Source: an uncultured Nitrososphaerota archaeon
GTDB lineage: Archaea; Thermoproteota; Nitrososphaeria; Nitrososphaerales; Gagatemarchaeaceae
Assembly: GCA_963718895.1 (NCBI GenBank)
Contig: CAVRAG010000007.1
Coordinates: 608,001 to 672,000 of the forward strand
Length of the DNA stretch: 64,000 bases
Direction of reading: 5' to 3'
Positions 1-64,000 of the stretch are shown here, one piece after another. Numbering within the stretch: the first letter of the stretch is position 1; the number at the start of each line of letters is the position of its first letter. Under the pieces are notes generated by a model. The model did not search any database, had not been told where the DNA came from, and saw nothing but the letters and a program-made list of their open reading frames with translations. The position numbers and the translations under genes are program-made.

Positions 1-1001
1 TGCGCGGGTTGCTGCAGCGAGGCTCCGCAGTTAGGACAGAAGGTGCTGGACGCCGCTATCAGAGATCCGCAGTTGGGACAGGACCTGTTGGGTTGCATCC
101 CTCCCGCCATGCCCTGCGCCATCTGGCCGCCGAAAGCGTAGCCCATCCCGGCGCCGGCTCCTATGCCGACACCGAGGCCCGCTCCGACTCCAGCGGTCCC
201 GCTCTGGTTCTGGGCCGCATCGACCATGGCCTGCCCCGCCTGGTACTGCATGTAGTTGACACCCAGGACCTGGATCTGGGACCTGGTGTCGATGGCCTTC
301 TGCACCTCATCGGGGAGGCTGATGGTGAGGCCGGAAATCTTGTTGATCTCCACGCCGTACTGCCCGAAGTTGTCCGGTGCCAGCGCCAGCACCGCCTGTT
401 CGATCGTTGTGAGGTTCGCGGCAAGGTCCGTGACCTTCAGCCCCTGGGCCTTCATCTTGCCCATAGCGTTGTAGACTAGGATGACCATCTGTTCCTTAAG
501 GCGCGACTCGACATCGTCGGAGGTCTCCGCTGCGAACGTTCCCACGAACTGATTGATGAAATTCTCAGGGGAGGATACCTTCCATCTGTACTCACCGAAG
601 ACCCTTAGGTTGACGAGCCCGAAGGTGGGGTCGGTGAACTGGTAGGGCTGTGTGCTCCCGAACTTCCCGTCCAGATACCTCTTCTGGAGGTAGTAGACCT
701 CGGCCTGCTGTTGGACGCCCGTGAAGAACTTTAGGAGGTTCCCCACGATGGGAGCGTTGAAGTCGGTGAGGGCGTACCTGTTCGGCTGGTCGAAGTAGGT
801 GAGGACCTTCCCGTCCCTGTAGAAGACGGCTATCTCGTCCTCCCTCACCACGATGTTGTCGTTGAGCCTGATGTTGCGGGGGACCTTCCACATGACATTG
901 TTCTGCTTGTTCTGATCCTCCCAGTTGATCGTTATCGAGCCGAGCACGCTGCCGCCTGTGGGCGGGATATCGGTCGACTTCTTAGAGAATAAGCCTGTCA
1001 T
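1..1001 (-). CDS. SPFH/band-7 domain protein with C-terminal zinc ribbon (YdjI-like); runs off the window edge
   Basis: Not in the ORF track because it has no stop inside the window. Manual translation from ATG 1001 (ATGA overlap with the upstream stop) gives MTGLFSKK...VVREDEIAVFYRDGK...FGLVNLRVFGEY...GAGLGVGIGAGAGMG...CPNCG...FCPNCG. Confidence 0.85.
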   Translation of the reverse strand, partial: MTGLFSKKSTDIPPTGGSVLGSITINWEDQNKQNNVMWKVPRNIRLNDNIVVREDEIAVFYRDGKVLTYFDQPNRYALTDFNAPIVGNLLKFFTGVQQQAEVYYLQKRYLDGKFGSTQPYQFTDPTFGLVNLRVFGEYRWKVSSPENFINQFVGTFAAETSDDVESRLKEQMVILVYNAMGKMKAQGLKVTDLAANLTTIEQAVLALAPDNFGQYGVEINKISGLTISLPDEVQKAIDTRSQIQVLGVNYMQYQAGQAMVDAAQNQSGTAGVGAGLGVGIGAGAGMGYAFGGQMAQGMAGGMQPNRSCPNCGSLIAASSTFCPNCGASLQQPA

Positions 1002-1564
1002 GCTTTCACTTCACCGCTGGGCTGGACGGCTATATTCTCTATGGTCTCCATTCGGACCGACCACTTCTGCTTGAAGTCGACGATGCCACTGCTCACGCGG
1101 GACAGGGCCGACTGGACGGAACTGGGGGCGGTCGTGTCGTAGGCCAGACTGGACGGCGACGTGAGGGATTGAAGCTGGAAGGCAGAGTTCGTGAAGCCGT
1201 AGTCGTACTCGTAGAGCTTGTTCAGCTTGTCCTGGTTGATCGATATCGTGGCGACCCAACCCGAGTATCCCTGCTGGGCGTGCCTGACCTCGCCGCTCAG
1301 CTGCTGGACCTGAGAGATGAGCGACCCCACCGAAGTGAGGTTCGTGTAATCGCCGGCAGTAGCCATCTGCTTGCGGAGAACCTCCAGGTTGCCCTTCGTC
1401 TGGTCGAGCTTGTCGGCGACCTGGTTGCGGAGGAGGTCGTCTGAGACCCGTAGGTCCTCGAGGGTCCTGTAGCCCCTGAGACCCGGGACGAGCAGCTCAA
1501 GCTTCTTCTGAAAACCTCTGTTTTCATCGACCTGCTGTCGGATATCTGGATTGTCTTGTGACAC
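998..1564 (-). CDS. Helical hypothetical protein, translationally coupled to the SPFH gene
   Basis: 188-aa ORF (LVPGLRGYR..EDLRVSDDLLR). Its stop overlaps the SPFH start, and an AT-rich TATA-like tract lies near 1606-1614. Confidence 0.8.
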   Translation of the reverse strand: MSQDNPDIRQQVDENRGFQKKLELLVPGLRGYRTLEDLRVSDDLLRNQVADKLDQTKGNLEVLRKQMATAGDYTNLTSVGSLISQVQQLSGEVRHAQQGYSGWVATISINQDKLNKLYEYDYGFTNSAFQLQSLTSPSSLAYDTTAPSSVQSALSRVSSGIVDFKQKWSVRMETIENIAVQPSGEVKA

Positions 1565-1666
1565 GTTTTTTCAACTACCCTAGATGGGAATTAATCCGTT
1601 ATTCTCATATAAATACTGTTTGAAGCAGGAACACATGAGGACGGTCCGGATTGGCAAGGAAGACCC

Positions 1667-2779
1667 CTAGGCAAGTTTCCTGATGGATGCAGCCGAGCCG
1701 TCACCTTTGAGCCAGGCCTTGGCCTCGGCCTGGGCGATGTCGTCGTTCATCGGCGCGGGTGGGTGCTTCATGAGCCATGCACTCGGGGCTAGAAGGGGCC
1801 CGCCTATCTTCCGATCCAGCGCGACCTTGCAGTATCTGATAGCATCGACCACAACTCCTGCGGAGTTAGCCTTGTCGTCGACTTCGAGTCGGACCTCCAT
1901 GTTGAAGGGGACGCCCGGGAACATCTTACCCTCGACCCTGATGAACGCGAGCTTGGTGTTCCCGAGGAATGGTATGAAGTCGCTCGGGCCGACGTATATC
2001 TTGTCGTCGGGCAGGCGTTCCGAGAGCACGTCCTGTACGGCCTCGGTCTTCGATATCTTCTTTGATTCCAGCCTAGACGCCTCTTTCATGTTGAGAAAGT
2101 CTGTGTTGCCTCCTACGTTGATCTGGTAGGTCTTTGTTATCTCCACCCCTCTGTCGGAGCAGAGCTGAGCCAGCGTCCGGTGGACGATTGTGGCACCTAC
2201 GACGCCCTTGACGTCGTCGCCGACTATCGGAAGGTTCCTTTCCACAAACCTGTCCGACCATTCTCTGCGGGAGGCGATAAAGACGGGCATGCAGTTCACC
2301 ATTCCGACCCCCGCTTCGAGGGCTATGTCCGCCCAGAACTCCGTGGCCTTCTGGCTGCCCACAGGCAGATAGTTCACCAGTATCTCGGTCTTGGTCCTCT
2401 TCAGCTGATCGAGGATCGGGCCGCGCAGCTTCGAGGCGGGCCTGCCGCCCTTCAAGGGTTTGATCTTGTTATCGACGAAGATTCCGACACCATCGAGCAC
2501 CGGCGACTCCATGACCACCGCGTCACTGCCCGGGACCGCACCGACCCAGTCCACCACGTTAGGAGCCTGGAAGATCGCCTTGGAGAGGGGCTTGCCAATC
2601 TTGTTTGCCCCCACGTCGAAGGCACTTACGAACTCGATATCCTCGATTCCGTACTTCCCGATCTTGTCGTTACCGTACATCTGTGCTTCCTTGTTTCCAG
2701 ACTTGCGCAGATAGACGCCCTGGATAATTCCCGAGGCGCAGTTTCCAATGCCTATGACACCGACCTTTACACCGGACAT
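1667..2779 (-). CDS. ino1: myo-inositol-1-phosphate synthase
   Basis: GIGNCAS Rossmann motif, NYLPVGS, GDDVKG, YQINVGGNTDFLN and SKKISKT. Confidence 0.95.
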   Translation of the reverse strand: MSGVKVGVIGIGNCASGIIQGVYLRKSGNKEAQMYGNDKIGKYGIEDIEFVSAFDVGANKIGKPLSKAIFQAPNVVDWVGAVPGSDAVVMESPVLDGVGIFVDNKIKPLKGGRPASKLRGPILDQLKRTKTEILVNYLPVGSQKATEFWADIALEAGVGMVNCMPVFIASRREWSDRFVERNLPIVGDDVKGVVGATIVHRTLAQLCSDRGVEITKTYQINVGGNTDFLNMKEASRLESKKISKTEAVQDVLSERLPDDKIYVGPSDFIPFLGNTKLAFIRVEGKMFPGVPFNMEVRLEVDDKANSAGVVVDAIRYCKVALDRKIGGPLLAPSAWLMKHPPAPMNDDIAQAEAKAWLKGDGSAASIRKLA

Positions 2780-2864
2780 ATTTTATAGTCGTAAAATAGA
2801 CCGGGATAAAGGTTTCTCTTGACTAAGGGCGAGCCGCACATGAATGCGAGGGACGATTCTTAGG

Positions 2865-3278
2865 ATGGGCTTCGTGGAGAGGCTCAAGGACAAGGTTCAG
2901 AAGGAGAACCTCTGGTTCTTCCTCCTTCTCCTGCTATCGAGCGAGTCTCGGTACGGCTACGAGCTTAGAGGCCTGGTGAAGGAGGAGTTCGGGTTCTGGA
3001 GCGGGACTGTGACCGCCTATCGTGTCCTGTACAGCTTGGAAGCCGCGGGCTTGGTGAAGAGCCGTACGGTCGAGAGACGGAGGTACTACGAAATCACCGA
3101 CAGCGGCAGGAAGGAGCTGGAGGATGCGAGGCTCTTTCTCAAGGGCCTGATCGAGCTAGGCCGCTTTCCCGTCTGCATGAGCTCCTCGATGTCCAGCCTC
3201 TCGATCCCCTCCGGGCCGACCAGTTCCGTGACGCTCTGGCTCCTCCTTACTATCACCTTGCCCTTTCTCAGGACGTAG
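2865..3278 (+). CDS. PadR-family transcriptional regulator (3' end uncertain)
   Basis: YGYEL...YRVLYSLEAAGLV...RRYYEITDSGRKEL. The tail overlaps the convergent deaminase gene. Confidence 0.85.
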   Translation: MGFVERLKDKVQKENLWFFLLLLLSSESRYGYELRGLVKEEFGFWSGTVTAYRVLYSLEAAGLVKSRTVERRRYYEITDSGRKELEDARLFLKGLIELGRFPVCMSSSMSSLSIPSGPTSSVTLWLLLTITLPFLRT

Positions 3279-4450
3279 AGAGGCGGACCGAGCCGCGCCA
3301 GGGCCTGAATCTCAGACTTCGCCTCCAGGACCACCATGTTGGCGGGCCTCCCCGCTTCCAGGCCGTACCGGCGGTCCATCCGGAGTGCCTTCGCAGGGTT
3401 CGTCGTTATCAGGTCAAAGGAATTCGCCAGCTCGCGATAGCCTGTGAGCTGGCCGACGTGGACCGCCATGAACAGGGCCTGCATCATGTCGCCCTTCCCG
3501 AGCGGGTACCAAGGGTCCATGACGCAGTCGTGCCCCAGAGAGACGTTCACGCCCCAATTGAGCAGCTCCTTGACCCTGGCCATCCCCCTCCTCTTGGGGT
3601 ACGAGTCGAACCTCCCCTGGATGGTTATGTTGATCAGTGGGTTGACGATGACCGTCACTCCGGCCCTACGCAGGATCCGATAGAGCTTTGCGGCGTAGGC
3701 GTCATTGTAGGACCCCATGGCAGTCGCGTGCCCCGCCGTGACCCGGCCCTCGTAGCGCCTCTTGATAGCCTGGGCAGCTACCACCTCGAGGAATCTCGAC
3801 TGGTCGTCGTCGGTCTCGTCGACGTGTCCGTCGACGTCCTTTCCGTACTTCTGAGCTAGGTCGAACGCGAAGTCAATGGACTTTACTCCATCCTCCCTGG
3901 TGAACTCGTGGTGAGGTATCATCCCCACGTTGTCAGCTCCGAGCTCGACGGACTTCTCTAGGAGCTCCTGGTTCCGAGGGTCGGTCATTATCCCGTCCTG
4001 TGGGAAGGCCGTCACCTGGATGTCCATGAGCCCCTTGAACTCGTCCTTTACGCCGAGCAGGGCCTTCAGCGGTTTCTGCCTCGGCTCCGTGGTGTCCGCA
4101 TTGGTTCTCAGAACCTGTGTGCCGTTGGCGAGCATCAGTTTCAGCATCTTCCGCGCCCTTCCGCGTATCTCATCCTCGCTGACCTTCCTCTTCTTGTCGG
4201 CCCAGATCTCTATGCCCTCAAGGAGGGTTCCGGACTCATTGAATCTTGGGTCTCCGTATGCAAGGGCTGAGTCGAGATGGAAGTGCATGTCCATGAAAGG
4301 CGGGACGACGAGGTTCCCGTGAGCGTCAACCTCCTCCTCCCCCTTCTGGGCAACGCTCTTTGAGATCTCTCTGATGACCCCTCCGTCGACCGCCAGGTCG
4401 AAGATCCCGTCTCTTCTCCGGAGCCTGGCGTTGCGCACGACTAGCTGCAT
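3086..4450 (-). CDS. codA: Cytosine deaminase (CodA-type amidohydrolase)
   Basis: DMHFHLD, RFNESGTLLEGIEIW, AFPQDG, IPHHEFTREDG, HVDETDD, GHDCVMDPWYPLG. Confidence 0.92.
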   Translation of the reverse strand: MQLVVRNARLRRRDGIFDLAVDGGVIREISKSVAQKGEEEVDAHGNLVVPPFMDMHFHLDSALAYGDPRFNESGTLLEGIEIWADKKRKVSEDEIRGRARKMLKLMLANGTQVLRTNADTTEPRQKPLKALLGVKDEFKGLMDIQVTAFPQDGIMTDPRNQELLEKSVELGADNVGMIPHHEFTREDGVKSIDFAFDLAQKYGKDVDGHVDETDDDQSRFLEVVAAQAIKRRYEGRVTAGHATAMGSYNDAYAAKLYRILRRAGVTVIVNPLINITIQGRFDSYPKRRGMARVKELLNWGVNVSLGHDCVMDPWYPLGKGDMMQALFMAVHVGQLTGYRELANSFDLITTNPAKALRMDRRYGLEAGRPANMVVLEAKSEIQALARLGPPLYVLRKGKVIVRRSQSVTELVGPEGIERLDIEELMQTGKRPSSIRPLRKSLASSSSFLPLSVIS

Positions 4451-4536
4451 CGAGGCGCGGCCGAAGATTTCCTATTTAAGACCGATTGGCTGGTCGGTCT
4501 TCCCGCACGGCCTCCGCCCCACCGGGACTGCCCCAT

Positions 4537-5874
4537 CTAACTTACGTTCGACCAGACCTGCTCGGCGGCCTGCTGGGCCGCGTCGACTGCTTTGTCTTCG
4601 TCCACCGTCTTCATGGCTCCGTCTTCCACGACAACTCTCCCATCGATTATCACGGTCCTCACGTCCCCGCCATTGGCGTAGTAGACAGCGTTCTGGAGCG
4701 GGTTGCGCAGAGGAGCCATGTGAGCGTTGTGGCTGTCCACTATCGTGATGTCCGCCTTCTTCCCAGGAGTGATCGAACCAATGCTCTGGGCCATCCCGAG
4801 CGCCCTCGCGCTGCCCATCGTCGCCATGTTGAAGACCGTGCTCGCGTTCATCGTCCTCTCTCCGTGGGACAGGATCCTGTTTATCGCGATCGCCTGGCGC
4901 ATGTTCTCCCATATGTCCATCGAGAGCCAGTCCACGCCCAGTCCCACGGGGATTCCCTTGGCGAGCATCATCCCCAGATTCGGGTATGCGCCCACTTTTC
5001 CGTAGATGACCGGACAGTGGCCGATAGCGGTCCCCCTCTGGCGGATGATCTCGAGGTCCTCCTCGTTCGCGAGGAGGAGATGCGCAGCGAGGACGTCCTT
5101 GTCGAAGAATCCCAGGCCGTCCAGGAACCCGACCGAGGTCTTTCCGTAGGCGTGGCGGACGTAAGCAGCCTCTCTGTCAGACTGGGCGACGTGGATGTGC
5201 ATGCCGACCCCCAATCGCGCGGCTTCCGTTTTTGCGGCCTTCAGCAGCTCGGGGCTGCAGGTGTCGGTCGCGTGCGTTCCTATCCTGCAAGTTATCTTGC
5301 CCTCGGACTTGCCGTGCCAGTCCTCAATCAGCTTGACGTTCGTCTTTAGCTTCTGATAGCCCTGGTCCTCGTCGCGGCTGTAGTCGTCGTGCTCGAGGTT
5401 CCTCAGGTTGACGTCGAACACCTTGTGGGCGATGACTCCTCTCAGGCCGACCTCGGAGACGCCGCGCGCCATTGCGTCGGCGTAGTGGTAGATGTCGTTT
5501 ATGCAGGTTATCCCGTATCTCGCGCACTCGATAGCACCGAGGACGTCTATTCGGTAGGCGATCTCGTCGGTGAGGTAGTCCTCGAGCGGCAGGGCGAAGC
5601 CGTAGAAGTGATTGTCTATGTCCTCGGTGAGCCCTCTGAGGAAGTCGCCGGTGATGTGGGTGTGCGCGCTGACGAGCCCCGGCATGACGATAGAACGCGA
5701 GCCGTCGATCACGACGTCGCTCTGCGGGTAGCTCTTCAGGACGTCGTCGCTCTTCCCGACGGCGACGATCCTTCCTTCAGCGACGACGACGGTCCCGTCC
5801 GAGATGAACGAGTCCGGCCGGGGGTCGGACGGCATCAAGGTCGCGTGTTTGACGACTATCGTCGGACGGCTCAT
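4537..5874 (-). CDS. Amidohydrolase, MtaD/Atz/Trz deaminase family
   Basis: MPGLVSAHTH, HIHVAQS, LAAH, GLGVD, GSITPGKKADI. Confidence 0.88.
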   Translation of the reverse strand: MSRPTIVVKHATLMPSDPRPDSFISDGTVVVAEGRIVAVGKSDDVLKSYPQSDVVIDGSRSIVMPGLVSAHTHITGDFLRGLTEDIDNHFYGFALPLEDYLTDEIAYRIDVLGAIECARYGITCINDIYHYADAMARGVSEVGLRGVIAHKVFDVNLRNLEHDDYSRDEDQGYQKLKTNVKLIEDWHGKSEGKITCRIGTHATDTCSPELLKAAKTEAARLGVGMHIHVAQSDREAAYVRHAYGKTSVGFLDGLGFFDKDVLAAHLLLANEEDLEIIRQRGTAIGHCPVIYGKVGAYPNLGMMLAKGIPVGLGVDWLSMDIWENMRQAIAINRILSHGERTMNASTVFNMATMGSARALGMAQSIGSITPGKKADITIVDSHNAHMAPLRNPLQNAVYYANGGDVRTVIIDGRVVVEDGAMKTVDEDKAVDAAQQAAEQVWSNVS

Positions 5875-5883
5875 CGGTCCTTC

Positions 5884-7434
5884 CTACTCCGGCGGCAGTT
5901 CCTTGAAGGTCATCGAGATGTCAATGCCACGCTTGAGGTGGTACCACCTCGACGCGAAGAAGATCAGTATTCCCACCGTAACCGCGCCGACGTTGTACCC
6001 GTAGGCGAGAGAGTTGCCTCCCCATACTCCTGGGTATGCAAGGAAGAGGTAGTCGAAAATCAGGAAGACCACCGTCGTCAACGCCCCCGCGGCGGCCATT
6101 ATCGCCTTGGAGCTCCCCTTTTCGTGCCGACGGGCGTAGAATATCGCCGCCAGACCCACCGTGGCGAAGTACAGCATCGTCAGAGCCGCAGTGCCATAGA
6201 GCGCGACGAGCGACCCGTAGTAGGCTATGACGGCGGCCACGAGGCCGACTCCGATCCCGAGCTCAATCATGTAGGCCGTCACCGGCGACCCCCATCTCGT
6301 ATTGAGAGAGGCGATCCTGGTCGGGAGGTACCTGTCGAAGGCCTGGGCGAAGAGGTATCGGGACATCACTATGACGAGGTAGGCCAGAATCTGGACGTTC
6401 CAGAGGATCCAGCCGAGGCCTAGGAGGAACCTGATCACCGAGTTGCCTGACACCCCCATCGCGAGCGTCCAGAAGTTGAACGAGTAGTTGTAGACCAGGG
6501 TGGAGTTGCTCAGGGCGCTGTTGATGAACGCTATCCCGCCGGCGTAGTACATTGCAGCGAAGGCCCCGGTCACCAGCAGGAAGACCGCGACCGCTCCTAT
6601 AGGGACGTTCCACTTCTTCGTGCGTCCTCCACCCTTCAGCTCTGAGGATACCGCCGGACCGGCGCTCAGGTAAGGGTAGATGAAGAGGGCGAAGAACGGG
6701 AGGACGAGGAAGGTGTTCCCAAAGTTGAAGTCCCCTCCCGTGTACCCGCTCGCGACCGACGAATAGGTGAGGCCTGACCCCTGGGCGTTTAGCGAGTTCA
6801 TGTAGCTCACCACACCGGTCTGCCCGCCCACTACGAGCGAGAGAATCCCGGCCACCACGGAGATGACTCCGATTACCGTCAGGACAGAGACAAGCTTGAA
6901 TCCCGCGCTCGGCTTGAAGATGTTGATCAGGATCAGGGCCAGGATCATGGCTGTCGCGACCACGAATTGGGCCACCGGGGCAGAGCCGGCCGTGGTCGAA
7001 GGAAGCGAGAGCTGGAGGAAGCTGCTGTTCCCGAGGATGACCCCCACCGAGCCCAGGGCGAACACCGCGGAGAGCGCGGTCAGCGAAAAGTATGGCATGT
7101 TCCCCATCGTCCAGCCGGCGAACGTCATCACGCTTCCGACGGCGCCGTTCACGTTCCTTGAGACCCAGACATAGTCTCCGCCCGTGCGCGCGAGGCGGGT
7201 TGACAGCATCGAGTAGACGACAATCTGCGGTATCGAGAGCGCGAACGCGATAATGGAGGCATAGACCATGTTCACGCCGCTGACCGAAGGGAGCAAGATC
7301 AGAGTAAAGCCGACCGTGCCGAGCGCGACCCCGGCAGACATGTTGCTGATGTTGAGGGCGATAGCATCCAGGAGACTTGCGTTCTTTACGAGGCCCGTGC
7401 TCTCCCTCACGTAGACGGGAACCTTGGACCCCAA
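5884..7434 (-). CDS. APC-superfamily permease
   Basis: About 12 hydrophobic segments; YVRESTGLVK N-terminus, RTGGDYVWVSR, RYLFAQAFDRYLP, C-terminal FKELPPE. Confidence 0.9.
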   Translation of the reverse strand: MGSKVPVYVRESTGLVKNASLLDAIALNISNMSAGVALGTVGFTLILLPSVSGVNMVYASIIAFALSIPQIVVYSMLSTRLARTGGDYVWVSRNVNGAVGSVMTFAGWTMGNMPYFSLTALSAVFALGSVGVILGNSSFLQLSLPSTTAGSAPVAQFVVATAMILALILINIFKPSAGFKLVSVLTVIGVISVVAGILSLVVGGQTGVVSYMNSLNAQGSGLTYSSVASGYTGGDFNFGNTFLVLPFFALFIYPYLSAGPAVSSELKGGGRTKKWNVPIGAVAVFLLVTGAFAAMYYAGGIAFINSALSNSTLVYNYSFNFWTLAMGVSGNSVIRFLLGLGWILWNVQILAYLVIVMSRYLFAQAFDRYLPTRIASLNTRWGSPVTAYMIELGIGVGLVAAVIAYYGSLVALYGTAALTMLYFATVGLAAIFYARRHEKGSSKAIMAAAGALTTVVFLIFDYLFLAYPGVWGGNSLAYGYNVGAVTVGILIFFASRWYHLKRGIDISMTFKELPPE

Positions 7435-7576
7435 ACCGGAACACGAAATTTTCTCGAAGCTTATTTAACTGTTAGCATTACGTTTGTTATCACAGAAGAC
7501 TGGAAGCCGCTTTCGGTCCGCCTCCTCATCGAACTGGGACGCACGATTTTATAGACCGACGCGGCGCGGCGCCCGG

Positions 7577-8521
7577 TTGACCCGAATCTTCTTTATCACC
7601 GATGTCCACGGTTCGGACAGGTGCTTCCGCAAGTTCCTCAACGCCGCGAAGGCGTACAAGGTCGACACGCTCATTCTTGGAGGGGACGTGACAGGCAAGG
7701 TGCTCGTCCCCATCGTAGAACAGGGGAACGGGAAGTATGCGCTGACACTGTTCGGAGAGTCTGTCACGGTCGGGAAGTCTGACCTTGGGGAAACCCAGAA
7801 GAAGATCAGGGACGCCGGAGAGTACTACTACATGACCGACCCCAAGGGAATCGAAGAGATGGATGCGTCGGACGGGAAGAGGGAGAGGGTCTTCACGGAC
7901 TGCATGATGGAGACGCTGAAATCCTGGCTCGCCCTCGCCGAGGAACGGTTGGGCGGCACCAACATCAAGTGCTACATCTCCCCCGGGAACGACGACAAGC
8001 CGGAGATAGACGAGCTCCTCGTCGATTCGGGCCACATTGTCAACCCGGAGAACAGAGTGGTGCAGCTCGAAGGAGGTTACGAGATGATAACGCTGGGCTA
8101 TGCCAACCCGACGCCGTGGAAGAGTCCTCGCGAGGTGACCGAGGAGAAACTGGGGGAGATGGTCGAGCGGCTGGCCTCGGGGCTCTCCGGACCTGAGAAT
8201 TCGATCTTCAACCTCCACGTGCCACCCTTCGGGACTGAGCTTGACAAGGCGCCTGCCGTCGACTCGGAGTTCAGGTACGTCAAGGACGGCCTGAGGGTCA
8301 AGATGATCCACGCGGGGAGCACCGCGGTGAGGGCCTCAATCGAAAGGCACCAGCCCCTCGTCGGGCTGCACGGCCACATCCACGAGTCGAAGGGGTTCGT
8401 GAGGATTGGGAGGACCCTCTGCCTCAACCCCGGGAGCGAGTATGGGGACGGGATTCTACGCGGCGCCATCGTGAGCTTGGAGGGGAACAAGGTCAAGGAG
8501 TTCCTCCTGACGAGCGGCTGA
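7577..8521 (+). CDS. Metallophosphoesterase (calcineurin-like)
   Basis: TDVHGS, GGDVTGK, PGNDD, HVPP, LHGHIHES, NPGSEY. TTG start at 7577 is inferred. Confidence 0.9.
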   Translation: MTRIFFITDVHGSDRCFRKFLNAAKAYKVDTLILGGDVTGKVLVPIVEQGNGKYALTLFGESVTVGKSDLGETQKKIRDAGEYYYMTDPKGIEEMDASDGKRERVFTDCMMETLKSWLALAEERLGGTNIKCYISPGNDDKPEIDELLVDSGHIVNPENRVVQLEGGYEMITLGYANPTPWKSPREVTEEKLGEMVERLASGLSGPENSIFNLHVPPFGTELDKAPAVDSEFRYVKDGLRVKMIHAGSTAVRASIERHQPLVGLHGHIHESKGFVRIGRTLCLNPGSEYGDGILRGAIVSLEGNKVKEFLLTSG

Positions 8522-8632
8522 CCCTTGTGACCCGATGGGACGTCGCGACAGTCCCGGCGCGAGGGTGACTGGGGATTTTCGCGCCCTTCCACCCCTTATA
8601 TAGCGACGGAATTCACGCGACGAACGCGAGCC

Positions 8633-9281
8633 ATGACCGGGCCGAGAGTGACAGTGGTACGGCATCCGATGGTTCTTGAGCAGCTCACCCTCGCCAGGGA
8701 CAAGCGGACGAACCAGATCGCTTTTCGCAAGGCAATCTTCAGATTAGGTAGACTGATGGCCCACGAGTTTCTCCGGACGCTCGAGACCCAGGAGTTTCCC
8801 GTCGAGACGCCTTTCGGGAAGACGACCGGCTACAAGGTGAAGGGGAACGACAAGATTGAGATCATATTGATACTCGCGCGCGTCGATCCCGTTCGTCGAC
8901 GGGATGTACAAGGAGCTGCCGATGGCGCGGACCGGGATCATCAGCGCCTGGAGGGGGAACGCGCCAACGTTTCCCATCGAGGTCAACTACTCCAAGATTC
9001 CCGACATACATCCAGATGACATCGTGATCATCGCAGACCCAATGCTCGCGACAGGCCATACGCTGCTTAAAGTCGCGAAGAAGACCATGGAGAGGGGGAA
9101 GCCGAGACGGCTCGTGTTCTTCTCCGTCATATCGACGAAGAAGGGCATTGACTATGTGGGAAAGGAGTTCCCGGAGGCCGAGTTCTATACCTGCGCGATC
9201 GACCCGAAGGTCGACGAGCGCGGCTACATCGTGCCCGGCCTAGGTGACGCGGGGGACCGAGCGTTCGGGTCACCGCACTGA
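8633..9281 (+). CDS. upp: Uracil phosphoribosyltransferase (frameshift near 8875-8885)
   Basis: HPMV..LTLARDK in the first frame; ADPMLATG and GYIVPGLGDAGDRAFG in the second. Confidence 0.92.
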
Positions 9282-9438
9282 GCCCCCAGAAAGCGCGCGG
9301 AAGGTTCGAAAGGTGAACTCGTCACCTTCCAAATCTTATCATCGCTCACCCAGAGGTGCGCCCCGTCGAGCGACAAGAGACAGCTGAAGAGAACCCGGAA
9401 AAGCATCAGAGTTAAATAAGCAGACCCCAGATTCCTAC

Positions 9439-9515
9439 TCTACAGGCAAGCCTCGGTTCGACGATTCGGGAGCGTATCTACGCTTCTGATTCTTTGACAA
9501 GGATTATCCTGTAGA
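9439..9515 (+). promoter_or_regulatory. Putative structured 5' leader of the DEAD-box helicase mRNA
   Basis: TATA-like TTAAATAA at 9412-9419. TCTACAGG (9439-46) pairs with CCTGTAGA (9508-15). An internal hairpin forms between TCGGGAGCGTA and TACGCTTCTGA (9466-9489). Confidence 0.45.
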
Positions 9516-9528
9516 AGCAAAAACAAAA

Positions 9529-10770
9529 TTGAGTAATTTCGAAGATATGGAAGCTCGACCCGCCCTGTAATAGGGGAGTCGAGGGAATGGGGTTCAAGAA
9601 GCCGACGCCCATCCAGGAGAGGGCCATCGGTCCGCTGATGAAAGGCAGGGACGTCATAGGGCAGGCAAAGACGGGCTCCGGAAAGACCGTGGCATTCTCG
9701 TTGCCGCTCTTGCAATCCATCGATGTGAGAGACCGCCAGAGTCCAGGCCCTGGTCCTGGCTCCGACGCGGGAGCTCGCGGTCCAGATTACGCAGGAGATG
9801 AGGAAGGTCGGCACACATACCGGTGTCAGGGTCGTGACCATCTACGGGGGCCAGTCGATAGGCGCCCAGCGGGACGAGCTGAGGCGAGGAGCCCAAGTCG
9901 TCGTCGGCACCACCGGCCGGGTCATCGACCACATAAGCGAAGGTGGCTAGACTTGGGCTCGGTCAGGTTCGTGGTCCTTGACGAGGCGGACACGATGCTC
10001 GACATGGGTTTCATCGACGACGTCGACTTCATCCTCGGCTGCATCCAGGGGAAGAAGCAGGTGTGCATCTTCTCTGCCACCATGCCGCAGAAGATAACGG
10101 AGCTCTCCAGGAAGTACATGAACGAACCCCGAGAAGATCCTCGATGGACTCGGACGAGCCCTCAGTCGAGACGCTCGACCAGTACTACGCCGTGCTCAAG
10201 CACGACGAGAAGCTCGGGTTCCTCACGGACCTGCTCCAGAAGGAGCGCCCTGCAAGCGCGATCATCTTCCGCAGGACCAAGCACGGGGCCGACAAGCTCG
10301 CGATGGACCTCCACAGGAAGGGGTACGAGGTCGTGCCACTGCACGGGAACCTCTCGCAGAACGACAGAGACCACTACATGAACGCATTCAGGGACGGCCG
10401 CGCAGACGTCCTCGTCGCCACGGACATCGCGAGCAGGGGCATAGACGTGTCTCAAGTGGCCTGCGTGGTGAACTACGACGTACCCGTCGACCCGCTGATC
10501 TACTTCCACAGGGTGGGAAGGACGGCCAGGGCCGGGAGGCAGGGGAAGGCATACTCCTTCGTCTCGAAGGAGGAGTCGGGTGATTTCGGCCGGATCCTAA
10601 GGATGACCAAGGCACCGATAGTGCCCATGAGGCCAGAGGACAAGCTGCACACGTTCAGTCCAAACCAGCCCAGCGGGCCCAGCGGGCACAGCGGCGGAGG
10701 TCGGAGGACCAACAACTACCGCCAACGCAGAGAAAGGACGAACAACCAGCCGCGCTGGACCCACCGCTGA
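9529..10770 (+). CDS. DEAD-box RNA helicase (several frameshifts)
   Basis: Q motif GFKKPTPIQ, AKTGSGKT, DEAD, SAT, ATDIASRGID and HRVGRTARAG, spread over three frames. TTG start at 9529 is inferred (SNFEDM). Confidence 0.93.
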
Positions 10771-10778
10771 GGACAGCG

Positions 10779-11156
10779 GCAGATGGCAACGTCTATGCCC
10801 TGAACGCTACTACCGGCGCGAGGGTGTGGGTATTCATGACTGGTTACGCGGTCGTTTCTTCACCGACCGTCGTTAACGGCGTGGTCTACTTTGGGTCGAA
10901 CAACGGCAACGGCTACGCTTTGGACGCCAATACCGGGGCGAAGGACTGGAGTTACCTGACCAGCAAGGCCGTCGCGGCAATCCCCGCGGTCGTCGGGGGA
11001 GCGAGCCTGGTAATGTGCGTGATTGGCGCCTTCTCTAGCACCTTCCCTGTGCCTCCAACGGGAGGGAGAGACATCTTCAACCACAGCAGGCTCCTGTGGA
11101 TCGTATTCTTCGTCGCCACTCTGGCCGTCTTCGGCGCCTGGCTTCTTCTAATGTGA
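10779..11156 (+). pseudogene. Fragment of a PQQ-type beta-propeller repeat protein with a hydrophobic tail
   Basis: DGNVYALNATTGARVW and SSPTVVNGVVYFGSNNGNGYALDANTGAKDW. Only about two blades and no clear start. Confidence 0.6.
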
Positions 11157-11298
11157 TGAACCAGTCAGGGTTCGGAAGACTTGTAGTCTCTGAACGCGCC
11201 GGCAATACGGGAGCCTGGTCGTGTTGCCCATCCGAATCGAGGCGGATCTTCAGCAAGGGCAACCCATCACCTTTCTCAAGCTTACCGCATAAAAGAAT

Positions 11299-11415
11299 TG
11301 GCGGGCCCGGCCGGATTTGAACCAGCGACCCCCGGCTTACTTCACGGAGGGTACCGAAGGCATGCACGAACCTGAGTCAGTTCTCGATGCCCTATCCATA
11401 CTAGGCGACGGGCCC
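11299..11415 (-). tRNA. tRNA-Arg(UCG) with two introns (29/30, 23 nt; 37/38, 16 nt) and encoded CCA
   Basis: Reverse complement: GGGCCCG TC GCCT AGTATGGATA GGGC A TCG[AGAACTGACTCAGGTTCGTGCAT]GC CT TCG G[TACCCTCCGTGAAGTA]A GCCGG GGGTC GCTGG TTCAAAT CCGGC CGGGCCC G CCA. Both introns fold into bulge-helix-bulge motifs. Confidence 0.93.
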
Positions 11416-11440
11416 GAAGACGCACCCAAGACGGGGGCTA

Positions 11441-12487
11441 TTAACCAATTACTGACAGCAGGTTCTCCTCGACGGGGCTTCCAATCAGACCGCGGTCTGT
11501 TATGATACCCGTGACAAGCTCAGGAGGGGTCTTGTCGAACGCCGGGTTCACCACCGGCACGCCCTTCGGGGCAATCCTCCTCCCCTTGACCCGAACGACC
11601 TCGTCGTAGGACCTCTCCTCGATCACTATCTGGTCGTGGGTCCGCTCCATGTCAAAGGTCGATCTGGGCGCTGCGGCGTAAAACGGGACCCGGTGCCTGC
11701 TGGCGAGGACGGCGACCTGGTACGTTCCTATCTTGTTGAAGACGTAGCCGTCCCTCGTGATCCTGTCCGCGCCGACGATCACCTTGTCCACCCTGCCGCT
11801 GCCCATCATGAACCCCACCGCCGTGTCCGAGATCAGCGTGCAGTGGAAGCCGTCGCGCACCAGTTCGAACGCCGTCAGCCGGGACCCCTGGAGCGCAGGT
11901 CTGGTCTCGTTGACGATGACCTTCACGCACCTTCCCGCCTCTCTGGCGGCCCTGATGACGCCCAGAGCCGTGCCGTACCCGACGGTGGCGAGCGCCCCAG
12001 CGTTGCACTGCGTCATCACGACGTCGCCGTCCTCGAGGAGACCGGCCCCGAACGTCCCCAGCCTCCTGTTGGCCTCGACGTCCTCCTCCGCCATCCTCTT
12101 CGCCTCCTCGACCGTCGCCTCCCGGATGGCCCCGACACTTCGCTCGGCCTCCCTCGCCGTCGCGACTACCCTGTCGATCCCCCAGAACAGGTTCACGGCG
12201 GTGGGGCGGGTCCTCCTGAGACCGTCGGCCGCCTTCTCGATCTCCTTGAGGAGCTGTTCTCGGCTCCCGGCGGTGGAATGGGTCGCCGCGAGGGCCACCC
12301 CCATCGCCGCTGCCACGCCTATCGCCGGGGCTCCCCTGATGACCATGCGCCTTATGGCATCGGCGACGCCCTCCCACGAGTCGAAGCTCTTGTAGACCAG
12401 ACGCTGAGGCAGCGCCGTCTGGTCAATCATCTTTACGGTGCCCTCCTCCCACATCACCGTCCGGAGGGAGAAGAAGTTCTCTCTCAA
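11441..12487 (-). CDS. mtnA: S-methyl-5-thioribose-1-phosphate isomerase (eIF-2B alpha/beta/delta family)
   Basis: IDQTALP, IRGAPAIG, TRPTAVNL, CNAGALAT, ETRPALQGSRLTAFEL, GADRI, NKIGTY. Confidence 0.92.
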   Translation of the reverse strand: MRENFFSLRTVMWEEGTVKMIDQTALPQRLVYKSFDSWEGVADAIRRMVIRGAPAIGVAAAMGVALAATHSTAGSREQLLKEIEKAADGLRRTRPTAVNLFWGIDRVVATAREAERSVGAIREATVEEAKRMAEEDVEANRRLGTFGAGLLEDGDVVMTQCNAGALATVGYGTALGVIRAAREAGRCVKVIVNETRPALQGSRLTAFELVRDGFHCTLISDTAVGFMMGSGRVDKVIVGADRITRDGYVFNKIGTYQVAVLASRHRVPFYAAAPRSTFDMERTHDQIVIEERSYDEVVRVKGRRIAPKGVPVVNPAFDKTPPELVTGIITDRGLIGSPVEENLLSVIG

Positions 12488-12575
12488 TTCGTCGATGTGA
12501 GTCCCTGCTGCGTCTAATAGACTTTCCAGCGTCTGAAACGCTTATTATCGCACCGGAGGCGCGACCTGATGAAAA

Positions 12576-13121
12576 TTGGAGAGCCAGGAAAAGGCACCAG
12601 AGGCCTTGGACGCGCTGCTCAGGGGCGAGAAGGTCGTCGTCGAGGACAGCGGCAGGTTCGGCGAGCTTGAGCAGGTCGGCTACGGCGAGAGGGAAGGAAA
12701 GAGGCTGGTTCTCAAGGACTACGAAGCTCTCTATTTACTATTCAGCGGCAGGCTGAACCTGAAGGACGACCGAGGCAGACGGGTCACGTTCAACCAACTG
12801 GCTGAGGTCAGCCAGGCGCGGGCGGGAGACGCCTGGACCAAGTTCATGATCTACAGAGACCTGAGGTCGAGGGGGTACATAGTGAAGGATGGGTTCGGGT
12901 TCGGGACCGACTTGAGAGTCTACGAGAGAGGCGATTTTCCCGAGAAGGCCGCGAAGTTCGTCGTCTTCGCGCTCGATGAGGGCACCGAGAGGGAGGTCGA
13001 GGAGCTGAGCGATTCGGTACGCCAGATAGTGAAGATGGGCAAGGAGGCGATAGTCGCGGTCATAGAGAGGAGGGGAGAGGTCATCTACTACAAGGTCGGA
13101 AGGGCGAACTTCCACAAGTAG
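12576..13121 (+). CDS. endA: tRNA splicing endonuclease subunit, probably the structural (non-catalytic) subunit
   Basis: EALYLL, IYRDLRSRGYIVKDGFGFGTDLRVY, IVAVIERRGEVIYY. There is no His after the VY motif. Confidence 0.85.
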   Translation: MESQEKAPEALDALLRGEKVVVEDSGRFGELEQVGYGEREGKRLVLKDYEALYLLFSGRLNLKDDRGRRVTFNQLAEVSQARAGDAWTKFMIYRDLRSRGYIVKDGFGFGTDLRVYERGDFPEKAAKFVVFALDEGTEREVEELSDSVRQIVKMGKEAIVAVIERRGEVIYYKVGRANFHK

Positions 13122-13129
13122 TGTGACAC

Positions 13130-13975
13130 TTGAGCCTCCGGGCCTTCGTCTCTATCCTGAGGCCGATCAACTGCGCGATGATTGGCTTCGCTGTGATAGT
13201 CGGCGCGTTCGTGTCAAAGCCCCCGACCGTCGATGTGGCTGACCTCCTCCTCGGCTTCTTCACGGGCTTCGCGATCTGCGGCTACTCCATGGTGATCAAC
13301 GACTACTACGACATCGAGGTCGACAGGGTCAACCAGCCCGACCGGCCCCTGCCGAGCGGCGCGGTCTCGCCGCGCGGGGCCATCTTCCTCGCGTTGGCAA
13401 TGCTCGCCGTCGGGGTGGCGGCTTCAGTCGTCCTGCTGAGCGGGGCGGCGCTCGCCGTCGCTCTGCTCTACGCGTTCCTGTCGTGGCTCTACAATTACAG
13501 GGCGAAGAGCTACGGGCTCTCGGGCAACCTCATCGTGGCTTCTTCGCTCGCGATCCCCTTCATCTACGGCGGCCTGGTGGCCGGCGGGAGCGTAACGAGC
13601 TCACTCCTCCTCTTCATGGCGGGGACGGCCTTCCTCTCTGGGGTCGGGAGGGAAGTGGTCAAGGCGATGGCCGACACCGTCGGGGACGAGAAGAGGGGCA
13701 TAAGGTCGTTCGCGAGGGTCCACGGGATGAGGCAGGCCTCGGCCGCGGGGGCTGCGTTCTTCCTGGCCTCAGTCGTCTCGAGCCTCATCCCGCTGCTCGT
13801 GCTCTCGGTCAGCCTCTTCTACAAGTTCGGGGTGGCCGTTCCGGACGTCGTCTTCGTCTACTTGGCCTACGCGATCCTGAGCAAGCCTGGCGCAGAGCAG
13901 GCGCTGAAGGTCAAGAAGCAGGCGCTCTTGGGGATGCTAATAGGCCTCATCGTCTTCATAGGAGGAGCATTCTAG
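13130..13975 (+). CDS. Digeranylgeranylglyceryl phosphate synthase (UbiA family)
   Basis: LRPINC, INDYYDIEVDRVNQPDRPLPSG, GREVVKAMADTVGD; multi-TM. Confidence 0.9.
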   Translation: MSLRAFVSILRPINCAMIGFAVIVGAFVSKPPTVDVADLLLGFFTGFAICGYSMVINDYYDIEVDRVNQPDRPLPSGAVSPRGAIFLALAMLAVGVAASVVLLSGAALAVALLYAFLSWLYNYRAKSYGLSGNLIVASSLAIPFIYGGLVAGGSVTSSLLLFMAGTAFLSGVGREVVKAMADTVGDEKRGIRSFARVHGMRQASAAGAAFFLASVVSSLIPLLVLSVSLFYKFGVAVPDVVFVYLAYAILSKPGAEQALKVKKQALLGMLIGLIVFIGGAF

Positions 13976-13976
13976 A

Positions 13977-15153
13977 GTGTGGGTCGAGAAGTACAGGCCT
14001 AGGAGAATGTCGGAGATGGTCGGAAACGAGGAGGCCAGGATGGCGGTCGGTCTCTGGCTGAAGGAGTGGAAGCCGGGGAAGAAGGCGATGCTGCTCGTTG
14101 GCCCACCCGGGACCGGCAAGACGACGATGGTCACACTCCTGGCGAAGGAGTCAGGGATGAACATGGTCGACCTCAACGCGAGCGACGTGAGGACCAAGGA
14201 GAAGCTCGAGAAGAAGATAGGAGAGGCGATACAGACCCTGGGCCTCTTCGGGGAGAGGTCGCTCATCTTCCTGGACGAGGTCGACGGGCTGCTCGGGAGG
14301 TCCGACTACGGGGGAGTCGAGTTCATCAAGGACGCTGTCAAGGCGACACAGAACCCCATCATTATGGCCGCGAACGACCAGGACGCCGACGAGATAAGGA
14401 AGCTAGGCTCCTCCTGCATCACTGTCCGGTTCAAGCCCCCGCCTCCCAGAGAAGTGGAGATGTATCTCAGGAGGATAGCAGAAGGCGAGGGAGCAACTGT
14501 ATCCACCGATGCATTCCAGAGCTATGTGACGCGCTCCGGGGGTGACCTGAGGACCGCGGTCAACCTCATGCAGAGCAAGGGGGAGTCGGACTCCGCCGCC
14601 TTCAAGGACGTCTCGCAGTCCGTGAGCCAGGGCCTGAACGCGTTCTTCGAGGCGCATGACGCCGCCTCCGCGCTGGCCGGCCTCAGGGCCGTCTCGCTCC
14701 CGCCCGTGGAGAAGGTGAGGGAGATCCACACCTGTGTCGTGAAGGCGAGGCTCTCGCCGGGCAAGCTGGCCTCGGCGCTGGAGGTCATCTCCAGGGCAGA
14801 CATGATAATGGGTGAGATAGGCGCCACCCGAGAGTGGAGGCTTCTGCGCTACCTCGACTCGATGCTCTCGCAGGAGCTCTTCCCGATTTTGAAGGGTGAG
14901 AACGTGAGATACGTCTCCGAGGACTCTCCCATTCCCCGTACTGCTGAGGATATGGAACGACTCGAAGAAGATAAGGGAGCTCTCGGCGAGGTACGCGAGC
15001 CGCGCCTCGACGAGCGGCGCCAGCGCGCGGACGCAGGACCTCCCCTTCATCTTTATGCTGTGTGCATCCAAGGACTTCAGAACCCGGCTCGAGAGGATCC
15101 TCGACCTCGACGAGACCTATGACAAGTTCCTTGTCAAGGAGGCGGGACGCTGA
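13977..15153 (+). CDS. rfcL: Replication factor C large subunit (frameshift near 14930)
   Basis: WVEKYRP, GPPGTGKTT, LNASDVR, DEVDG, GDLRTAVN, WRLLRY. The tail continues in a shifted frame to TGA 15151-15153. Confidence 0.9.
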
Positions 15154-15482
15154 AGATCCTCATCGGAGGCTGGTTCACCCTCCCCAGGCTCGGGAGGGAG
15201 GATTTCTCGCTCCTGATGAGGCAGGGTGTGAGGTACGACAAGGCGATGGGATTCAAGATGGACGCCGAGACAGACCTGGAGTCAGCGGTCAGGACCATCA
15301 GGTCTGCCGTCGGGGAGGATGTCGAGCTGACCGTGCGGTGCTTTGTGTGTGGAAGGGAATCCTGCGAGGGGTGCGCTTACGCGAAGGTCTGCGACAGGAG
15401 GAAGGTCTCCTCGATGTGCCTCTGCGCGGAGCACGGCCCGGAGACGGGGGTCTATCGATCTGTACGTGAAGGCCCTCACTGA
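15150..15482 (+). CDS. Small Cys-rich, putatively metal-binding protein
   Basis: The frame is open from CTG 15150 (LKILIGGWFTLPRLG) and contains CFVC, CEGC, C and CLCAEH. Start is uncertain. Confidence 0.65.
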   Translation: MKILIGGWFTLPRLGREDFSLLMRQGVRYDKAMGFKMDAETDLESAVRTIRSAVGEDVELTVRCFVCGRESCEGCAYAKVCDRRKVSSMCLCAEHGPETGVYRSVREGPH

Positions 15483-15490
15483 GACAACCG

Positions 15491-15790
15491 TCAGTTGAAG
15501 GTCATCTCGGCGGACTGGGCGGAGGCGAGCGACCTCCAGTCGGCCAGGAACTGCTGCAGCAGGGACGCCTGAGGGCTCGAGTGGTTGACCCTGAATATCC
15601 GTATCCTGTTGAACCTCTTCTCAGTGACGAGCCCCGCCTTGACCAGGAACGCCAGGTGGAGCTCGACCGACGAATGGGATATCCCCGACCTCCGGGTTAT
15701 CTCGGAGATGTTCAGTTCGTTGCTCGCCATCATGACAGACATCACCTTCACGCGTCCGTAGGAGGAGAAGACGTCTTCAACCTCTAACAT
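15491..15790 (-). CDS. ArsR-like winged-helix DNA-binding protein
   Basis: VFSSYGRVKVM..ELNISEITRRSGISHSSVELHLAFLVKAGLV; overlaps the cdc6 stop. Confidence 0.85.
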   Translation of the reverse strand: MLEVEDVFSSYGRVKVMSVMMASNELNISEITRRSGISHSSVELHLAFLVKAGLVTEKRFNRIRIFRVNHSSPQASLLQQFLADWRSLASAQSAEMTFN

Positions 15791-16949
15791 CGGCGACCAT
15801 GCCTCTCAGTTCGTCTATGAGCTGCTCTGCCGAGACGAGCGAGAGTCCAATCATGGTGGTCCTTCCCCGCACGCCCTTTCCGGATATCTGGGTCTCTATA
15901 ATCCCCTTGCGTGACAGCTCGTTGATGTCGCTCCAGACCTGCGTGTGGTGGTTCGCGGCTACGCCCATGCTCTCGCAGAGCGCGTCGTAGCTCTTCTCCG
16001 CCTCGCCTATCGTGATGTAGGCCGAGTCGCTCTTCTTGAGGAGGTTGGAGATGGAAATCAGGATCAGTCTCTGGTGTCTGCCGAGGTAGGCCAGCTCCTC
16101 CTTCTTGAACTGCGGAGGCAGCGAGGCCTTTGCGCGTCGCACGTGCTCGGGCGTGATCCTTGGAGAGCCGGCGAGGTCGGCCATCCTCCCGGCCCTGTAA
16201 ATCAGGTCGAGTGCGTACCGCGCGTCCCCGTAGGTGCTGGCTATCTCTGCGGCCAGCTCGAGCGAGTCATCCTCAACGCAGCCGTCGTTGAACGCATCCT
16301 GGCTCCTGGAGGCCAGGATGTCATAGAGCTGCTGCGACGAGTAGGGGTCGAGCGATATCGAGTTCCACTGGAGGGAACTGAGGGTGCTGAGGTCCGCAGC
16401 CTTCAGGTAGTCCAGCGTCTTCGATATCAGGAGCGATGAGAAGACCTGCGCGCCCTGCGAAATCTCGCGGAGCCTGGTTATGGTGTAGAGCGAAGAAGAG
16501 TCGGAGGTGACGAGCGAGTCGACCTCGTCGAAGGCCACGATAAGGTGTATCTTGTCGCCGGCCAGCGCCTCAAAGAACGATTGGAGCAGCTCTTCGAACC
16601 CGAACCCCCTTGACGGGTAGCCGTGCCCGAGGAAGTGCATGCACTTTGTCAGGACGGCCTGCAACGACCGATCAATCCTGCAGTTTACGTGAAAGAACTT
16701 CACGCGGTTGCCGTAGAGCAGGGCGTTCTTCTCGAGCGTTGCGCCCACCTTCTTGGCGAGCATGGTCTTGCCCGATCCGACGGGGCCGGAGAGCATGACG
16801 TTCTGGCTCATCTGCCCGGAGCGCTCGACGACGCCCTGAAAGTACATCTCCAGGGCCTTCATCTGGTCGTCCCTGTGCGGCGTGGACAGCGGGACGAACT
16901 CTGGAACGAGCACACTCTCATTCCGGAGGACGGACTGATGTTGGCTCAT
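15777..16949 (-). CDS. cdc6: Orc1/Cdc6 replication initiator
   Basis: PHRDDQM, GPVGSGKT, HVNCR, DEVD, PYSSQQLYDILASR, GDARYALD, C-terminal wHTH ending GRTT. Confidence 0.93.
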   Translation of the reverse strand: MSQHQSVLRNESVLVPEFVPLSTPHRDDQMKALEMYFQGVVERSGQMSQNVMLSGPVGSGKTMLAKKVGATLEKNALLYGNRVKFFHVNCRIDRSLQAVLTKCMHFLGHGYPSRGFGFEELLQSFFEALAGDKIHLIVAFDEVDSLVTSDSSSLYTITRLREISQGAQVFSSLLISKTLDYLKAADLSTLSSLQWNSISLDPYSSQQLYDILASRSQDAFNDGCVEDDSLELAAEIASTYGDARYALDLIYRAGRMADLAGSPRITPEHVRRAKASLPPQFKKEELAYLGRHQRLILISISNLLKKSDSAYITIGEAEKSYDALCESMGVAANHHTQVWSDINELSRKGIIETQISGKGVRGRTTMIGLSLVSAEQLIDELRGMVADVRG

Positions 16950-17079
16950 TCCAAATGAGAATTAGGTCGATTTTCCATATATAACCATGATACTCCTGCA
17001 GGATCGGAGCGTCATGGGTGGGTAGACTGAAACTGTTCCAACGCTCTCTTAAATAATCAAGGGGCGGCGAAGCCGAAAG

Positions 17080-17670
17080 ATGGGCTACTTTCCGAGGGGG
17101 CAGAACCTGTCCTCGTCCATCACCTTTATCCTGCTCATCACGAATGTCGCCGTCTTCATCGTCACGCTCGCAGGGGGCGAGGAGGTCGTTCTCCTGCTGG
17201 CGCAGACCGGCGAGCTGTTCTACGCAGGGTTCTACTGGCAGCCCTTTACGGCGATGTTCGTCCACTTCGACATCCTCCACATCCTCTTCAACATGTTCGC
17301 GCTCGTCTACTTCGGGACGGTGGTCGAAGGCAGCTATTCGAGATCCCAGTACCTCGCGGTGTACTTCGGTGCCGGGCTCCTCGGTAACGCGGCGTCTCTC
17401 TTCCTCATCCCTTCGAATGACCCGACTGGCGGCGCGTCAGGGGCGATATTCGGGCTCGTGGGGGCGTACGTGGCCATGGAGAGGAAGGGGCCGGGGTTGG
17501 TGATTGCCGTCCTCTATGCGACGCTGATCTTCGTAGACAGCTCGGGACCCGGGGTGAACATCTTCGCGCACCTATTCGGGGTCCTGACCGGTTTCGGGCT
17601 CGGGCTAATCTTCGTCGCTCAGGAACCGAGGGCACGAGCTCTAGGGCCTTCCTCCCTCTACAGTCTATAA
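17080..17670 (+). CDS. Rhomboid-family intramembrane serine protease
   Basis: WQPFTAMFVH, HILFNM, GASG, AHLFG. Confidence 0.93.
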   Translation: MGYFPRGQNLSSSITFILLITNVAVFIVTLAGGEEVVLLLAQTGELFYAGFYWQPFTAMFVHFDILHILFNMFALVYFGTVVEGSYSRSQYLAVYFGAGLLGNAASLFLIPSNDPTGGASGAIFGLVGAYVAMERKGPGLVIAVLYATLIFVDSSGPGVNIFAHLFGVLTGFGLGLIFVAQEPRARALGPSSLYSL

Positions 17671-17693
17671 AGGGCCGCGACGGTCCGGAGAGC

Positions 17694-18723
17694 ATGAAGG
17701 CTGTCCGGTTCCATGAGTACGGCGGTCCAGAGGTCTTGAAGTACGAGGACGCGCCCGATCCCGTGCGCGGGCCAGAGCAGGTGCTGGTGAGGGTGAAGGC
17801 CTGTGCCCTCAACCGCCTTGACGTCTGGCAGAGGATCGGGCCTCCGAGGGTCAAGGTCATCCTTCCACACATCTCAGGCTCTGACATCTCGGGAGTGGTG
17901 GAGGAGGTGCCGCACGACGAGAAGGAGCTCCAGAGGGGCGCCGAAGTCATAGTCAACCCCGGTGTAGGCTGCGGCAGATGCGAGAAGTGCTTGTCTGGAA
18001 AGGACAACCAGTGCAGATACTACGGAATCATCGGGAGCGAGTTCGATGGAGGCTACGCGGAGCTTGTCTCGGTGCCTGAGGAGGAACGTGGTCCCGAAGC
18101 CGGAGCGGATGGACTTCGTCCAGGCGGCCTCCGTCCCCTTGGTCTTTCTAACGGCCTACCACATGCTCGTCAGGAAGGCCGCGGTCGAGCCCGGAGAGAC
18201 CGTGCTCGTCCTCGGGGCTGGGTCGGGGGTCGGGATCGCTGCGATTCAGATCGCCAAGGCGTGCGGAGCGAACGTGGTGGCTACAGCGGGCTCGGACGCG
18301 AAGCTGCGGAGGGCGGTCGAACTGGGCGCCGACGCCGTCGTGAACCACAACTCCCAGGACATCGTCCAGGAGACGAGGAGGTACACAGGGGGGAGAGGGG
18401 TGGACGTGGTCGTCGAGCACGTCGGAAAGGCCACCTGGGACAGGAGCATAAAATCGGTGGCAAAGGGCGGTCGGGTAGTCACCTGCGGCGCCACAACAGG
18501 CTACGACGCCGAGACAGACCTCCGCTACATCTACAGCAAGGAAATCTCGATCTATGGCAGCTTCATGGGTGGGGCCGGGGAACTTCTCAGCGTTCTAGAG
18601 CTCTTCAAGCAGCGGAGGATGAGACCCGTCGTCGACAGGGAGTTTCCTCTGAGCGGCGCGGCGGACGCGCAGACCAGGATGGAGAAGGGGGAGCACTTCG
18701 GCAAGATAGTCTTGACGGTCTAG
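17694..18723 (+). CDS. Zn-binding alcohol dehydrogenase / quinone oxidoreductase (frameshift near 18080)
   Basis: CGRCEKC..NQC structural zinc site, GAGSGVG, GEHFGKIVL. Confidence 0.9.
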
Positions 18724-19148
18724 GTCTCGACGATTTCGTAGCTGTAGTCGATCTTCGCGCGGGCGTTCACCGTCGCGGCGACGCTGCAGTACTTCTCCAT
18801 GCTGCCCCTCACAGCCTCGTCGACGTACTTCTTCTCGAGGCCCCTGCCCGCCAGGACATACTTCACCGAGATTGAGGTGAATGGCTTGGGGTGGCCATAT
18901 TCAGGCCTGACACCGCTTATCGTGACCCTAATCGAGGTAACATCCTGTTTCCTCTTGCCGAGCACAGCGACGATGTCCATCCCGGAGCAGGCCCCGAGAG
19001 AGGCCAGCAGGGCGTTCATCGGGGTCATTCCCTTCGGGACGCCCTTCTCGGGCGCGTCGAAGACCAAGGAATGGCCTGACTCGTCACTTCCGAGGAAGGT
19101 GTAGCCCTCAAGCCAATCCACGACTACCTCCGGCGCTGGCTTATCCAA
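18720..19148 (-). CDS. OsmC/YhfA-family protein
   Basis: LASLGACSGMD and EKYCSVAATV; shares CTAG with the convergent gene. Confidence 0.9.
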   Translation of the reverse strand: MDKPAPEVVVDWLEGYTFLGSDESGHSLVFDAPEKGVPKGMTPMNALLASLGACSGMDIVAVLGKRKQDVTSIRVTISGVRPEYGHPKPFTSISVKYVLAGRGLEKKYVDEAVRGSMEKYCSVAATVNARAKIDYSYEIVET

Positions 19149-19192
19149 TTCTCAGCTCAACCGGACCGGTCTTTCCAGATATCGTGCCCTTC

Positions 19193-19693
19193 TCAAGGTA
19201 GCTCCTCCGTCCCCAGCCGATGTCCACTGAACCGACTATCTTGTGCGAGCCCCTCCCGAGGCTGGAGGCTGGAATCTCGAAGAGCTTGACGACGTCCAGG
19301 AACTTCGACTTCGCGTCCTCGACGCTCTCTGGGATGATGGGAGCGCTCCCGTCTTCGTGGATGATCGCAGTCCAAATCCGGTATGGAAGGTCCGGGTCGC
19401 GGCTCCAGTAGAACTTTGCCCTCCTGACTTCCTTCCCCGTGGTGGCCAGCCTTGCCGCTTCCCTTGCGCAGCGACGCCTCCATCTTCATCCGCACCATCT
19501 TGTCGTTGTCCTCCCACGCGACCGTCCAGACGTCCGGGATGAACGACTCCCTCAGACCCCCGATTACCCTGAACCCAAGGTTGATCCTGATTGCCTCGTC
19601 GAGCTTGTACTCTCTTGATTCTGGGATCAGGCTCAGGTCGGCGAGCATGGTCTTGCCCCAAGAGTATTCGCTTCGCCTGTTCATCAGGGACAT
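19193..19693 (-). CDS. Hypothetical protein (probably frameshifted)
   Basis: Plausible N-terminus after a TATA-like TTATAA; the reading appears to switch frames near 19440. Confidence 0.5.
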   Translation of the reverse strand: MSLMNRRSEYSWGKTMLADLSLIPESREYKLDEAIRINLGFRVIGGLRESFIPDVWTVAWEDNDKMVRMKMEASLRKGSGKAGHHGEGSQEGKVLLEPRPGPSIPDLDCDHPRRRERSHHPRERRGREVEVPGRRQALRDSSLQPREGLAQDSRFSGHRLGTEELP

Positions 19694-19807
19694 GATTTCG
19701 GCGTCTCGAAGAAATCAGGGTTATAAATCTGAGACGCCTACCTCCGGTAACCGCCCCGTCATCGCGCAAACGCCTATAAGCCGTTTGAGCACGCTCGCTG
19801 TCTTCTC

Positions 19808-20602
19808 ATGGGTGCAGGACCAAATCCACCGGACCCCTCGTTTTCAGGACCAGAGGGTGAAAGGGGTCCCAAGCCCAAGGAGCCGCTAAAGGGACGGGCT
19901 GGCGAGAGGTACCAGGAGAAGCACCATCACATCCGCGGGAGGGACCTGATCTCCTCCTCCGCGCTGGGCCTTGCAGACGGGCTCGTGACGAACCTCGCGT
20001 TCCTGGCCGGCCTCGGCGGGGCGGCGGAGAGCCTGAGCCTTATCAGGTTCGCGGGCCTCGCGGCCGTGGTGGCGGGGTCGGTCTCGATGTTCTTCGGGGG
20101 GGTCCTCGGGGCCCGTTCGGAGCTGGACCTTTTCCACGCCGACTCGAAGCGAGAGGCCTTCGAGATCGAGAACGAACGAGACGAGGAGGTGCAGGAGCTC
20201 AAGAACCTGTACATGGACAAGGGGCTAACCGAAAGCGAGGCCGATATGGTCGTCGCCAGGGTCTCGGAGAACAAGGAGAGGTTCCTTGAGGACATGCTGG
20301 CCAACGAACTTCACATCCACAGGTCTCACCTCGAGAAGCCGTACAAGGTCGGACTCGTAATCGGGCTCTCCTTCCTCCTCGGTGCACTCGTCCCCCTCAT
20401 TCCCTACTACCTAACGACGCAGAACGCAATCTCGGTGACCGCTTCGGTGATTTTCTCTCTCTCCTTCCTCTTCGTCGCAGGCGCCTGGAAGGGGCGGATC
20501 GTGGGCAGGGAGATCTGGAGGAGCGGACTCGAGACGCTGCTTGTGGGTGCGGCAGCCGCTGTGATCCTGTTTGTAATCGGCACGTCGTCCACGTTCCTCT
20601 GA
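19808..20602 (+). CDS. VIT1/CCC1-family Fe/Mn transporter
   Basis: LGLADGLVT, AGSVSMFFG, REAFEIENERDEEVQEL, SFLLGALVPLIPY. Confidence 0.92.
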   Translation: MGAGPNPPDPSFSGPEGERGPKPKEPLKGRAGERYQEKHHHIRGRDLISSSALGLADGLVTNLAFLAGLGGAAESLSLIRFAGLAAVVAGSVSMFFGGVLGARSELDLFHADSKREAFEIENERDEEVQELKNLYMDKGLTESEADMVVARVSENKERFLEDMLANELHIHRSHLEKPYKVGLVIGLSFLLGALVPLIPYYLTTQNAISVTASVIFSLSFLFVAGAWKGRIVGREIWRSGLETLLVGAAAAVILFVIGTSSTFL

Positions 20603-20654
20603 GGGACCACCCCCGAGCCTTGGACCATCGCCCTCCGTCTCGGCCCACGGCGGC

Positions 20655-21789
20655 TCAGAGGCAGACCGTCTCGATCATGCGTCTGTAGACAGACCCCGCT
20701 CTCTTGATCTGCCGGACCGGAGCGTATTCATCGACCGTGTGGGCCTGTCTGACGCTGCCGGGACCCAGGACGATCGTTGGCGTCCCGAGCTCGGAGTAGA
20801 CGGGCGCCTCGGTGCCGTAGGGCGCGACCCCTGATCCCGCGGCGGTCAGCGACTCGGTCAACCTCACGACCTCGGCAGCCCGGGGGACGGAGAGCGCGGG
20901 CGTCTCGTAGAGGACCTCCACCCTCGCCTTGAATTCTTTGTCCTTTCTGTGGAGTTCCCCGATGACGGAGTTCAGCTCATGGAGGACTTCCCTGGTCCCG
21001 ACCGCCGGTATCAGCCTCGAATCGATGGTGAGCTCACAGGAACCGGGAGTTACGTTGCTCTTCGTCCCTCCGTTTATGACGGTGGGGGTCAGAATGGTGT
21101 GCCCGAGGTCTGGGTCTCTGGCTGACGCAAGCCTCGCTCGGACGGTTCTGAGGGACTCTCAGGAAGAGCGCGCACTTCTCGATGGAGTTTATTCCAAGCG
21201 ACGGGTCTCCGGCGTGGGCGCTGTGGCCATCGAAGATGACCCGGCACGTCAGACCCCCCCTGTGCGCTCTCACGACCTTCATCTCGGTCGGCTCCCCGAC
21301 GACGCCGCAGCGGGCCCTGACCTGTCTCAGGCTCCCGTCGTGGACGAGGGCCTCGAGCCCGTCGAACCCGACCTCCTCTCCGGCCGTCGCGACGAAATTG
21401 AGGGAGCGCTTCAGCCGTCTCCCCTTCGTGGAAGCGATAGCGGCGAGCATAGCGGCGAGACCGGACTTCATGTCTGCTGACCCTCTCCCGTAGAGCCTCC
21501 CGTTGCTGACTCTCGCCTCGAAGGGCGGGGACGACCAGGCTCCCGGGTCTTCGACCGGCACCACGTCCATGTGACCGGCAAGAAGGAGGCCCGGAGGACT
21601 CTCGCCGAACGTAGCCATGAGGTTGGAACGGCCCTCGGCGAACCTCCGAAGCTCGACCTCGGCACCCTCGATGTGAAGGTCATGGAGGAAGTCTCCGATG
21701 AATCGCGCGCACTCCTCTTCGTTTCCAGGGGGGGCCCCCGTATTGAAGGATATCAGCGAAGACGCGAGCTCCAGAAGCTCCATGCTCAT
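20655..21789 (-). CDS. M20 metallopeptidase / ArgE-DapE-like deacylase (frameshifted)
   Basis: GHMDVVP, LYGRGSADMKSG, GEE, GEPT, GHSAH; C-terminal GPGSVRQAHTVDEY in another frame. Confidence 0.88.
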
Positions 21790-21859
21790 CGAGATGGGGC
21801 CATCCTAAATGAAGTTCGCGGAAGCAAGCTTATTGCACAGGTCCGGCGCCGGGACCCGG

Positions 21860-22640
21860 ATGGAGCGCGCCGTCCGCCTGAAAGGGGTAGTCTTGGAGTA
21901 TTCGGGGACGACGGCTCTCCGAGGCATCGACTGGGTCGTCGGGGGAGGCGAGAGCTGGGCCGTGATAGGTCCGAACGGTGCGGGGAAGACGAGCCTGATG
22001 AGCATAATCGACGGCTATCAGTGGCCGTCAAAGGGCGAGGTCGAGATCCTCGGGAACAGGTTCGGGGAGACCGACCTAAGAGACCTCCGCGCCCGTATCG
22101 GCATGGTCAGCGCTTACCTCGAGGGCTGGATACCCGGGAGACGAGAAGGTCCTAGACCTGGTCATGAGCGGGAAGTACGGCTCGACTAGGATATGGAGGA
22201 AGGCGGAGCCGGCGGAGGCCCGAAGGGCCGCCTCTCTCTTGGAGGGCCTCGGGTGCGGCGCTCACGTCGGGAAGATGGTCAAGGAGCTCTCCCAGGGTGA
22301 GAGACAGAAGGTGATGATCGCGAGGGCTCTGATGGCGAACGCCGGCCTGCTCCTCCTTGACGAGCCCTGCGAGGGCCTGGACCTGGGGGCGCGCGAGCAG
22401 TTCCTCGACGGCCTCTCGAGGCTCGCAAGGCGGGGCCGCACGGCCATGGTCTATGTGACCCACCGCACCGACGAGATTCCCTCGGGCTTCACCCACGCGC
22501 TCCTCCTCAAGGCTGGGAGGGTCCTCGCGTCTGGGCCCATCGAGGACACCCTGACGGGGAGGAACCTCAGCCTCTGCTTCGACGTGAAAGTGAAGGTCGA
22601 TACCGTGAACGGCAGGTACTACACCATAGTCTCCGGCTAG
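21860..22640 (+). CDS. ABC transporter ATP-binding protein, ModF-like (frameshift near 22140)
   Basis: GPNGAGKTS, LSQGERQK, LLLDEP, VTH. Confidence 0.9.
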
Positions 22641-22698
22641 GCGAGAGAAGACCAATGCCCTTTTATCGCAAGCGGCCCTCGTCGAGTGCGAACTAGCT

Positions 22699-23427
22699 TT
22701 GTGGGAGAGAATTGAGGTCGATGGGAAGCCGGCGCTGAAGGACCCCGTCCTAATCGTGTCACTCTCCACGAATCTCTCCGAGTACAAGCCCATGTACTCA
22801 CAGGCAAGGGAACTCGGGAACTTCATGCTGAAGGAGATGGAGTTCACGAAGATCGCGACCATCTACTCCTCCGCCTTTCCTCCGGTCGCCGTGATAGCCG
22901 ACGATGGGACGGTCCGGTTGAGCTCGGCCGAGTTTTACAGCCACAGCGCCGGGCGCGACATCGTGCTTCTCGCTGGTGACTCCTCGCCCCACGACAACCA
23001 GTACGAGTTCGCCGAGGCGGTGCTGCGGTACGCGCTGGGCCTCGGCGTGAAGGAGATGATATCGATTGGGACCCGGTGGACCGAGCAGGCTGCGCCTCCC
23101 TCGTCAATCCCCAAGCTTACCGGGTTCGCGAGCGACGGGGCCGGCGTCGAGGTTCTCAGAGGCCACGGAATCGAGATGGTCAAGGACGAGCCGGCGCCGT
23201 TCTTCTCCTCGCTCATAGTGGGCATGGCCGAGAAGTTCGGCATGAGAGGCTACAAGATATCCGTCGACCACGGAGAGCCGATCCCGCACCCCCTCTCGGT
23301 TATCCAGCTGGCAGGTGTGCTCGAGAAGATGCTCGGTATACACCTGCGCACCGCAGAACTCGAGGCCAAGGCGCAAGAGATGGCGAGGGAGGTCCAGTCC
23401 GTCAGCACCCCTGGAGACGCCGCGTGA
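22699..23427 (+). CDS. PAC2-family proteasome assembly chaperone
   Basis: IYSSAFPP, LLAGDSSP..QYEFAEAVL, GVKEMISIG, LEKMLGI. Confidence 0.75.
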   Translation: MWERIEVDGKPALKDPVLIVSLSTNLSEYKPMYSQARELGNFMLKEMEFTKIATIYSSAFPPVAVIADDGTVRLSSAEFYSHSAGRDIVLLAGDSSPHDNQYEFAEAVLRYALGLGVKEMISIGTRWTEQAAPPSSIPKLTGFASDGAGVEVLRGHGIEMVKDEPAPFFSSLIVGMAEKFGMRGYKISVDHGEPIPHPLSVIQLAGVLEKMLGIHLRTAELEAKAQEMAREVQSVSTPGDAA

Positions 23428-23482
23428 GCGATCCGGTGTCTACGGCTAAACTCATAAATAGAGCGGAGGGGATGAAAATATC

Positions 23483-23821
23483 ATGTCCTCTGAAGAGGTA
23501 GATATGAAGGAGATTCAGCGCGAGCTCTCCAAGGTGATCGACCCCGAGATTGGCGTGCCGATCATGGAGATGAACCTGATCGACAAGCTGGACGTCAAGG
23601 ACGGAAGCGTAGACATCCAGTATCACGCCACCACCCCATACTGCCCACCCATATTCGCCCTGAAGATCTCGCAGGACATGAAGTCCAATGTCGAGCACGT
23701 CAAGGGCGTCAAGAGCGTGCGCGTCACTGTGAGCGGCCACTACCTCTCCGACGCGGTCAACAGGCAGGTCAACAAGACCGCGGCGCCTGCAGCGGCGGCC
23801 GCCCAACCCCCAAGCCCATAG
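23483..23821 (+). CDS. DUF59/MIP18/SufT-like Fe-S assembly factor
   Basis: VIDPEIGVPIMEMNLI and TTPYCP. Confidence 0.9.
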   Translation: MSSEEVDMKEIQRELSKVIDPEIGVPIMEMNLIDKLDVKDGSVDIQYHATTPYCPPIFALKISQDMKSNVEHVKGVKSVRVTVSGHYLSDAVNRQVNKTAAPAAAAAQPPSP

Positions 23822-23842
23822 CCACGACGCCGGTGGGTCGCC

Positions 23843-24160
23843 ATGGGCGGGGAACCTGACCTCAGCCGCCTCGAGGATGCGGTCCAGAGGGCCGGCGAGT
23901 CCCTCGCCGCCGCTGGTGCGAGCAAGTCGGCGAAGCAGGAGACGCTCAGGGGCATCTTCAGGATGAATCACGAGATTGGAAGAATCGCAAGGGAGTTCCC
24001 TTCGATCACACCGGCCCTGAGGGAGATGCAGCTCGATGTCAACTTCGTGACCATCAGGGTCAAGAGGGACGAACCAGAAGAAGCGAGAGCGGGGTTTGAG
24101 AGAGTAGTATCCCAGCTCAAGAAGGTCAGGGACATCCGGGCAGCTATCCCACAGGACTAG
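23843..24160 (+). CDS. Hypothetical helical protein
   Basis: 105-aa ORF in an operon-like position. Confidence 0.6.
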   Translation: MGGEPDLSRLEDAVQRAGESLAAAGASKSAKQETLRGIFRMNHEIGRIAREFPSITPALREMQLDVNFVTIRVKRDEPEEARAGFERVVSQLKKVRDIRAAIPQD

Positions 24161-24208
24161 AGGTCGGGTTCAGAAGGGATTAATAGCGAGAGGGAGGATT
24201 ATTCCGCG

Positions 24209-24642
24209 TTGACCAAGGGCGCCGACAGCGACTTCACGAGGGTCAAGGTCGCAGAGGTGGGGTTCACCGACGAGAGCGGAGCGGAGGGCCTCGTCCTGCT
24301 CAAGTCCGACGCAGGCAGAGCTTTCGCCATGCGCGCCTTCTCCGGGGAGAGCGCTATGCACATGCAGAGGTTCAGCCGAGGCGACCGATCCTCGATTCCC
24401 TCGGTCTTCAACATGATCGAGGAACTTGCGGACAACGAGGGCCTGCACCTCAGCGGCGTCGAGGTCTACCCGGCCGGCGATGTGCTCCGGGCCGACATGC
24501 AGTTCCTTGGAAAAGGCAAAGACCGGCTTCTCGGAGGGTACGGGCCTCCGACGCAATCGCACTCGCGCTTCTCTACGAGGCGCCCATAATGCTGCACAGA
24601 TCGCTCCTCGAGTCTGAAAGGGAAGAAGGTTCCCAGGCCTGA
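24209..24642 (+). CDS. Bifunctional nuclease / DUF151 family (frameshift near 24540)
   Basis: N-terminus GLVLLKSDAGRAFAM; the shifted frame reads ASDAIALALLYEAPIML. Confidence 0.75.
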
Positions 24643-24769
24643 ACGAACGCCTCAAAAAGAGATAAATCGCCAAAGACGGGGCGACGTGCAGCCTTGGTCA
24701 CGCTAACCCGAGAACGCGGTCTTCAGCTGCGGGGCGGAGTGGCTGAGTTGGGAGGAGTGAGGAGTCAGG

Positions 24770-25792
24770 ATGGTCCTCTCCCTGGGCAAGCTCCCGCCCG
24801 AGGTGCTGAACAGGTACCTGCTCGGGATGACCGGCGCGCCTTCGTCGGACCTCGTGGTGCCCCCCTCGATAGGCGTCGACTTCGGCGTGATAAGGCAGGG
24901 GAGGAACTACCTTATCGTTTCGTCCGACCCCGTGACAGGAGTCAAGGAGAGGGTCGGGTGGTACGCGGTGAACGTCAGCGCCAACGACGTCGCGACGAGC
25001 GGGAACAGACCGACGTTCATCCAGTCGATCATCCTCCTCCCCGAGGACGCCACCGTCGGGATGGTCGCGAGGATCTCCAGAGAGATGCACCGGACCGCCT
25101 CCGAGCTCGGCATCACCATCGTGGGCGGACACACAGAGCTGACCCCCGGGCTCAAGCGGCCGATAGTGGTCACGACCGCCTTCGCGGTAGCCGGGTCGTT
25201 CGTCACGGCGGCGGACGCGAGGAACGGGGACACGATCATGCTCACCAAGACCGCGGCGGTGGAGGGGACAGCCATCTGCGCCTCCGACTCATCCAGGTTC
25301 GGAGAAGAGGTCGACCCTGCGATGATAAGGAGCGGCGAGGGGCTTCTACAGGAAGCTGAGCGTGGTGGACGAGGCGACCGCGGCCTTCGCCGCGGGCGGG
25401 GTGCACGCAATGCACGACTGCACCGAGGGGGGCGTGCTCGGGGCCGTCTACGAGATGTCTTATGCCTCGAGTCTCGGGTTCGAACTGGATGAGCGGAGCA
25501 TCCCTCTCGCAAAGGAGACGGCGTACGTCTGCTCGAAGCTCGGCCTCGACCCGCTGCGGCTCATCAGCTCGGGGACGCTCCTCCTCGCGGTGAAGGCAGG
25601 TGCCGAGGAGAAGGTCGCAAGGGCGGTCCGGGCCGTCGGGGTCGACCGCGACGGCCGTGGGGAGGTTCGCCAAGGGCGAAAGGGTGCTCGTGAGAAAGGA
25701 CGGGAGACGGGAGACCGTCCTGGAGCCGCCCGACCGACGAGCTCTGGAAGCTCGTCGACGCGAAAGGGCATCTGAAGGAGGTTCAGCCGTGA
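24770..25792 (+). CDS. AIR-synthase-related (HypE/ThiL-like) protein, multiply frameshifted
   Basis: GKLPPE, SSDPVTG, NDVATSG, IVGGHTE, AMHDCTEGG, DPLRLISSGTLL, terminal DELW. Confidence 0.85.
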
Positions 25793-26004
25793 TACCGCAG
25801 GAAGAACGTGAGGGCTATCAGGACAGCCAGAGCGCCCACCATGAGGAGGAGCGTCAGCCTCCTGTAGTTCTTCATCTTCCTCTGGGCCTCCTCGTCCATG
25901 TCCCTGCACGTGTCGGAGCAGTAGTCCTTTGCGGGCGCTATCGAGATCCCGCACACGGGACAGTGTTTGTGGGCAGGGACGCTCCCGCTGGCCTTCAGGG
26001 ACAA
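25783..26004 (-). CDS. DUF2116-like zinc-ribbon membrane protein
   Basis: HKHCPVCGISI...YCSDTC followed by one TM helix. Confidence 0.85.
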   Translation of the reverse strand: MSLKASGSVPAHKHCPVCGISIAPAKDYCSDTCRDMDEEAQRKMKNYRRLTLLLMVGALAVLIALTFFLRYHG

Positions 26005-26047
26005 CGCGCGGGACCGCCGGGCCAGCCGGTTAATAGTCTTGCAGGCG

Positions 26048-26477
26048 TCAGTAGGGTGGAGCCTGCAGCCTCGCGATGGTCGTCGAGACGCGGTTGATGT
26101 ACTCCTCGAGGCTGGGCCAGGATCGTCCGCGACGTGATGACGCCGAGGACCTTGTCGTCCTGAATCACCAGCACCCTCCTCACCCCGCGCTCAGTCATCG
26201 TCTTGGCGACGGACTCGAGGCCGTCGCTCCCCTTGACCGTGATCAGCCCGGGCGTCATGATGTCCGCGATGGTCACCTCGCCAGGGTCCTTGCCCTCGGC
26301 GACTATCTTGGACAGGTAGTCCCACTCGGTCACGATCCCCTCCGCGGAGACCCCGTCGGAGACGATGACGAAACCCTGGTGCTTCTCCTTCATCATCTTG
26401 GCGGCCTCGAGCGCGTTGGTCTGTCTGGGAAGGGAGAGGAATACCGGCTCGGCGACGTCCTTGGCGAAGAGGACCAT
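26048..26477 (-). CDS. CBS-pair protein (frameshift near the C-terminus)
   Basis: GIVTEWD..IADIMT...VLGVITSR; the shifted frame ends at TGA 26048. Confidence 0.85.
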
Positions 26478-26489
26478 CCCTAGGCAGAA

Positions 26490-27924
26490 TCAGTGGCGGT
26501 ATAGATAATGGTTTCCTTGGCGTCGGGGACCGGTCTGGGACGCCGGGATCGCGGCTATCAGGCTGATGGCCCCGAAGATGAGGAACGCCTTGTGCATGGC
26601 ATCGATGAAGACCCCTATGCTCAGGCTTCCAGCTGGAGGAGGAAGCCCCGCGAAGATCGCCTGGAGGGAGGTCAGAGGGACCGAAGCGCTGAAAATCGCG
26701 AAGACGAGCCCAAGGCTGACGAGGGAACCGACGCTGAAGAGCGTGGAGGAGACCCCCGAGGCCACTCCCCGCCTTGCGGGAGGGACGGCGTTCATGATGG
26801 CGGCGACGTTCGGGGCGAAGAACATGCCCCCGCCGGCCCCTGCGAGGACCATCGGGAGGGTCAGGGTGAGGTACGGGACCCCAAAAGGAAGCGTCGAGAA
26901 CCAGAGGAGCGCTATCCCGGAGAGGACCAGCCCGGTGGGCGCGAAGAGCCTCGGACCGAACCTGTCCGAGAGCGCGCCGCTCAGAGGACCCACTATCACG
27001 AAGGCGACCGAGAACGGCAGGAGGAGGAGGCCCGCCTTGAAGGCGTCGTAGAGCAGGGCTCCCTGGAAGTAGAAGATCAGAATCAGGAATATCGAACTGC
27101 GCGATATCGACGTCAGGAGGTTGGCGAGCGCGCCAGCCGAGAACGCGCGAATCCTGAACAGGCGGACGTCCATCATGGGGTTCTGTACCCGCGTCTCGAC
27201 GAACGCGAAGACCGAGATCATCGCGCCCCCCACCGCCATCAGGAGGTAGTCCGTCGTCGCCCACCCCTGTATCGCCCCCAGCGTCAGCCCCACGAGGAAG
27301 CTGGTGAGCCCCACCCCGAACAGGACGTTCCCGAGCGGGTCGAGCTTCTCGCCCTTGAGGCGAGGGTTGAGGTCCTTGAGCTTGACGTAGGCCCAGACGG
27401 TGGCGAACGCGCCCGGAGCGAGGTTGATCCAGAATATCGACCTCCATCCGAGGAAGGTCGTGAGGACGCCGCCCGCCACCAGGCCCAGTATGGACCCGGA
27501 GACCCCGGCGACCTGGTTGATCCCCAGCGCCCTACCCCTCTCCGTCGCCGGGAAGACGTCGGTCAGTATCGCTGCGTTGTTGGCCCAGATCAGAGCCGCG
27601 CCCAGACCTTGGACCAGGCGCATGAGCACCAGCAGGAGACCGTCCGGCGCGACGCTGCAGAGCCCCGAACCTATCGTGAAGATAGCGAACCCCAGGTTGT
27701 AGAGCCTCACCCGGCCGAAGACGTCTCCCAGCCTCCCTATCGTCAGGAGCACGGTCGCCGTGACAAGCGTGTATCCCATTATGATCCAGATCCCGTAGAA
27801 CGTCGGCGTACCCGGGGAGCTGCCTGAGGATGGTAGGGAGCGAGATTAGAACGATGTTGGCGTCGAGCTGGGACATGAACGCGCCGATGGTGGTGTTAGT
27901 GAGAACGACGTACCTGTATTGCAA
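26490..27924 (-). CDS. DHA2 (EmrB/QacA)-type MFS transporter (frameshifts near 27790-27810)
   Basis: LDANIVLISLP, GRLGDVFGR, WRSIFWINL; about 14 TM segments. Confidence 0.92.
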
Positions 27925-28037
27925 TCACTCGCCTTCTTCTCCCCGCTCTCAAGCCCGAATTCGAACCGGTATTTTACCGATTGGCCCGCTCTGGCCAGAG
28001 CGGGCGCCGGACCGTCGCCAGGAGGCCATCGGTCGCA

Positions 28038-29383
28038 CTAGCCGGGATGGACAGCCGCCCAGATCTTCTCCGCAATGGAGAGGACCAGCCCGTCCTGGCC
28101 GTGCCTCGCAACCACCTGGAGAGCGGTCGGCATCGACTGTCCCGCCTTGTTGATGGGTATGCTGAGGGCGGGGAGGCCGGTCATGTTGAAGAACTCGGTG
28201 TTCCGCAGAAGGAGGAACCGGATGCGCCCCGTCTCGCTTCCGAGGACCTCGTCGATCCTCGGGGCTGCAATCAGGCAGGTCGGCATGATCAGCGCGTCAA
28301 TCCCTTCGAGTAGTCTGGGCACCTCGCGGAGCGACTCAGCCCTGAGGCCCGTGGATCGCATGTACTCTATCATCCCGGTCCTTAGGCCACCGTCCATGAG
28401 TTTCAGGACATCCTGGTGCATTCTCCGCCTCAGCTTTGGGGTGCGGAGGATCGCCTCATAGAACCAGGAGGACTCCCTGACCGTTATGACGGCGCGGGCC
28501 CTGGAGTAGCGGGCATAGTTCCCTTCGGCCTTGGAGTCCTTCACGTCGAACCTTCCGTCGCCCCTGAGCCTCTCGACGACGCCTTCGAAGCTCTTGGATA
28601 CGGTCTCGTCCATATCCTCGGTGAAATACCTCGTCGGTACTCCCAGGCGTGGACGCGACTTTCTGCGGCATCGCCACCCCGGTGAGGGCCTGGAACGCGT
28701 ACGACATGTCGGGTACCGTCTTGGTCAGGAGCCCCAGGTGGTCGAGGGAAGGGCTCAAGGGGAAGACGCCGTCGGTGCTGAGGAGGCCCTGTGACGGCTT
28801 GAAGCCGCACACGCCGCAGAGCGCGGCGGGAATCCGCACCGAGCCACCGGTGTCGCTCCCGATGCTCAGGATAGGCCCCTTCGAGAGCGCGACCGAGACC
28901 GCTGAGCCACCGCTCGACCCGCCTGAGACTCGGGAGGGGTCGGAGGCGTTGTGGATCGGCCCGCCATATCCGCTGGTCCCCGTAACCCCGAGGGCGAGTT
29001 CGTGGAGGTTGGTTTTGCCGAGCGGGACACATCCGGCACCGAGCAGGCTGTCGACGATCTCAGCGTTTGCCGGGGGAAGGAAATCACCGAAAGACGGCCG
29101 ACCCATCGGTCGTCGGAAACCCGGCCAGGAAGACGTTGTCTTTGATCGTAACAGGGACGCCCTGGAGGGACGGTGTCGGTCCCCTGCGGCCCTTTGCGAG
29201 CCGTCCGTCGAGCTCTCGCGCCCGTGAGAGTGCGAGTCCGTGGTCGCCTGAGAAGACCGTGATGAACGTGTTGAACTTCCGATCGTAGGTCCCGATGTTC
29301 GAGAGTTCCTCTCCGACGCGCTCCTCGCAGGTGAGCTCACCGGCGAGCAGACCGTCCCGATATCGTTCCAGCCCCGACACCAC
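28038..29383 (-). CDS. Amidase-signature family protein (frameshifted)
   Basis: LQGVPVTIKD, GKTNLHE, GGSSGGS, GSDTGGSVRIPAA, FNMTGLPALSIP. Confidence 0.9.
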
Positions 29384-29461
29384 TTGTTTCGTGACAGACG
29401 TCCCGTTTCACTTCGATATTAACTGGGTGGAATGTGGATTATTCATGCAGAGCGAGGAGCC

Positions 29462-30098
29462 CTAGTATCTCCCTTGAAAGCTGCTCTGCGCTGGCATGGT
29501 CGGTGCCCAGGACCAGACGGGGTTTACCACGAAGGGGATGTTGTTGGCGGGTTGCGACGTTACCGAGAGACTCAGGACGACGTAGAAGCCCGATGGAATT
29601 CCGGGAAAGTCAGCGGGACTGATCGAACCTCTAACCTGACTTGCGGGGGCACTTATGCCCCACGCTCCGACGTAGGTCTCGTTCAGCGACTTCCAGACGG
29701 TGCTGTTGTTGATCCAGCCCAGGTTCACGTGGCCGCCGGAGAAGGTCATTGTGAGGTTGTTAGGGGAGAGGACGAAGCTGCTCACGGAGAAGTCGTGCTG
29801 CTGGAGCGTATCGGTGCCGTTGCCCAGGATCGTGAGGTTCATCGTCCCGGCGCCGGAGACAGCGGTTAGCGTCACGTTGTACGTTGCGGCGACATACGTC
29901 TGCAGATCCCCCGGGGCTCAACGACCCAGCGCTACTCACGAACAGTGTGCCCGCCAGGGAAGCCGTTCCTGTCGGGGCGCCGTTGAGATAGATTGACCCA
30001 GCCACCAGGGCCACTCCCACAATCACTCCGATGACCAGGATGATGAGAAAGGTCCTCCCGGTTATCCTCCTCTCAGGCTTGCTCTGCGCCAGAGTCAA
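29462..30098 (-). CDS. Membrane-anchored extracellular Ser/Thr/Asn-rich protein (frameshift near 29890)
   Basis: N-terminal TM (ORF 29760-30098) joined to a beta-rich domain with several NxS/T sequons (ORF 29462-29875). Confidence 0.6.
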
Positions 30099-30252
30099 AT
30101 TCCCGCAGGGCTACCCCGGATACACTATTTCAGGAGTTCCACGGGGGGCGGGCCTCGGTAGGTGGTGGTTGGCGGGCGTCCTGCAGATTTGCGCTTTTGT
30201 TCACTAATCATGACATGGGCCCTTTTGCAGGTTTGGAGTGAACGTGTGGGCG

Positions 30253-30537
30253 ATGTCAGCACCGAAAACCTCCACGATACAAGGCCAGGCCCAGCCCGCA
30301 CCAGGCATGTCGAAGCTCAAGAAGGTCGAGTGGTATGCGGGCCAGCTCATCGCCGACGCCGCGGCCAAGGAGAAGTCGGGCAGCATCGAAGAGGCAATAG
30401 TGCTCTATCTCAACGCGGCTGACGTCCTGCTCCTCCTCGCCAAGGGACAGGACAACTACACCGTATGGAAGGGGTACTCAGACAGGGCGATACAGTGCCA
30501 GCAAAGGTCCCGCGTTCTCATGGCCTCGAGAAAGTAG
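30253..30537 (+). CDS. Stand-alone MIT-domain-like protein
   Basis: A..LIADAAAKEKSG.IEEAI.LY..AADVL....Y..RA..C..R..VL matches the three-helix MIT pattern of Vps4/CdvC N-termini. Confidence 0.65.
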   Translation: MSAPKTSTIQGQAQPAPGMSKLKKVEWYAGQLIADAAAKEKSGSIEEAIVLYLNAADVLLLLAKGQDNYTVWKGYSDRAIQCQQRSRVLMASRK

Positions 30538-30544
30538 CTTATCC

Positions 30545-30730
30545 CTAGCCCGCAGGCGCGCGGTCGTCTCTGCCGACTAGGTGCCGCTCGAAGAGAAACA
30601 TGGCCACCCCGAGAGCGACGATGACCACCGCCAAGACGGTGTTCACCAGTATGGTCGCGAGCCCCAGGACGATCATCAGCACGGTAGCATACCGAGCGAA
30701 GCGGCTGCTCCTTACCCTCGGCTTGCTCAT
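30545..30730 (-). CDS. Small two-TM membrane protein
   Basis: 61 aa; basic N-terminus followed by a hydrophobic hairpin. Confidence 0.6.
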   Translation of the reverse strand: MSKPRVRSSRFARYATVLMIVLGLATILVNTVLAVVIVALGVAMFLFERHLVGRDDRAPAG

Positions 30731-30757
30731 GTCAGATGTGTGGACCTCTGCCCAGCC

Positions 30758-31225
30758 CTAGCGCTCGTACACCCCAACGACGCGGGCCTGCTCGAGGACG
30801 TGTCCATCGATCGAGCCCAGTAGCTTTTCGAGGGTCAGGCCCGGCTTGAGACCGAGAGCCTTGTCGAGGGCGAAGATCCAGAAGTAGTAGTGGTGCGGAC
30901 CGTGCCCGTTCGGCGGGTAAGGACCCGTGTAGCCGATCTTTCCAGTCCCGTTCACTCCACCCGTGAAGGCATCTGGCTTCTGTCCTTCCGCGAGTCTGGT
31001 GGTCTCCACTGGAATCCCATAGAGCACCCAGTGGGTAAAGCCGTGGACGAGTGGCGCATCGGGGTCGTGGCAGACAAGTGCGAACTCTCGGGTCCCCTTT
31101 GGTGCGCCGCTCCACTCCAGGGGCGGTGAGAGGTTCTCCCCATCCCCGGCGTTCCGCTTGGGCATGTGGCCCAGCGCCGAGAACGCCGAGCTCTTGAGCT
31201 TCAAGTCTCCGAGTTTCAGCGACAT
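30758..31225 (-). CDS. YbhB/YbcL (PEBP/Raf-kinase-inhibitor-like) protein
   Basis: SPPLEW, HDPDAP, FTHWVLY, GPYPP.GHGPHHY. Confidence 0.93.
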   Translation of the reverse strand: MSLKLGDLKLKSSAFSALGHMPKRNAGDGENLSPPLEWSGAPKGTREFALVCHDPDAPLVHGFTHWVLYGIPVETTRLAEGQKPDAFTGGVNGTGKIGYTGPYPPNGHGPHHYYFWIFALDKALGLKPGLTLEKLLGSIDGHVLEQARVVGVYER

Positions 31226-31312
31226 GGTTCTCTGGTTTCTTTCAGACCGCGGCTCGGGTAATTAAGATTGCGAATACGCGCGTGCCCGAAGAGGCGGGGC
31301 ACCCCATATCTC

Positions 31313-31723
31313 TCACACGTTGTCGGAGACAACGCTCTCCGGAACGACCTCCACGGAAAGGTGTTCCCTCTTCACTATCTCGGCGGCCATCCTCTTACCC
31401 TCCTTCGAGCCCATGTACAGAACGGCAAGCCTCTCGGTATCCAACCTTACGTTCCTGGCGACGGCGACCGTCGCTCGCCCCTTCACTGCTACCCACGAGT
31501 ATCCGTCATCGAAGAGGAGCGTGACCCTCCCGTCCCTCTCTATGTTCCGTATCTTCACGGCGGTCGCCGGCATGGTGAAAATGAAGAGCCCTGCCTGGTA
31601 CATCGACCAGGTCGGGGTCACGTGAGGAGAACCGTCGGCGTTGATGGACGCGAACTTGCAGAAGAGGGGCCTGCTCACGAACCTGAGCTCCCGCAGCGTC
31701 ATTCGCCGGTGCATGCCTGTCAA
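31313..31723 (-). CDS. Pyridoxamine-5'-phosphate-oxidase-like (PPOX class) flavin/F420-binding protein
   Basis: ASINADGSPHVTPTW, KIRNIERDGRVTL, WVAVKGRA. Confidence 0.85.
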   Translation of the reverse strand: MTGMHRRMTLRELRFVSRPLFCKFASINADGSPHVTPTWSMYQAGLFIFTMPATAVKIRNIERDGRVTLLFDDGYSWVAVKGRATVAVARNVRLDTERLAVLYMGSKEGKRMAAEIVKREHLSVEVVPESVVSDNV

Positions 31724-32138
31724 CTGCGGCGCGCGTCGGTCTCCGGGAGAAAAGGCTTCTAGGGGTGGGGCTCACGGCCGATGAAGGGGGAGGCGACTCG
31801 CTTCCGTTGATACGGCTTCATCCCTGGCTCGGCCGGAGGTGTCGCTTAGACGTCCTAGGATCAGGCCGCCCTGCGGACCCACGCTCGAGCGTCGTCGCGC
31901 CTGGTCTGAAGGTAGCAGAGAGCCAGCACCAGCAGGACCAGGGCTGGCTGTCCGATCGTGAAGGACCATCCTTCGAACGTTGAGAAGATTGCGTGTGCGT
32001 CGCGACCGGACATGGACCCGTGCGCCGATTCGCAGTATGTAGTGCGCCAGAACCCCAAGTCTGGACCCAGCGTCCACAGGGTCGTTATGCTCACCGGATG
32101 GCGACGCGTCCCGGTCCACGTCGGCCGGCTATCTCTGA

Positions 32139-32762
32139 CTAATGTACGCGAGTCGGGTCCGTCATCAGCTGCCTCAGGCCGAACAGCGCGAGGGCTATTA
32201 TCAGGATGCTCACTACGAAGAAGCTGTCAATGAAGATGACGTTCGAAAAGATGGAGTTCAAGGCGACGGCGACAATCAGGCCGAGTATTCCGAAGACGAT
32301 GGCGACGAGAGCACCGGAGATGGCCGGCCTCCAGAGATAGAATCCGGCGGCTATGCCGATTGCGCCGAAGACCATCACGCCAAGCCCGATGAAGACTATC
32401 GTGCTCTGGGAGTAGGTGAGAATCGGACCCAAGAACGCGAAGTCCGGCGAAAAGAGGTTGCCGAAGAGGTTGTTCCCCCCGAAGTCGCCTGCCAGGATGC
32501 CCGCGAAGAGCACGAAGCAGCTCACTATCACAGCCACCCCTCCGACTAGGTACGCGAAGATAGATCCGGCCATGACGGCAGTGCCCCTGTTCTTCTCACC
32601 AGACACAACCCTGGCCGTCAGCTTCCGTCCGAAGACCTTGTCAGCATCGTCCTTGCAGTAGAACTTCCCGCCAATCTTCACTACGCAGGCGGTGCACAGA
32701 CCCCTCCCGCACGCCGAGCAGACACCTATGGCATCGGTGTTCTGGTGGACGTAGCATTTCAT
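32139..32762 (-). CDS. B-box-like zinc finger fused to a multi-TM domain
   Basis: MKCYVH...AIGVCSACGRGLCTAC...YCKDD followed by about four hydrophobic helices. Confidence 0.8.
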   Translation of the reverse strand: MKCYVHQNTDAIGVCSACGRGLCTACVVKIGGKFYCKDDADKVFGRKLTARVVSGEKNRGTAVMAGSIFAYLVGGVAVIVSCFVLFAGILAGDFGGNNLFGNLFSPDFAFLGPILTYSQSTIVFIGLGVMVFGAIGIAAGFYLWRPAISGALVAIVFGILGLIVAVALNSIFSNVIFIDSFFVVSILIIALALFGLRQLMTDPTRVH

Positions 32763-32958
32763 GGTCTCGGGGACCTCGGCATCAGCGTAGCCTAAAAAGT
32801 GTTTACGGACGCTTCCCCGCTGCGAGGGAAACCCATATGACCGGCGGTCGGCGATGCTCCTGACCCTGATTGGAATTGGCGAACGAGAGGCGTGGTCCAC
32901 CTATCCGATGCCAGAGGTGCGGCAGCGCCAACCTGGAATCGGTCGGTTCTGACTCGAA

Positions 32959-33603
32959 TCACTGGCACGCAAGGTGCGTGGACTGTGGGTTCGCGTTCAT
33001 TGTCGAGGGAATCGACCCCGGCTCTCCGCCGAGCTGAGCGGTAGCGTCCGGGAGCGTATCCTCCCCTCGTTGAATCCTGCGATACCTCTTCAGTACCTTG
33101 AGGTTCCTGCCAAAGAGGAGCCCGACCCCGAAGATCAGGAGGAGGTCGGTGGCTACCGTCCCGTAGAGAGCTGTCCCGGAAAGGGTCAGGCCGGGAGTGA
33201 AGCTAAAGGCCGACGGTCCTATGACGACGTAGTCTATGGCGAGCCTTGCAACCAAGCCGGCGAGATAGATTGCGTAAATGACGACTCCCCCCCTGAAGTA
33301 TATCGAGCCGTCGGATCCCCTCCAGAACGTTATCCTCCTGTCGGCGAAGATGTACGAGCCGACAGCTGCGGCAGCGGCGAGGAGGGCGTAGACGGGTGCC
33401 AGAAATACTGAGACCCCCTCGTAGAAGGAGGTGCCACAGAAGACCACGCCCAGGGCGATGTAGACCATCGCGAACGTCACGGTCCGGGCCATGCTCAGGC
33501 GCGTCCCCCGGTACATCCTGTAGGTCCTCCGGATCGCCACGAAGACTATCAAGGCGAAGACGATCAGAATCGTCTCTGAGCCGGAGGACTGGGACGCAGA
33601 CAA
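32959..33603 (-). CDS. Membrane protein, CcdC/DUF1453-like
   Basis: About five TM helices; ITFWRGSDGSIYFRGG, ARLAI. Confidence 0.6.
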   Translation of the reverse strand: MSASQSSGSETILIVFALIVFVAIRRTYRMYRGTRLSMARTVTFAMVYIALGVVFCGTSFYEGVSVFLAPVYALLAAAAAVGSYIFADRRITFWRGSDGSIYFRGGVVIYAIYLAGLVARLAIDYVVIGPSAFSFTPGLTLSGTALYGTVATDLLLIFGVGLLFGRNLKVLKRYRRIQRGEDTLPDATAQLGGEPGSIPSTMNANPQSTHLACQ

Positions 33604-33652
33604 GATTCCGTCATGGGGTCCCTCGCGAGATTATATCTCTTCGGGCGCTGCG

Positions 33653-34688
33653 AGGTGTGTCGAATAACTAACTCCTCTGTCAACCTTCTTTCATTCGTTC
33701 CCTGATGGGATTGAGAAGATCTCGCTCTCTCGTGCCCGAGAAGAAGAAGCGGAACTGGAAGGAGTACAACGAGTCGCTGGTGAGGAGGGGAGAACTCCTC
33801 TTCGATACCGATTTTTTATCTGGTTGGAGCAGAGAACTAGAGAGTCTCAACGAGGAGAAGGAAGGAGCGAGGTATCGCTATCCAGACTCGTTAATGAGTA
33901 TGCTCGCAGCCATCCACGTGTACCTGCTCCCGTACAGGGAGCTGGAAGGGTTCCTCAGGATGTTCTCGGGGCACGTAGAAGGGTTGAGAGTCCCAGACTA
34001 CACCACGATGTGGTGGAGGATATCAAGGGTGAAGGTGGAGCTCGACCCAAGTGTGGATCCAAAGGAAGACGTGACCATAGCGGTTGACTCGACTGGCATC
34101 AAGGTCTCCAACCACGGGGACTGGATGAGGCACGTCTGGAAGGTGAAGCGGCCCTTCATCAAGGTACATCTCGCAGTGGACGTCAGGACCGGGAAGATAC
34201 TGTCGATGGAGGTGACGAAGGAAGAGGTAAGAGACGCAGAGATGCTCGTCCCGCTGGTCGAGCGAGCGTCCTCGAGCGCGAAGGTGGCGAGGCTGATGGG
34301 CGACGGGGGATACGATTCGAGAGCCAACTTCAGGTACCTCCACGATAACGGGATTGAGCCCGTCATCAAGGTAAGGAAAAATGCCTCGTCGCACGCACAC
34401 GGGTGCATGCCGAGGAAGCTCGTCGCGATGGAGCAGCTGAGAGACTACGAGAGATGGAAGACGAGGCACGGGTACGGCCAGAGAGCGAGGGTCGAGTCGG
34501 CGATATCGTCGTTCAAGAGGACGTTCGGGGAGCACGTAACCTCGGTGAGGTGGAGGAGCGTGGTCAACGAGCTGCTCGTCAAGGCGTCGGTCTACAACCT
34601 GTTCGTCGGGAAGAACCTGTAGCAATGGCTAGGAGTCGGCGAAACCACGAGCAAGAAGTGACGCACCGTCAAGTTATTCGACACACCT
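33653..34688 (+). mobile_element. IS5-family insertion sequence (IS903-like), 1036 bp
   Basis: Perfect 17-bp TIRs AGGTGTGTCGAATAACT (33653-69) and AGTTATTCGACACACCT (34672-88). 9-bp TSD GGCGCTGCG at 33644-52 and 34689-97. Confidence 0.95.
33705..34622 (+). CDS. IS5-family DDE transposase
   Basis: RNWKEYNESLVRRG, PDYTT, VDSTG, KVHLAVD, GDGGYDS, YGQRARVESAISSFKRTFG. Confidence 0.95.
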   Translation: MGLRRSRSLVPEKKKRNWKEYNESLVRRGELLFDTDFLSGWSRELESLNEEKEGARYRYPDSLMSMLAAIHVYLLPYRELEGFLRMFSGHVEGLRVPDYTTMWWRISRVKVELDPSVDPKEDVTIAVDSTGIKVSNHGDWMRHVWKVKRPFIKVHLAVDVRTGKILSMEVTKEEVRDAEMLVPLVERASSSAKVARLMGDGGYDSRANFRYLHDNGIEPVIKVRKNASSHAHGCMPRKLVAMEQLRDYERWKTRHGYGQRARVESAISSFKRTFGEHVTSVRWRSVVNELLVKASVYNLFVGKNL

Positions 34689-34743
34689 GGCGCTGCGACA
34701 ACGGTTAATATCTAGTTCGCCCATTTAAGTACGGCGCAGCCTG

Positions 34744-35118
34744 TTGGACCCATACTCCTCGGCTTCCGTCTGGCATGAGAGAGAAGAAGCCTGGCACGAG
34801 ATACTACCGGGTGTTCGCAGACGCATCGCAAATCACTCGTCCACCGGGATGATGGTCATGTACAAGATCGATCCAGGAAAGGTCTTCGCGTGGCACAACC
34901 ACCCCCACGCGCAATTCGGAGTACTCCTGGAGGGAGGAGGGACCTTCAAGGTCGGCGAAGTGGAATGGAGGGCCGGGCCCGGAGACGGTTACTACATCCC
35001 ACCGGGAGTGTTCCACGAACTCAGGACGGACGGAGAGAAGCCCAGCGTAATCATCGACTTCTTCACCCCGGAGAGGGACGACTACCTGGGCGAGGCGCTA
35101 GCCCCTGACGACGCGTGA
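34744..35118 (+). CDS. Cupin-domain protein
   Basis: WHNHPHAQ and GDGYYIPPGVFH. Confidence 0.9.
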   Translation: MDPYSSASVWHEREEAWHEILPGVRRRIANHSSTGMMVMYKIDPGKVFAWHNHPHAQFGVLLEGGGTFKVGEVEWRAGPGDGYYIPPGVFHELRTDGEKPSVIIDFFTPERDDYLGEALAPDDA

Positions 35119-35194
35119 CGGGATAGAACGCCCCCGTTCTCCTGATTCAACGAGATCAGGGAGCAGATAATAGTCTGCGGCTTGGTGACCGGCC

Positions 35195-35752
35195 GTGCCA
35201 GGACGAGCAGGGACTGCCAAGGAGTACCTCGGGTTCTTCAAAACCGCTGGTCGCCTGAAGGACGAACCCCGGAGAGGATGGATTCTCAAGCTCGGCGTGG
35301 GAAATCCTGAGTCGGTGGCGGACCACACGTGCCGGACCGCCCTGATGGCGATGGTCTACAGTGACCTCCGGGGATTGGACACGGAGAGGGTCCTCAAGAT
35401 GGCCCTGATCCATGATCTTCCGGAGGCGCTCGTCGGGGACTCAATCCCGGGTGAGCGCACGAGGAGGCAGAAGCTGACCCTAGAGTCCGCAGCCATGAAG
35501 AAGATCCTGGTCGTTCTGCCGCCCGAACGGAGAAAGGAGTATTGGGCCATCTGGCTCGAATTCACTCACGGAGAGTCGGAAGAGGCCCGACTGGTCAGGC
35601 AGGTCGACAAACTCGAGATGGCCGTCCAGGCCTCGGAGTACAGCCCATCTCGCGCCGATCCGACGACCGAGGAGTTCATGAAGACAGCTCGCGCCAGCTT
35701 AACCGACGACGATCTCCTCGAGCTCCTGGATCTGGTCTCCCCGACGGGATAA
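35195..35752 (+). CDS. HD-domain phosphohydrolase (YfbR/HDDC2-like)
   Basis: LKDEPRRGW, ESVADH, ALIHDLPE, DKLEM. Confidence 0.92.
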   Translation: MPGRAGTAKEYLGFFKTAGRLKDEPRRGWILKLGVGNPESVADHTCRTALMAMVYSDLRGLDTERVLKMALIHDLPEALVGDSIPGERTRRQKLTLESAAMKKILVVLPPERRKEYWAIWLEFTHGESEEARLVRQVDKLEMAVQASEYSPSRADPTTEEFMKTARASLTDDDLLELLDLVSPTG

Positions 35753-35767
35753 ACGGCCCCCCTTCTC

Positions 35768-36130
35768 TCAGAGCGGGCAGTTGACCTCCTCTGCACTGAT
35801 GATCCTGCCATCCTCGATGGTCTGGAACGCGATTACCTTGAACCTCAGACGCGTGCCATCGTTCCTTGTTGCGTCGACCGCGTGAATCTCCGCTATCGTA
35901 TTGCCGTTGGTCACCAACCTCGTAATTTCGACGGTGCTGGATCTGAGGGTCGCCTTGATGGCAGAGACGCCCTCCATGAACTGGCTGAAGCTGTACTTCT
36001 TGCCGTTCAGGTCCTGGGTGTAGTTGGCGCTGTAGAATTCGAGCATGTCACGGTCGGTCGCGGCAGGGTCGAACAGTCTGGCGAACGTCCGCTCAAGGAA
36101 CAGCCGCGCCTCTTCGGAATTCAAGGGCAT
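35768..36130 (-). CDS. SnoaL/NTF2-like protein
   Basis: FYSANYTQ..NG, IAEIH, IEDGRI..EEV. Confidence 0.8.
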   Translation of the reverse strand: MPLNSEEARLFLERTFARLFDPAATDRDMLEFYSANYTQDLNGKKYSFSQFMEGVSAIKATLRSSTVEITRLVTNGNTIAEIHAVDATRNDGTRLRFKVIAFQTIEDGRIISAEEVNCPL

Positions 36131-36240
36131 CTCTCTGGAGCACGGTCTAGGTGCCCCTCAAAAACGTGGCGGGGGAGAGGCTCCCTGCGACCTCCAAAAA
36201 AAGCAAATATTGGACGGCTCGCCAGCAGGGGAGGGTAAAG

Positions 36241-36726
36241 ATGGACGACACTCCAGACGACATAACCAAGATATTGGGTCCAAACGAACAGGTCGAGCTC
36301 TACATCAAGCAGAAGATCTATCATCCTGCAATAAACATAGACTCGGTTCTCATAACCAACGAGCGGATAATCCTCCGACATCCGCACGCGCTACGCCTGA
36401 AGAAGGACTACACAGATTTCAACTATCAGGACATCGCGAACGTCGTCCTTGACAAGGGCCTGATCAGGTCCACGGTCAGGTGCACCCTGCGCCTGGGGGG
36501 CGAGCCTCTTTCATTGAACGACCTGCCCAACTCGGATGCGGAAAAAGCGTACGGGCTGATCAGGGAGAATCTCGTCAGATACCAGGCGCCCTTCACCGCC
36601 GGCTACGCGGGCATCCCCATGGGACAGCAGCCCTCCGCTGCGCAGGCCGTGAGGACCTGCCCCAAGTGCGGGGCGATGGTCCCCGCAGGCCAGAAGTTCT
36701 GCGGGAGCTGTGGCACGCCGATGTGA
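36241..36726 (+). CDS. Bacterial-type PH domain plus C-terminal zinc ribbon
   Basis: ILGPNEQV...ITNERII...YQDI; tail CPKCG..FCGSCG. Confidence 0.85.
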   Translation: MDDTPDDITKILGPNEQVELYIKQKIYHPAINIDSVLITNERIILRHPHALRLKKDYTDFNYQDIANVVLDKGLIRSTVRCTLRLGGEPLSLNDLPNSDAEKAYGLIRENLVRYQAPFTAGYAGIPMGQQPSAAQAVRTCPKCGAMVPAGQKFCGSCGTPM

Positions 36727-36730
36727 GAAC

Positions 36731-37168
36731 CTATCGAGTGTAGTAGAGCTCGATGAAATAGAAGGCATAGGCGCCGATGAAGCTCCCGCCCATCTGGGCG
36801 GACGCACCGTTGTCCTGAAACCCCGATAGGACGAAGAGCAGGCCGCCGACGCCAGCGGAGAGGATCGCCAGGAACCCAAGAATCGATACGATGCGGACGC
36901 TCGTTGGTTTCGACCGCTGCGACATGGCGAGCACGACCACCGAGAGCGCAAAGAGGAGCACGCCCTCTGCCGCGTGCCAGACCAGGATCGCCCCGCCTGC
37001 GGATATCGCACCGCCTACGTCACCTATCGACGGGCCAACGGTACCTGACGGGAATGTGGTGAAGAGGTTCACCGTGTCCCCCGTCCAGCCTTGGACCGTG
37101 AGTACCAAGAGGACCAGGACGATGGAGACCCTCAGGACTCGTCGGTCCCCGATAGAGGTCCTGGTCAA
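36731..37168 (-). CDS. Four-TM hypothetical membrane protein
   Basis: 145-aa hydrophobic ORF. Confidence 0.7.
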   Translation of the reverse strand: MTRTSIGDRRVLRVSIVLVLLVLTVQGWTGDTVNLFTTFPSGTVGPSIGDVGGAISAGGAILVWHAAEGVLLFALSVVVLAMSQRSKPTSVRIVSILGFLAILSAGVGGLLFVLSGFQDNGASAQMGGSFIGAYAFYFIELYYTR

Positions 37169-37235
37169 TGCCTATCAAGCGTGACGTCGCGCCGCTCTCG
37201 ACCTTTGAACTGCACAGGAGGATGGCGGTTAGAGA

Positions 37236-37525
37236 TCATGATTGCGGGGCCCTCTCCCGGCGACCCTCGACCGCCCTTCGCCAGGCCTCCGCGAGCTTGA
37301 CCTTCTTGCTCCCCGAATCTGACTCCGCCTCGACCAGGACCCCCATGCGCAGCAACCTGTCGGTCGTCGTCCGCTCAGAGGCCGACAGGTCGGCGTACTC
37401 TACCGAAGATCCGAAGACTACGAGGTAGCTGATGAACTGCATGTCCCGAACGATCCCATCTCCCGAATCCTCCTTCTGCACCCTCTCCCCGCGATAGCCC
37501 ACGCGGGTATCGTGCTCTTTCTCAT
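37236..37525 (-). CDS. Small hypothetical protein (possible frameshift near 37490)
   Basis: ATG at 37525; the downstream part reads ...DRLLRMGVLVE..KKVKL (winged-helix-like end). Confidence 0.4.
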
Positions 37526-37600
37526 GGGTCGACCGCCCCTGTGAGAGTACCTGGGTCCTCCCCCGCCATCCCCACGGGGCCGCGGATCCTGAGCGACGTC

Positions 37601-38383
37601 CTAGGTCCACCCTCCCAGTATGCCTCCGTCCACGGGCAGCGCAGCCCCCGTGACGAATGAGGATTCGTCCGAGGCGAGAAAGAGCGCCATGTTCGCGACC
37701 TCCGCGGGCGACCCTATTCGCCCCAGGGGGTGCTTCTTGATGAGATCCGCTTCGGCAGCTTCAGGGTCTGTGGCCTGGGCGAGGATGTCCCTGAGCATGG
37801 GTGTATCGATCGCGCCAGGGCAGATGCAGTTGACGCGGATATTGAACTCTGCGACGTCCATCGCGACGGCCCTCGTGAGCATGAGCACACCCCCCTTCGA
37901 TGCATCGTACGCAGCCTCCTTCTTCATCGCCATCAGGGAGTTTATCGACCCCGTGTTGATAATCACCCCCCTCTTCCTCTTTATCATGTGAGGCAGGACG
38001 TACCTCGTGCAGAGAAAGGTGCCGGTGAGGTTCGTCCCTATGACATCTGCCCATTCGGCCTCGGAGGTCTCGAGCACGGTGCCCACAGGGGAGAGAGCGG
38101 CGTTGTTGAAGAGCACGTCCACCGTCCCGAACTGTTTCACCGTCGACTCGACGAGTTTCTGCACGTCGGAGCTCTTCGATACGTCGGTCCTCACAAAGAT
38201 AGCTTCGCCGTTCTCTCTCTTGATTGCGGCGACGACCTCCCTCCCTTTCGAGGCATTGCGCCCCGCTATCACGACCCTTGAGCCTTCCCTTGCAAAGAGC
38301 ATAGCCGTCGCCCTTCCTATCCCGGAGTTCCCGCCAGTAATAATTGAGACCCGGCCTTTCAGCTTCATCGCTTCAGTTGCCAC
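37601..38383 (-). CDS. Short-chain dehydrogenase/reductase
   Basis: TGGNSGIG, NNA, YDASK, NCICPG, VDGG. Confidence 0.95.
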   Translation of the reverse strand: MATEAMKLKGRVSIITGGNSGIGRATAMLFAREGSRVVIAGRNASKGREVVAAIKRENGEAIFVRTDVSKSSDVQKLVESTVKQFGTVDVLFNNAALSPVGTVLETSEAEWADVIGTNLTGTFLCTRYVLPHMIKRKRGVIINTGSINSLMAMKKEAAYDASKGGVLMLTRAVAMDVAEFNIRVNCICPGAIDTPMLRDILAQATDPEAAEADLIKKHPLGRIGSPAEVANMALFLASDESSFVTGAALPVDGGILGGWT

Positions 38384-38655
38384 GGCGAGGCTAAAGAAGC
38401 CTTCTGGCTGGATCGGAGGAGGCGGAGGGCCAAGAAAGCCGTCTCCAGGGCAGTCGACCGCCCTCGGGCACTTTCGCGATAGGTCGTTATCCGCCTGCGA
38501 ACATAACCCGCCATGCGCACGAGGCCGTAGAGTTCTAGGATTGACCCTAGGTAGAGAATTGTGAGGACGAGCAGCGGGACGTGGACGAAGGGGTACGCGG
38601 AGACGTCGAAGACATAGACTGCGGAAATCACGCCCTGGGCAAGCAGCAGTTTCAT
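38365..38655 (-). CDS. Small hydrophobic hypothetical protein
   Basis: Two hydrophobic stretches; the 3' end is uncertain. Confidence 0.35.
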   Translation of the reverse strand: MKLLLAQGVISAVYVFDVSAYPFVHVPLLVLTILYLGSILELYGLVRMAGYVRRRITTYRESARGRSTALETAFLALRLLRSSQKASLASPWQLKR

Positions 38656-38703
38656 CGGTCAGTGAGATTCGATGGGCAGCTATACCCCTAGCGGAGGAAT
38701 CCT

Positions 38704-39180
38704 CTATCTTCGCTCCTTCAGTCTAGAGTCCACCGTGAGATTGACGTAGCTCCTCTCGAGGTTCTTCTGCGGGAAGACCTCCTTGACCTCCCTGGGTCTG
38801 CGGTCAGCGAAGACGCTGTCCGCGTGCCACTTCGACCCGAAGGCGAAGAAGCTCATAAGAATCGGAAGCGCATCCCACCCCTTCTCGGTGAGGCTCCATC
38901 TGACGACGTTGGCGAGATCAGTATCCACCGTCTTCTGGATGATGCCTTCCCTCTCGAGCTCCTTCAGGCGGGCCGAGAGCATCCGTGGCGTCAGACCGGG
39001 TATGCCTCTGAGAAAGTCCGAGAAGCGCTGGGCGTTCTGCATCGACATCTCCCTCAGCATCAGCAGAGTCCACTTCCTCCCGAACACCCCTAGGCTGGCA
39101 GCGATGGGGCACCCCACGATCGGGGCTTCTGTGGCTATTGGTGTCCCTTTGGTCCAGTATTCGAACGGCGAGCTTGCCAA
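38704..39180 (-). CDS. HxlR-family transcriptional regulator
   Basis: CPIAASLGVFGRKWTLLML, RFSDF, LSARLKELEREG, LTEKG. Confidence 0.93.
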   Translation of the reverse strand: MASSPFEYWTKGTPIATEAPIVGCPIAASLGVFGRKWTLLMLREMSMQNAQRFSDFLRGIPGLTPRMLSARLKELEREGIIQKTVDTDLANVVRWSLTEKGWDALPILMSFFAFGSKWHADSVFADRRPREVKEVFPQKNLERSYVNLTVDSRLKERR

Positions 39181-39222
39181 ATGCGGTCTCCCAAATCACA
39201 GGGCGCGCCGCTATTTATCTTG

Positions 39223-39235
39223 TATACTTTGTATA
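39223..39235. promoter_or_regulatory. Inverted repeat TATAC-N3-GTATA beside the TATA-like box of the HxlR-family gene; possible operator
   Basis: TATACTTTGTATA next to TATTTAT (39212-18). Confidence 0.35.
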
Positions 39236-39335
39236 GCGTGCCCGTCTCAGAGGATTGTGGTCCCATCTGGCCGAAACAATCACGAAGGAGACGCGATTGA
39301 CAATCCTGCGCCTCGGCGGAGTGCAACTCTTCGAT

Positions 39336-39923
39336 CTACTTGTGGAATCTTCCGAATATCCTCTTGAGGAAGCCGCCTTCCTGAGGCGAGGACTCAGCGA
39401 CCGGGACCTCCACAGTGAAGGTCTGCCGACTCGTCGACGCCTCCATAGCTGGAGCGGAAGACTGAACCTTGTCTGCGGCCTCCTGAGGAAAAGGTTGATC
39501 CTGAACTGGAGTGGCGACGAACCCTTCAGGCTCTGCGAGGGCCGGAACTTCCAGGGCGGGGGTCACTTCCACGGGTTCAGGCAGAACCGGGTCGGCCACG
39601 ACGGGCTGGGCTACAATTGTCTCGGCGAGGACTGGCGGGCTGGCGGCGTATGCCGATTCGACCTGCTCCACAGGCTCGACACTTGAGATAGCGTACCCCG
39701 GGCTTGCGGCGGTCTCTGACCTCTTTCGGAAGAAGACGTCGTTGTGAGAGTCCCGCCCCGATGTCGATACCTCGACCGATGCCCCTGTCTCGGCGATGGA
39801 GGACGAAGGAGACGCGAACCCAGAGGACTCCGGCACGGGTCCACCGGTGGTGAACGACGATGCTGCTAGCCTGCTAGACTTCCTCCGGCGCGTGAGGGGG
39901 TCGTCGCCTAAGCCTCGAGGCAA
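39336..39923 (-). CDS. ParA partner protein (195 aa): RGLG N-terminal peptide, low-complexity linker, amphipathic C-terminus
   Basis: TTG at 39923, preceded by GAGGAG at 8-nt spacing, overlapping the parA 3' end. MPRGLGDDPLTRRRK...SHNDVFFRKR...GGFLKRIFGRFHK. Confidence 0.8.
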   Translation of the reverse strand: MPRGLGDDPLTRRRKSSRLAASSFTTGGPVPESSGFASPSSSIAETGASVEVSTSGRDSHNDVFFRKRSETAASPGYAISSVEPVEQVESAYAASPPVLAETIVAQPVVADPVLPEPVEVTPALEVPALAEPEGFVATPVQDQPFPQEAADKVQSSAPAMEASTSRQTFTVEVPVAESSPQEGGFLKRIFGRFHK

Positions 39924-40753
39924 CCCAGAATCTCCTCGGTGAGCTTCCCGTAGGCCTTCGCTCCGTTGCAATCGGAATCGTACTCGAAGATAGACTTGTG
40001 ATAGCTCGGCGCCTCGGCAAGCCTGATGTTGACAGGGATGACCGTGGTGAAGACAGGTCCGTCCGTGAAGCCCTTCCTCACCTTTGCCTCGACCTCTCTC
40101 GCCAGGAGCGTCCGTCGGTCGTACAGCGTGAGGACGGCGCCGAGTATCTCCAGGCTGGGGTTTATGTCCTCCTTCACCTTGTGGACGGTGTCCAGGAGCT
40201 GGACCACCCCCTCCATCGCGAAGTACTGCGTCTGGACCGGAATCAAGACCTGATTCGCGGCTGTGAGGGTGTTGACCGTGAGAATGCCGAGAGAAGGGGG
40301 TGTGTCGATCACGACGTAGTCGTACTCGTCTTCCTTGAGCTCCTTCAGCTTCTTCTTCAGCTTGAACTGCATGTTGATGTCGTTCGCCAGGCGAATCTGG
40401 CACGCGCTGAGGTCGCCGCTCGCAGGAGCGACGTCGAGGTTCTCCCTACAGTTCCGGATCAGCACGTCCGAGAGCGAGACCTCCTCGTCGAGGAGCAAAT
40501 CGGCTGTGGTCTTCACGATCGGGGTGTCGGGGCCGACGAGATAGTTCGTGGCATTGGCCTGCGGGTCCATGTCGATGAGCAGGACCCTCTTGCCCGCCGC
40601 GGCAAGCTGGCATGAGAAGTTTACCGTTAGGTCGGTTTTTCCGACACCGCCCTTCTGGTTGGCAACCGCGATTATCCTCGTGAACGCTCCCGTCGTGGCC
40701 GCGCCCGATGGTCCCCTACCGTGGGGCACCTTCTCCAGGGTGGTCATTGTCAA
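39908..40753 (-). CDS. parA: ParA/Soj-family ATPase
   Basis: ANQKGGVGKT, IDMDPQANAT, IDTPPSLG, LIPVQTQYFAMEG, TLYDRRT, NIRLAEAPS. Confidence 0.95.
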   Translation of the reverse strand: MTMTTLEKVPHGRGPSGAATTGAFTRIIAVANQKGGVGKTDLTVNFSCQLAAAGKRVLLIDMDPQANATNYLVGPDTPIVKTTADLLLDEEVSLSDVLIRNCRENLDVAPASGDLSACQIRLANDINMQFKLKKKLKELKEDEYDYVVIDTPPSLGILTVNTLTAANQVLIPVQTQYFAMEGVVQLLDTVHKVKEDINPSLEILGAVLTLYDRRTLLAREVEAKVRKGFTDGPVFTTVIPVNIRLAEAPSYHKSIFEYDSDCNGAKAYGKLTEEILGCLEA

Positions 40754-40994
40754 CGATTATCACGCGTATCGCGAGGTGTCCTTCATATTAGGAGAGGGGT
40801 AATTTCCTTTTCTAGCAAGAAGCCAATTCCTTTCCACCACTGACCGAGGCGCGGTCGAGTGGGCACCTGGCACTCCGCCCACCCAGGTGGCGTCATCGTG
40901 GGCCGACCGCTTCGCACGCGGGCGGGATGCGACCGAAGCTGCACGACCCTGCATCGGTCCGGGGGGCGGTCCGAATTCGCCGGAGAGGCTGGCG

Positions 40995-42485
40995 CTATCC
41001 CTTGAGCCAGCCCAGCTTCACGAAGACGTACGTCACGAAGGACATGCTGATCACGAGCACAAGGACGACCTCCCACAGGTAACCCGAGTACGGCACGTCG
41101 AGCAGGTTCATCCCGAGCAGTCCCCCCACTGCCGAAGGGATGACCGACATGCTCGTAATTACCGCTAGGATCTTGAGTATCTTGTTGGTCTCGAAGGAGG
41201 TCTGGTTGATGTAGAGGTCGATCGTGGAGTGGATGTTGTTGACCAGGTCTTCCGCTATCTCGTTCAGGTAGGAGACCCCGTCCTGGAGCACGTGGAAGTC
41301 CTCCTCGGCCTCGCTGTCGAACCCTTCGAGGGGGACCTTCTGAGACTCTATGATGCTGAGGAGCTCCTTGAAGTGAACCAGGTTCGATACCAGCCTGGAG
41401 ACCTCCTTGTTGAGGCCGTAGACTCGCTCAAGGAAGTCTCGGGGGAGCTTGGACCGGGGGGTCCCCCCGATCCTGATCACCTCAATCTCGATGTCGGACA
41501 GCACCGACCTGTACTCCCCGAGGGTCTGATCGAGCAGCGCGTAGAGGACAGATACAACGAAGCTTGTCTCTTCCCGGCGACGCACCGACTCCATGACTCC
41601 GGAGAAGACGTCGAGCCCGTGACGGGAGACGGAGATTATCTTCCGTCCCGTGCAGATTATGATCATGCCCGAGCGAGAGATCGTCAGGAAAGCCTCGGGC
41701 CTGTCGGGGTACCTTACCTTGCCTGACTGCAAGAAGATCAGGGACACCTGCTGGACGTAGTCGACGTGCGGGAAAATCTCGTCGACCAAGTCGATTTTGA
41801 AGTGCGGCTCGGGGACCTGGACGAGCGCGCTCAGCCTCCTGACCCCCTCTTGCGTGAGGTTGCGGACGTCGAGCCACTCCTGGCTTTCGTCGACCAGATG
41901 CGACTTCAGGTCGTCCCAGGTCAGGTGGTCCGTCGCCGTGAGCGTCTGTGAATCCACGACTCGTATGACGGTCTCCACTTCCTGCCTCGATTCCAGCGCG
42001 ACGCCCTGGCTCGTCTGCATCCTGCTCCCTAGGGCCCTCCCACCCACTGCCAGCGCCCTTGGGAGCCTGAGCAACCTAAGCAACAACGAGGGTGAGCCGC
42101 GGGTACTGAGACCGAGGGCTGGAAGGTACTGAATGAACGGCAGGACGACGATCACAAGGTCGACGAGGTGCCAAGGCTCCTTGAAGTGGGCCAACCTGTC
42201 CTTTGCGAGATACAACTTCGAGGTGTACTCGGCTACGAAGAGCACAATTATCGCCCAGTCGCAGATGTCGAGGAACTCGATGGCTGACGAGGAAAGATCG
42301 ACCGCGAACGGGATGAGGATGATGGGGAGGATTGCGAAGGAGAGAAAGACCATGAACCTGTCCGAGAGGATCGAGTTGACGGTGTCCCTCAGGTTCTTCC
42401 GGGGGTCGCCTTCTGCGACGAAGAGCGACCGAGCAAGGAGACCGTTGTCCTTTGGACCACCGTCGACGTTTCCCGCATTGGACAT
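40995..42485 (-). CDS. CorA-family divalent cation channel with an N-terminal S1-S4 voltage-sensor-like domain
   Basis: LFVAEY, WHLVD and LLRLLRLPR in four TM helices; then EWLDVRN, TNKILKILAVIT, GLLGMN and a final TM. Confidence 0.9.
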   Translation of the reverse strand: MSNAGNVDGGPKDNGLLARSLFVAEGDPRKNLRDTVNSILSDRFMVFLSFAILPIILIPFAVDLSSSAIEFLDICDWAIIVLFVAEYTSKLYLAKDRLAHFKEPWHLVDLVIVVLPFIQYLPALGLSTRGSPSLLLRLLRLPRALAVGGRALGSRMQTSQGVALESRQEVETVIRVVDSQTLTATDHLTWDDLKSHLVDESQEWLDVRNLTQEGVRRLSALVQVPEPHFKIDLVDEIFPHVDYVQQVSLIFLQSGKVRYPDRPEAFLTISRSGMIIICTGRKIISVSRHGLDVFSGVMESVRRREETSFVVSVLYALLDQTLGEYRSVLSDIEIEVIRIGGTPRSKLPRDFLERVYGLNKEVSRLVSNLVHFKELLSIIESQKVPLEGFDSEAEEDFHVLQDGVSYLNEIAEDLVNNIHSTIDLYINQTSFETNKILKILAVITSMSVIPSAVGGLLGMNLLDVPYSGYLWEVVLVLVISMSFVTYVFVKLGWLKG

Positions 42486-42636
42486 TATCTTGGCTGACGA
42501 CCGGTGTCTAGATTGCGCTGGATAAAAACAGAGACCGTCCGATCCGCGGTCCACGGCCGGGGCGTCGGAATCCTGACCGCAGCCGACTTTCAACACCATT
42601 AATAGACCTCCGCCAAGGGGGCGCTCCCGACCCGAG

Positions 42637-43263
42637 ATGGGGCTGAGGAGCTGGCTAGTTCCGGAGGACAAGGTGTTCTTCGACCTGCTCGAGCAGGAGT
42701 CGAACAACGTCGCGAACGGGGCGAAGGTGCTCGAGGAGATGATAACTCAGTTCGACAGGCTGGAGCAGAGAAGAGCCGAGCTGAAGGAGATTGAACACAG
42801 GGGAGACGAGATAGTCCACGAGATCTACGAGAAGGTCAACTCGTCATTCGTGACGCCAATCGACCAGGACGACATAACGAAGCTCGCATCGCTCTACGAC
42901 GACGTCCTAGACTTCATGGATGCGGCCGCAAACCGCATCGTGCTCTACGAGGTGAAAGAATCGACCGAGGCCATGAAGCAGTTCGCAAGGATAGTGGCAC
43001 GCTCGGTGGCGGAGATCCACACCGCGTTCGTCGCCATGAGGCACCGTGGGGGGGACGAAATCGACCAGAAGTGCATCGAGGTTGACACCCTGGAGAACGA
43101 GGCAGATGTCATTCTGAACGACAGTGTCGCGAAACTGTTCAAGGGCAGCGACGTGATACAGATCATGAAGCTGAAGGAGATCTACGAAGAGCTGGAGATC
43201 GTGACGGACAAGTGCGAGGACGTCAGCCAGGAACTCCGGGACATCGTAAGGCGCTACACCTAG
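42637..43263 (+). CDS. DUF47 PiT accessory protein (PhoU-like)
   Basis: FFDLLE, EHRGDEI, FVTPIDQDDI, LENEAD, DKCED. Confidence 0.93.
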   Translation: MGLRSWLVPEDKVFFDLLEQESNNVANGAKVLEEMITQFDRLEQRRAELKEIEHRGDEIVHEIYEKVNSSFVTPIDQDDITKLASLYDDVLDFMDAAANRIVLYEVKESTEAMKQFARIVARSVAEIHTAFVAMRHRGGDEIDQKCIEVDTLENEADVILNDSVAKLFKGSDVIQIMKLKEIYEELEIVTDKCEDVSQELRDIVRRYT

Positions 43264-43274
43264 GGGCCCTCGAG

Positions 43275-44264
43275 TTGTTCACGGTCTTCGTCATAGGAAT
43301 AATAGCTGTCGCCTTCTCGTTCGACTTCGTGAACGGCTTCCATGACGCAGCCAACTCTATCTCGACCGTAATCTCCACCAGGGCGCTATCCCCCCCGGCG
43401 GCCGTCGGCCTCGCGGCGACCTTCAATTTCGTCGCTTTCCTTGTCTTCGGCTTCGCCGTTGCAAGCACGATAGGCTCCGGGATCATCGCTTCTAGCGCGA
43501 TCAACGAGTACGTCATCCTGGGGGCCCTCTTGGGTGCCATATCATGGGACCTGATCACCTGGTTCTTCGGCCTGCCCACGAGCTCCTCGCACGCGCTCAT
43601 CGGAGGGCTCATCGGAGCCGGGGTGACGGAGGCGGGCACCGGGGTCCTCGTGGTCGCGAGCCTGAGCAAGACGCTCACCTTCCTGGTCGCGTCGCCGCTG
43701 ATAGGGCTTGCAGTTGCCTTTCTCTTCATGACCCTGTTGCTCAGGGCTTTCCGACGATTCTCCGCCCGGCTCGTCAACGGATACTTTAGGAGGCTCCAGC
43801 TTCTTTCCTCGAGCCTGGTCAGCCTCGCCCACGGCAGCAACGATGCGCAGAAGACGATGGGCGTCGTGACAGCGCTGCTCGTCTCGACCGGCAACCTGTC
43901 GAAGTTTAGCGTGCCCCTCTGGGTCGCGATAATGGCCAATTCCGCCATAGCCCTTGGGACCCTGTTCGGAGGATGGAGAATCGTGAACACGATGGGCTTC
44001 AGGATCACAAAACTCGACCCGGTCCACGGATTCGCCGCTGAGACGACCGCGGCGGGGGTGATTATGACATCTTCGCTGCTCGGCATCCCGGTGAGCACGA
44101 CCCATTGCGTGAGCGGATCCATCATGGGAGTTGGCGCCACGAGGCGGCTCACAGCGGTTAGGTGGGGGGTGGCGAGGAGGATCGTGTGGGCGTGGATAAT
44201 CACGATCCCAGCATCGGCGGCGATCTCGTGCGTAGCCTACCTGGCGATAGTCCGCGTCGCCTGA
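43275..44264 (+). CDS. pit: PiT inorganic phosphate transporter
   Basis: NGFHDAAN, GLPTSSSH, HGSNDAQK, GIPVSTTH. Start is uncertain. Confidence 0.95.
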   Translation: MFTVFVIGIIAVAFSFDFVNGFHDAANSISTVISTRALSPPAAVGLAATFNFVAFLVFGFAVASTIGSGIIASSAINEYVILGALLGAISWDLITWFFGLPTSSSHALIGGLIGAGVTEAGTGVLVVASLSKTLTFLVASPLIGLAVAFLFMTLLLRAFRRFSARLVNGYFRRLQLLSSSLVSLAHGSNDAQKTMGVVTALLVSTGNLSKFSVPLWVAIMANSAIALGTLFGGWRIVNTMGFRITKLDPVHGFAAETTAAGVIMTSSLLGIPVSTTHCVSGSIMGVGATRRLTAVRWGVARRIVWAWIITIPASAAISCVAYLAIVRVA

Positions 44265-44439
44265 GTCCCTCCCGGACATTCCGACCGAGCGGCTTGCGAG
44301 GCCGCGAGGGGCTGCGTCGAGCCTGTCTTTCCTCCCAGCGAACGGGCCTCATTGCCATCGAGAGTCGGCCCAGCGGGCTCCTGGAGCTGCTCACCTGAGG
44401 CAGAACCCGGACGTCCTGGCTCGAGCGTTCGGACCGCAT

Positions 44440-45339
44440 CTACTGCTTCACCAGCTGGATATGCACCTCTCCCACGTGCGCGTCCAACTCAGTCTCCGTG
44501 GGAAAGGTCGCCCCGCATGTGGCGCACCTGAACATGGCCTCGGTCGTCGGGTCCGCGAACATCCTGAGCTCTCTCACGAGCTTGTCCCGCTCCTCGTACA
44601 TTACCATGTGTCCGCTCCCCTCGAACCTCACGAGCCTGGAGCCCCTGATGACCTCAAGCTGGGTCCTAGTCGACTCGAATGGGACCGCCCGGTCGAAGAC
44701 TCCGTGGCAGATCAACGTCGGCATCGCGATGCTCTCCATCTCGGCTGTCAGGTCCCTGTCCCTGAGCTCCTCCAGGCCCTTCACGCTCGCGCGCAAGGAG
44801 GCAGACGTACCAATCCCGACCAGAAAATTCAGAAGCTCCGGACTGGGAGGCGTGTGGAACGCGTTCGTGATGAAGCCTCGGTCGAATGCCGCCTGGTCTG
44901 CGAGGACGGCCCTTATCGCCTCTTCCTTGGCCTGTCTGCGCTCGGGCGTTGGAGCGGATGAGGGCACTGGCGCGCCGACCAGCACCAGTCTGGACACCCT
45001 CTGGTCCGTGTCGTGGTGGGCTGCGAGGTAGGTGGCAATCGCCCCTCCCATGGAGAAACCGACCAGCGTCACACCCCGGAGGCTCAGGCCGTGGATCACA
45101 GCTTTGACGTCTGAGGACCAGGTATCGTAGTCGTTGCCCTGCCAGGGTTTGTCCGAGGCCCCAAAGCCCCTCAGGTCGATGCCCACGGTCAGGAAGCCTT
45201 CTTCTGCGAGCGCGCTCATCTGGTACTCGAAGATTCGGTGGCCAAACGGCCACCCGTGGATGAACACCACCGGTTTTGCGTTGGCGTCTCCCCACTCCTG
45301 GACGAAGATCTGGACTCCGCCGACATCAATAGAGGGCAT
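44440..45339 (-). CDS. Alpha/beta hydrolase (non-heme haloperoxidase-like) with a C-terminal C2H2 finger
   Basis: HGWP, DLRGFG, GFSMGG, SGH; tail FRCATCGATFPTETELDAHVGEVH. Confidence 0.9.
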   Translation of the reverse strand: MPSIDVGGVQIFVQEWGDANAKPVVFIHGWPFGHRIFEYQMSALAEEGFLTVGIDLRGFGASDKPWQGNDYDTWSSDVKAVIHGLSLRGVTLVGFSMGGAIATYLAAHHDTDQRVSRLVLVGAPVPSSAPTPERRQAKEEAIRAVLADQAAFDRGFITNAFHTPPSPELLNFLVGIGTSASLRASVKGLEELRDRDLTAEMESIAMPTLICHGVFDRAVPFESTRTQLEVIRGSRLVRFEGSGHMVMYEERDKLVRELRMFADPTTEAMFRCATCGATFPTETELDAHVGEVHIQLVKQ

Positions 45340-45595
45340 TGGTTATCTACATATCCAGGTCGATGGTCGCGGCGTCCTCGTCGTCCCGGGGTGCCTCTTG
45401 GTCCGCGTCGTCTCCCCGGCCAGCCGAGCCTCTCTGGTGTTTCTCGGTCCTCATGCCCAACGGGCTAGGATTGGCACGTACGGCCTTGTGCCTGATGGAA
45501 CATTCGACTGGGAGCGGCATACTCGCCGATCTGGCCTCGGGAACCCGTCCCGAGAGATTCACAACCCTTATCCTCAGAACGGCTCAAGGCGAGCT

Positions 45596-46228
45596 GTGCG
45601 TGTCGCTCTGTTCGGAGCCACTGGCGCCATCGGCCGGCACGTCCTGGACCAGCTGCTTGAGCAGGACTATGAAGTGAATGTACTCGTCGCTGACCCCGCC
45701 AGGCTTCCGGGAAAGGGCGGGAAAGCGACCGTGGTCAGGGGCGAGATAGTTGATCCCGAGGCGATTGGTCAGACTATCCATGGATGCGAGGCCGTGATAG
45801 ACACTCTAGGGGTGCGGGCCAACACGCAGGCGGAGGTGAATCGGCTTCTTGAGGTCATGAAACTCATACTCAAGACGATGACGAATGACGGCGTCAGGAG
45901 GTTCATCGGTGTCGCAGGAGCAGGGCTAAGCATCCCGGGTGACGAGACGGGAATCGGCTACCGGGTGGCCGCGTTGTCCTCCAAGATAACCTTCCGCCAC
46001 GGCGTGGAAGAGAAGCAGAAAGAGTTCGAGCTCGTGAGCAAGAGCGGGCTCGACTGGACCATCCTCAGGCTCCCTGTCACCACCGACGGTCCTTTGACCA
46101 AGAGGTATGAGGCGGACCCCAGAAGGCCGCCCTCCAGCAGGATATCCCGGGAAGACGTCGCGTTCGCCCTCGCCTGCCAGCTGCGGGACCGCAGGTTCGT
46201 CGGCGCGGCTCCCTTCGTCGGAAACTGA
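45596..46228 (+). CDS. NAD(P)H-binding protein, flavin/biliverdin reductase B-like
   Basis: FGATGAIG, LDWTILR, ISREDVA. Confidence 0.9.
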   Translation: MRVALFGATGAIGRHVLDQLLEQDYEVNVLVADPARLPGKGGKATVVRGEIVDPEAIGQTIHGCEAVIDTLGVRANTQAEVNRLLEVMKLILKTMTNDGVRRFIGVAGAGLSIPGDETGIGYRVAALSSKITFRHGVEEKQKEFELVSKSGLDWTILRLPVTTDGPLTKRYEADPRRPPSSRISREDVAFALACQLRDRRFVGAAPFVGN

Positions 46229-46487
46229 CTCAGGTCATGCCGACGGCCACTGCGCCTCGGCGGGACCTAGGAAGAGGGACCACGATTGCTGGAGGACGGG
46301 ACAGGTCATCTGGCAGAGCATCGACACGGCCGGCTCAGGCCTGAAGAAGGACCACGTTGGTCGAAGAGGACACCAAGAGAGCTGACCTGCGGCCTGAGAT
46401 GGTCGCTGCGCCAGCAACAACTAGGGACACTGGCACGAAAGCCCTCCAGAGGATGTCGGCCGCAGGCCCTCGACGTCGAGGTATGGG

Positions 46488-47165
46488 CTAGCGCCTGATT
46501 CCGCCATCGGCGAGGTGATGCTGGCCACTGGCTAGCGCGGCGGCGATGAGCTCGAGCCGGTCAATCCACCCAAGGCCCAGGTCGAGCTCCTCCTTGAACC
46601 GCAGGGGAACGATTGGGACCTTCTTGTCCACGATGTAGGAGTAGTCTGGCTTGAAGTCAAGTGGGTCTCCCCAATCCCACTCCGCTACCTTGATCTGCTC
46701 GTCGCCGTAGACTTGAACCACGACGGTGTTAATCGTCAACTCCGCATAGTGGCTCCTTACGTAGACCGGGAGCATCTTCCCGTCCACGTCCGCCTCTCTC
46801 GGGAGCTTCTTCTCTACCTCGGCCGGCGGCAACGTCACGTACGGCGTCAGTAGTTTGCAAATCTCCTCACAGCCGTCCTTCGTAGTTAGAATCTCCAGAT
46901 GGTCGGTCTTCACGTGGACCCCCTTGATTATCTCTCCCGCGTCACCCGAGATGGCCCATTTAGCGCCCAGGTCCTTCAGCTCCCCGCCGAGCATGATGAC
47001 GACCTTGAGGAGGTGCGCCGGCAGATACGCGACCTCTTCGGGTTTTGGGACTCTGCTCTCAAAGACCGGGATATCAGCCGACGGCCTGCCGGGAATGTTC
47101 ACCAGTGTCTTCGGAGAAGGCATCCCCCCTCCTTTCGGAGGGGGAGATAATACCTCTTCCGTCAT
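46488..47165 (-). CDS. Hypothetical protein with a degenerate nucleotidyltransferase-like fold
   Basis: ATGA-coupled to the upstream flavoprotein. WAISGDAGEIIKGV..KTDHLEILT resembles the hG[GS]..DxD motif. Confidence 0.6.
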   Translation of the reverse strand: MTEEVLSPPPKGGGMPSPKTLVNIPGRPSADIPVFESRVPKPEEVAYLPAHLLKVVIMLGGELKDLGAKWAISGDAGEIIKGVHVKTDHLEILTTKDGCEEICKLLTPYVTLPPAEVEKKLPREADVDGKMLPVYVRSHYAELTINTVVVQVYGDEQIKVAEWDWGDPLDFKPDYSYIVDKKVPIVPLRFKEELDLGLGWIDRLELIAAALASGQHHLADGGIRR

Positions 47166-48964
47166 ACGAGCGGTCCCGGGCTCTTGAGGTACTTCTCGAT
47201 TCCGTCGACCGAGACGTAGGCCATCGGGCCTATCGCGTGAGTGCCCGGTGTGACAGTCGAGCCGGTCGTGTTCTGAAGCTCGCCGGCGGCGAACACGTTC
47301 GGGACGTCCCATGACTGGTGCCACATGTTGTAGCACGAGTAGGAGGGGTCTGCCCCGAGCCTTCCTCCGCCCCTGATGTGGATGCTGTAGCTGCTCGGCT
47401 GGTTGTTGCCGTTTGCCGCTGGCGCCCCGAGCGTGATGTTGGCGCACCCCATCTTCGTCAGGATGGGCTGAAGCAGCGGGGTGATAAGGTTGGCCACGCC
47501 CACCGAATTGTTGTTGTAGGTCTCGGTGAACCTCGTGAGCGGGTCACCGTAGTAGTCGCTGTAGAACGGGTCCAAGTCGAAGAGCAGGTCGGTTGTGGGG
47601 ATTGTCACGCCGCTCCCGGACAGGCTGACCGTGGTGGACGAGTGGATGTACTTGTTCTTCTGCGTCGCTTTCCAGGCGCTACCAATGGTGTTGGCGGTGC
47701 CTCCGACTGCGGTCGAGACGTCGCTGGGGGCGTTGCCCGTGTACGAGCCGACCGAGATTGATGGCCCTCCTATTCCCGGCTGCGCCATCCCGGTGTGGTC
47801 GATGTTGTCGTCGGCGAAGTCGTAGATCTGGTAGCCTCCGCCCGCTCCGTTCCCGGCCTGATAGCTGGCGTAGCCGATGGGGAGGGTTCCCGAGACGCTC
47901 CGTCCTGAGCCTGAGCTCCCATTGTTGCATCCGCCCCTGCCGAGCGCGCCGGTCACAGTCGTGGGGTTGTACTGCTTCCCGATTCCAGACTTGGCCAAGA
48001 TGTTGTACGCGTTGAAAGGCCAGAGCCCATTGAAGATGACCGTTCCAGGCTGGACGTGGACGTTCCCGGCGGCATCGTAGTAGCTGACCGAGGTCGCCTG
48101 ACCCGACGTCTGGTTGACGTTGATTCTGAAGATGTAGCTGTTGAGCGCAAGGCTCAGCTTTCCGGTTGCCACACCTGCCGTCACAGCGCGGGCTGCCGTG
48201 TTCGCCTTGGCGCCGGTCTCGCACGGGTAGCAGGGTAGGCACGAGCACCACCCATCGTAGACGCAGGCGTTCACGGCGATTCCGTAAGAGTTCATGTACG
48301 GCTGCGAGGCGAGAGCCGAGACCACAGGAAATGGAGTGTAGCCGAGCGATTCTGCGGCCGCCTGGAACGCGCTTCCGAGCGGCGTGGTCGGGTGCGGCGG
48401 GAGTGGGAAGTTCTTGTCCATCGGGACCAGGGGGCCCATGTTTGTGCCCGACACGCCCCAAGCCGCTTCGAACGCGTCGTAGTAAGGCTCCATCTGGGCA
48501 TAGGTGTAGGGCCAGTCGAAGAGGTCTGCGTTGGGTACGGTCGTCGACAAGAAGTTAGGTCCGTACCTGCTAGCGGTCGAGGAGGCCTCGGTGTAGTTCC
48601 AGGGCCCGGTGCGGTTGAAACCACCACTGTAGTGGTGCGCCGCTCCTCCCACCCCGTGCCCGTTGGCGGGGAATTGGCTGACCGTGTACCTTCGGATCGG
48701 GAGTGCGAACTGGGTGCTGTAGTTGCGCATCGTGGTGGTGAAGAGAGGCAGGGGATGGTCGAACTTCTTCATGATGGTGGTCCCCCACTCGTCGTACTTC
48801 GTCTGGGCGAAGTCGGTCGAGTAGTCCCAGAACGGACCCTTGTCTATTCCGGCCACTGTGTGGCCGTCCACCGCCAGCTGGGTTGCGACCAGCCCTCCCA
48901 TCGTTCCGAGGCCCATCACGACGACGTCCACGGCGGGTTCAGTGATTACGGTTGACATCTCCAT
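47162..48964 (-). CDS. GMC oxidoreductase, gluconate-2-dehydrogenase flavoprotein-like
   Basis: VVMGLGTMGG, GHGVGG, DWPYTYAQMEPYYD, Cys cluster CVYDGWC..C..CETGAK, QSWDVPNVF. Confidence 0.9.
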   Translation of the reverse strand: MEMSTVITEPAVDVVVMGLGTMGGLVATQLAVDGHTVAGIDKGPFWDYSTDFAQTKYDEWGTTIMKKFDHPLPLFTTTMRNYSTQFALPIRRYTVSQFPANGHGVGGAAHHYSGGFNRTGPWNYTEASSTASRYGPNFLSTTVPNADLFDWPYTYAQMEPYYDAFEAAWGVSGTNMGPLVPMDKNFPLPPHPTTPLGSAFQAAAESLGYTPFPVVSALASQPYMNSYGIAVNACVYDGWCSCLPCYPCETGAKANTAARAVTAGVATGKLSLALNSYIFRINVNQTSGQATSVSYYDAAGNVHVQPGTVIFNGLWPFNAYNILAKSGIGKQYNPTTVTGALGRGGCNNGSSGSGRSVSGTLPIGYASYQAGNGAGGGYQIYDFADDNIDHTGMAQPGIGGPSISVGSYTGNAPSDVSTAVGGTANTIGSAWKATQKNKYIHSSTTVSLSGSGVTIPTTDLLFDLDPFYSDYYGDPLTRFTETYNNNSVGVANLITPLLQPILTKMGCANITLGAPAANGNNQPSSYSIHIRGGGRLGADPSYSCYNMWHQSWDVPNVFAAGELQNTTGSTVTPGTHAIGPMAYVSVDGIEKYLKSPGPLV

Positions 48965-48970
48965 CAGCTC

Positions 48971-50236
48971 CTATGGGGACCCCTTCTGGAACTGCCCCAA
49001 GCTCACTGGCTTCAGTATGGGAGGCTTTGTCATGAGCATTATCTGCTTAGTCGTGTAGCCCTCCCCGTAGAAGTTGCCCATGTTTACGCCGTTGTTGCCC
49101 GTGAGGATCCAGCCGACCATCCCCTTGTTGCCGCCATACATTGGGTCCATCGTGAACCCGCTGTAGACCATGAAGAAGAGCTCGTAGAAGAAGTCAGAAG
49201 GCAGTATGTCGTTGAACGCTGCCTGCTTGGGCACGTTGTTGTACAGGTCCTGCAGACACTTGACCTGGTTGGCCGATGACAGGGCCTCGAAGTTGCCGCC
49301 GTACGCGCTGTTCGCGTATGACTCGAGCGCCTGGAGACCAAGGTGCCAGAAGTATCTCAGGTTGAAGTTGTATTGATACCGCATCCCGTTGTCGGGGACC
49401 GTCTTCATCGTTCCGGCGGAGAAGGTGGTGTTCGTCCCTACGGTGTAGGCCTGGCCGTTCGCTGCCGTGAAGATTCGGGGTGTCTCGCCCGGCGTGACCG
49501 GAGTCGTCAGGTCGTGCTGGATGAACGGGCCCTGCATGTACATGTGACCGCTCGTCCCGTATTTCCCCGCCAGCTGGCCATCGATGAAATAGGCGCAACC
49601 TGCGTCTGCCCCTCCGGGACCATTGCTGTCCGTCGGTATGAAAGTCTCGGCAATCGCGTTAACGAGTGGCACTTCGTTAACCCCGAGAATCTGAAATGCG
49701 GCATAACTGTCGACCGCCGCCTGCAGCGTACTGGCCGTCGCGTTCGCGCTCGACACTGAAGAATTCAGGGATGTGACCTGGCCGCTGAGGCTCGTAATCT
49801 GCCCGTTGGCGCTCGTGAGGGCCTGCTGGGTCGCCGTGAGCTGAGCATTTGCGGTGCTCAACTGCGCACTCACCCCACTCAGCTGCGAGTTGGCGCTGCT
49901 GAGCTGAGCCTGGGTCGAGGTCAGCTGGTTGTTCAGCGAGGAGACCTGCCCCTGCGCCGAGGAGAGCTGGGACGCCGTCGAGTTGAGCTGGGCCTGCGTA
50001 GACGAGAGCTGCTCCTGGGTCGAAGAGAGCTGACCCTGCGTCGAGGAGAGCTGGTTCTGCAGAGCCGCGACCGAGCTGCTCGAGCTGCTGTTGTTTCCAC
50101 CTATCACGCTGCCGTAGTAGGGTACCTCCACCACGGTTGCAATCGCGGCACCCGCGACAACGCCGGCGCCGATCTTTAGGAACGTCCTGCGGTCAGCAGG
50201 TTTTGGCTGCCCGCCAGACTGGCTGCTGTCTGCCAT
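48971..50236 (-). CDS. Gluconate-2-dehydrogenase subunit-3-like protein with a Tat signal and an inserted coiled coil
   Basis: DRRTFLK, heptad region, then IAETFIP.D.NGPG, YFIDGQLAG, DPMYGGNKGMVGW. Confidence 0.88.
   Translation of the reverse strand: MADSSQSGGQPKPADRRTFLKIGAGVVAGAAIATVVEVPYYGSVIGGNNSSSSSSVAALQNQLSSTQGQLSSTQEQLSSTQAQLNSTASQLSSAQGQVSSLNNQLTSTQAQLSSANSQLSGVSAQLSTANAQLTATQQALTSANGQITSLSGQVTSLNSSVSSANATASTLQAAVDSYAAFQILGVNEVPLVNAIAETFIPTDSNGPGGADAGCAYFIDGQLAGKYGTSGHMYMQGPFIQHDLTTPVTPGETPRIFTAANGQAYTVGTNTTFSAGTMKTVPDNGMRYQYNFNLRYFWHLGLQALESYANSAYGGNFEALSSANQVKCLQDLYNNVPKQAAFNDILPSDFFYELFFMVYSGFTMDPMYGGNKGMVGWILTGNNGVNMGNFYGEGYTTKQIMLMTKPPILKPVSLGQFQKGSP
49720..50070 (-). repeat. 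Degenerate 21-bp tandem repeats encoding QLSSTQx heptads
   Basis: QLSSTQG QLSSTQE QLSSTQA QLNSTAS QLSSAQG QVSSLNN QLTSTQA QLSSANS..., with recurring GAGCTG on the + strand at multiples of 21 nt. Confidence 0.85.
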
Positions 50237-50284
50237 GCGCAATACATATGTTATATTCCTATATACAGAATATGCCAACCATAC

Positions 50285-50296
50285 GTTGTATACAAC
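50285..50296. promoter_or_regulatory. Perfect palindrome GTTGTATACAAC upstream of the dehydrogenase operon
   Basis: Lies in an AT-rich intergenic stretch, 49 bp from ATG 50236. Confidence 0.5.
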
Positions 50297-50418
50297 TAAA
50301 GTTTGTAGACCGACTGGGAGCACTTATCGAGGAAGCCAGAAGTTGAACTCGTCGGAAGAGACGAGAAAATTGTGGGTTATGTCCCCGTAACATGGAGGAA
50401 TACTATCGTTCAGCAAAC

Positions 50419-50991
50419 CTATCTGAATGACTCTATCCTCGACTCTTTTTCCGCCGCTATCTCGGCGATGGAGCGCTTGCTCACCGCCGAGTAGTCGTAG
50501 TCCTTGGCGTCATGTCCCGGCTTCGAATGCGGATCCTTGTGCTTAATCAAAAGCCAGGATTCCCTGCCGCCAAACCCCTTCGTCCGGACAAGGGCGAACG
50601 AACCACGAAGTTTCTTCCCGTACAGGGTGAACTTGACATTTCCCTTCTTCAGGCTCTCGGCCGCGACCTTCTCAGCCTCCCCGGCGTCTGTGACCTCTCT
50701 CCTGACGCCCTTGGTCACCTCGATTTCAGGGTTGTAGGTCCCTTCGTCCCATATCATCACTGGTCCTGCGCCGTAGCCCGGGGGGAGCACCCCCTCGAAG
50801 TGCCGATACTCCAGGTCGTGGTCGCCCGTAGGCATCGCAAGGCGCTTGACGCCGCTGTCCAAGGACGGTCCCTTGGGGACGGACCAGGAAGGCATGACAC
50901 CCCCTATCTCCAATCGGAAGTCATAGTGAAGCGAGGTAGCTTTGTGCTTCTGCACTACGAAAGCGAGTCTTCCCTTCTTCGTCTCCTTCAA
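50419..50991 (-). CDS. Stand-alone LigD 3'-phosphoesterase (PE) domain
   Basis: FVVQKHKATSLHYDFRLE, SWSVPKGPS, KRLAM, FEG, GAGPVMIWDEG, WLLIKH. Confidence 0.92.
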   Translation of the reverse strand: MKETKKGRLAFVVQKHKATSLHYDFRLEIGGVMPSWSVPKGPSLDSGVKRLAMPTGDHDLEYRHFEGVLPPGYGAGPVMIWDEGTYNPEIEVTKGVRREVTDAGEAEKVAAESLKKGNVKFTLYGKKLRGSFALVRTKGFGGRESWLLIKHKDPHSKPGHDAKDYDYSAVSKRSIAEIAAEKESRIESFR

Positions 50992-51119
50992 GTGACAAGC
51001 CACCTCACGAACCGAAAGATAAGCTTCGTCCACCTGGAGCACCAGCTGCCCGTCACAACCGTCCGTCTGTTCGGCCGATGAATACATTTTAGAAGAGCGA
51101 CCCAGCGGATAGGATCAAG

Positions 51120-51446
51120 TTGAACCAGCCGAAGGTAGCAGACTTCCGGAGGATCGGCAACACGGTCTACACCGGAGGCGTGACAGGAAAACCCGGGGAC
51201 GTTCCCATGCAGATCAGAGACATAATGAAGAAGCTGCAGGCGACTTTGGAGCAAGCTGGAGCAAGTCTGGATACAGTCGTGAAGGCGACCGTCTATCTCG
51301 CGTACATGCCGGACTGCGAGCAGTACCTGAATCCGATGTGGAACGAGTACTTCGGCGATAACCCACCCGCTAGGACGGTCCTCCAGACGGGCCTTGAGAA
51401 TGGGATCTTCGTCAAGATCGAGTTGGTCGCGGAAGCTCACGGCTAA
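51120..51446 (+). CDS. RidA/YjgF-family protein
   Basis: VVKATVYL, WNEYFGDNPPART. Confidence 0.9.
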   Translation: MNQPKVADFRRIGNTVYTGGVTGKPGDVPMQIRDIMKKLQATLEQAGASLDTVVKATVYLAYMPDCEQYLNPMWNEYFGDNPPARTVLQTGLENGIFVKIELVAEAHG

Positions 51447-51565
51447 AACCGTCGAACCACGCTCCCTCCGCACCTCGACTGTTGTCGCTCTCAGGGCCGA
51501 GTTTCCTGGGCCTCGTCCCGGCGGCGGGGCAATCGCATAAAAAGAACGCAGAGGTAGTCTGCCCG

Positions 51566-52666
51566 ATGGCAGAGCCCTGGCGAGATGTGACCCGCTGGAG
51601 GAGAGAGCTTCTTCACGACATCGCCCGACTCGACTGGTCGCGCCTTGACACGACGACAGGTGTGAGGGCCGCGCTCTTCGTGGTCACCCCGATGATGGTC
51701 GGAGCTGCGACCGGCAATCTGCTCCAAGGGCTATACGCGACCGTGGGCGCGAACTTCCTGGTGAACACAGAGGGAAGCGGCCCAAACGCGACCAAGTTGA
51801 AGATCCTTGCGGCGGCATGCCTGATAGAACCTGTTGCGATGGCGCTCGGGACACTCACGGGGTCTACGGGACTCCTCGCGGTCCCTCTCGTGAGCCTCGG
51901 AGTCTTCCTGTTCCTGCTGGCGAAGACATCGACCTCCTGGGCGCAGGTCGCCCTGGTGGCTGCTGTCGTCTTTGTCGTGGGGGTCGGACTCCCGGGAGCC
52001 ACCGTCTCTGACTCGGTCGAGAGGCTCTGGACTCTGATGGCGGGCGATGTGTGGGTCTTGCTCGGGATAGCCTTCCAGCGATCGCGCCAACCCCCGGTCG
52101 GCACTCCCGGAGGTCCCAGGGTGGCGCCGCAGGATTCACGCCACCTGCACCCGTTCCTTGGCGACCTGTCCCAGCATCCGGAGGTCTTGGGCCAGGCATT
52201 CGTGACCGCCATAGCAGCGGCGATCGGGCTGGCCATAGGGATCGCGCTCCACCTTCCAAGGGACATCTGGATCATGGTCACGATCATAATCGCCATACGC
52301 CCAGGGATCGGGCCCACAATCAACTCCACGATCGTGCTCGCCGTCGGCACGGTCTTCGGAGCCATGATCGCAGCCGCGGTAACCCTGGAGGTAACCAGCC
52401 TCTTCATCCTCGCGGCTCTGCTCTTCCTCTTCGCCTTCGGGATGTTCGCATCCCGATTCGTCAATCAAGCGCTCTTCCAGGCCCTCGTAACCCCCTTCCT
52501 GATCGTGCTACTGAACATCATCTACCCCGGGGACTGGTGGTTCGCTTTCGCCCGGATAGCCGACGTCGCGGTCGGAGGGGTCGTGGCGGTGCTCGTCGTG
52601 TACCTCCACTACCTGGAACTCAGTCTAGTAGGTTCGCGAGGACAGGCGCACGTCACCTCCCGATGA
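51566..52666 (+). CDS. FUSC/ArAE-family membrane protein
   Basis: GVRAAL, WIMVTIIIAIRP, GTVFG, ARIADVAVGG. Confidence 0.8.
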   Translation: MAEPWRDVTRWRRELLHDIARLDWSRLDTTTGVRAALFVVTPMMVGAATGNLLQGLYATVGANFLVNTEGSGPNATKLKILAAACLIEPVAMALGTLTGSTGLLAVPLVSLGVFLFLLAKTSTSWAQVALVAAVVFVVGVGLPGATVSDSVERLWTLMAGDVWVLLGIAFQRSRQPPVGTPGGPRVAPQDSRHLHPFLGDLSQHPEVLGQAFVTAIAAAIGLAIGIALHLPRDIWIMVTIIIAIRPGIGPTINSTIVLAVGTVFGAMIAAAVTLEVTSLFILAALLFLFAFGMFASRFVNQALFQALVTPFLIVLLNIIYPGDWWFAFARIADVAVGGVVAVLVVYLHYLELSLVGSRGQAHVTSR

Positions 52667-52740
52667 GATAGGAGGACGACACATCGCCCTCCCTCGGTCA
52701 TACTCCTTGTTATATCCCGGGTGCTGGCGTCGAGACAGGC

Positions 52741-53031
52741 TTGGCCGGAGCCACCGATGGGAAGGAACCGAAACACCAGCGACCGCCGAGGTCTGATGCC
52801 AACCTGTACCTGACGGTCGCGGCGCCGATCTTCTTCGGCTTATTCTTCGTTGAGTACCTGCCTCTCTTCGCGGTCGGTTACTGGTCTTGGAGCGGAGCGG
52901 TCCACAAGATACTTTCCGGGGCCATCCTCATCCTGAACCTTCTCATCGCCGAGTACTCGGTCAGGAGGTCGCGCGCCCGTGACAGAATCCGGAGCGCGGC
53001 GACGACCGGATCTCGGGGTGAGCATTCATGA
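52741..53031 (+). CDS. Small two-TM hypothetical protein
   Basis: TTG start about 30 nt after TTATAT; two hydrophobic segments. Confidence 0.55.
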   Translation: MAGATDGKEPKHQRPPRSDANLYLTVAAPIFFGLFFVEYLPLFAVGYWSWSGAVHKILSGAILILNLLIAEYSVRRSRARDRIRSAATTGSRGEHS

Positions 53032-53168
53032 GAAGGGCTGCCTGAGTGTGGACGCGGCGGCCTTCAAGACCTGGATGTCTTTCAAATCCTAGGAGGGGAA
53101 GACCGGACATCCTCGAGCAAGATCGCATCCCAGCTTAAGTACAGGTCGACTCTAACAAGGGAACGGCA

Positions 53169-55244
53169 TTGAGCAAGAAAACGAGCCTTGGTCTTGCGTC
53201 CTCTGCTTTCACCGCCGTATCCCCTCCTGAGATCGGTCCTCGCTTCATATCCGGCAGAGGGAGGTTCATCGAAGACCTTCGCCTCGACGGGATGCTCCAT
53301 CTGAAACTCGTGCGGAGCCCCCATGCGAGGGCGAGGGTCACGAAGGTCAAGGGCGGGATAAACGGCTCTGAGTTCAAGGCGAACCTGACCGCCGTCGGCG
53401 AGGGCGCCTGGGGAGGCGGTCCCCCCACCGCGCCGTTCCCCGCGCTGGCCTCGGACTACGTCAGCTACGTCGGTCAGCCCGTGGCGGCGGTCTTCGACGC
53501 CGATCCGTATCGGGCAGAGGACCTTACAGAGGCGGTGGAGGTCGACTATGAACCTCTGAAGCCTCTGGTCGACCCAGAGAGGGCGTCGACCTTTGAGCCG
53601 ATACACCCTGGGACAAGATCGAACATCGTGAACAGCGTCCAGTCCGGACAGGATTTCGAGGTCTCGGCCCCGGTCGTCCTCGAGGACGAGTTCGTCAATG
53701 AGAGGATTTGTCCGAACCCGATGGAGACAAGGGGGCTGGTGGCCTACTATGACGGCTCCAGGCTCACCGTCTGGGCGTCGACCCAGTCCGTCCACTCCTG
53801 GAAGGGCGGGATATGCAGCGCCATGCAGCTCCCGCGGGAGGCCGTGAGGGTCATCCAGGTGGACACCGGAGGCGCCTTCGGGTGCAAGAGCGGATTCTAT
53901 CCGGAGTACGCGGCCGCGTGCTACGTCTCGATGAAGACGCGCCACCCGGTCAAGTGGATAGAGACGAGGTCAGAGCACCTTCAGGTCACGGGCCAAGGCA
54001 GGGGCGCGAGGGGAAGGATGAAGCTCTTCGCGGAACGCAGCGGCCGAGTCCTCGGGCTCAAGGGGGACATCCTCATCGACAGCGGAGCGTTCGCCCTGGG
54101 GGTCGCCGTCTTCGCCCCCAGGTTCATGAGCTCCCAGCTCACAGGTCCCTACGCGATCGAGAGAGGCTTCGTGACCGCCAGGTCTGTCTACACGAACAAG
54201 GCTCCCTACGGGCCCTACAGGGGGCAGGGAAGGCCCGAGGTCGCGTTCTTCCATGAGAGGATGATGGACATGCTCGCGGACGAACTGAAGATGGATCCCG
54301 TCGAAGTGAGGCTTAGGAACGTGAGCCCGAACCCATTCGTCTCACCACTGGGAGTTAAGATCGACGCCTACGAACCATTCCTCAAGGCTGCCGTGAGTGA
54401 GCTCGGATACTCGACGAGGGCGAAGGGAGAGGTCGGATTCTCAAGCTTCATCCTTTCGTCGGCGGTACAGCCGGGCGAGTCATGTAGGATTGCGATCAGG
54501 GGAGGCAAGCTGAGGGTCTGGCTGGGAGGCAGCGAGGGCGGGCAGGACTTCGAAGTCATCCCCAAGGTCATACTCTCAGAGGAGCTTGGCGTCCCCCAGG
54601 AGACAGTTGAGCTGCAACAGGGGGACACCGACCAGCTGGACCAGGGGATAGGTACATGGGGAAGCAGGACGGCCATCGTCGCGACCGGCGCGCTGGTCGA
54701 GGCGGCCGCCAAGATAAGAGACCAGGCACACGTCAAACTGGGCGACTACGTGCCCGATGAGCTCCTGAAGCATGAGTTCGACGTCACGGTCTTCCATCGC
54801 GAGACCGAGCAGGCCAACTCCTTCGGAGCGAACCTGGTGAGGGCGTCTCTCGATGGGGATACCGGCGAGGCGAAGGTCGAGGAGTGCATCGCATACTACG
54901 ACACCGGGAGGGTCCTGAGTCCCTACATGGTCCAGAGCCAGATAGTCGGCGGCTCGGCGCAGGGGATCGGTCAGGTCCTCTACGAGACCTCCGCGTACAG
55001 CGAGGACGGCAAGCCCCTCGTCGCCGCACTGGCAGACGCAGGTCCGATTCACACGACCCTGATGCCCACCATCATGGTGAGACTGGCGAGACAACCCCCG
55101 TCCCTTCCGCAGAGAGTGAAAGGGGTGGGCGAGGCTCCGACCGTGGGCGTGCCTCCCGCCCTAGTGAGGTCGATAGAGTCACTCCTCGGCAAGCGGCTGC
55201 GCAGGACGCCTCTGGAGCCGGAAGACCTTCGGGCCAAGCACTGA
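53169..55244 (+). CDS. Xanthine-dehydrogenase-family molybdopterin-binding large subunit (CutA/CoxL-like)
   Basis: VRSPHARA, NPMETRG, STQ, GGAFGCK, PYRGQGRPE, GTWGSR, QIVGG, KGVGEAP. Confidence 0.92.
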   Translation: MSKKTSLGLASSAFTAVSPPEIGPRFISGRGRFIEDLRLDGMLHLKLVRSPHARARVTKVKGGINGSEFKANLTAVGEGAWGGGPPTAPFPALASDYVSYVGQPVAAVFDADPYRAEDLTEAVEVDYEPLKPLVDPERASTFEPIHPGTRSNIVNSVQSGQDFEVSAPVVLEDEFVNERICPNPMETRGLVAYYDGSRLTVWASTQSVHSWKGGICSAMQLPREAVRVIQVDTGGAFGCKSGFYPEYAAACYVSMKTRHPVKWIETRSEHLQVTGQGRGARGRMKLFAERSGRVLGLKGDILIDSGAFALGVAVFAPRFMSSQLTGPYAIERGFVTARSVYTNKAPYGPYRGQGRPEVAFFHERMMDMLADELKMDPVEVRLRNVSPNPFVSPLGVKIDAYEPFLKAAVSELGYSTRAKGEVGFSSFILSSAVQPGESCRIAIRGGKLRVWLGGSEGGQDFEVIPKVILSEELGVPQETVELQQGDTDQLDQGIGTWGSRTAIVATGALVEAAAKIRDQAHVKLGDYVPDELLKHEFDVTVFHRETEQANSFGANLVRASLDGDTGEAKVEECIAYYDTGRVLSPYMVQSQIVGGSAQGIGQVLYETSAYSEDGKPLVAALADAGPIHTTLMPTIMVRLARQPPSLPQRVKGVGEAPTVGVPPALVRSIESLLGKRLRRTPLEPEDLRAKH

Positions 55245-55376
55245 CGTCGGCAGGACGACTCGCTCCACGAGATACGTCGTGGTTTATCCGCGTCTACCAT
55301 GGCTAGAGCGTCATCTGCGATCACGCGAAACGCTCGCTGCCATGGTATTAATAGAGCAGAGACCCGATTGTAGCCG

Positions 55377-55678
55377 ATGGCTCCTGTGGGAAGGCTCTTC
55401 AGATTCTCCGCGCGCGTCAGCAGCGACAACCCTCCCGCCGTCAAGCCTGTCCTCGAGCGAATCGTCGGCAGACGGGGCGAGATAAGGCCCATCGAGGGTG
55501 GATTCGAGATCCGGGGGAGCTAGAGGGAGAAAGCGCCAGAGAACTGAACCGCGTCCTGCTCTCGGAGATGCGCAGGGCCGAGAAGAGGACCAGAATGCGC
55601 GCAGAATGGACATCAGGAAAGACGGCCGAGAGGTTCTTCGACTACGTCCCGAAGGGCACCGGGAAACCGCAGACCTAG
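55377..55678 (+). CDS. Hypothetical protein (frameshift near 55515)
   Basis: MAPVGRLFRFSARVSSDNP...GFEIR / ELEGESARELNRVLLSEMRRAEKRTRMRAEW...FFDYVPKG; TATA-like TATTAATA upstream. Confidence 0.65.
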
Positions 55679-55686
55679 GGACAGGA

Positions 55687-57194
55687 GTGCTCGACTTGGA
55701 CAAGCCGGTCTCGGAGGGAAGATATCGGGCCGCGGCGCTGGCGATCGTGATGACGGGAGTGATGATGAGCGCCATCGACACCACCGCTGTCGTGCTCGGC
55801 CTGCCCGTCATGATGCAGGACCTTCACTCTGACATAGTCAGCATGATCTGGGTGATCATGTCCTATCTCCTGGTAATCACGATCTTCGGCACCCAGGTCG
55901 GGAGGCTCGGTGACATGTACGGGAGGGCGAAGATGTACAACCTCGGATTCGCCGTCTTCACGTTCGGGTCCCTCCTCTCCGGAATATCCTTGACGGGCCC
56001 CGAGCTGATTGCGTGCCGCGTGGTGCAGGGCGCGGGTGGCGCGTTGATATCCTCGAACAGCGGCGCGGTGATAGCCGACACATTCCCTGCGAACGAGAGA
56101 GGAAAGGCCTACGGCTTCACTGGTGTCGGCTGGTCCGTCGGCGCGATCCTCGGAATCCTCGTCGGGGGTGCATTTGTGACGTTTCTGAACTGGCGCTACA
56201 TCTTCTTCATCAACCTCCCGATCGGGATCGTCGCGACCGTGGCGGGGTACTCCGTCCTGAAGGAACGGTCTCCGAGGATAAAGGCGAAGATCGACCTCGT
56301 CGGGATGGGGCTGCTCGGCGCGGGTCTCTTTCTGGTGCTGCTCGGGCTGACGGACCTCACAGGCTCGGGGTGGTCGGCGACCTACGCCGCCGAGCTCGTC
56401 GCTGGCTTCGCCACCGTGGCGGCATTTATCCTCTACGAGAGACGGGTGGCGTCCCCGCTGGTTGACTTCGGCCTGCTTCGGCAGCGAATCCTCACAGCGT
56501 CGGTCTTCGCCGCGTTTTTTCAGGCCCTCGCGAGCTTCGCGGTGCTCTTCCTGGTCATAATGTACCTCCAGGGCCCTGGGGGCTCTCCCCGTTCAACGCG
56601 TCCCTCCTTCTCGTCCCCGGGTACGTCCTCGGCGCCATCGTCGCGCCTTTCGCGGGACGGTTCGCGGATAGGTTCGGGGCGAGGGTAATAGCGTCTCTGG
56701 GGCTGATCCTTCAGATCACCGGCATCCTCGTCTACTCGACGCTCTCCCTAGGGTCCTCGCTGGATGTGGTGGTCCTGGGCTCGATCGTGACCGGGGCAGG
56801 TTCGAGTTCCTTCTTCCCGGCCAACAACAGCGCGGTCATGGCCAGCGCCCCACGCAACGCGTACGGGGTCGCTTCCGGGTTGCTCCGGACGTTCTCCAAC
56901 ATAGGGATGGTCAGCAGCTTCGCGATGGCGCTCCTGATCGCCTCCCTGTCCATCTCACGCCAGATGGCGTTCTCGATCTTCCTCGGCGTCGGCAAGATAT
57001 CCGGGACGCTCTCGGCGGCCTTTGTGCAGGGCATGCACTCGGCTCTGGAGGCCTCCATCGCCCTGCTCGCAGTCGCGCTGTTGCTCTCCATTACGCGAGG
57101 GAAGGAGGTACGGACGGACAGGCGGACTGGCGAGGGAACGTCGAGAGAGTCGGTCCCTCAGACTCCTACCGCGCCAGCTCGCGAGAAGACCTGA
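55687..57194 (+). CDS. DHA2-type MFS transporter (frameshift near 56580)
   Basis: IDTTAVVLGLP, GRLGDMYGR, WRYIFFINLPIG, FFPANNSAVM. Confidence 0.92.
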
Positions 57195-57269
57195 GAGACG
57201 CCTTCGGCCCCATGGGAGTTCTTGGAGGTTGGAGACCTTAGCTACTCGCGGCCCGTCTTTCGCACACGA

Positions 57270-57686
57270 TTCCCGGCGTAAGCGTAGTCACGCTGGGCGT
57301 GAAGGACCTACTCGTTCGATTGGCTTCTACAAGGGGGACTTGGGTGGCCCGCTGACCCAAATGAAGCAGATGGGATAGTGTCCTTCCAGCTGAACGAGAT
57401 GGTGCTGGCGCTCTATCCCAGGGAGAGTCTGGCAGAGGACGCCGCGGTGAGCGAGAAGGGGCGGGTTCTCCTGCGTGACGCTGGCGCACAACACAAGGAA
57501 CGAGAAGGAAGTCGATGCCATCTTCAGGGGCCTGAGGGCATGGGAGCGAGCATAACCAAGAGACCGCGGAAGGCCGAGTGGGGAAGCTACAGCGGACACC
57601 TTGTCGATCCTGACGGATACCTGCGGGAGGTCGTTTACAACCCCCAATGGAAGGTCGACAGCAAGACCAGGGTCACGCTTCCCTAG
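57270..57686 (+). CDS. VOC/glyoxalase-family protein (several frameshifts; start uncertain)
   Basis: VSVVTLGVKD..., WGSYSGHLVDPDGYLREVVYNP. Confidence 0.75.
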
Positions 57687-57766
57687 GGAAGGGTCCAGGA
57701 ACCTATTCTCGAATTCCCGGCTCCCAGCCAAAGGGCTTTATCCCGAACCCAACTGTCTCGGCGACC

Positions 57767-58948
57767 ATGGCGGACAGGGATACTCCGAAGGGCAGGAGGC
57801 TCGACTTCTCCCGCAGGCTCAAAAGGAAGGGGATAGGCATGGCCGTGGTCTCGAATCCCCGGCACATCCTCTACCTGACAGGTCTCGCGTCCAACATGGA
57901 CATGTACCTCACTCTGCAGAAGGGCCAGCGCTCCACCTCCTTCCTGGCGGTCTCCAGCGAAGGGGACAGTTCGCTCTTCCTCGGCGAGTCCGAGACCAAA
58001 AGTCCGTTCACGGGTGCACGGGCCCTCCTCGCAGAGGGCTTCGACGGCTCGGTCTTCACCTATCCCGACTACGACCTCGACATCCGTATGGTCGCCTATG
58101 CCCCCGACCTCTGGAGAGAGATGGGCAGGTGGCTCCGGAGCACTGCCGCGGGCATGCCGAAGAGGATCGGCATCGAGGAGTGGAACTTGGCCGCGGGATA
58201 CCGCGCAGCCATCGAGAAGGCCTGTCCCCCCTCGTCGATCGTCGGCGTCTCCGAGACCCTCATGGATATGCGCCGGACAAAGGGCAGCGACGAGCTCTCG
58301 AGCCTGAGGGAGGCGACCATGATGCTTGACCTCGCGTTCGGGGTCGCGAAGGAGAATGTCCGGGAGGGAAAGACCGAGCTCGACCTGTACCGTGAGATGA
58401 ACCACGCCACGTTCGAGAAGTACGGCCCCTTCGGGTGGGTGACCGGCGACGTGGTCTCGGGCGAGAGGTCGCTCGAGGTCGGGGGCCCCGCGACCTCGCG
58501 AAGGCTCACCGACGGGGACACCGTGATCCTCGACCTCCAGGCATCGGCGGGCGGCTACTGGTCTGACCTCGCGAGGACCTTCGTCGTGGGGAGACCCAGC
58601 GCGAAGCAGAGGAAGACCCATGAGACACTGATCAAGGCCAAGGAGAGAGCGGCGGAGATGCTCACACCGGGGACCCGCGCCAGGAGCATCCACGAAGCCG
58701 TGGACAGGGTGCTGACCGAGGGGGGGTACGACCGAATGAAGCACCATACGGGCCACGGGATCGGCCTGGACTCCCAGGAGGCACCGTGGATAATCCGCGG
58801 CTCGAACGACACCATCAAGGAGAGCGACGTCTGCGTGATAGAGCCCGGAACCTACGTAAAGGACGTCGGCGGGATCCGCGTCGAGGACTGTTATCTCGTC
58901 ACCAAGCACGGGAGCGAGAGGGTCTCCCAGTCCCCCGTCGACCTTTGA
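57767..58948 (+). CDS. M24 (Xaa-Pro) peptidase family
   Basis: YLTG, VILDL, YWSDLART, HHTGHGIG, IEPG, GIRVED. Confidence 0.93.
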   Translation: MADRDTPKGRRLDFSRRLKRKGIGMAVVSNPRHILYLTGLASNMDMYLTLQKGQRSTSFLAVSSEGDSSLFLGESETKSPFTGARALLAEGFDGSVFTYPDYDLDIRMVAYAPDLWREMGRWLRSTAAGMPKRIGIEEWNLAAGYRAAIEKACPPSSIVGVSETLMDMRRTKGSDELSSLREATMMLDLAFGVAKENVREGKTELDLYREMNHATFEKYGPFGWVTGDVVSGERSLEVGGPATSRRLTDGDTVILDLQASAGGYWSDLARTFVVGRPSAKQRKTHETLIKAKERAAEMLTPGTRARSIHEAVDRVLTEGGYDRMKHHTGHGIGLDSQEAPWIIRGSNDTIKESDVCVIEPGTYVKDVGGIRVEDCYLVTKHGSERVSQSPVDL

Positions 58949-59047
58949 CGGTCGTCTGCAGGACGCCGACCGACGCTAGCTTAAGACCTCTGCCGGTGCC
59001 CCCTCGCGACAGGCCGATAGCATGGCTTCAGTGAGACGCTGACTTCG

Positions 59048-59875
59048 ATGAGGCTCTCCGGGCTCGACGTACCGTTCCTCTGCCTCGTGGTGAGCGAACC
59101 CACCGTCAAGGGCTGTCTCAAGGTGGTCGACAGGTTCGAACCCGTGGCGGACTCATTCGAGATCAACCTCCCCCCTCTCGAGCCTTCCCAGATGGGCGAC
59201 GTCTTTCACTCCACCCTGAGGCCCTGTATCGCCACCAGCCGGAGGTCGGACTTCATGAAGGTCTACGGCTATTCCAACCTTCCCAGGGTCAGCGACAGGT
59301 CCAGGGCCGAGGCGCTCAAGCGGGCGGTCGGACTCGGTGCAGCTGCCGTCGACTTCGAGCTCGACCTCTTCCAACCGCCGGCGTCGGATCAGGCCGGACC
59401 AGAAGGAGCGGATAACAGGGTCAGCGGGTCAAGCCGCCCGAGACTCGTCGAGTTCTCGACCGATCCCGAGGTAGTGAAGAGTCAGACAACCCTCGCGTCG
59501 GAGATAAGGGCCGCGGGGGCCGAGGTCGTCATGTCCTGCCATACGAAGAGCGTCCTGCACGAGGAGCAGGCCCTTGAGATCGTCCATGGCGTCGCCGGGA
59601 GAGGAGGACAGTTTGCCAAGGTCGTCTCCGTGACGCCTCGGAGGGAAGATGTCTTCGAGATGCTTGCGTGCGCGTTCTCCCTTAACAGGAAGGCCCTGAT
59701 GCCGTTCACTCTGATGAACATCGGCGCGGACTCGCCGTCCGACCGGCTCCTCTCGGTCTTGGCGGGCTCGACCTGGCTCTACTGCCGCCCCCCGAGCAAG
59801 CACAGCTACGCGGGTCAGCCTACCTTCGAGGACGCCAGGGCGTTCGTGGAGTCTCTGGGTCTGCGGGAACTCTAG
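59048..59875 (+). CDS. Type I 3-dehydroquinate dehydratase-like TIM barrel
   Basis: CIATSR, VDFEL, VMSCH, FAKVV, GQP. Confidence 0.7.
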   Translation: MRLSGLDVPFLCLVVSEPTVKGCLKVVDRFEPVADSFEINLPPLEPSQMGDVFHSTLRPCIATSRRSDFMKVYGYSNLPRVSDRSRAEALKRAVGLGAAAVDFELDLFQPPASDQAGPEGADNRVSGSSRPRLVEFSTDPEVVKSQTTLASEIRAAGAEVVMSCHTKSVLHEEQALEIVHGVAGRGGQFAKVVSVTPRREDVFEMLACAFSLNRKALMPFTLMNIGADSPSDRLLSVLAGSTWLYCRPPSKHSYAGQPTFEDARAFVESLGLREL

Positions 59876-60996
59876 GCCATCGCGAACTTCCTCATGACGT
59901 CCTCGTTCAGCTCGATTCCGAGCCCAGGGGATTCGGACGGGCTGACGTAGCCCTCGGGGTCGACATGAAGGCTCTCCTTGGTCAGGCTCCTCCTGAGGAC
60001 GGATTGGTTGACGGAGAACTCGAGGTACCGGGCGGTCGGTGCCGCGAGGTCCACGTGGAGCGTAGCTGCGAGCCCGATTCCGGTCTTGTAGGCGTGTCCG
60101 GCGAACTCTATCCTGTTCTCCTCCGCCATCCTGGCGATTCGCATCAGCTCTGTTATCCCTCCAGAGTGCGTGACATCGGGTTGGACGATGTCCACGTGAC
60201 CTCTCCTGATAAGGTCCTCGAACTCGAACCTCGTCGTGAGGTTGAGGTCGCCCCCGGCAATCTTCACGTCCACGGCGTCCGCGAGCTTGGCGTACTTCTC
60301 CACGTCGTCGGGGGGGAAGGGCGCTTCTATCCAGTAGACCCTGAATTTCTCGATCGAGCGCGCGACCGCGATCGCCTTCGACGTGTCTGTCCAGCACATG
60401 CACGCGTCGACCATTAGGTCGTTCTCGTCCCCGAGCCCCTCCCTCGCCGCGGCCACCATCTTCACGTCGTAGCGCGGGTCCCTCCCGAAAGGTGCGCACT
60501 GGAACTTGGCGGCCCTGAAGCCCTCTCGGGTCCACTTCCGCGCCGTCTTCGTAATCTCGTGCGGTGTGTTCCCGAACGGGTAGATGCTGGCGTAGGGCCT
60601 GATCTTGTCGCGCTTGGAGCCCAGGAGCTTGTGGACGGGCTTGCCCTTCGCCTTCCCGAGTATGTCCCAGAGTGCGATGTCAACCCCGCTCATGGCCGAG
60701 ATGACGACGCCTCGTCTTCCATGATAGATCGTCGCTTGATACATCAGGTCCCAGACCTTCTCCGGGTCGAGGGGGTTCGCCCCGATCAGGACCTCGCCAA
60801 GTCCGCGCGACCATCCGTGGGAGGTTGGAGCCTCGATGACCGCCTTGACGATCGTCGGGGGCGCGTCCACCTCACCGATCCCGACTATCCCCTCATCCGT
60901 GTGGACCTTGACTACGAGGTCGTCCTGGGACCCGTCGATGGCCTCGGAGACCTTTGGCAGCCGGAGCGGGATTGCCTCTACCTTTGTGATTTCCAC
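59872..60996 (-). CDS. Mandelate racemase / acid-sugar dehydratase family (enolase superfamily)
   Basis: VHTDEGIVGIGE, SGVDIALWDILGK, LMVDA, WIEAP, VQPDV, PGLGIE. Confidence 0.93.
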   Translation of the reverse strand: MEITKVEAIPLRLPKVSEAIDGSQDDLVVKVHTDEGIVGIGEVDAPPTIVKAVIEAPTSHGWSRGLGEVLIGANPLDPEKVWDLMYQATIYHGRRGVVISAMSGVDIALWDILGKAKGKPVHKLLGSKRDKIRPYASIYPFGNTPHEITKTARKWTREGFRAAKFQCAPFGRDPRYDVKMVAAAREGLGDENDLMVDACMCWTDTSKAIAVARSIEKFRVYWIEAPFPPDDVEKYAKLADAVDVKIAGGDLNLTTRFEFEDLIRRGHVDIVQPDVTHSGGITELMRIARMAEENRIEFAGHAYKTGIGLAATLHVDLAAPTARYLEFSVNQSVLRRSLTKESLHVDPEGYVSPSESPGLGIELNEDVMRKFAMA

Positions 60997-61016
60997 AGCG
61001 AAGTCTCCCGGGGGGG

Positions 61017-62639
61017 CTACTCGGGAGGAATCTCCCTGAACACGTAGTCCAGGTTGAGTCCCTGGCGCTTCCTGATCGCCGCGATGATGTAGTAGGCGAC
61101 AAGGCCGCCGATCATCAGAATCACGATCGAGCCCTCGGCCCAGACCGGCTCGGCGGAGGTCGAGATGTACTCGTACGTACCGAGCGCCTGGGTGACCGCC
61201 ACGAAAGCTCCCAGCCAGGTGATTATTGGGAGGCCCACTTTCTTCTTGAATGCCTCAGGCATCACCCTGTTGTAGAGGTCCTTGTTTATGAATGGGAACA
61301 GGGCGAAAATCACGGCTGCGATCGTCCAGGCCGCCGGCGCCACAGCGGTCACGCTGAAGAAGACCGTCGCGAACGAGATGTTGCTTGGGTTCCAGAAGAG
61401 GCCATAGACGTACTGCGAGAACCAGACCACGACGAGTATCACGGTCAGGACCAGGGCCGCGATTGGAACCCTTACCCTCGAGTTGATGCTTGCGAAGGCC
61501 TTGGGGAGCACCCTGTCGAACGACATCGAGAAGATGAGCCTGCTGAACGCGATGTACGGTACGACGAACCAGGTGAACGTCCCCGCGATGAGGCCTGCAT
61601 TGATGAGGAAGACGAGGATGGGGTTGCTCTTGAACATGACCGTAAGGAGGAACGGGAAGGTCGGGGGTACCGAGAAGGGCAGGCTGCCTGCACCGGCCGC
61701 GGCCCCTATGGAACCCAACCAGTCGCTCCCCATCAGGTTGAACAGGCCTCCAATCAAGAGGAAGTAGAGAACGCCCGTTACCACGATCGCCAGGACGAAC
61801 GGCACCCAGACCCTGCCTGCCTTCTTGATCTCGCCGGACGACCAGACCGGGTACTGGAAGTTGGAATAGAGGCTGAAGTAGCCCAACGAGAAACCGATGA
61901 AGATCGTGGTCCTGAGGTTGGTCGTGTAGCCGGAGAACCCCGCCGCCGAACCAAGCTGGAGCACCTTGGCATACTCTCCCGATCCGAACTGGTTGTTGAA
62001 GGCAGTGACGAAGTCCGAGTTGTTGAAGGCGAAGGCCAAAATTATCCAAAGGAAGGTGACGGCGAGGCTGAAGAAGAAGAGGACGTTGATTATCTTCGAA
62101 CCCATCCGCGCACCCAGAGCGACTGTGAGGAGTGCGAGGAAGACGAGGAAGAGTCCCGTTATGAAAAGACCGTTGCCGGAGACCATCCATGTCCCGAGGT
62201 TCACGAGCGAGGTGTTTCCATAGATCAGGCCCAGCGATCCGAAGGTCGGCGAGAGGATCCCGTTGGTGAAGAGCCAGACCTGGAAGCCCATGTTGAATGC
62301 GATCGCGAAGCCGAGCCCGTAGGTGACCGCGTACATGAATCCGACCGAGGGCGCCCTTGGTATGATCCTGGATATCCAGACGTAATCTCCACCACTCCTC
62401 GGCATCGCCGCCGACATCATCGACCAGACCGCCGCGAAGCCCAGGCCGACGATGCCCGCGATGAGGATGACCCAGAACAGGTTTGCTCCGGGGTAGAACG
62501 ATCCCACCGACTCCAGAAGGAAGACGATGCCGATTCCAATCTGCATGATGGAGATCGCCTGGACAAACAGGTCCAGATGTGAGAACTCCCTGACGAGGCC
62601 CGTGGCCTCACGGACAAAGCCCTTGGATCCGGCTCCCAA
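61017..62639 (-). CDS. APC-superfamily permease
   Basis: FVREATGLVRE, MPRSGGDYVWISR, SRLIFSMSFDRVLP, FREIPPE. Confidence 0.9.
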   Translation of the reverse strand: MGAGSKGFVREATGLVREFSHLDLFVQAISIMQIGIGIVFLLESVGSFYPGANLFWVILIAGIVGLGFAAVWSMMSAAMPRSGGDYVWISRIIPRAPSVGFMYAVTYGLGFAIAFNMGFQVWLFTNGILSPTFGSLGLIYGNTSLVNLGTWMVSGNGLFITGLFLVFLALLTVALGARMGSKIINVLFFFSLAVTFLWIILAFAFNNSDFVTAFNNQFGSGEYAKVLQLGSAAGFSGYTTNLRTTIFIGFSLGYFSLYSNFQYPVWSSGEIKKAGRVWVPFVLAIVVTGVLYFLLIGGLFNLMGSDWLGSIGAAAGAGSLPFSVPPTFPFLLTVMFKSNPILVFLINAGLIAGTFTWFVVPYIAFSRLIFSMSFDRVLPKAFASINSRVRVPIAALVLTVILVVVWFSQYVYGLFWNPSNISFATVFFSVTAVAPAAWTIAAVIFALFPFINKDLYNRVMPEAFKKKVGLPIITWLGAFVAVTQALGTYEYISTSAEPVWAEGSIVILMIGGLVAYYIIAAIRKRQGLNLDYVFREIPPE

Positions 62640-62722
62640 GTTAGGGTCCCTCGTATCTCAGTCCTTTATTTAAGCCTGAGTCAGGAATCTGGGTTCATTC
62701 GTCGCTAGACGGAATCTCGGCG

Positions 62723-63841
62723 TCACTGCGGAGGCTCAGAATGCTCGGAGAGGGCGAAGTAGCTCCGGCAGGCCGTCAGAAAGGGACCCTGACCCCACGG
62801 GACCATCGCCCCGGTCGGCATGGTCCGGTAGTGCTCGGCTCTGGTCCCTGGATGCGTCTCGAATGATACCCCCCGGAGGAGGCCTTCCGGGCTGAGTTGT
62901 CTCCACGTCGCAGCCCAGGCGCGCTCGACGACCTCGAGGTGAGACCGAGGGATCCAGCCCCTCCTGATCGCGAGGCTGAAGCCGTCGACCACGAACGCGG
63001 CGATAGAAGACTCCAGGTAGGAGTCCCGATCGTCCAGGACCGTGTGCCAGCCTCCGGACTCCTCCTGGAGCTCGGAGAGCCTGGAAGCCAGGTCTCCGAC
63101 TCTCCCTCTCAGGCGCTTCGAGAGGGCGCTGCTCCTGGGCAGGAATTCCAACGTGTGAAGCATCCCGAGGAGCGCCCAGCAGTTCCCGCGCCCCCAGAAG
63201 ACCCCGTTCCGCCTCGCGGCCTTCTCCATCCAGAAGTGGTGGAAGAGCCGACTGTCTTCATCCCAGAGGAGGTCCACCTGCGGTCCGATGGTCGACTCGG
63301 CCTGGGCCAGATACCTCTCGTCCCCGGTCGCATTGTAGAGCATGGCAAGGAAAGGCCCCTGGAAGTGAATGGAGTCTACGAAGACACAGGGGCCCGATTC
63401 CTTGGGGGCGGACCCGGTCCTCGCTCCGAACATCGGATGTCCGCGAGGAACCTCTGGCGGAAGGTCGAAGACAACGTCCTCGTAGTGTACGGGGCACCCC
63501 GTGCTGGTCCGGCGGAAGCTGCTGAGGTAGTCGGCGTGGCTTCGCGCTGCCTCGAGCAGCTCCGGGTCCCTCGTGATTGCGTAGGAACGGAGCAGCGCCA
63601 CGCCGGGTGCCGTGTGGTCGAACCGGCTCCTGGACTTCATGCGGGGGATCCAGGCCTTGAAGACGCCGTAGACGAAGCTCGAGTACTTCTCGGTGCCGAT
63701 GAGGTCAGAGGCGTCTAGCAGGCCTTCCATCCCGATGCTGTCACCCCAGAACCAGACCTTCCATGGATAGCCCAAAAGCAGATTCGCCGCCTTCCTGCAC
63801 TCCTCGATCACCGAGTCACGGGTGGGCCCTCGGGACATCAT
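62723..63841 (-). CDS. GH105/GH88-like unsaturated glycuronyl hydrolase
   Basis: WFWGD, FVDSIHF, LFHH, FWGRGNCW, GGWHTVLD, YLESS, PWGQG. No signal peptide is evident. Confidence 0.88.
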   Translation of the reverse strand: MMSRGPTRDSVIEECRKAANLLLGYPWKVWFWGDSIGMEGLLDASDLIGTEKYSSFVYGVFKAWIPRMKSRSRFDHTAPGVALLRSYAITRDPELLEAARSHADYLSSFRRTSTGCPVHYEDVVFDLPPEVPRGHPMFGARTGSAPKESGPCVFVDSIHFQGPFLAMLYNATGDERYLAQAESTIGPQVDLLWDEDSRLFHHFWMEKAARRNGVFWGRGNCWALLGMLHTLEFLPRSSALSKRLRGRVGDLASRLSELQEESGGWHTVLDDRDSYLESSIAAFVVDGFSLAIRRGWIPRSHLEVVERAWAATWRQLSPEGLLRGVSFETHPGTRAEHYRTMPTGAMVPWGQGPFLTACRSYFALSEHSEPPQ

Positions 63842-63842
63842 C

Positions 63843-64000
63843 TCACCCTGAGCTCAGCCTGGCGTCACCGATACCCATCGTTCCTATCAGGCTCCTGAGT
63901 TCAGCGATGGCCTGCCGACCCAGGGGCACGACGGGCTCCCTTACCGAGGATGTCTGAGTGACACCACGCATCCTGAGGACCTCCTTCTCCACGGCCACGA
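63843..64000 (-). CDS. 3' end of a probable DHDPS/NAL-family aldolase (partial)
   Basis: VAVEKEVLRMRGV..SSVREPVVPL...ELRSLI resembles the DapA-family C-terminus. Only ~51 codons are visible. Confidence 0.6.
   Translation of the reverse strand, partial: VAVEKEVLRMRGVTQTSSVREPVVPLGRQAIAELRSLIGTMGIGDARLSSG

Follow-up and report, generated by a model that had tools for sequence, protein, structure and literature searches.

The parA gene described here and the small gene that follows it are best read as a two-gene ParA-adaptor module of Gagatemarchaeaceae-like Thaumarchaeota, in which a disordered partner protein would link ParA to the membrane. This reading draws on sequence comparison, structure models and analogy with characterized systems, and we consider it probable, if only just. 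The features on which it is built are listed below by their positions in the window, that is, the whole stretch of 64,000 nucleotides that was analysed.

39908..40753, minus strand: parA, 281 aa from a TTG start at 40753 (Pfam AAA_31, 2.3e-57)
39336..39923, minus strand: partner gene, 195 aa, TTG start at 39923; predicted disordered protein with three conserved motifs
39932..39937, minus strand: GAGGAG, Shine-Dalgarno-like hexamer 8 nt before the partner TTG, within the parA coding sequence
39879..39923, minus strand: motif 1, partner residues 1-15 (MPRGLGDDPLTRRRK), proposed ParA-binding/activating peptide
39714..39749, minus strand: motif 2, partner residues 59-70 (SHNDVFFRKRSE), proposed second half of a ParA-interaction module
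39378..39713, minus strand: linker 2, an acidic stretch of variable length rich in Ala, Pro, Glu and Val, partner residues 71-182
39339..39377, minus strand: motif 3, partner residues 183-195 (GGFLKRIFGRFHK), proposed membrane-targeting basic amphipathic helix

The partner is a gene and follows parA

The 195-aa partner ORF overlaps parA by 16 nt, and its TTG start and the GAGGAG upstream are found as the original prediction had described them. The longer frame of 355 aa in which the prediction saw this ORF hidden also exists mechanically (GTG 40403); the N-terminal stretch by which it exceeds the 195-aa ORF falls within parA, in a different frame, and shows no conservation. For parA itself, the public call (P0167, 279 aa) starts at an ATG two codons downstream of the TTG.

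Comparison among relatives confirms that the 195-aa ORF is a real gene. A profile search with the partner returned 152 representatives of the same architecture at E<=0.001. The start codon at the same position is ATG in the relatives L002 and L003 and GTG in L009, the frame stays open for 0 to 187 codons upstream of this conserved start, depending on the relative, and in L004 a stop codon directly precedes it. In addition, the dN/dS of the partner is 0.03-0.55, staying below 1 along the whole ORF. The opposite reading, according to which GC-rich DNA has left this frame open by chance or the true product is the 355-aa ORF, could draw on the TTG start and on a tRNA called by ARAGORN on the opposite strand inside the partner ORF; it is already refuted as far as sequence comparison reaches, and we give it virtually no weight. 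The call in question, a tRNA-Arg(GCG) at 39501..39582 on the plus strand, is taken as a false positive, with no Rfam support at E<=1 and no tRNA in the Rfam scan of 39000-41200. A GGAGAT before the partner start is conserved in all 14 relatives with upstream sequence, but since the same DNA encodes the conserved C-terminus of ParA, conservation of this Shine-Dalgarno-like hexamer can be assigned to neither role. Neither the 355-aa nor the 195-aa sequence is contained in a collection of 15 billion proteins, and a search of the ESM Atlas gave no usable match.

Homologs of the partner were expected to follow parA, and they do so: parA lies directly upstream of the partner, and overlaps it, in 14 of 15 loci, the exception (L010) beginning at a contig end. 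In loci taken from MAG records, which represent largely the same genomes, parA is upstream in 15/15, two of them being cut by contig ends. No third gene conserved beside the pair was found in the compared loci, and the two-gene system originally proposed holds as a strict pair. At a threshold of E<=1e-40 for ParA orthologues, 27 of the 97 genomes of the same thaumarchaeal family carry both genes and 68 carry neither; the partner is present alone in 2 (G005, at a contig end, and G012, with stop codons), and ParA alone in none.

Partner relatives thus occur in 29/97 genomes of the family, and none was found outside it among the 301 class genomes sampled. They are present in 20 of the 22 genomes of the same genus versus 6 of the 55 of another genus. 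As the distribution is patchy even within the family, the module should be regarded as an accessory system, its function being dispensable for many relatives. Identity between relatives is 66-91% for ParA and 27-46% for the partner. In five pairs, dN/dS amounts to 0.03-0.14 in the motifs, 0.32-0.55 in the linkers taken together and 0-0.09 in ParA.

Three short motifs on a chain predicted to be disordered

The partner contains the three motifs of the original prediction as they were quoted, and these islands alone are conserved, both in 22 and in 108 sequences: MPRGLGDDPLxR at residue 1, SYNDVFFxRR, and a C-terminal GGF[FL]KR[IL]FG[RK]F. Regular expressions find all three in 107 of the 154 short relatives (<=400 aa), the typical size of a partner being about 150-250 aa. 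About nine long profile matches (>400 aa) were left out of this count; they are mostly repeat proteins aligned over the low-complexity linker only, and one of them is P0166. Considered as natural ParA-partner fusions, P0166 (450 aa) and P0148 were rejected, since their sequences switch frame repeatedly and are in consequence read as frameshifted assemblies.

As had been claimed, the partner shows no ParB/CTPase, HTH or RHH domain: it has no Pfam or NCBIfam match at E<=1, and its AlphaFold2 model (108 sequences; mean pLDDT 57, pTM 0.17) is free of folded domains, with helices predicted at residues 9-22 and 185-190 only. The partner is predicted to be a mostly disordered protein. In this regard, linker 2 measures 40-173 residues in the 108 sequences (median 100), carries a net charge of -13 per 100 residues and has a pLDDT mostly below 60.

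Motif 1 has the fuller consensus MPRGLGDDPLxRxRK at residue 1; L5, G6, P9 and L10 do not vary among the 108 sequences, and at least 90% of these keep R3 and R12. The helix 9-22 of its region is modelled as a block of pLDDT 75, and residues 1-20 comprise six basic and two acidic residues. The ParA-interacting peptide of H. pylori ParB is MAKNKVLGRG, in which Leu7 and Arg9 are conserved and Arg9 is essential (excerpts of PMC11229316). When both peptides are aligned by eye on the LG core, the ParB-like N-terminus that had been proposed stands in part: the LG core, the flexible location at the extreme N-terminus and the basic character provided by R3 and R12 are there, whereas L5 and G6 are followed, in the consensus of 22 and of 108 sequences alike, by Asp/Glu where the essential arginine would be.

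All of the same 108 sequences have F64 and F65 of motif 2, and N61, D62 and V63 are kept in at least 90% of them. It had been put forward as one of three separate elements; the motif is indeed present, but it is not a free third element, given that it recurs together with motif 1 in the partners of other Nitrososphaeria. A reading of motif 2 as a PCNA-binding or MIT-interacting motif was dropped on inspection by eye, as the spacing of key residues does not fit.

Related partners carry other C-terminal modules

In the four loci read (4/4), ParAs of other Nitrososphaeria that are 49-55% identical to the one described here are followed by small ORFs starting with M-[PS]-x-R-L-x-[DQ]-N-P-[LF]. These ORFs also carry (L/Y)xxFF, in the motif 2-like form (L/Y)xxFFx(K/R/Q) and after motif 1, and such partners have 67 relatives at E<=0.01. 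Their C-termini vary, being a winged helix, a zinc ribbon, an acidic tail or a helical tail. The winged-helix type matches Z-alpha domains in PDB profiles (6e-5) and is modelled by AlphaFold2 with pLDDT >90 for residues 58-99; among the fold matches listed, nearly all are winged-helix or other HTH DNA-binding domains, with weak E-values. In hhalign, our partner set aligned with the zinc-ribbon plus acidic-tail set over residues 1-14 to 1-14 (E = 1.1e-4, probability 57%), and with the winged-helix set at a probability of only 2%. The hhalign support for a common origin of the N-terminal module is modest.

Because motifs 1 and 2 are shared by partners with other C-termini, they look like a ParA-binding module. 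At the level of sequence comparison, the C-terminal modules are swapped between lineages, and the motif 3 helix appears to occupy the place that a cargo domain has in other partners. An expression covering both variants of motif 1 had a single match in the six-frame translation of the 3.1-Mb assembly from which the window derives. A six-frame regular-expression scan of this assembly, which is 80.5% complete, gave no second adaptor with the same N-terminal module, and the three partner motifs were not found elsewhere in it.

A candidate membrane-targeting helix

The likeness of the partner C-terminus to MinD, noted in the original prediction, is borne out: its GFLKRIFG is identical at 7/8 residues to the membrane-targeting sequence of E. 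coli MinD, KGFLKRLFGG (excerpts of PMC5471200). The amphipathicity of the last residues proved to be strong as well. FLKRIFGRFHK, with a hydrophobic moment of 0.76, is the highest 11-residue window of the partner, the last 13 residues have a net charge of +4, and the moment of the last 12 was reached by 182 of 10,000 shuffles. Among relatives, the top amphipathic window lies within the last 16 residues in 105/108, with a median moment of 0.73, and in the 101 of 108 sequences matched by an anchoring expression, hydrophobic residues stand at i, i+1, i+4, i+5 and i+8, with basic ones between them. AlphaFold2 places a helix over residues 185-190 of the motif. The relatives show no transmembrane segment, the maximal Kyte-Doolittle window of 19 residues having a median of 0.89.

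A short amphipathic helix at the very terminus, with basic flanks, is what defines MinD-type sequences, and we propose that motif 3 is a membrane-targeting helix. The membranes of Thaumarchaeota are composed of tetraether lipids, and it is to these that such a helix would have to bind. Basic amphipathic helices may also have DNA or protein as ligands.

The ATPase is of the Soj type

By sequence, ParA is a Soj-type deviant Walker A ATPase. Its closest solved relatives are the ParA of 8RAY (2.5e-57), T. thermophilus Soj (1WCV/2BEK, 3.3e-54) and H. pylori Soj (6IUB); it aligns end to end with the Soj structures, and MinD structures are far behind (1.6e-15 versus 2.5e-57). The deviant Walker A motif reads NQKGGVGKT, and all 42 orthologues keep K34, K39 and D63. 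Against the MinD models of NCBIfam, ParA stays far short of the cut-off scores. ParA lacks a membrane helix of its own, as had been stated: the protein ends with ...EEILGCLEA, 4-5 residues past the end of the Soj alignment, and does not have the C-terminal amphipathic helix of the MinD subfamily.

The claim that this ParA keeps the DNA-binding arginine motifs of Soj survives for R214, R219 and R244, which are basic and conserved, but not for two further positions. The DNA-binding residues of H. pylori ParA are K199, K227, K230 and K247 (excerpts of PMC11229316). R219 aligns with K199 and is R or K in 42/42 orthologues, R244 aligns with K230 (41 R, 1 K), and R214 is invariant; V241 and D261 align with K227 and K247. 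With two of the four contacting positions non-basic, DNA binding by ParA is not assured. All six thaumarchaeal ParAs compared have V or L at position 241, and R213/R214, R219 and R244 are basic in all the related ones compared. A connection between the loss of the Lys227 equivalent and a membrane-type partner was ruled out on these grounds: as Val/Leu 241 is also found in ParAs with winged-helix or zinc-ribbon partners, it is not coupled to the membrane helix.

Proposed mechanism and alternative readings

We propose the following sequence of events for the ParA-adaptor module. By analogy with its bacterial relatives, ParA should form dimers with ATP and associate with the nucleoid irrespective of sequence. 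Motifs 1 and 2 would jointly bind ParA and probably stimulate its ATPase activity, and the last 11-13 residues of the partner, as a MinD-type helix, would lie against the membrane from the cytoplasmic side. Adaptors of other ParA systems hold a cargo by their C-terminal part; here, the cargo would be the membrane itself. A single short helix is expected to bind weakly, and a ParA-ATP dimer with two partners would bind by avidity. Nucleoid-bound ParA would in this way be linked to the membrane under ATP control, with release built in, and such a link could serve to spread or position nucleoids, or to separate them, with respect to the envelope.

In a more specific form, which we put forward tentatively and hold to be somewhat unlikely as it stands, the pair would be an ATP-gated nucleoid-membrane clutch for chromosome positioning or segregation in Cdv-dividing Thaumarchaeota. 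DNA-bound ParA-ATP dimers would capture two partners, whose two weak MinD-like helices hold the membrane; the bipartite N-terminal module would then trigger hydrolysis and release, and the acidic spacer of about 100 residues would set the reach. An ancestral thaumarchaeal ParA adaptor would have exchanged its DNA-binding domain for a membrane helix. The pair lies 18-24 kb from an orc1/cdc6 gene, a distance that would fit a role near the replication origin; no origin-recognition-type repeats were found beside orc1/cdc6 in 15300-17400.

The membrane assignment of motif 3 is the point at which other readings depart. An adaptor of the McdB kind would engage ParA through its N-terminus, with the C-terminal helix binding a protein assembly or DNA, or making the partner associate with itself into condensates, which ParA would spread across the nucleoid. 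This we regard as unlikely, even though protein cargos are as a rule served by disordered adaptors whose N-terminus is charged (excerpts of PMC10241942, PMC11407121 and PMC10554743), sister lineages join the same N-terminal module to domains of DNA-binding type, and the C-terminal region of TubY binds both membranes and DNA (excerpts of PMC7762940). Both the disorder and the N-terminal module of the partner would fit such an adaptor. The helix, however, coincides at seven of eight residues with a proven membrane-targeting sequence, and its hydrophobic pattern is kept in 101 sequences; no neighbouring gene is conserved that could encode a cargo, the three motifs are absent from the rest of the assembly, and 13 residues make a small helix for specific recognition of a protein assembly.

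The resemblance to MinD could, on the other hand, be taken further than we take it. If the pair were a MinD in two pieces, the partner would provide its helix in trans and ParA-ATP would pattern on the membrane with no role for DNA. The MinD dimer brings two weak membrane helices together, and a ParA dimer would do the same with the MinD-like helices of two partners; Val and Asp at two of the four H. pylori DNA-contact positions point in the same direction. Nevertheless, position 241 is uncoupled from the membrane helix, the arginines at R213/R214, R219 and R244 are basic throughout, the nearest solved relatives are DNA-binding Soj/ParA proteins and not MinD, and simple recruitment would not need an acidic spacer of some 100 residues. 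We therefore judge this possibility to be quite improbable.

The patchy distribution described above, together with flanks of the pair that vary among relatives and an IS transposase 5 kb from it, would suit a mobile-element remnant or passenger that plays no part in organising the host cell, be it the partition cassette of an integrated plasmid or virus or a defence module based on ParA; ParA-like NTPases have been recruited into immunity (excerpts of 10.64898/2026.10.19.760177). We find this highly improbable. Genes of housekeeping type surround the locus, whose contig measures 868 kb, and neither an integrase nor a toxin or nuclease partner was found beside the pair; both genes are under purifying selection, and the excerpts of the cited study describe nothing like the partner. 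Moreover, 3/4 genomes checked share the gene order ParB_N, parA-partner, orc1/cdc6, the ParB_N protein being a separate one encoded 68 kb off and present in 13/23 genomes of the genus.

The ParA-adaptor reading bears on how Thaumarchaeota organise and separate their chromosomes. To our knowledge, these organisms lack MinCDE and the FtsZ-based logic of bacteria, and the module suggests a minimal solution, in which a standard DNA-binding ParA would be coupled to the membrane by a protein made of short linear motifs only. It also suggests how ParA adaptors may evolve, a two-part ParA-binding head being kept and the tail exchanged among a winged helix, a zinc ribbon, an acidic tail and a membrane helix. 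Its small parts suit peptide, liposome and ATPase work and might serve as a synthetic, ATP-controlled DNA-to-membrane tether. The physiological importance of the module may be limited, as these archaea are uncultured and many relatives do without it.

Comparison with known systems

Like ParABS, the module combines a close Soj/ParA relative with a partner gene located after parA, and like ParB (excerpts of PMC11229316) the partner has a short, basic, LG-containing peptide at its extreme N-terminus. Unlike ParB, Spo0J and Noc, which are defined by a ParB_N CTPase plus HTH, the partner has neither of these nor a dimerisation domain, and it has Asp/Glu in place of the essential ParB arginine. Nor are there parS-like repeats near the locus: the search for such or other centromere repeats in 38400-41300 gave no array and only 2-4-copy matches of 12-20 nt.

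Like MinD, the partner has an amphipathic, basic C-terminal helix, here with GFLKRIFG; unlike in MinD, the helix is on the partner and not on the ATPase, which is Soj-type. MinE combines a membrane-binding helix with an ATPase-activating segment. The partner differs from it in having no MinE fold and in the acidic spacer of roughly 100 residues that would part the two functions.

In general, ParA/MinD ATPases are bound by the charged, disordered N-terminus of their partners, the remainder of which holds the cargo (excerpts of PMC10241942 and PMC11407121). Like McdB and PomX, the partner is predicted to be disordered, with a charged N-terminal region for ATPase interaction and a separate cargo part; unlike for them, the proposed cargo is the membrane, reached via a 13-residue helix, and not a microcompartment or protein cluster. 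There is no sequence relation between McdB or PomX and the partner, which has no match to any library model. A conserved C-terminal tryptophan is typical of McdB, and the partner is without tryptophan.

The amphipathic helix would bring chromosomal DNA to the membrane, as in Noc, RicO and RocS. The helix of Noc is N-terminal and its membrane binding is switched by CTP (excerpts of PMC8429893), and that of RicO is C-terminal and anchors origins (excerpts of 10.64898/2026.03.06.710092). Unlike the partner, these proteins, which are bacterial and have no sequence relation to it, bind DNA themselves via a folded domain. In the module, it is ParA-ATP that would provide the contact with DNA, in trans, and the link between DNA and membrane would accordingly be ATP-gated.

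Finally, the pair resembles SegAB and HpaAB in being an archaeal two-gene operon of ParA plus partner. HpaA is a ParA for which a bacterial origin has been described, and the N-terminus of HpaB is predicted to mediate binding to it (excerpts of PMC13722703). SegB and HpaB are site-specific DNA-binding proteins of the ribbon-helix-helix type (excerpts of PMC13722703 and PMC8682754); unlike them, the partner has no folded DNA-binding domain, with no match to the RHH families (ParG, omega, SegB, HpaB) and no strand/helix pair in its model. No description of the partner, or of a ParA adaptor with only a membrane helix, was found in the literature searched, which includes excerpts of PMC10640624, PMC11407121 and 10.64898/2026.10.19.760177. 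Taken together, sequence comparison places the module within the known theme of ParA adaptors, of which it seems to represent a previously undescribed way of using ParA.

The parA-partner locus

Judged by sequence comparison, the 195-aa ORF behind parA is a real gene. The two coding sequences overlap as follows:

40753 to 39908, minus strand: parA, 281-aa product
TTG 39923 to 39336, minus strand: partner ORF, 195 aa, its start 16 nt ahead of the parA stop

The overlapping ORF, its TTG start, a GAGGAG element 8 nt 5' of it and the three motifs quoted in the original prediction are all present in the sequence. A 355-aa ORF in the partner frame, opening at GTG 40403, exists only mechanically, its extra part being another frame within parA. 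Across loci, the open frame 5' of the conserved partner start ranges from 0 to 187 codons, and most loci use TTG as the start codon itself, with ATG in two loci of relatives (L002 and L003) and GTG in another (L009). ParA matches Pfam AAA_31 at 2.3e-57, together with many ParA/MinD-type models that score below their cut-offs; for the partner, no Pfam or NCBIfam model matched at E<=1.

Within the partner ORF, but on the opposite strand (39501..39582, plus strand), ARAGORN placed an 82-nt tRNA-Arg(GCG). No tRNA emerged when 39000-41200 was scanned with Rfam at E<=1, and the call is probably spurious, a product of the GC-rich coding DNA.

Relatives, distribution and linkage

When 41 related genomes were searched with the single sequence, the partner was recovered from 18 of the 22 other members of its genus but not from any of the 18 genomes outside it. 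A 5.8-billion-protein index yielded 22 relatives at E<=0.01; each was unnamed or labelled 'hypothetical', and no Pfam domain was present in any of them. Their profile gave 152 matches at E<=0.001 among 1.84 billion representatives. About nine long profile matches were excluded, most being repeat proteins aligned over the low-complexity linker; one of them, the public protein record P0166, was set aside as the product of a frameshift-ridden assembly. When both searches were pooled, regular expressions found all three motifs in 107 of 154 short (<=400 aa) relatives, and most short relatives without the full set are N-terminally truncated calls or contig-end fragments. Over five pairs, the Nei-Gojobori dN/dS of the motifs was 0.03-0.14 and that of the linkers 0.32-0.55, against 0-0.09 for ParA.

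The partner profile matched 2/301 sampled genomes of the class, both from the own family, and 29/97 genomes of that family (by genus 20/22, 1/1, 1/3 and 6/55, with 0/15 across six other genera); these and all other comparative counts are drawn from related, partly incomplete MAGs. A ParA orthologue (E<=1e-40) occurs in 27 of the 97 family genomes, and the partner is present in all 27; since the genomes are kin and many are incomplete, such counts should be read as co-occurrence, not as statistical testing. Two genomes have the partner only: G005, with the gene at the start of a contig, and G012, with stop codons inside it.

Four genomes of the genus have a partner that, downstream of motif 2, is broken by stop codons or divided between two frames, which could reflect assembly errors or real decay:

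G012:C5:439320-439874: interrupted partner
G022:C16:60246-60813: interrupted partner
G017:C1:694891-695395: interrupted partner
G009:C3:740430-740910: interrupted partner

Nor did G012 yield the ParA orthologue at E<=1e-40.

The original prediction asked whether partner homologs always follow parA and conserve only the three motifs. In this regard, parA lies directly upstream of the partner and overlaps it in 14/15 loci, and lies directly upstream in 15/15 loci of a second set taken largely from the same genomes, while alignments of 22 and of 108 sequences contain only three conserved islands. Clustering of all flanking ORFs revealed no further gene common to the loci beyond close relatives, and parA and its partner therefore constitute a two-gene module.

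PMC10640624 assigns Gagatemarchaeaceae-type lineages to Group I.1c, which is non-ammonia-oxidising and lives in acidic soils and peat. The words segregation, cell division, Cdv and MinD are absent from its main text, and the passages available mention neither ParA nor chromosome partition.

Genomic surroundings

The pair lies on an 868-kb contig, near genes for a CorA-like transporter, a PHO4 transporter, an HxlR regulator and a short-chain dehydrogenase. Other features are:

15777..16949, minus strand: orc1/cdc6 (one of two), 23-24 kb from parA
33705..34622, plus strand: DDE_Tnp_1 transposase (IS element), about 5 kb downstream of the partner gene
40995..42707, minus strand: upstream of parA, 570-aa protein with Ion_trans (121-220) and a CorA-like domain (277-562), an unusual pairing
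G000:C7:716544-716750 (own assembly, outside the window) and L041:916-1827, minus strand: ParB_N-domain protein, 303 aa, 68 kb from parA on the side opposite orc1/cdc6

In the related genomes G007 and G010, orc1/cdc6 is 18 and 19 kb from parA; in G018 the genes are on other contigs. The ParB_N protein of G007 and G010 lies on the same side of parA as here, at a similar distance of 47 and 73 kb. The ParB_N protein has a GxxRxxA-like motif (GSRRFEAAKRLG) and a weak ParB HTH match, and its N-terminus is without an LG-type ParA-interaction motif. It occurs in only 13/23 genomes of the genus, own included, and is therefore not a fixed third component. No repeat arrays were found near parA or near orc1/cdc6, nor any origin-type repeats next to the latter.

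Anatomy of the partner

Motif 1 (residues 1-15) has invariant L5, G6, P9 and L10, with R3 and R12 at least 90% conserved; motif 2 (residues 59-70) has invariant F64 and F65, with N61, D62 and V63 at least 90% conserved; and in motif 3, the last 13 residues, G184, R188, F190 and G191 reach at least 90%. Linker 1 (14-50 residues) is Ser/Ala/Pro/Thr-rich and near neutral, and linker 2 (40-173 residues, median 100) is Ala/Pro/Glu/Val-rich with a net charge of -13 per 100 residues. AlphaFold2, run on the 108-sequence alignment, gave a mean pLDDT of 57 and a pTM of 0.17, with two helices only (9-22 and 185-190).

The top hydrophobic moment of the partner, 0.76, falls on the 11-residue window FLKRIFGRFHK, and the last 13 residues carry a net charge of +4. 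For the last 12 residues the observed moment was reached by 182/10000 shuffles. The top-moment window lies inside the last 16 residues in 105/108 relatives (median moment 0.73, median charge +4), and the hydrophobic positions of motif 3 are spaced i, i+1, i+4, i+5, i+8. No transmembrane-like segment is present. Compared with the membrane-targeting tag of E. coli MinD, KGFLKRLFGG as printed in PMC5471200, the partner's GFLKRIFG is identical at 7/8 residues.

ParA and its DNA-binding residues

The closest solved relatives of ParA are 8RAY (2.5e-57), Thermus thermophilus Soj (3.3e-54) and Helicobacter pylori Soj (7.3e-45), all DNA-binding chromosomal ParA/Soj proteins, with MinD structures far behind (1.6e-15). 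The Soj/ParA alignments stop only 4-5 residues before its C-terminus, so ParA lacks a helix extension, in line with the original prediction.

The original prediction also held that ParA keeps the Soj DNA-binding motifs. Of the four DNA-contacting lysines that PMC11229316 gives for H. pylori ParA (K199, K227, K230 and K247), K199 and K230 align with R219 and R244, and K227 and K247 with V241 and D261. Across 42 ParA orthologues, R214 and R244 are conserved, as is R219 in the form of R or K; the statement is therefore half right, and ParA may bind DNA. Y71 and L72 are invariant, in the region that PMC11229316 describes as the loop holding the ParB peptide in H. pylori ParA.

A wider family with exchanged tails

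A few other Nitrososphaeria (7/301 genomes at E<=1e-25) carry ParA homologues with 49-55% identity. The small ORF after parA opens with M-[PS]-x-R-L-x-[DQ]-N-P-[LF] in 4/4 loci read, followed about 10 residues later by (L/Y)xxFFx(K/R/Q). These loci, from other Nitrososphaeria families, are:

L046:2244-2516, plus strand: small partner with the N-terminal motif pair
L047:2650-2979, plus strand: same
L048:1283-1510, minus strand: same
L049:2268-2510, plus strand: same

A profile of the four retrieved 67 relatives at E<=0.01, all unannotated, which form four types by C-terminus. Type 1 (about 109 aa, one record named Nitrosopumilaceae) ends in a winged-helix-like domain, with a weak Pfam TrmB match (0.019), a PDB profile match to Z-alpha domains (6e-5) and AlphaFold2 pLDDT above 90 over residues 58-99; nearly all of its listed Foldseek matches are to DNA-binding domains of the winged-helix or another HTH kind, only at E>=0.16. 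Type 2 (about 90 aa) has an acidic tail, type 3 a zinc ribbon (CxxC...CxC) and type 4 a helical tail.

With hhalign, residues 1-14 of the partner family align to those of the small-partner family at E = 1.1e-4 (probability 57%) and to the winged-helix set alone at E = 0.023 (2%). When the own 3.1-Mb assembly was translated in all six frames, a regular expression for both motif 1 variants matched once, so that coincidence is an unlikely reason for the motif to stand at residue 1 of the gene behind parA in four further lineages. These findings point toward motifs 1 and 2 as a common ParA-binding head, with the C-terminal part as an exchangeable cargo module.

Proposed mechanism

In partners of ParA/MinD ATPases, as a rule, a charged disordered N-terminus contacts the ATPase and the remainder holds cargo, according to PMC10241942 and PMC11407121. 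By this rule, contact with ParA would fall to the head (motifs 1 and 2) and contact with the membrane to the tail (motif 3). Work on MinD leads one to expect only weak binding by a short helix of this type alone. A ParA-ATP dimer carrying two partners could provide avidity, the acidic spacer would hold the head off DNA and membrane and set the reach, and hydrolysis set off by the head would undo the connection. Nucleoid and envelope would thus be joined in a reversible, ATP-dependent way; each of these steps is inferred.

Comparison with known systems

MinE joins a membrane helix and an activator segment, but serves a membrane-bound ATPase. The bacterial DNA-to-membrane tethers Noc and RicO have an amphipathic helix, whereas DNA is bound by their own folded domains, as described in PMC8429893 and in the preprint 10.64898/2026.03.06.710092, respectively. 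Archaeal SegB and HpaB are DNA-binding ribbon-helix-helix partners. None of these joins a ParA of the Soj type to a motif-only, membrane-helix adaptor, and no description of such a pair was found in the literature searched. The pair described here is therefore best viewed as a variation on the ParA-adaptor theme rather than a new kind of system.
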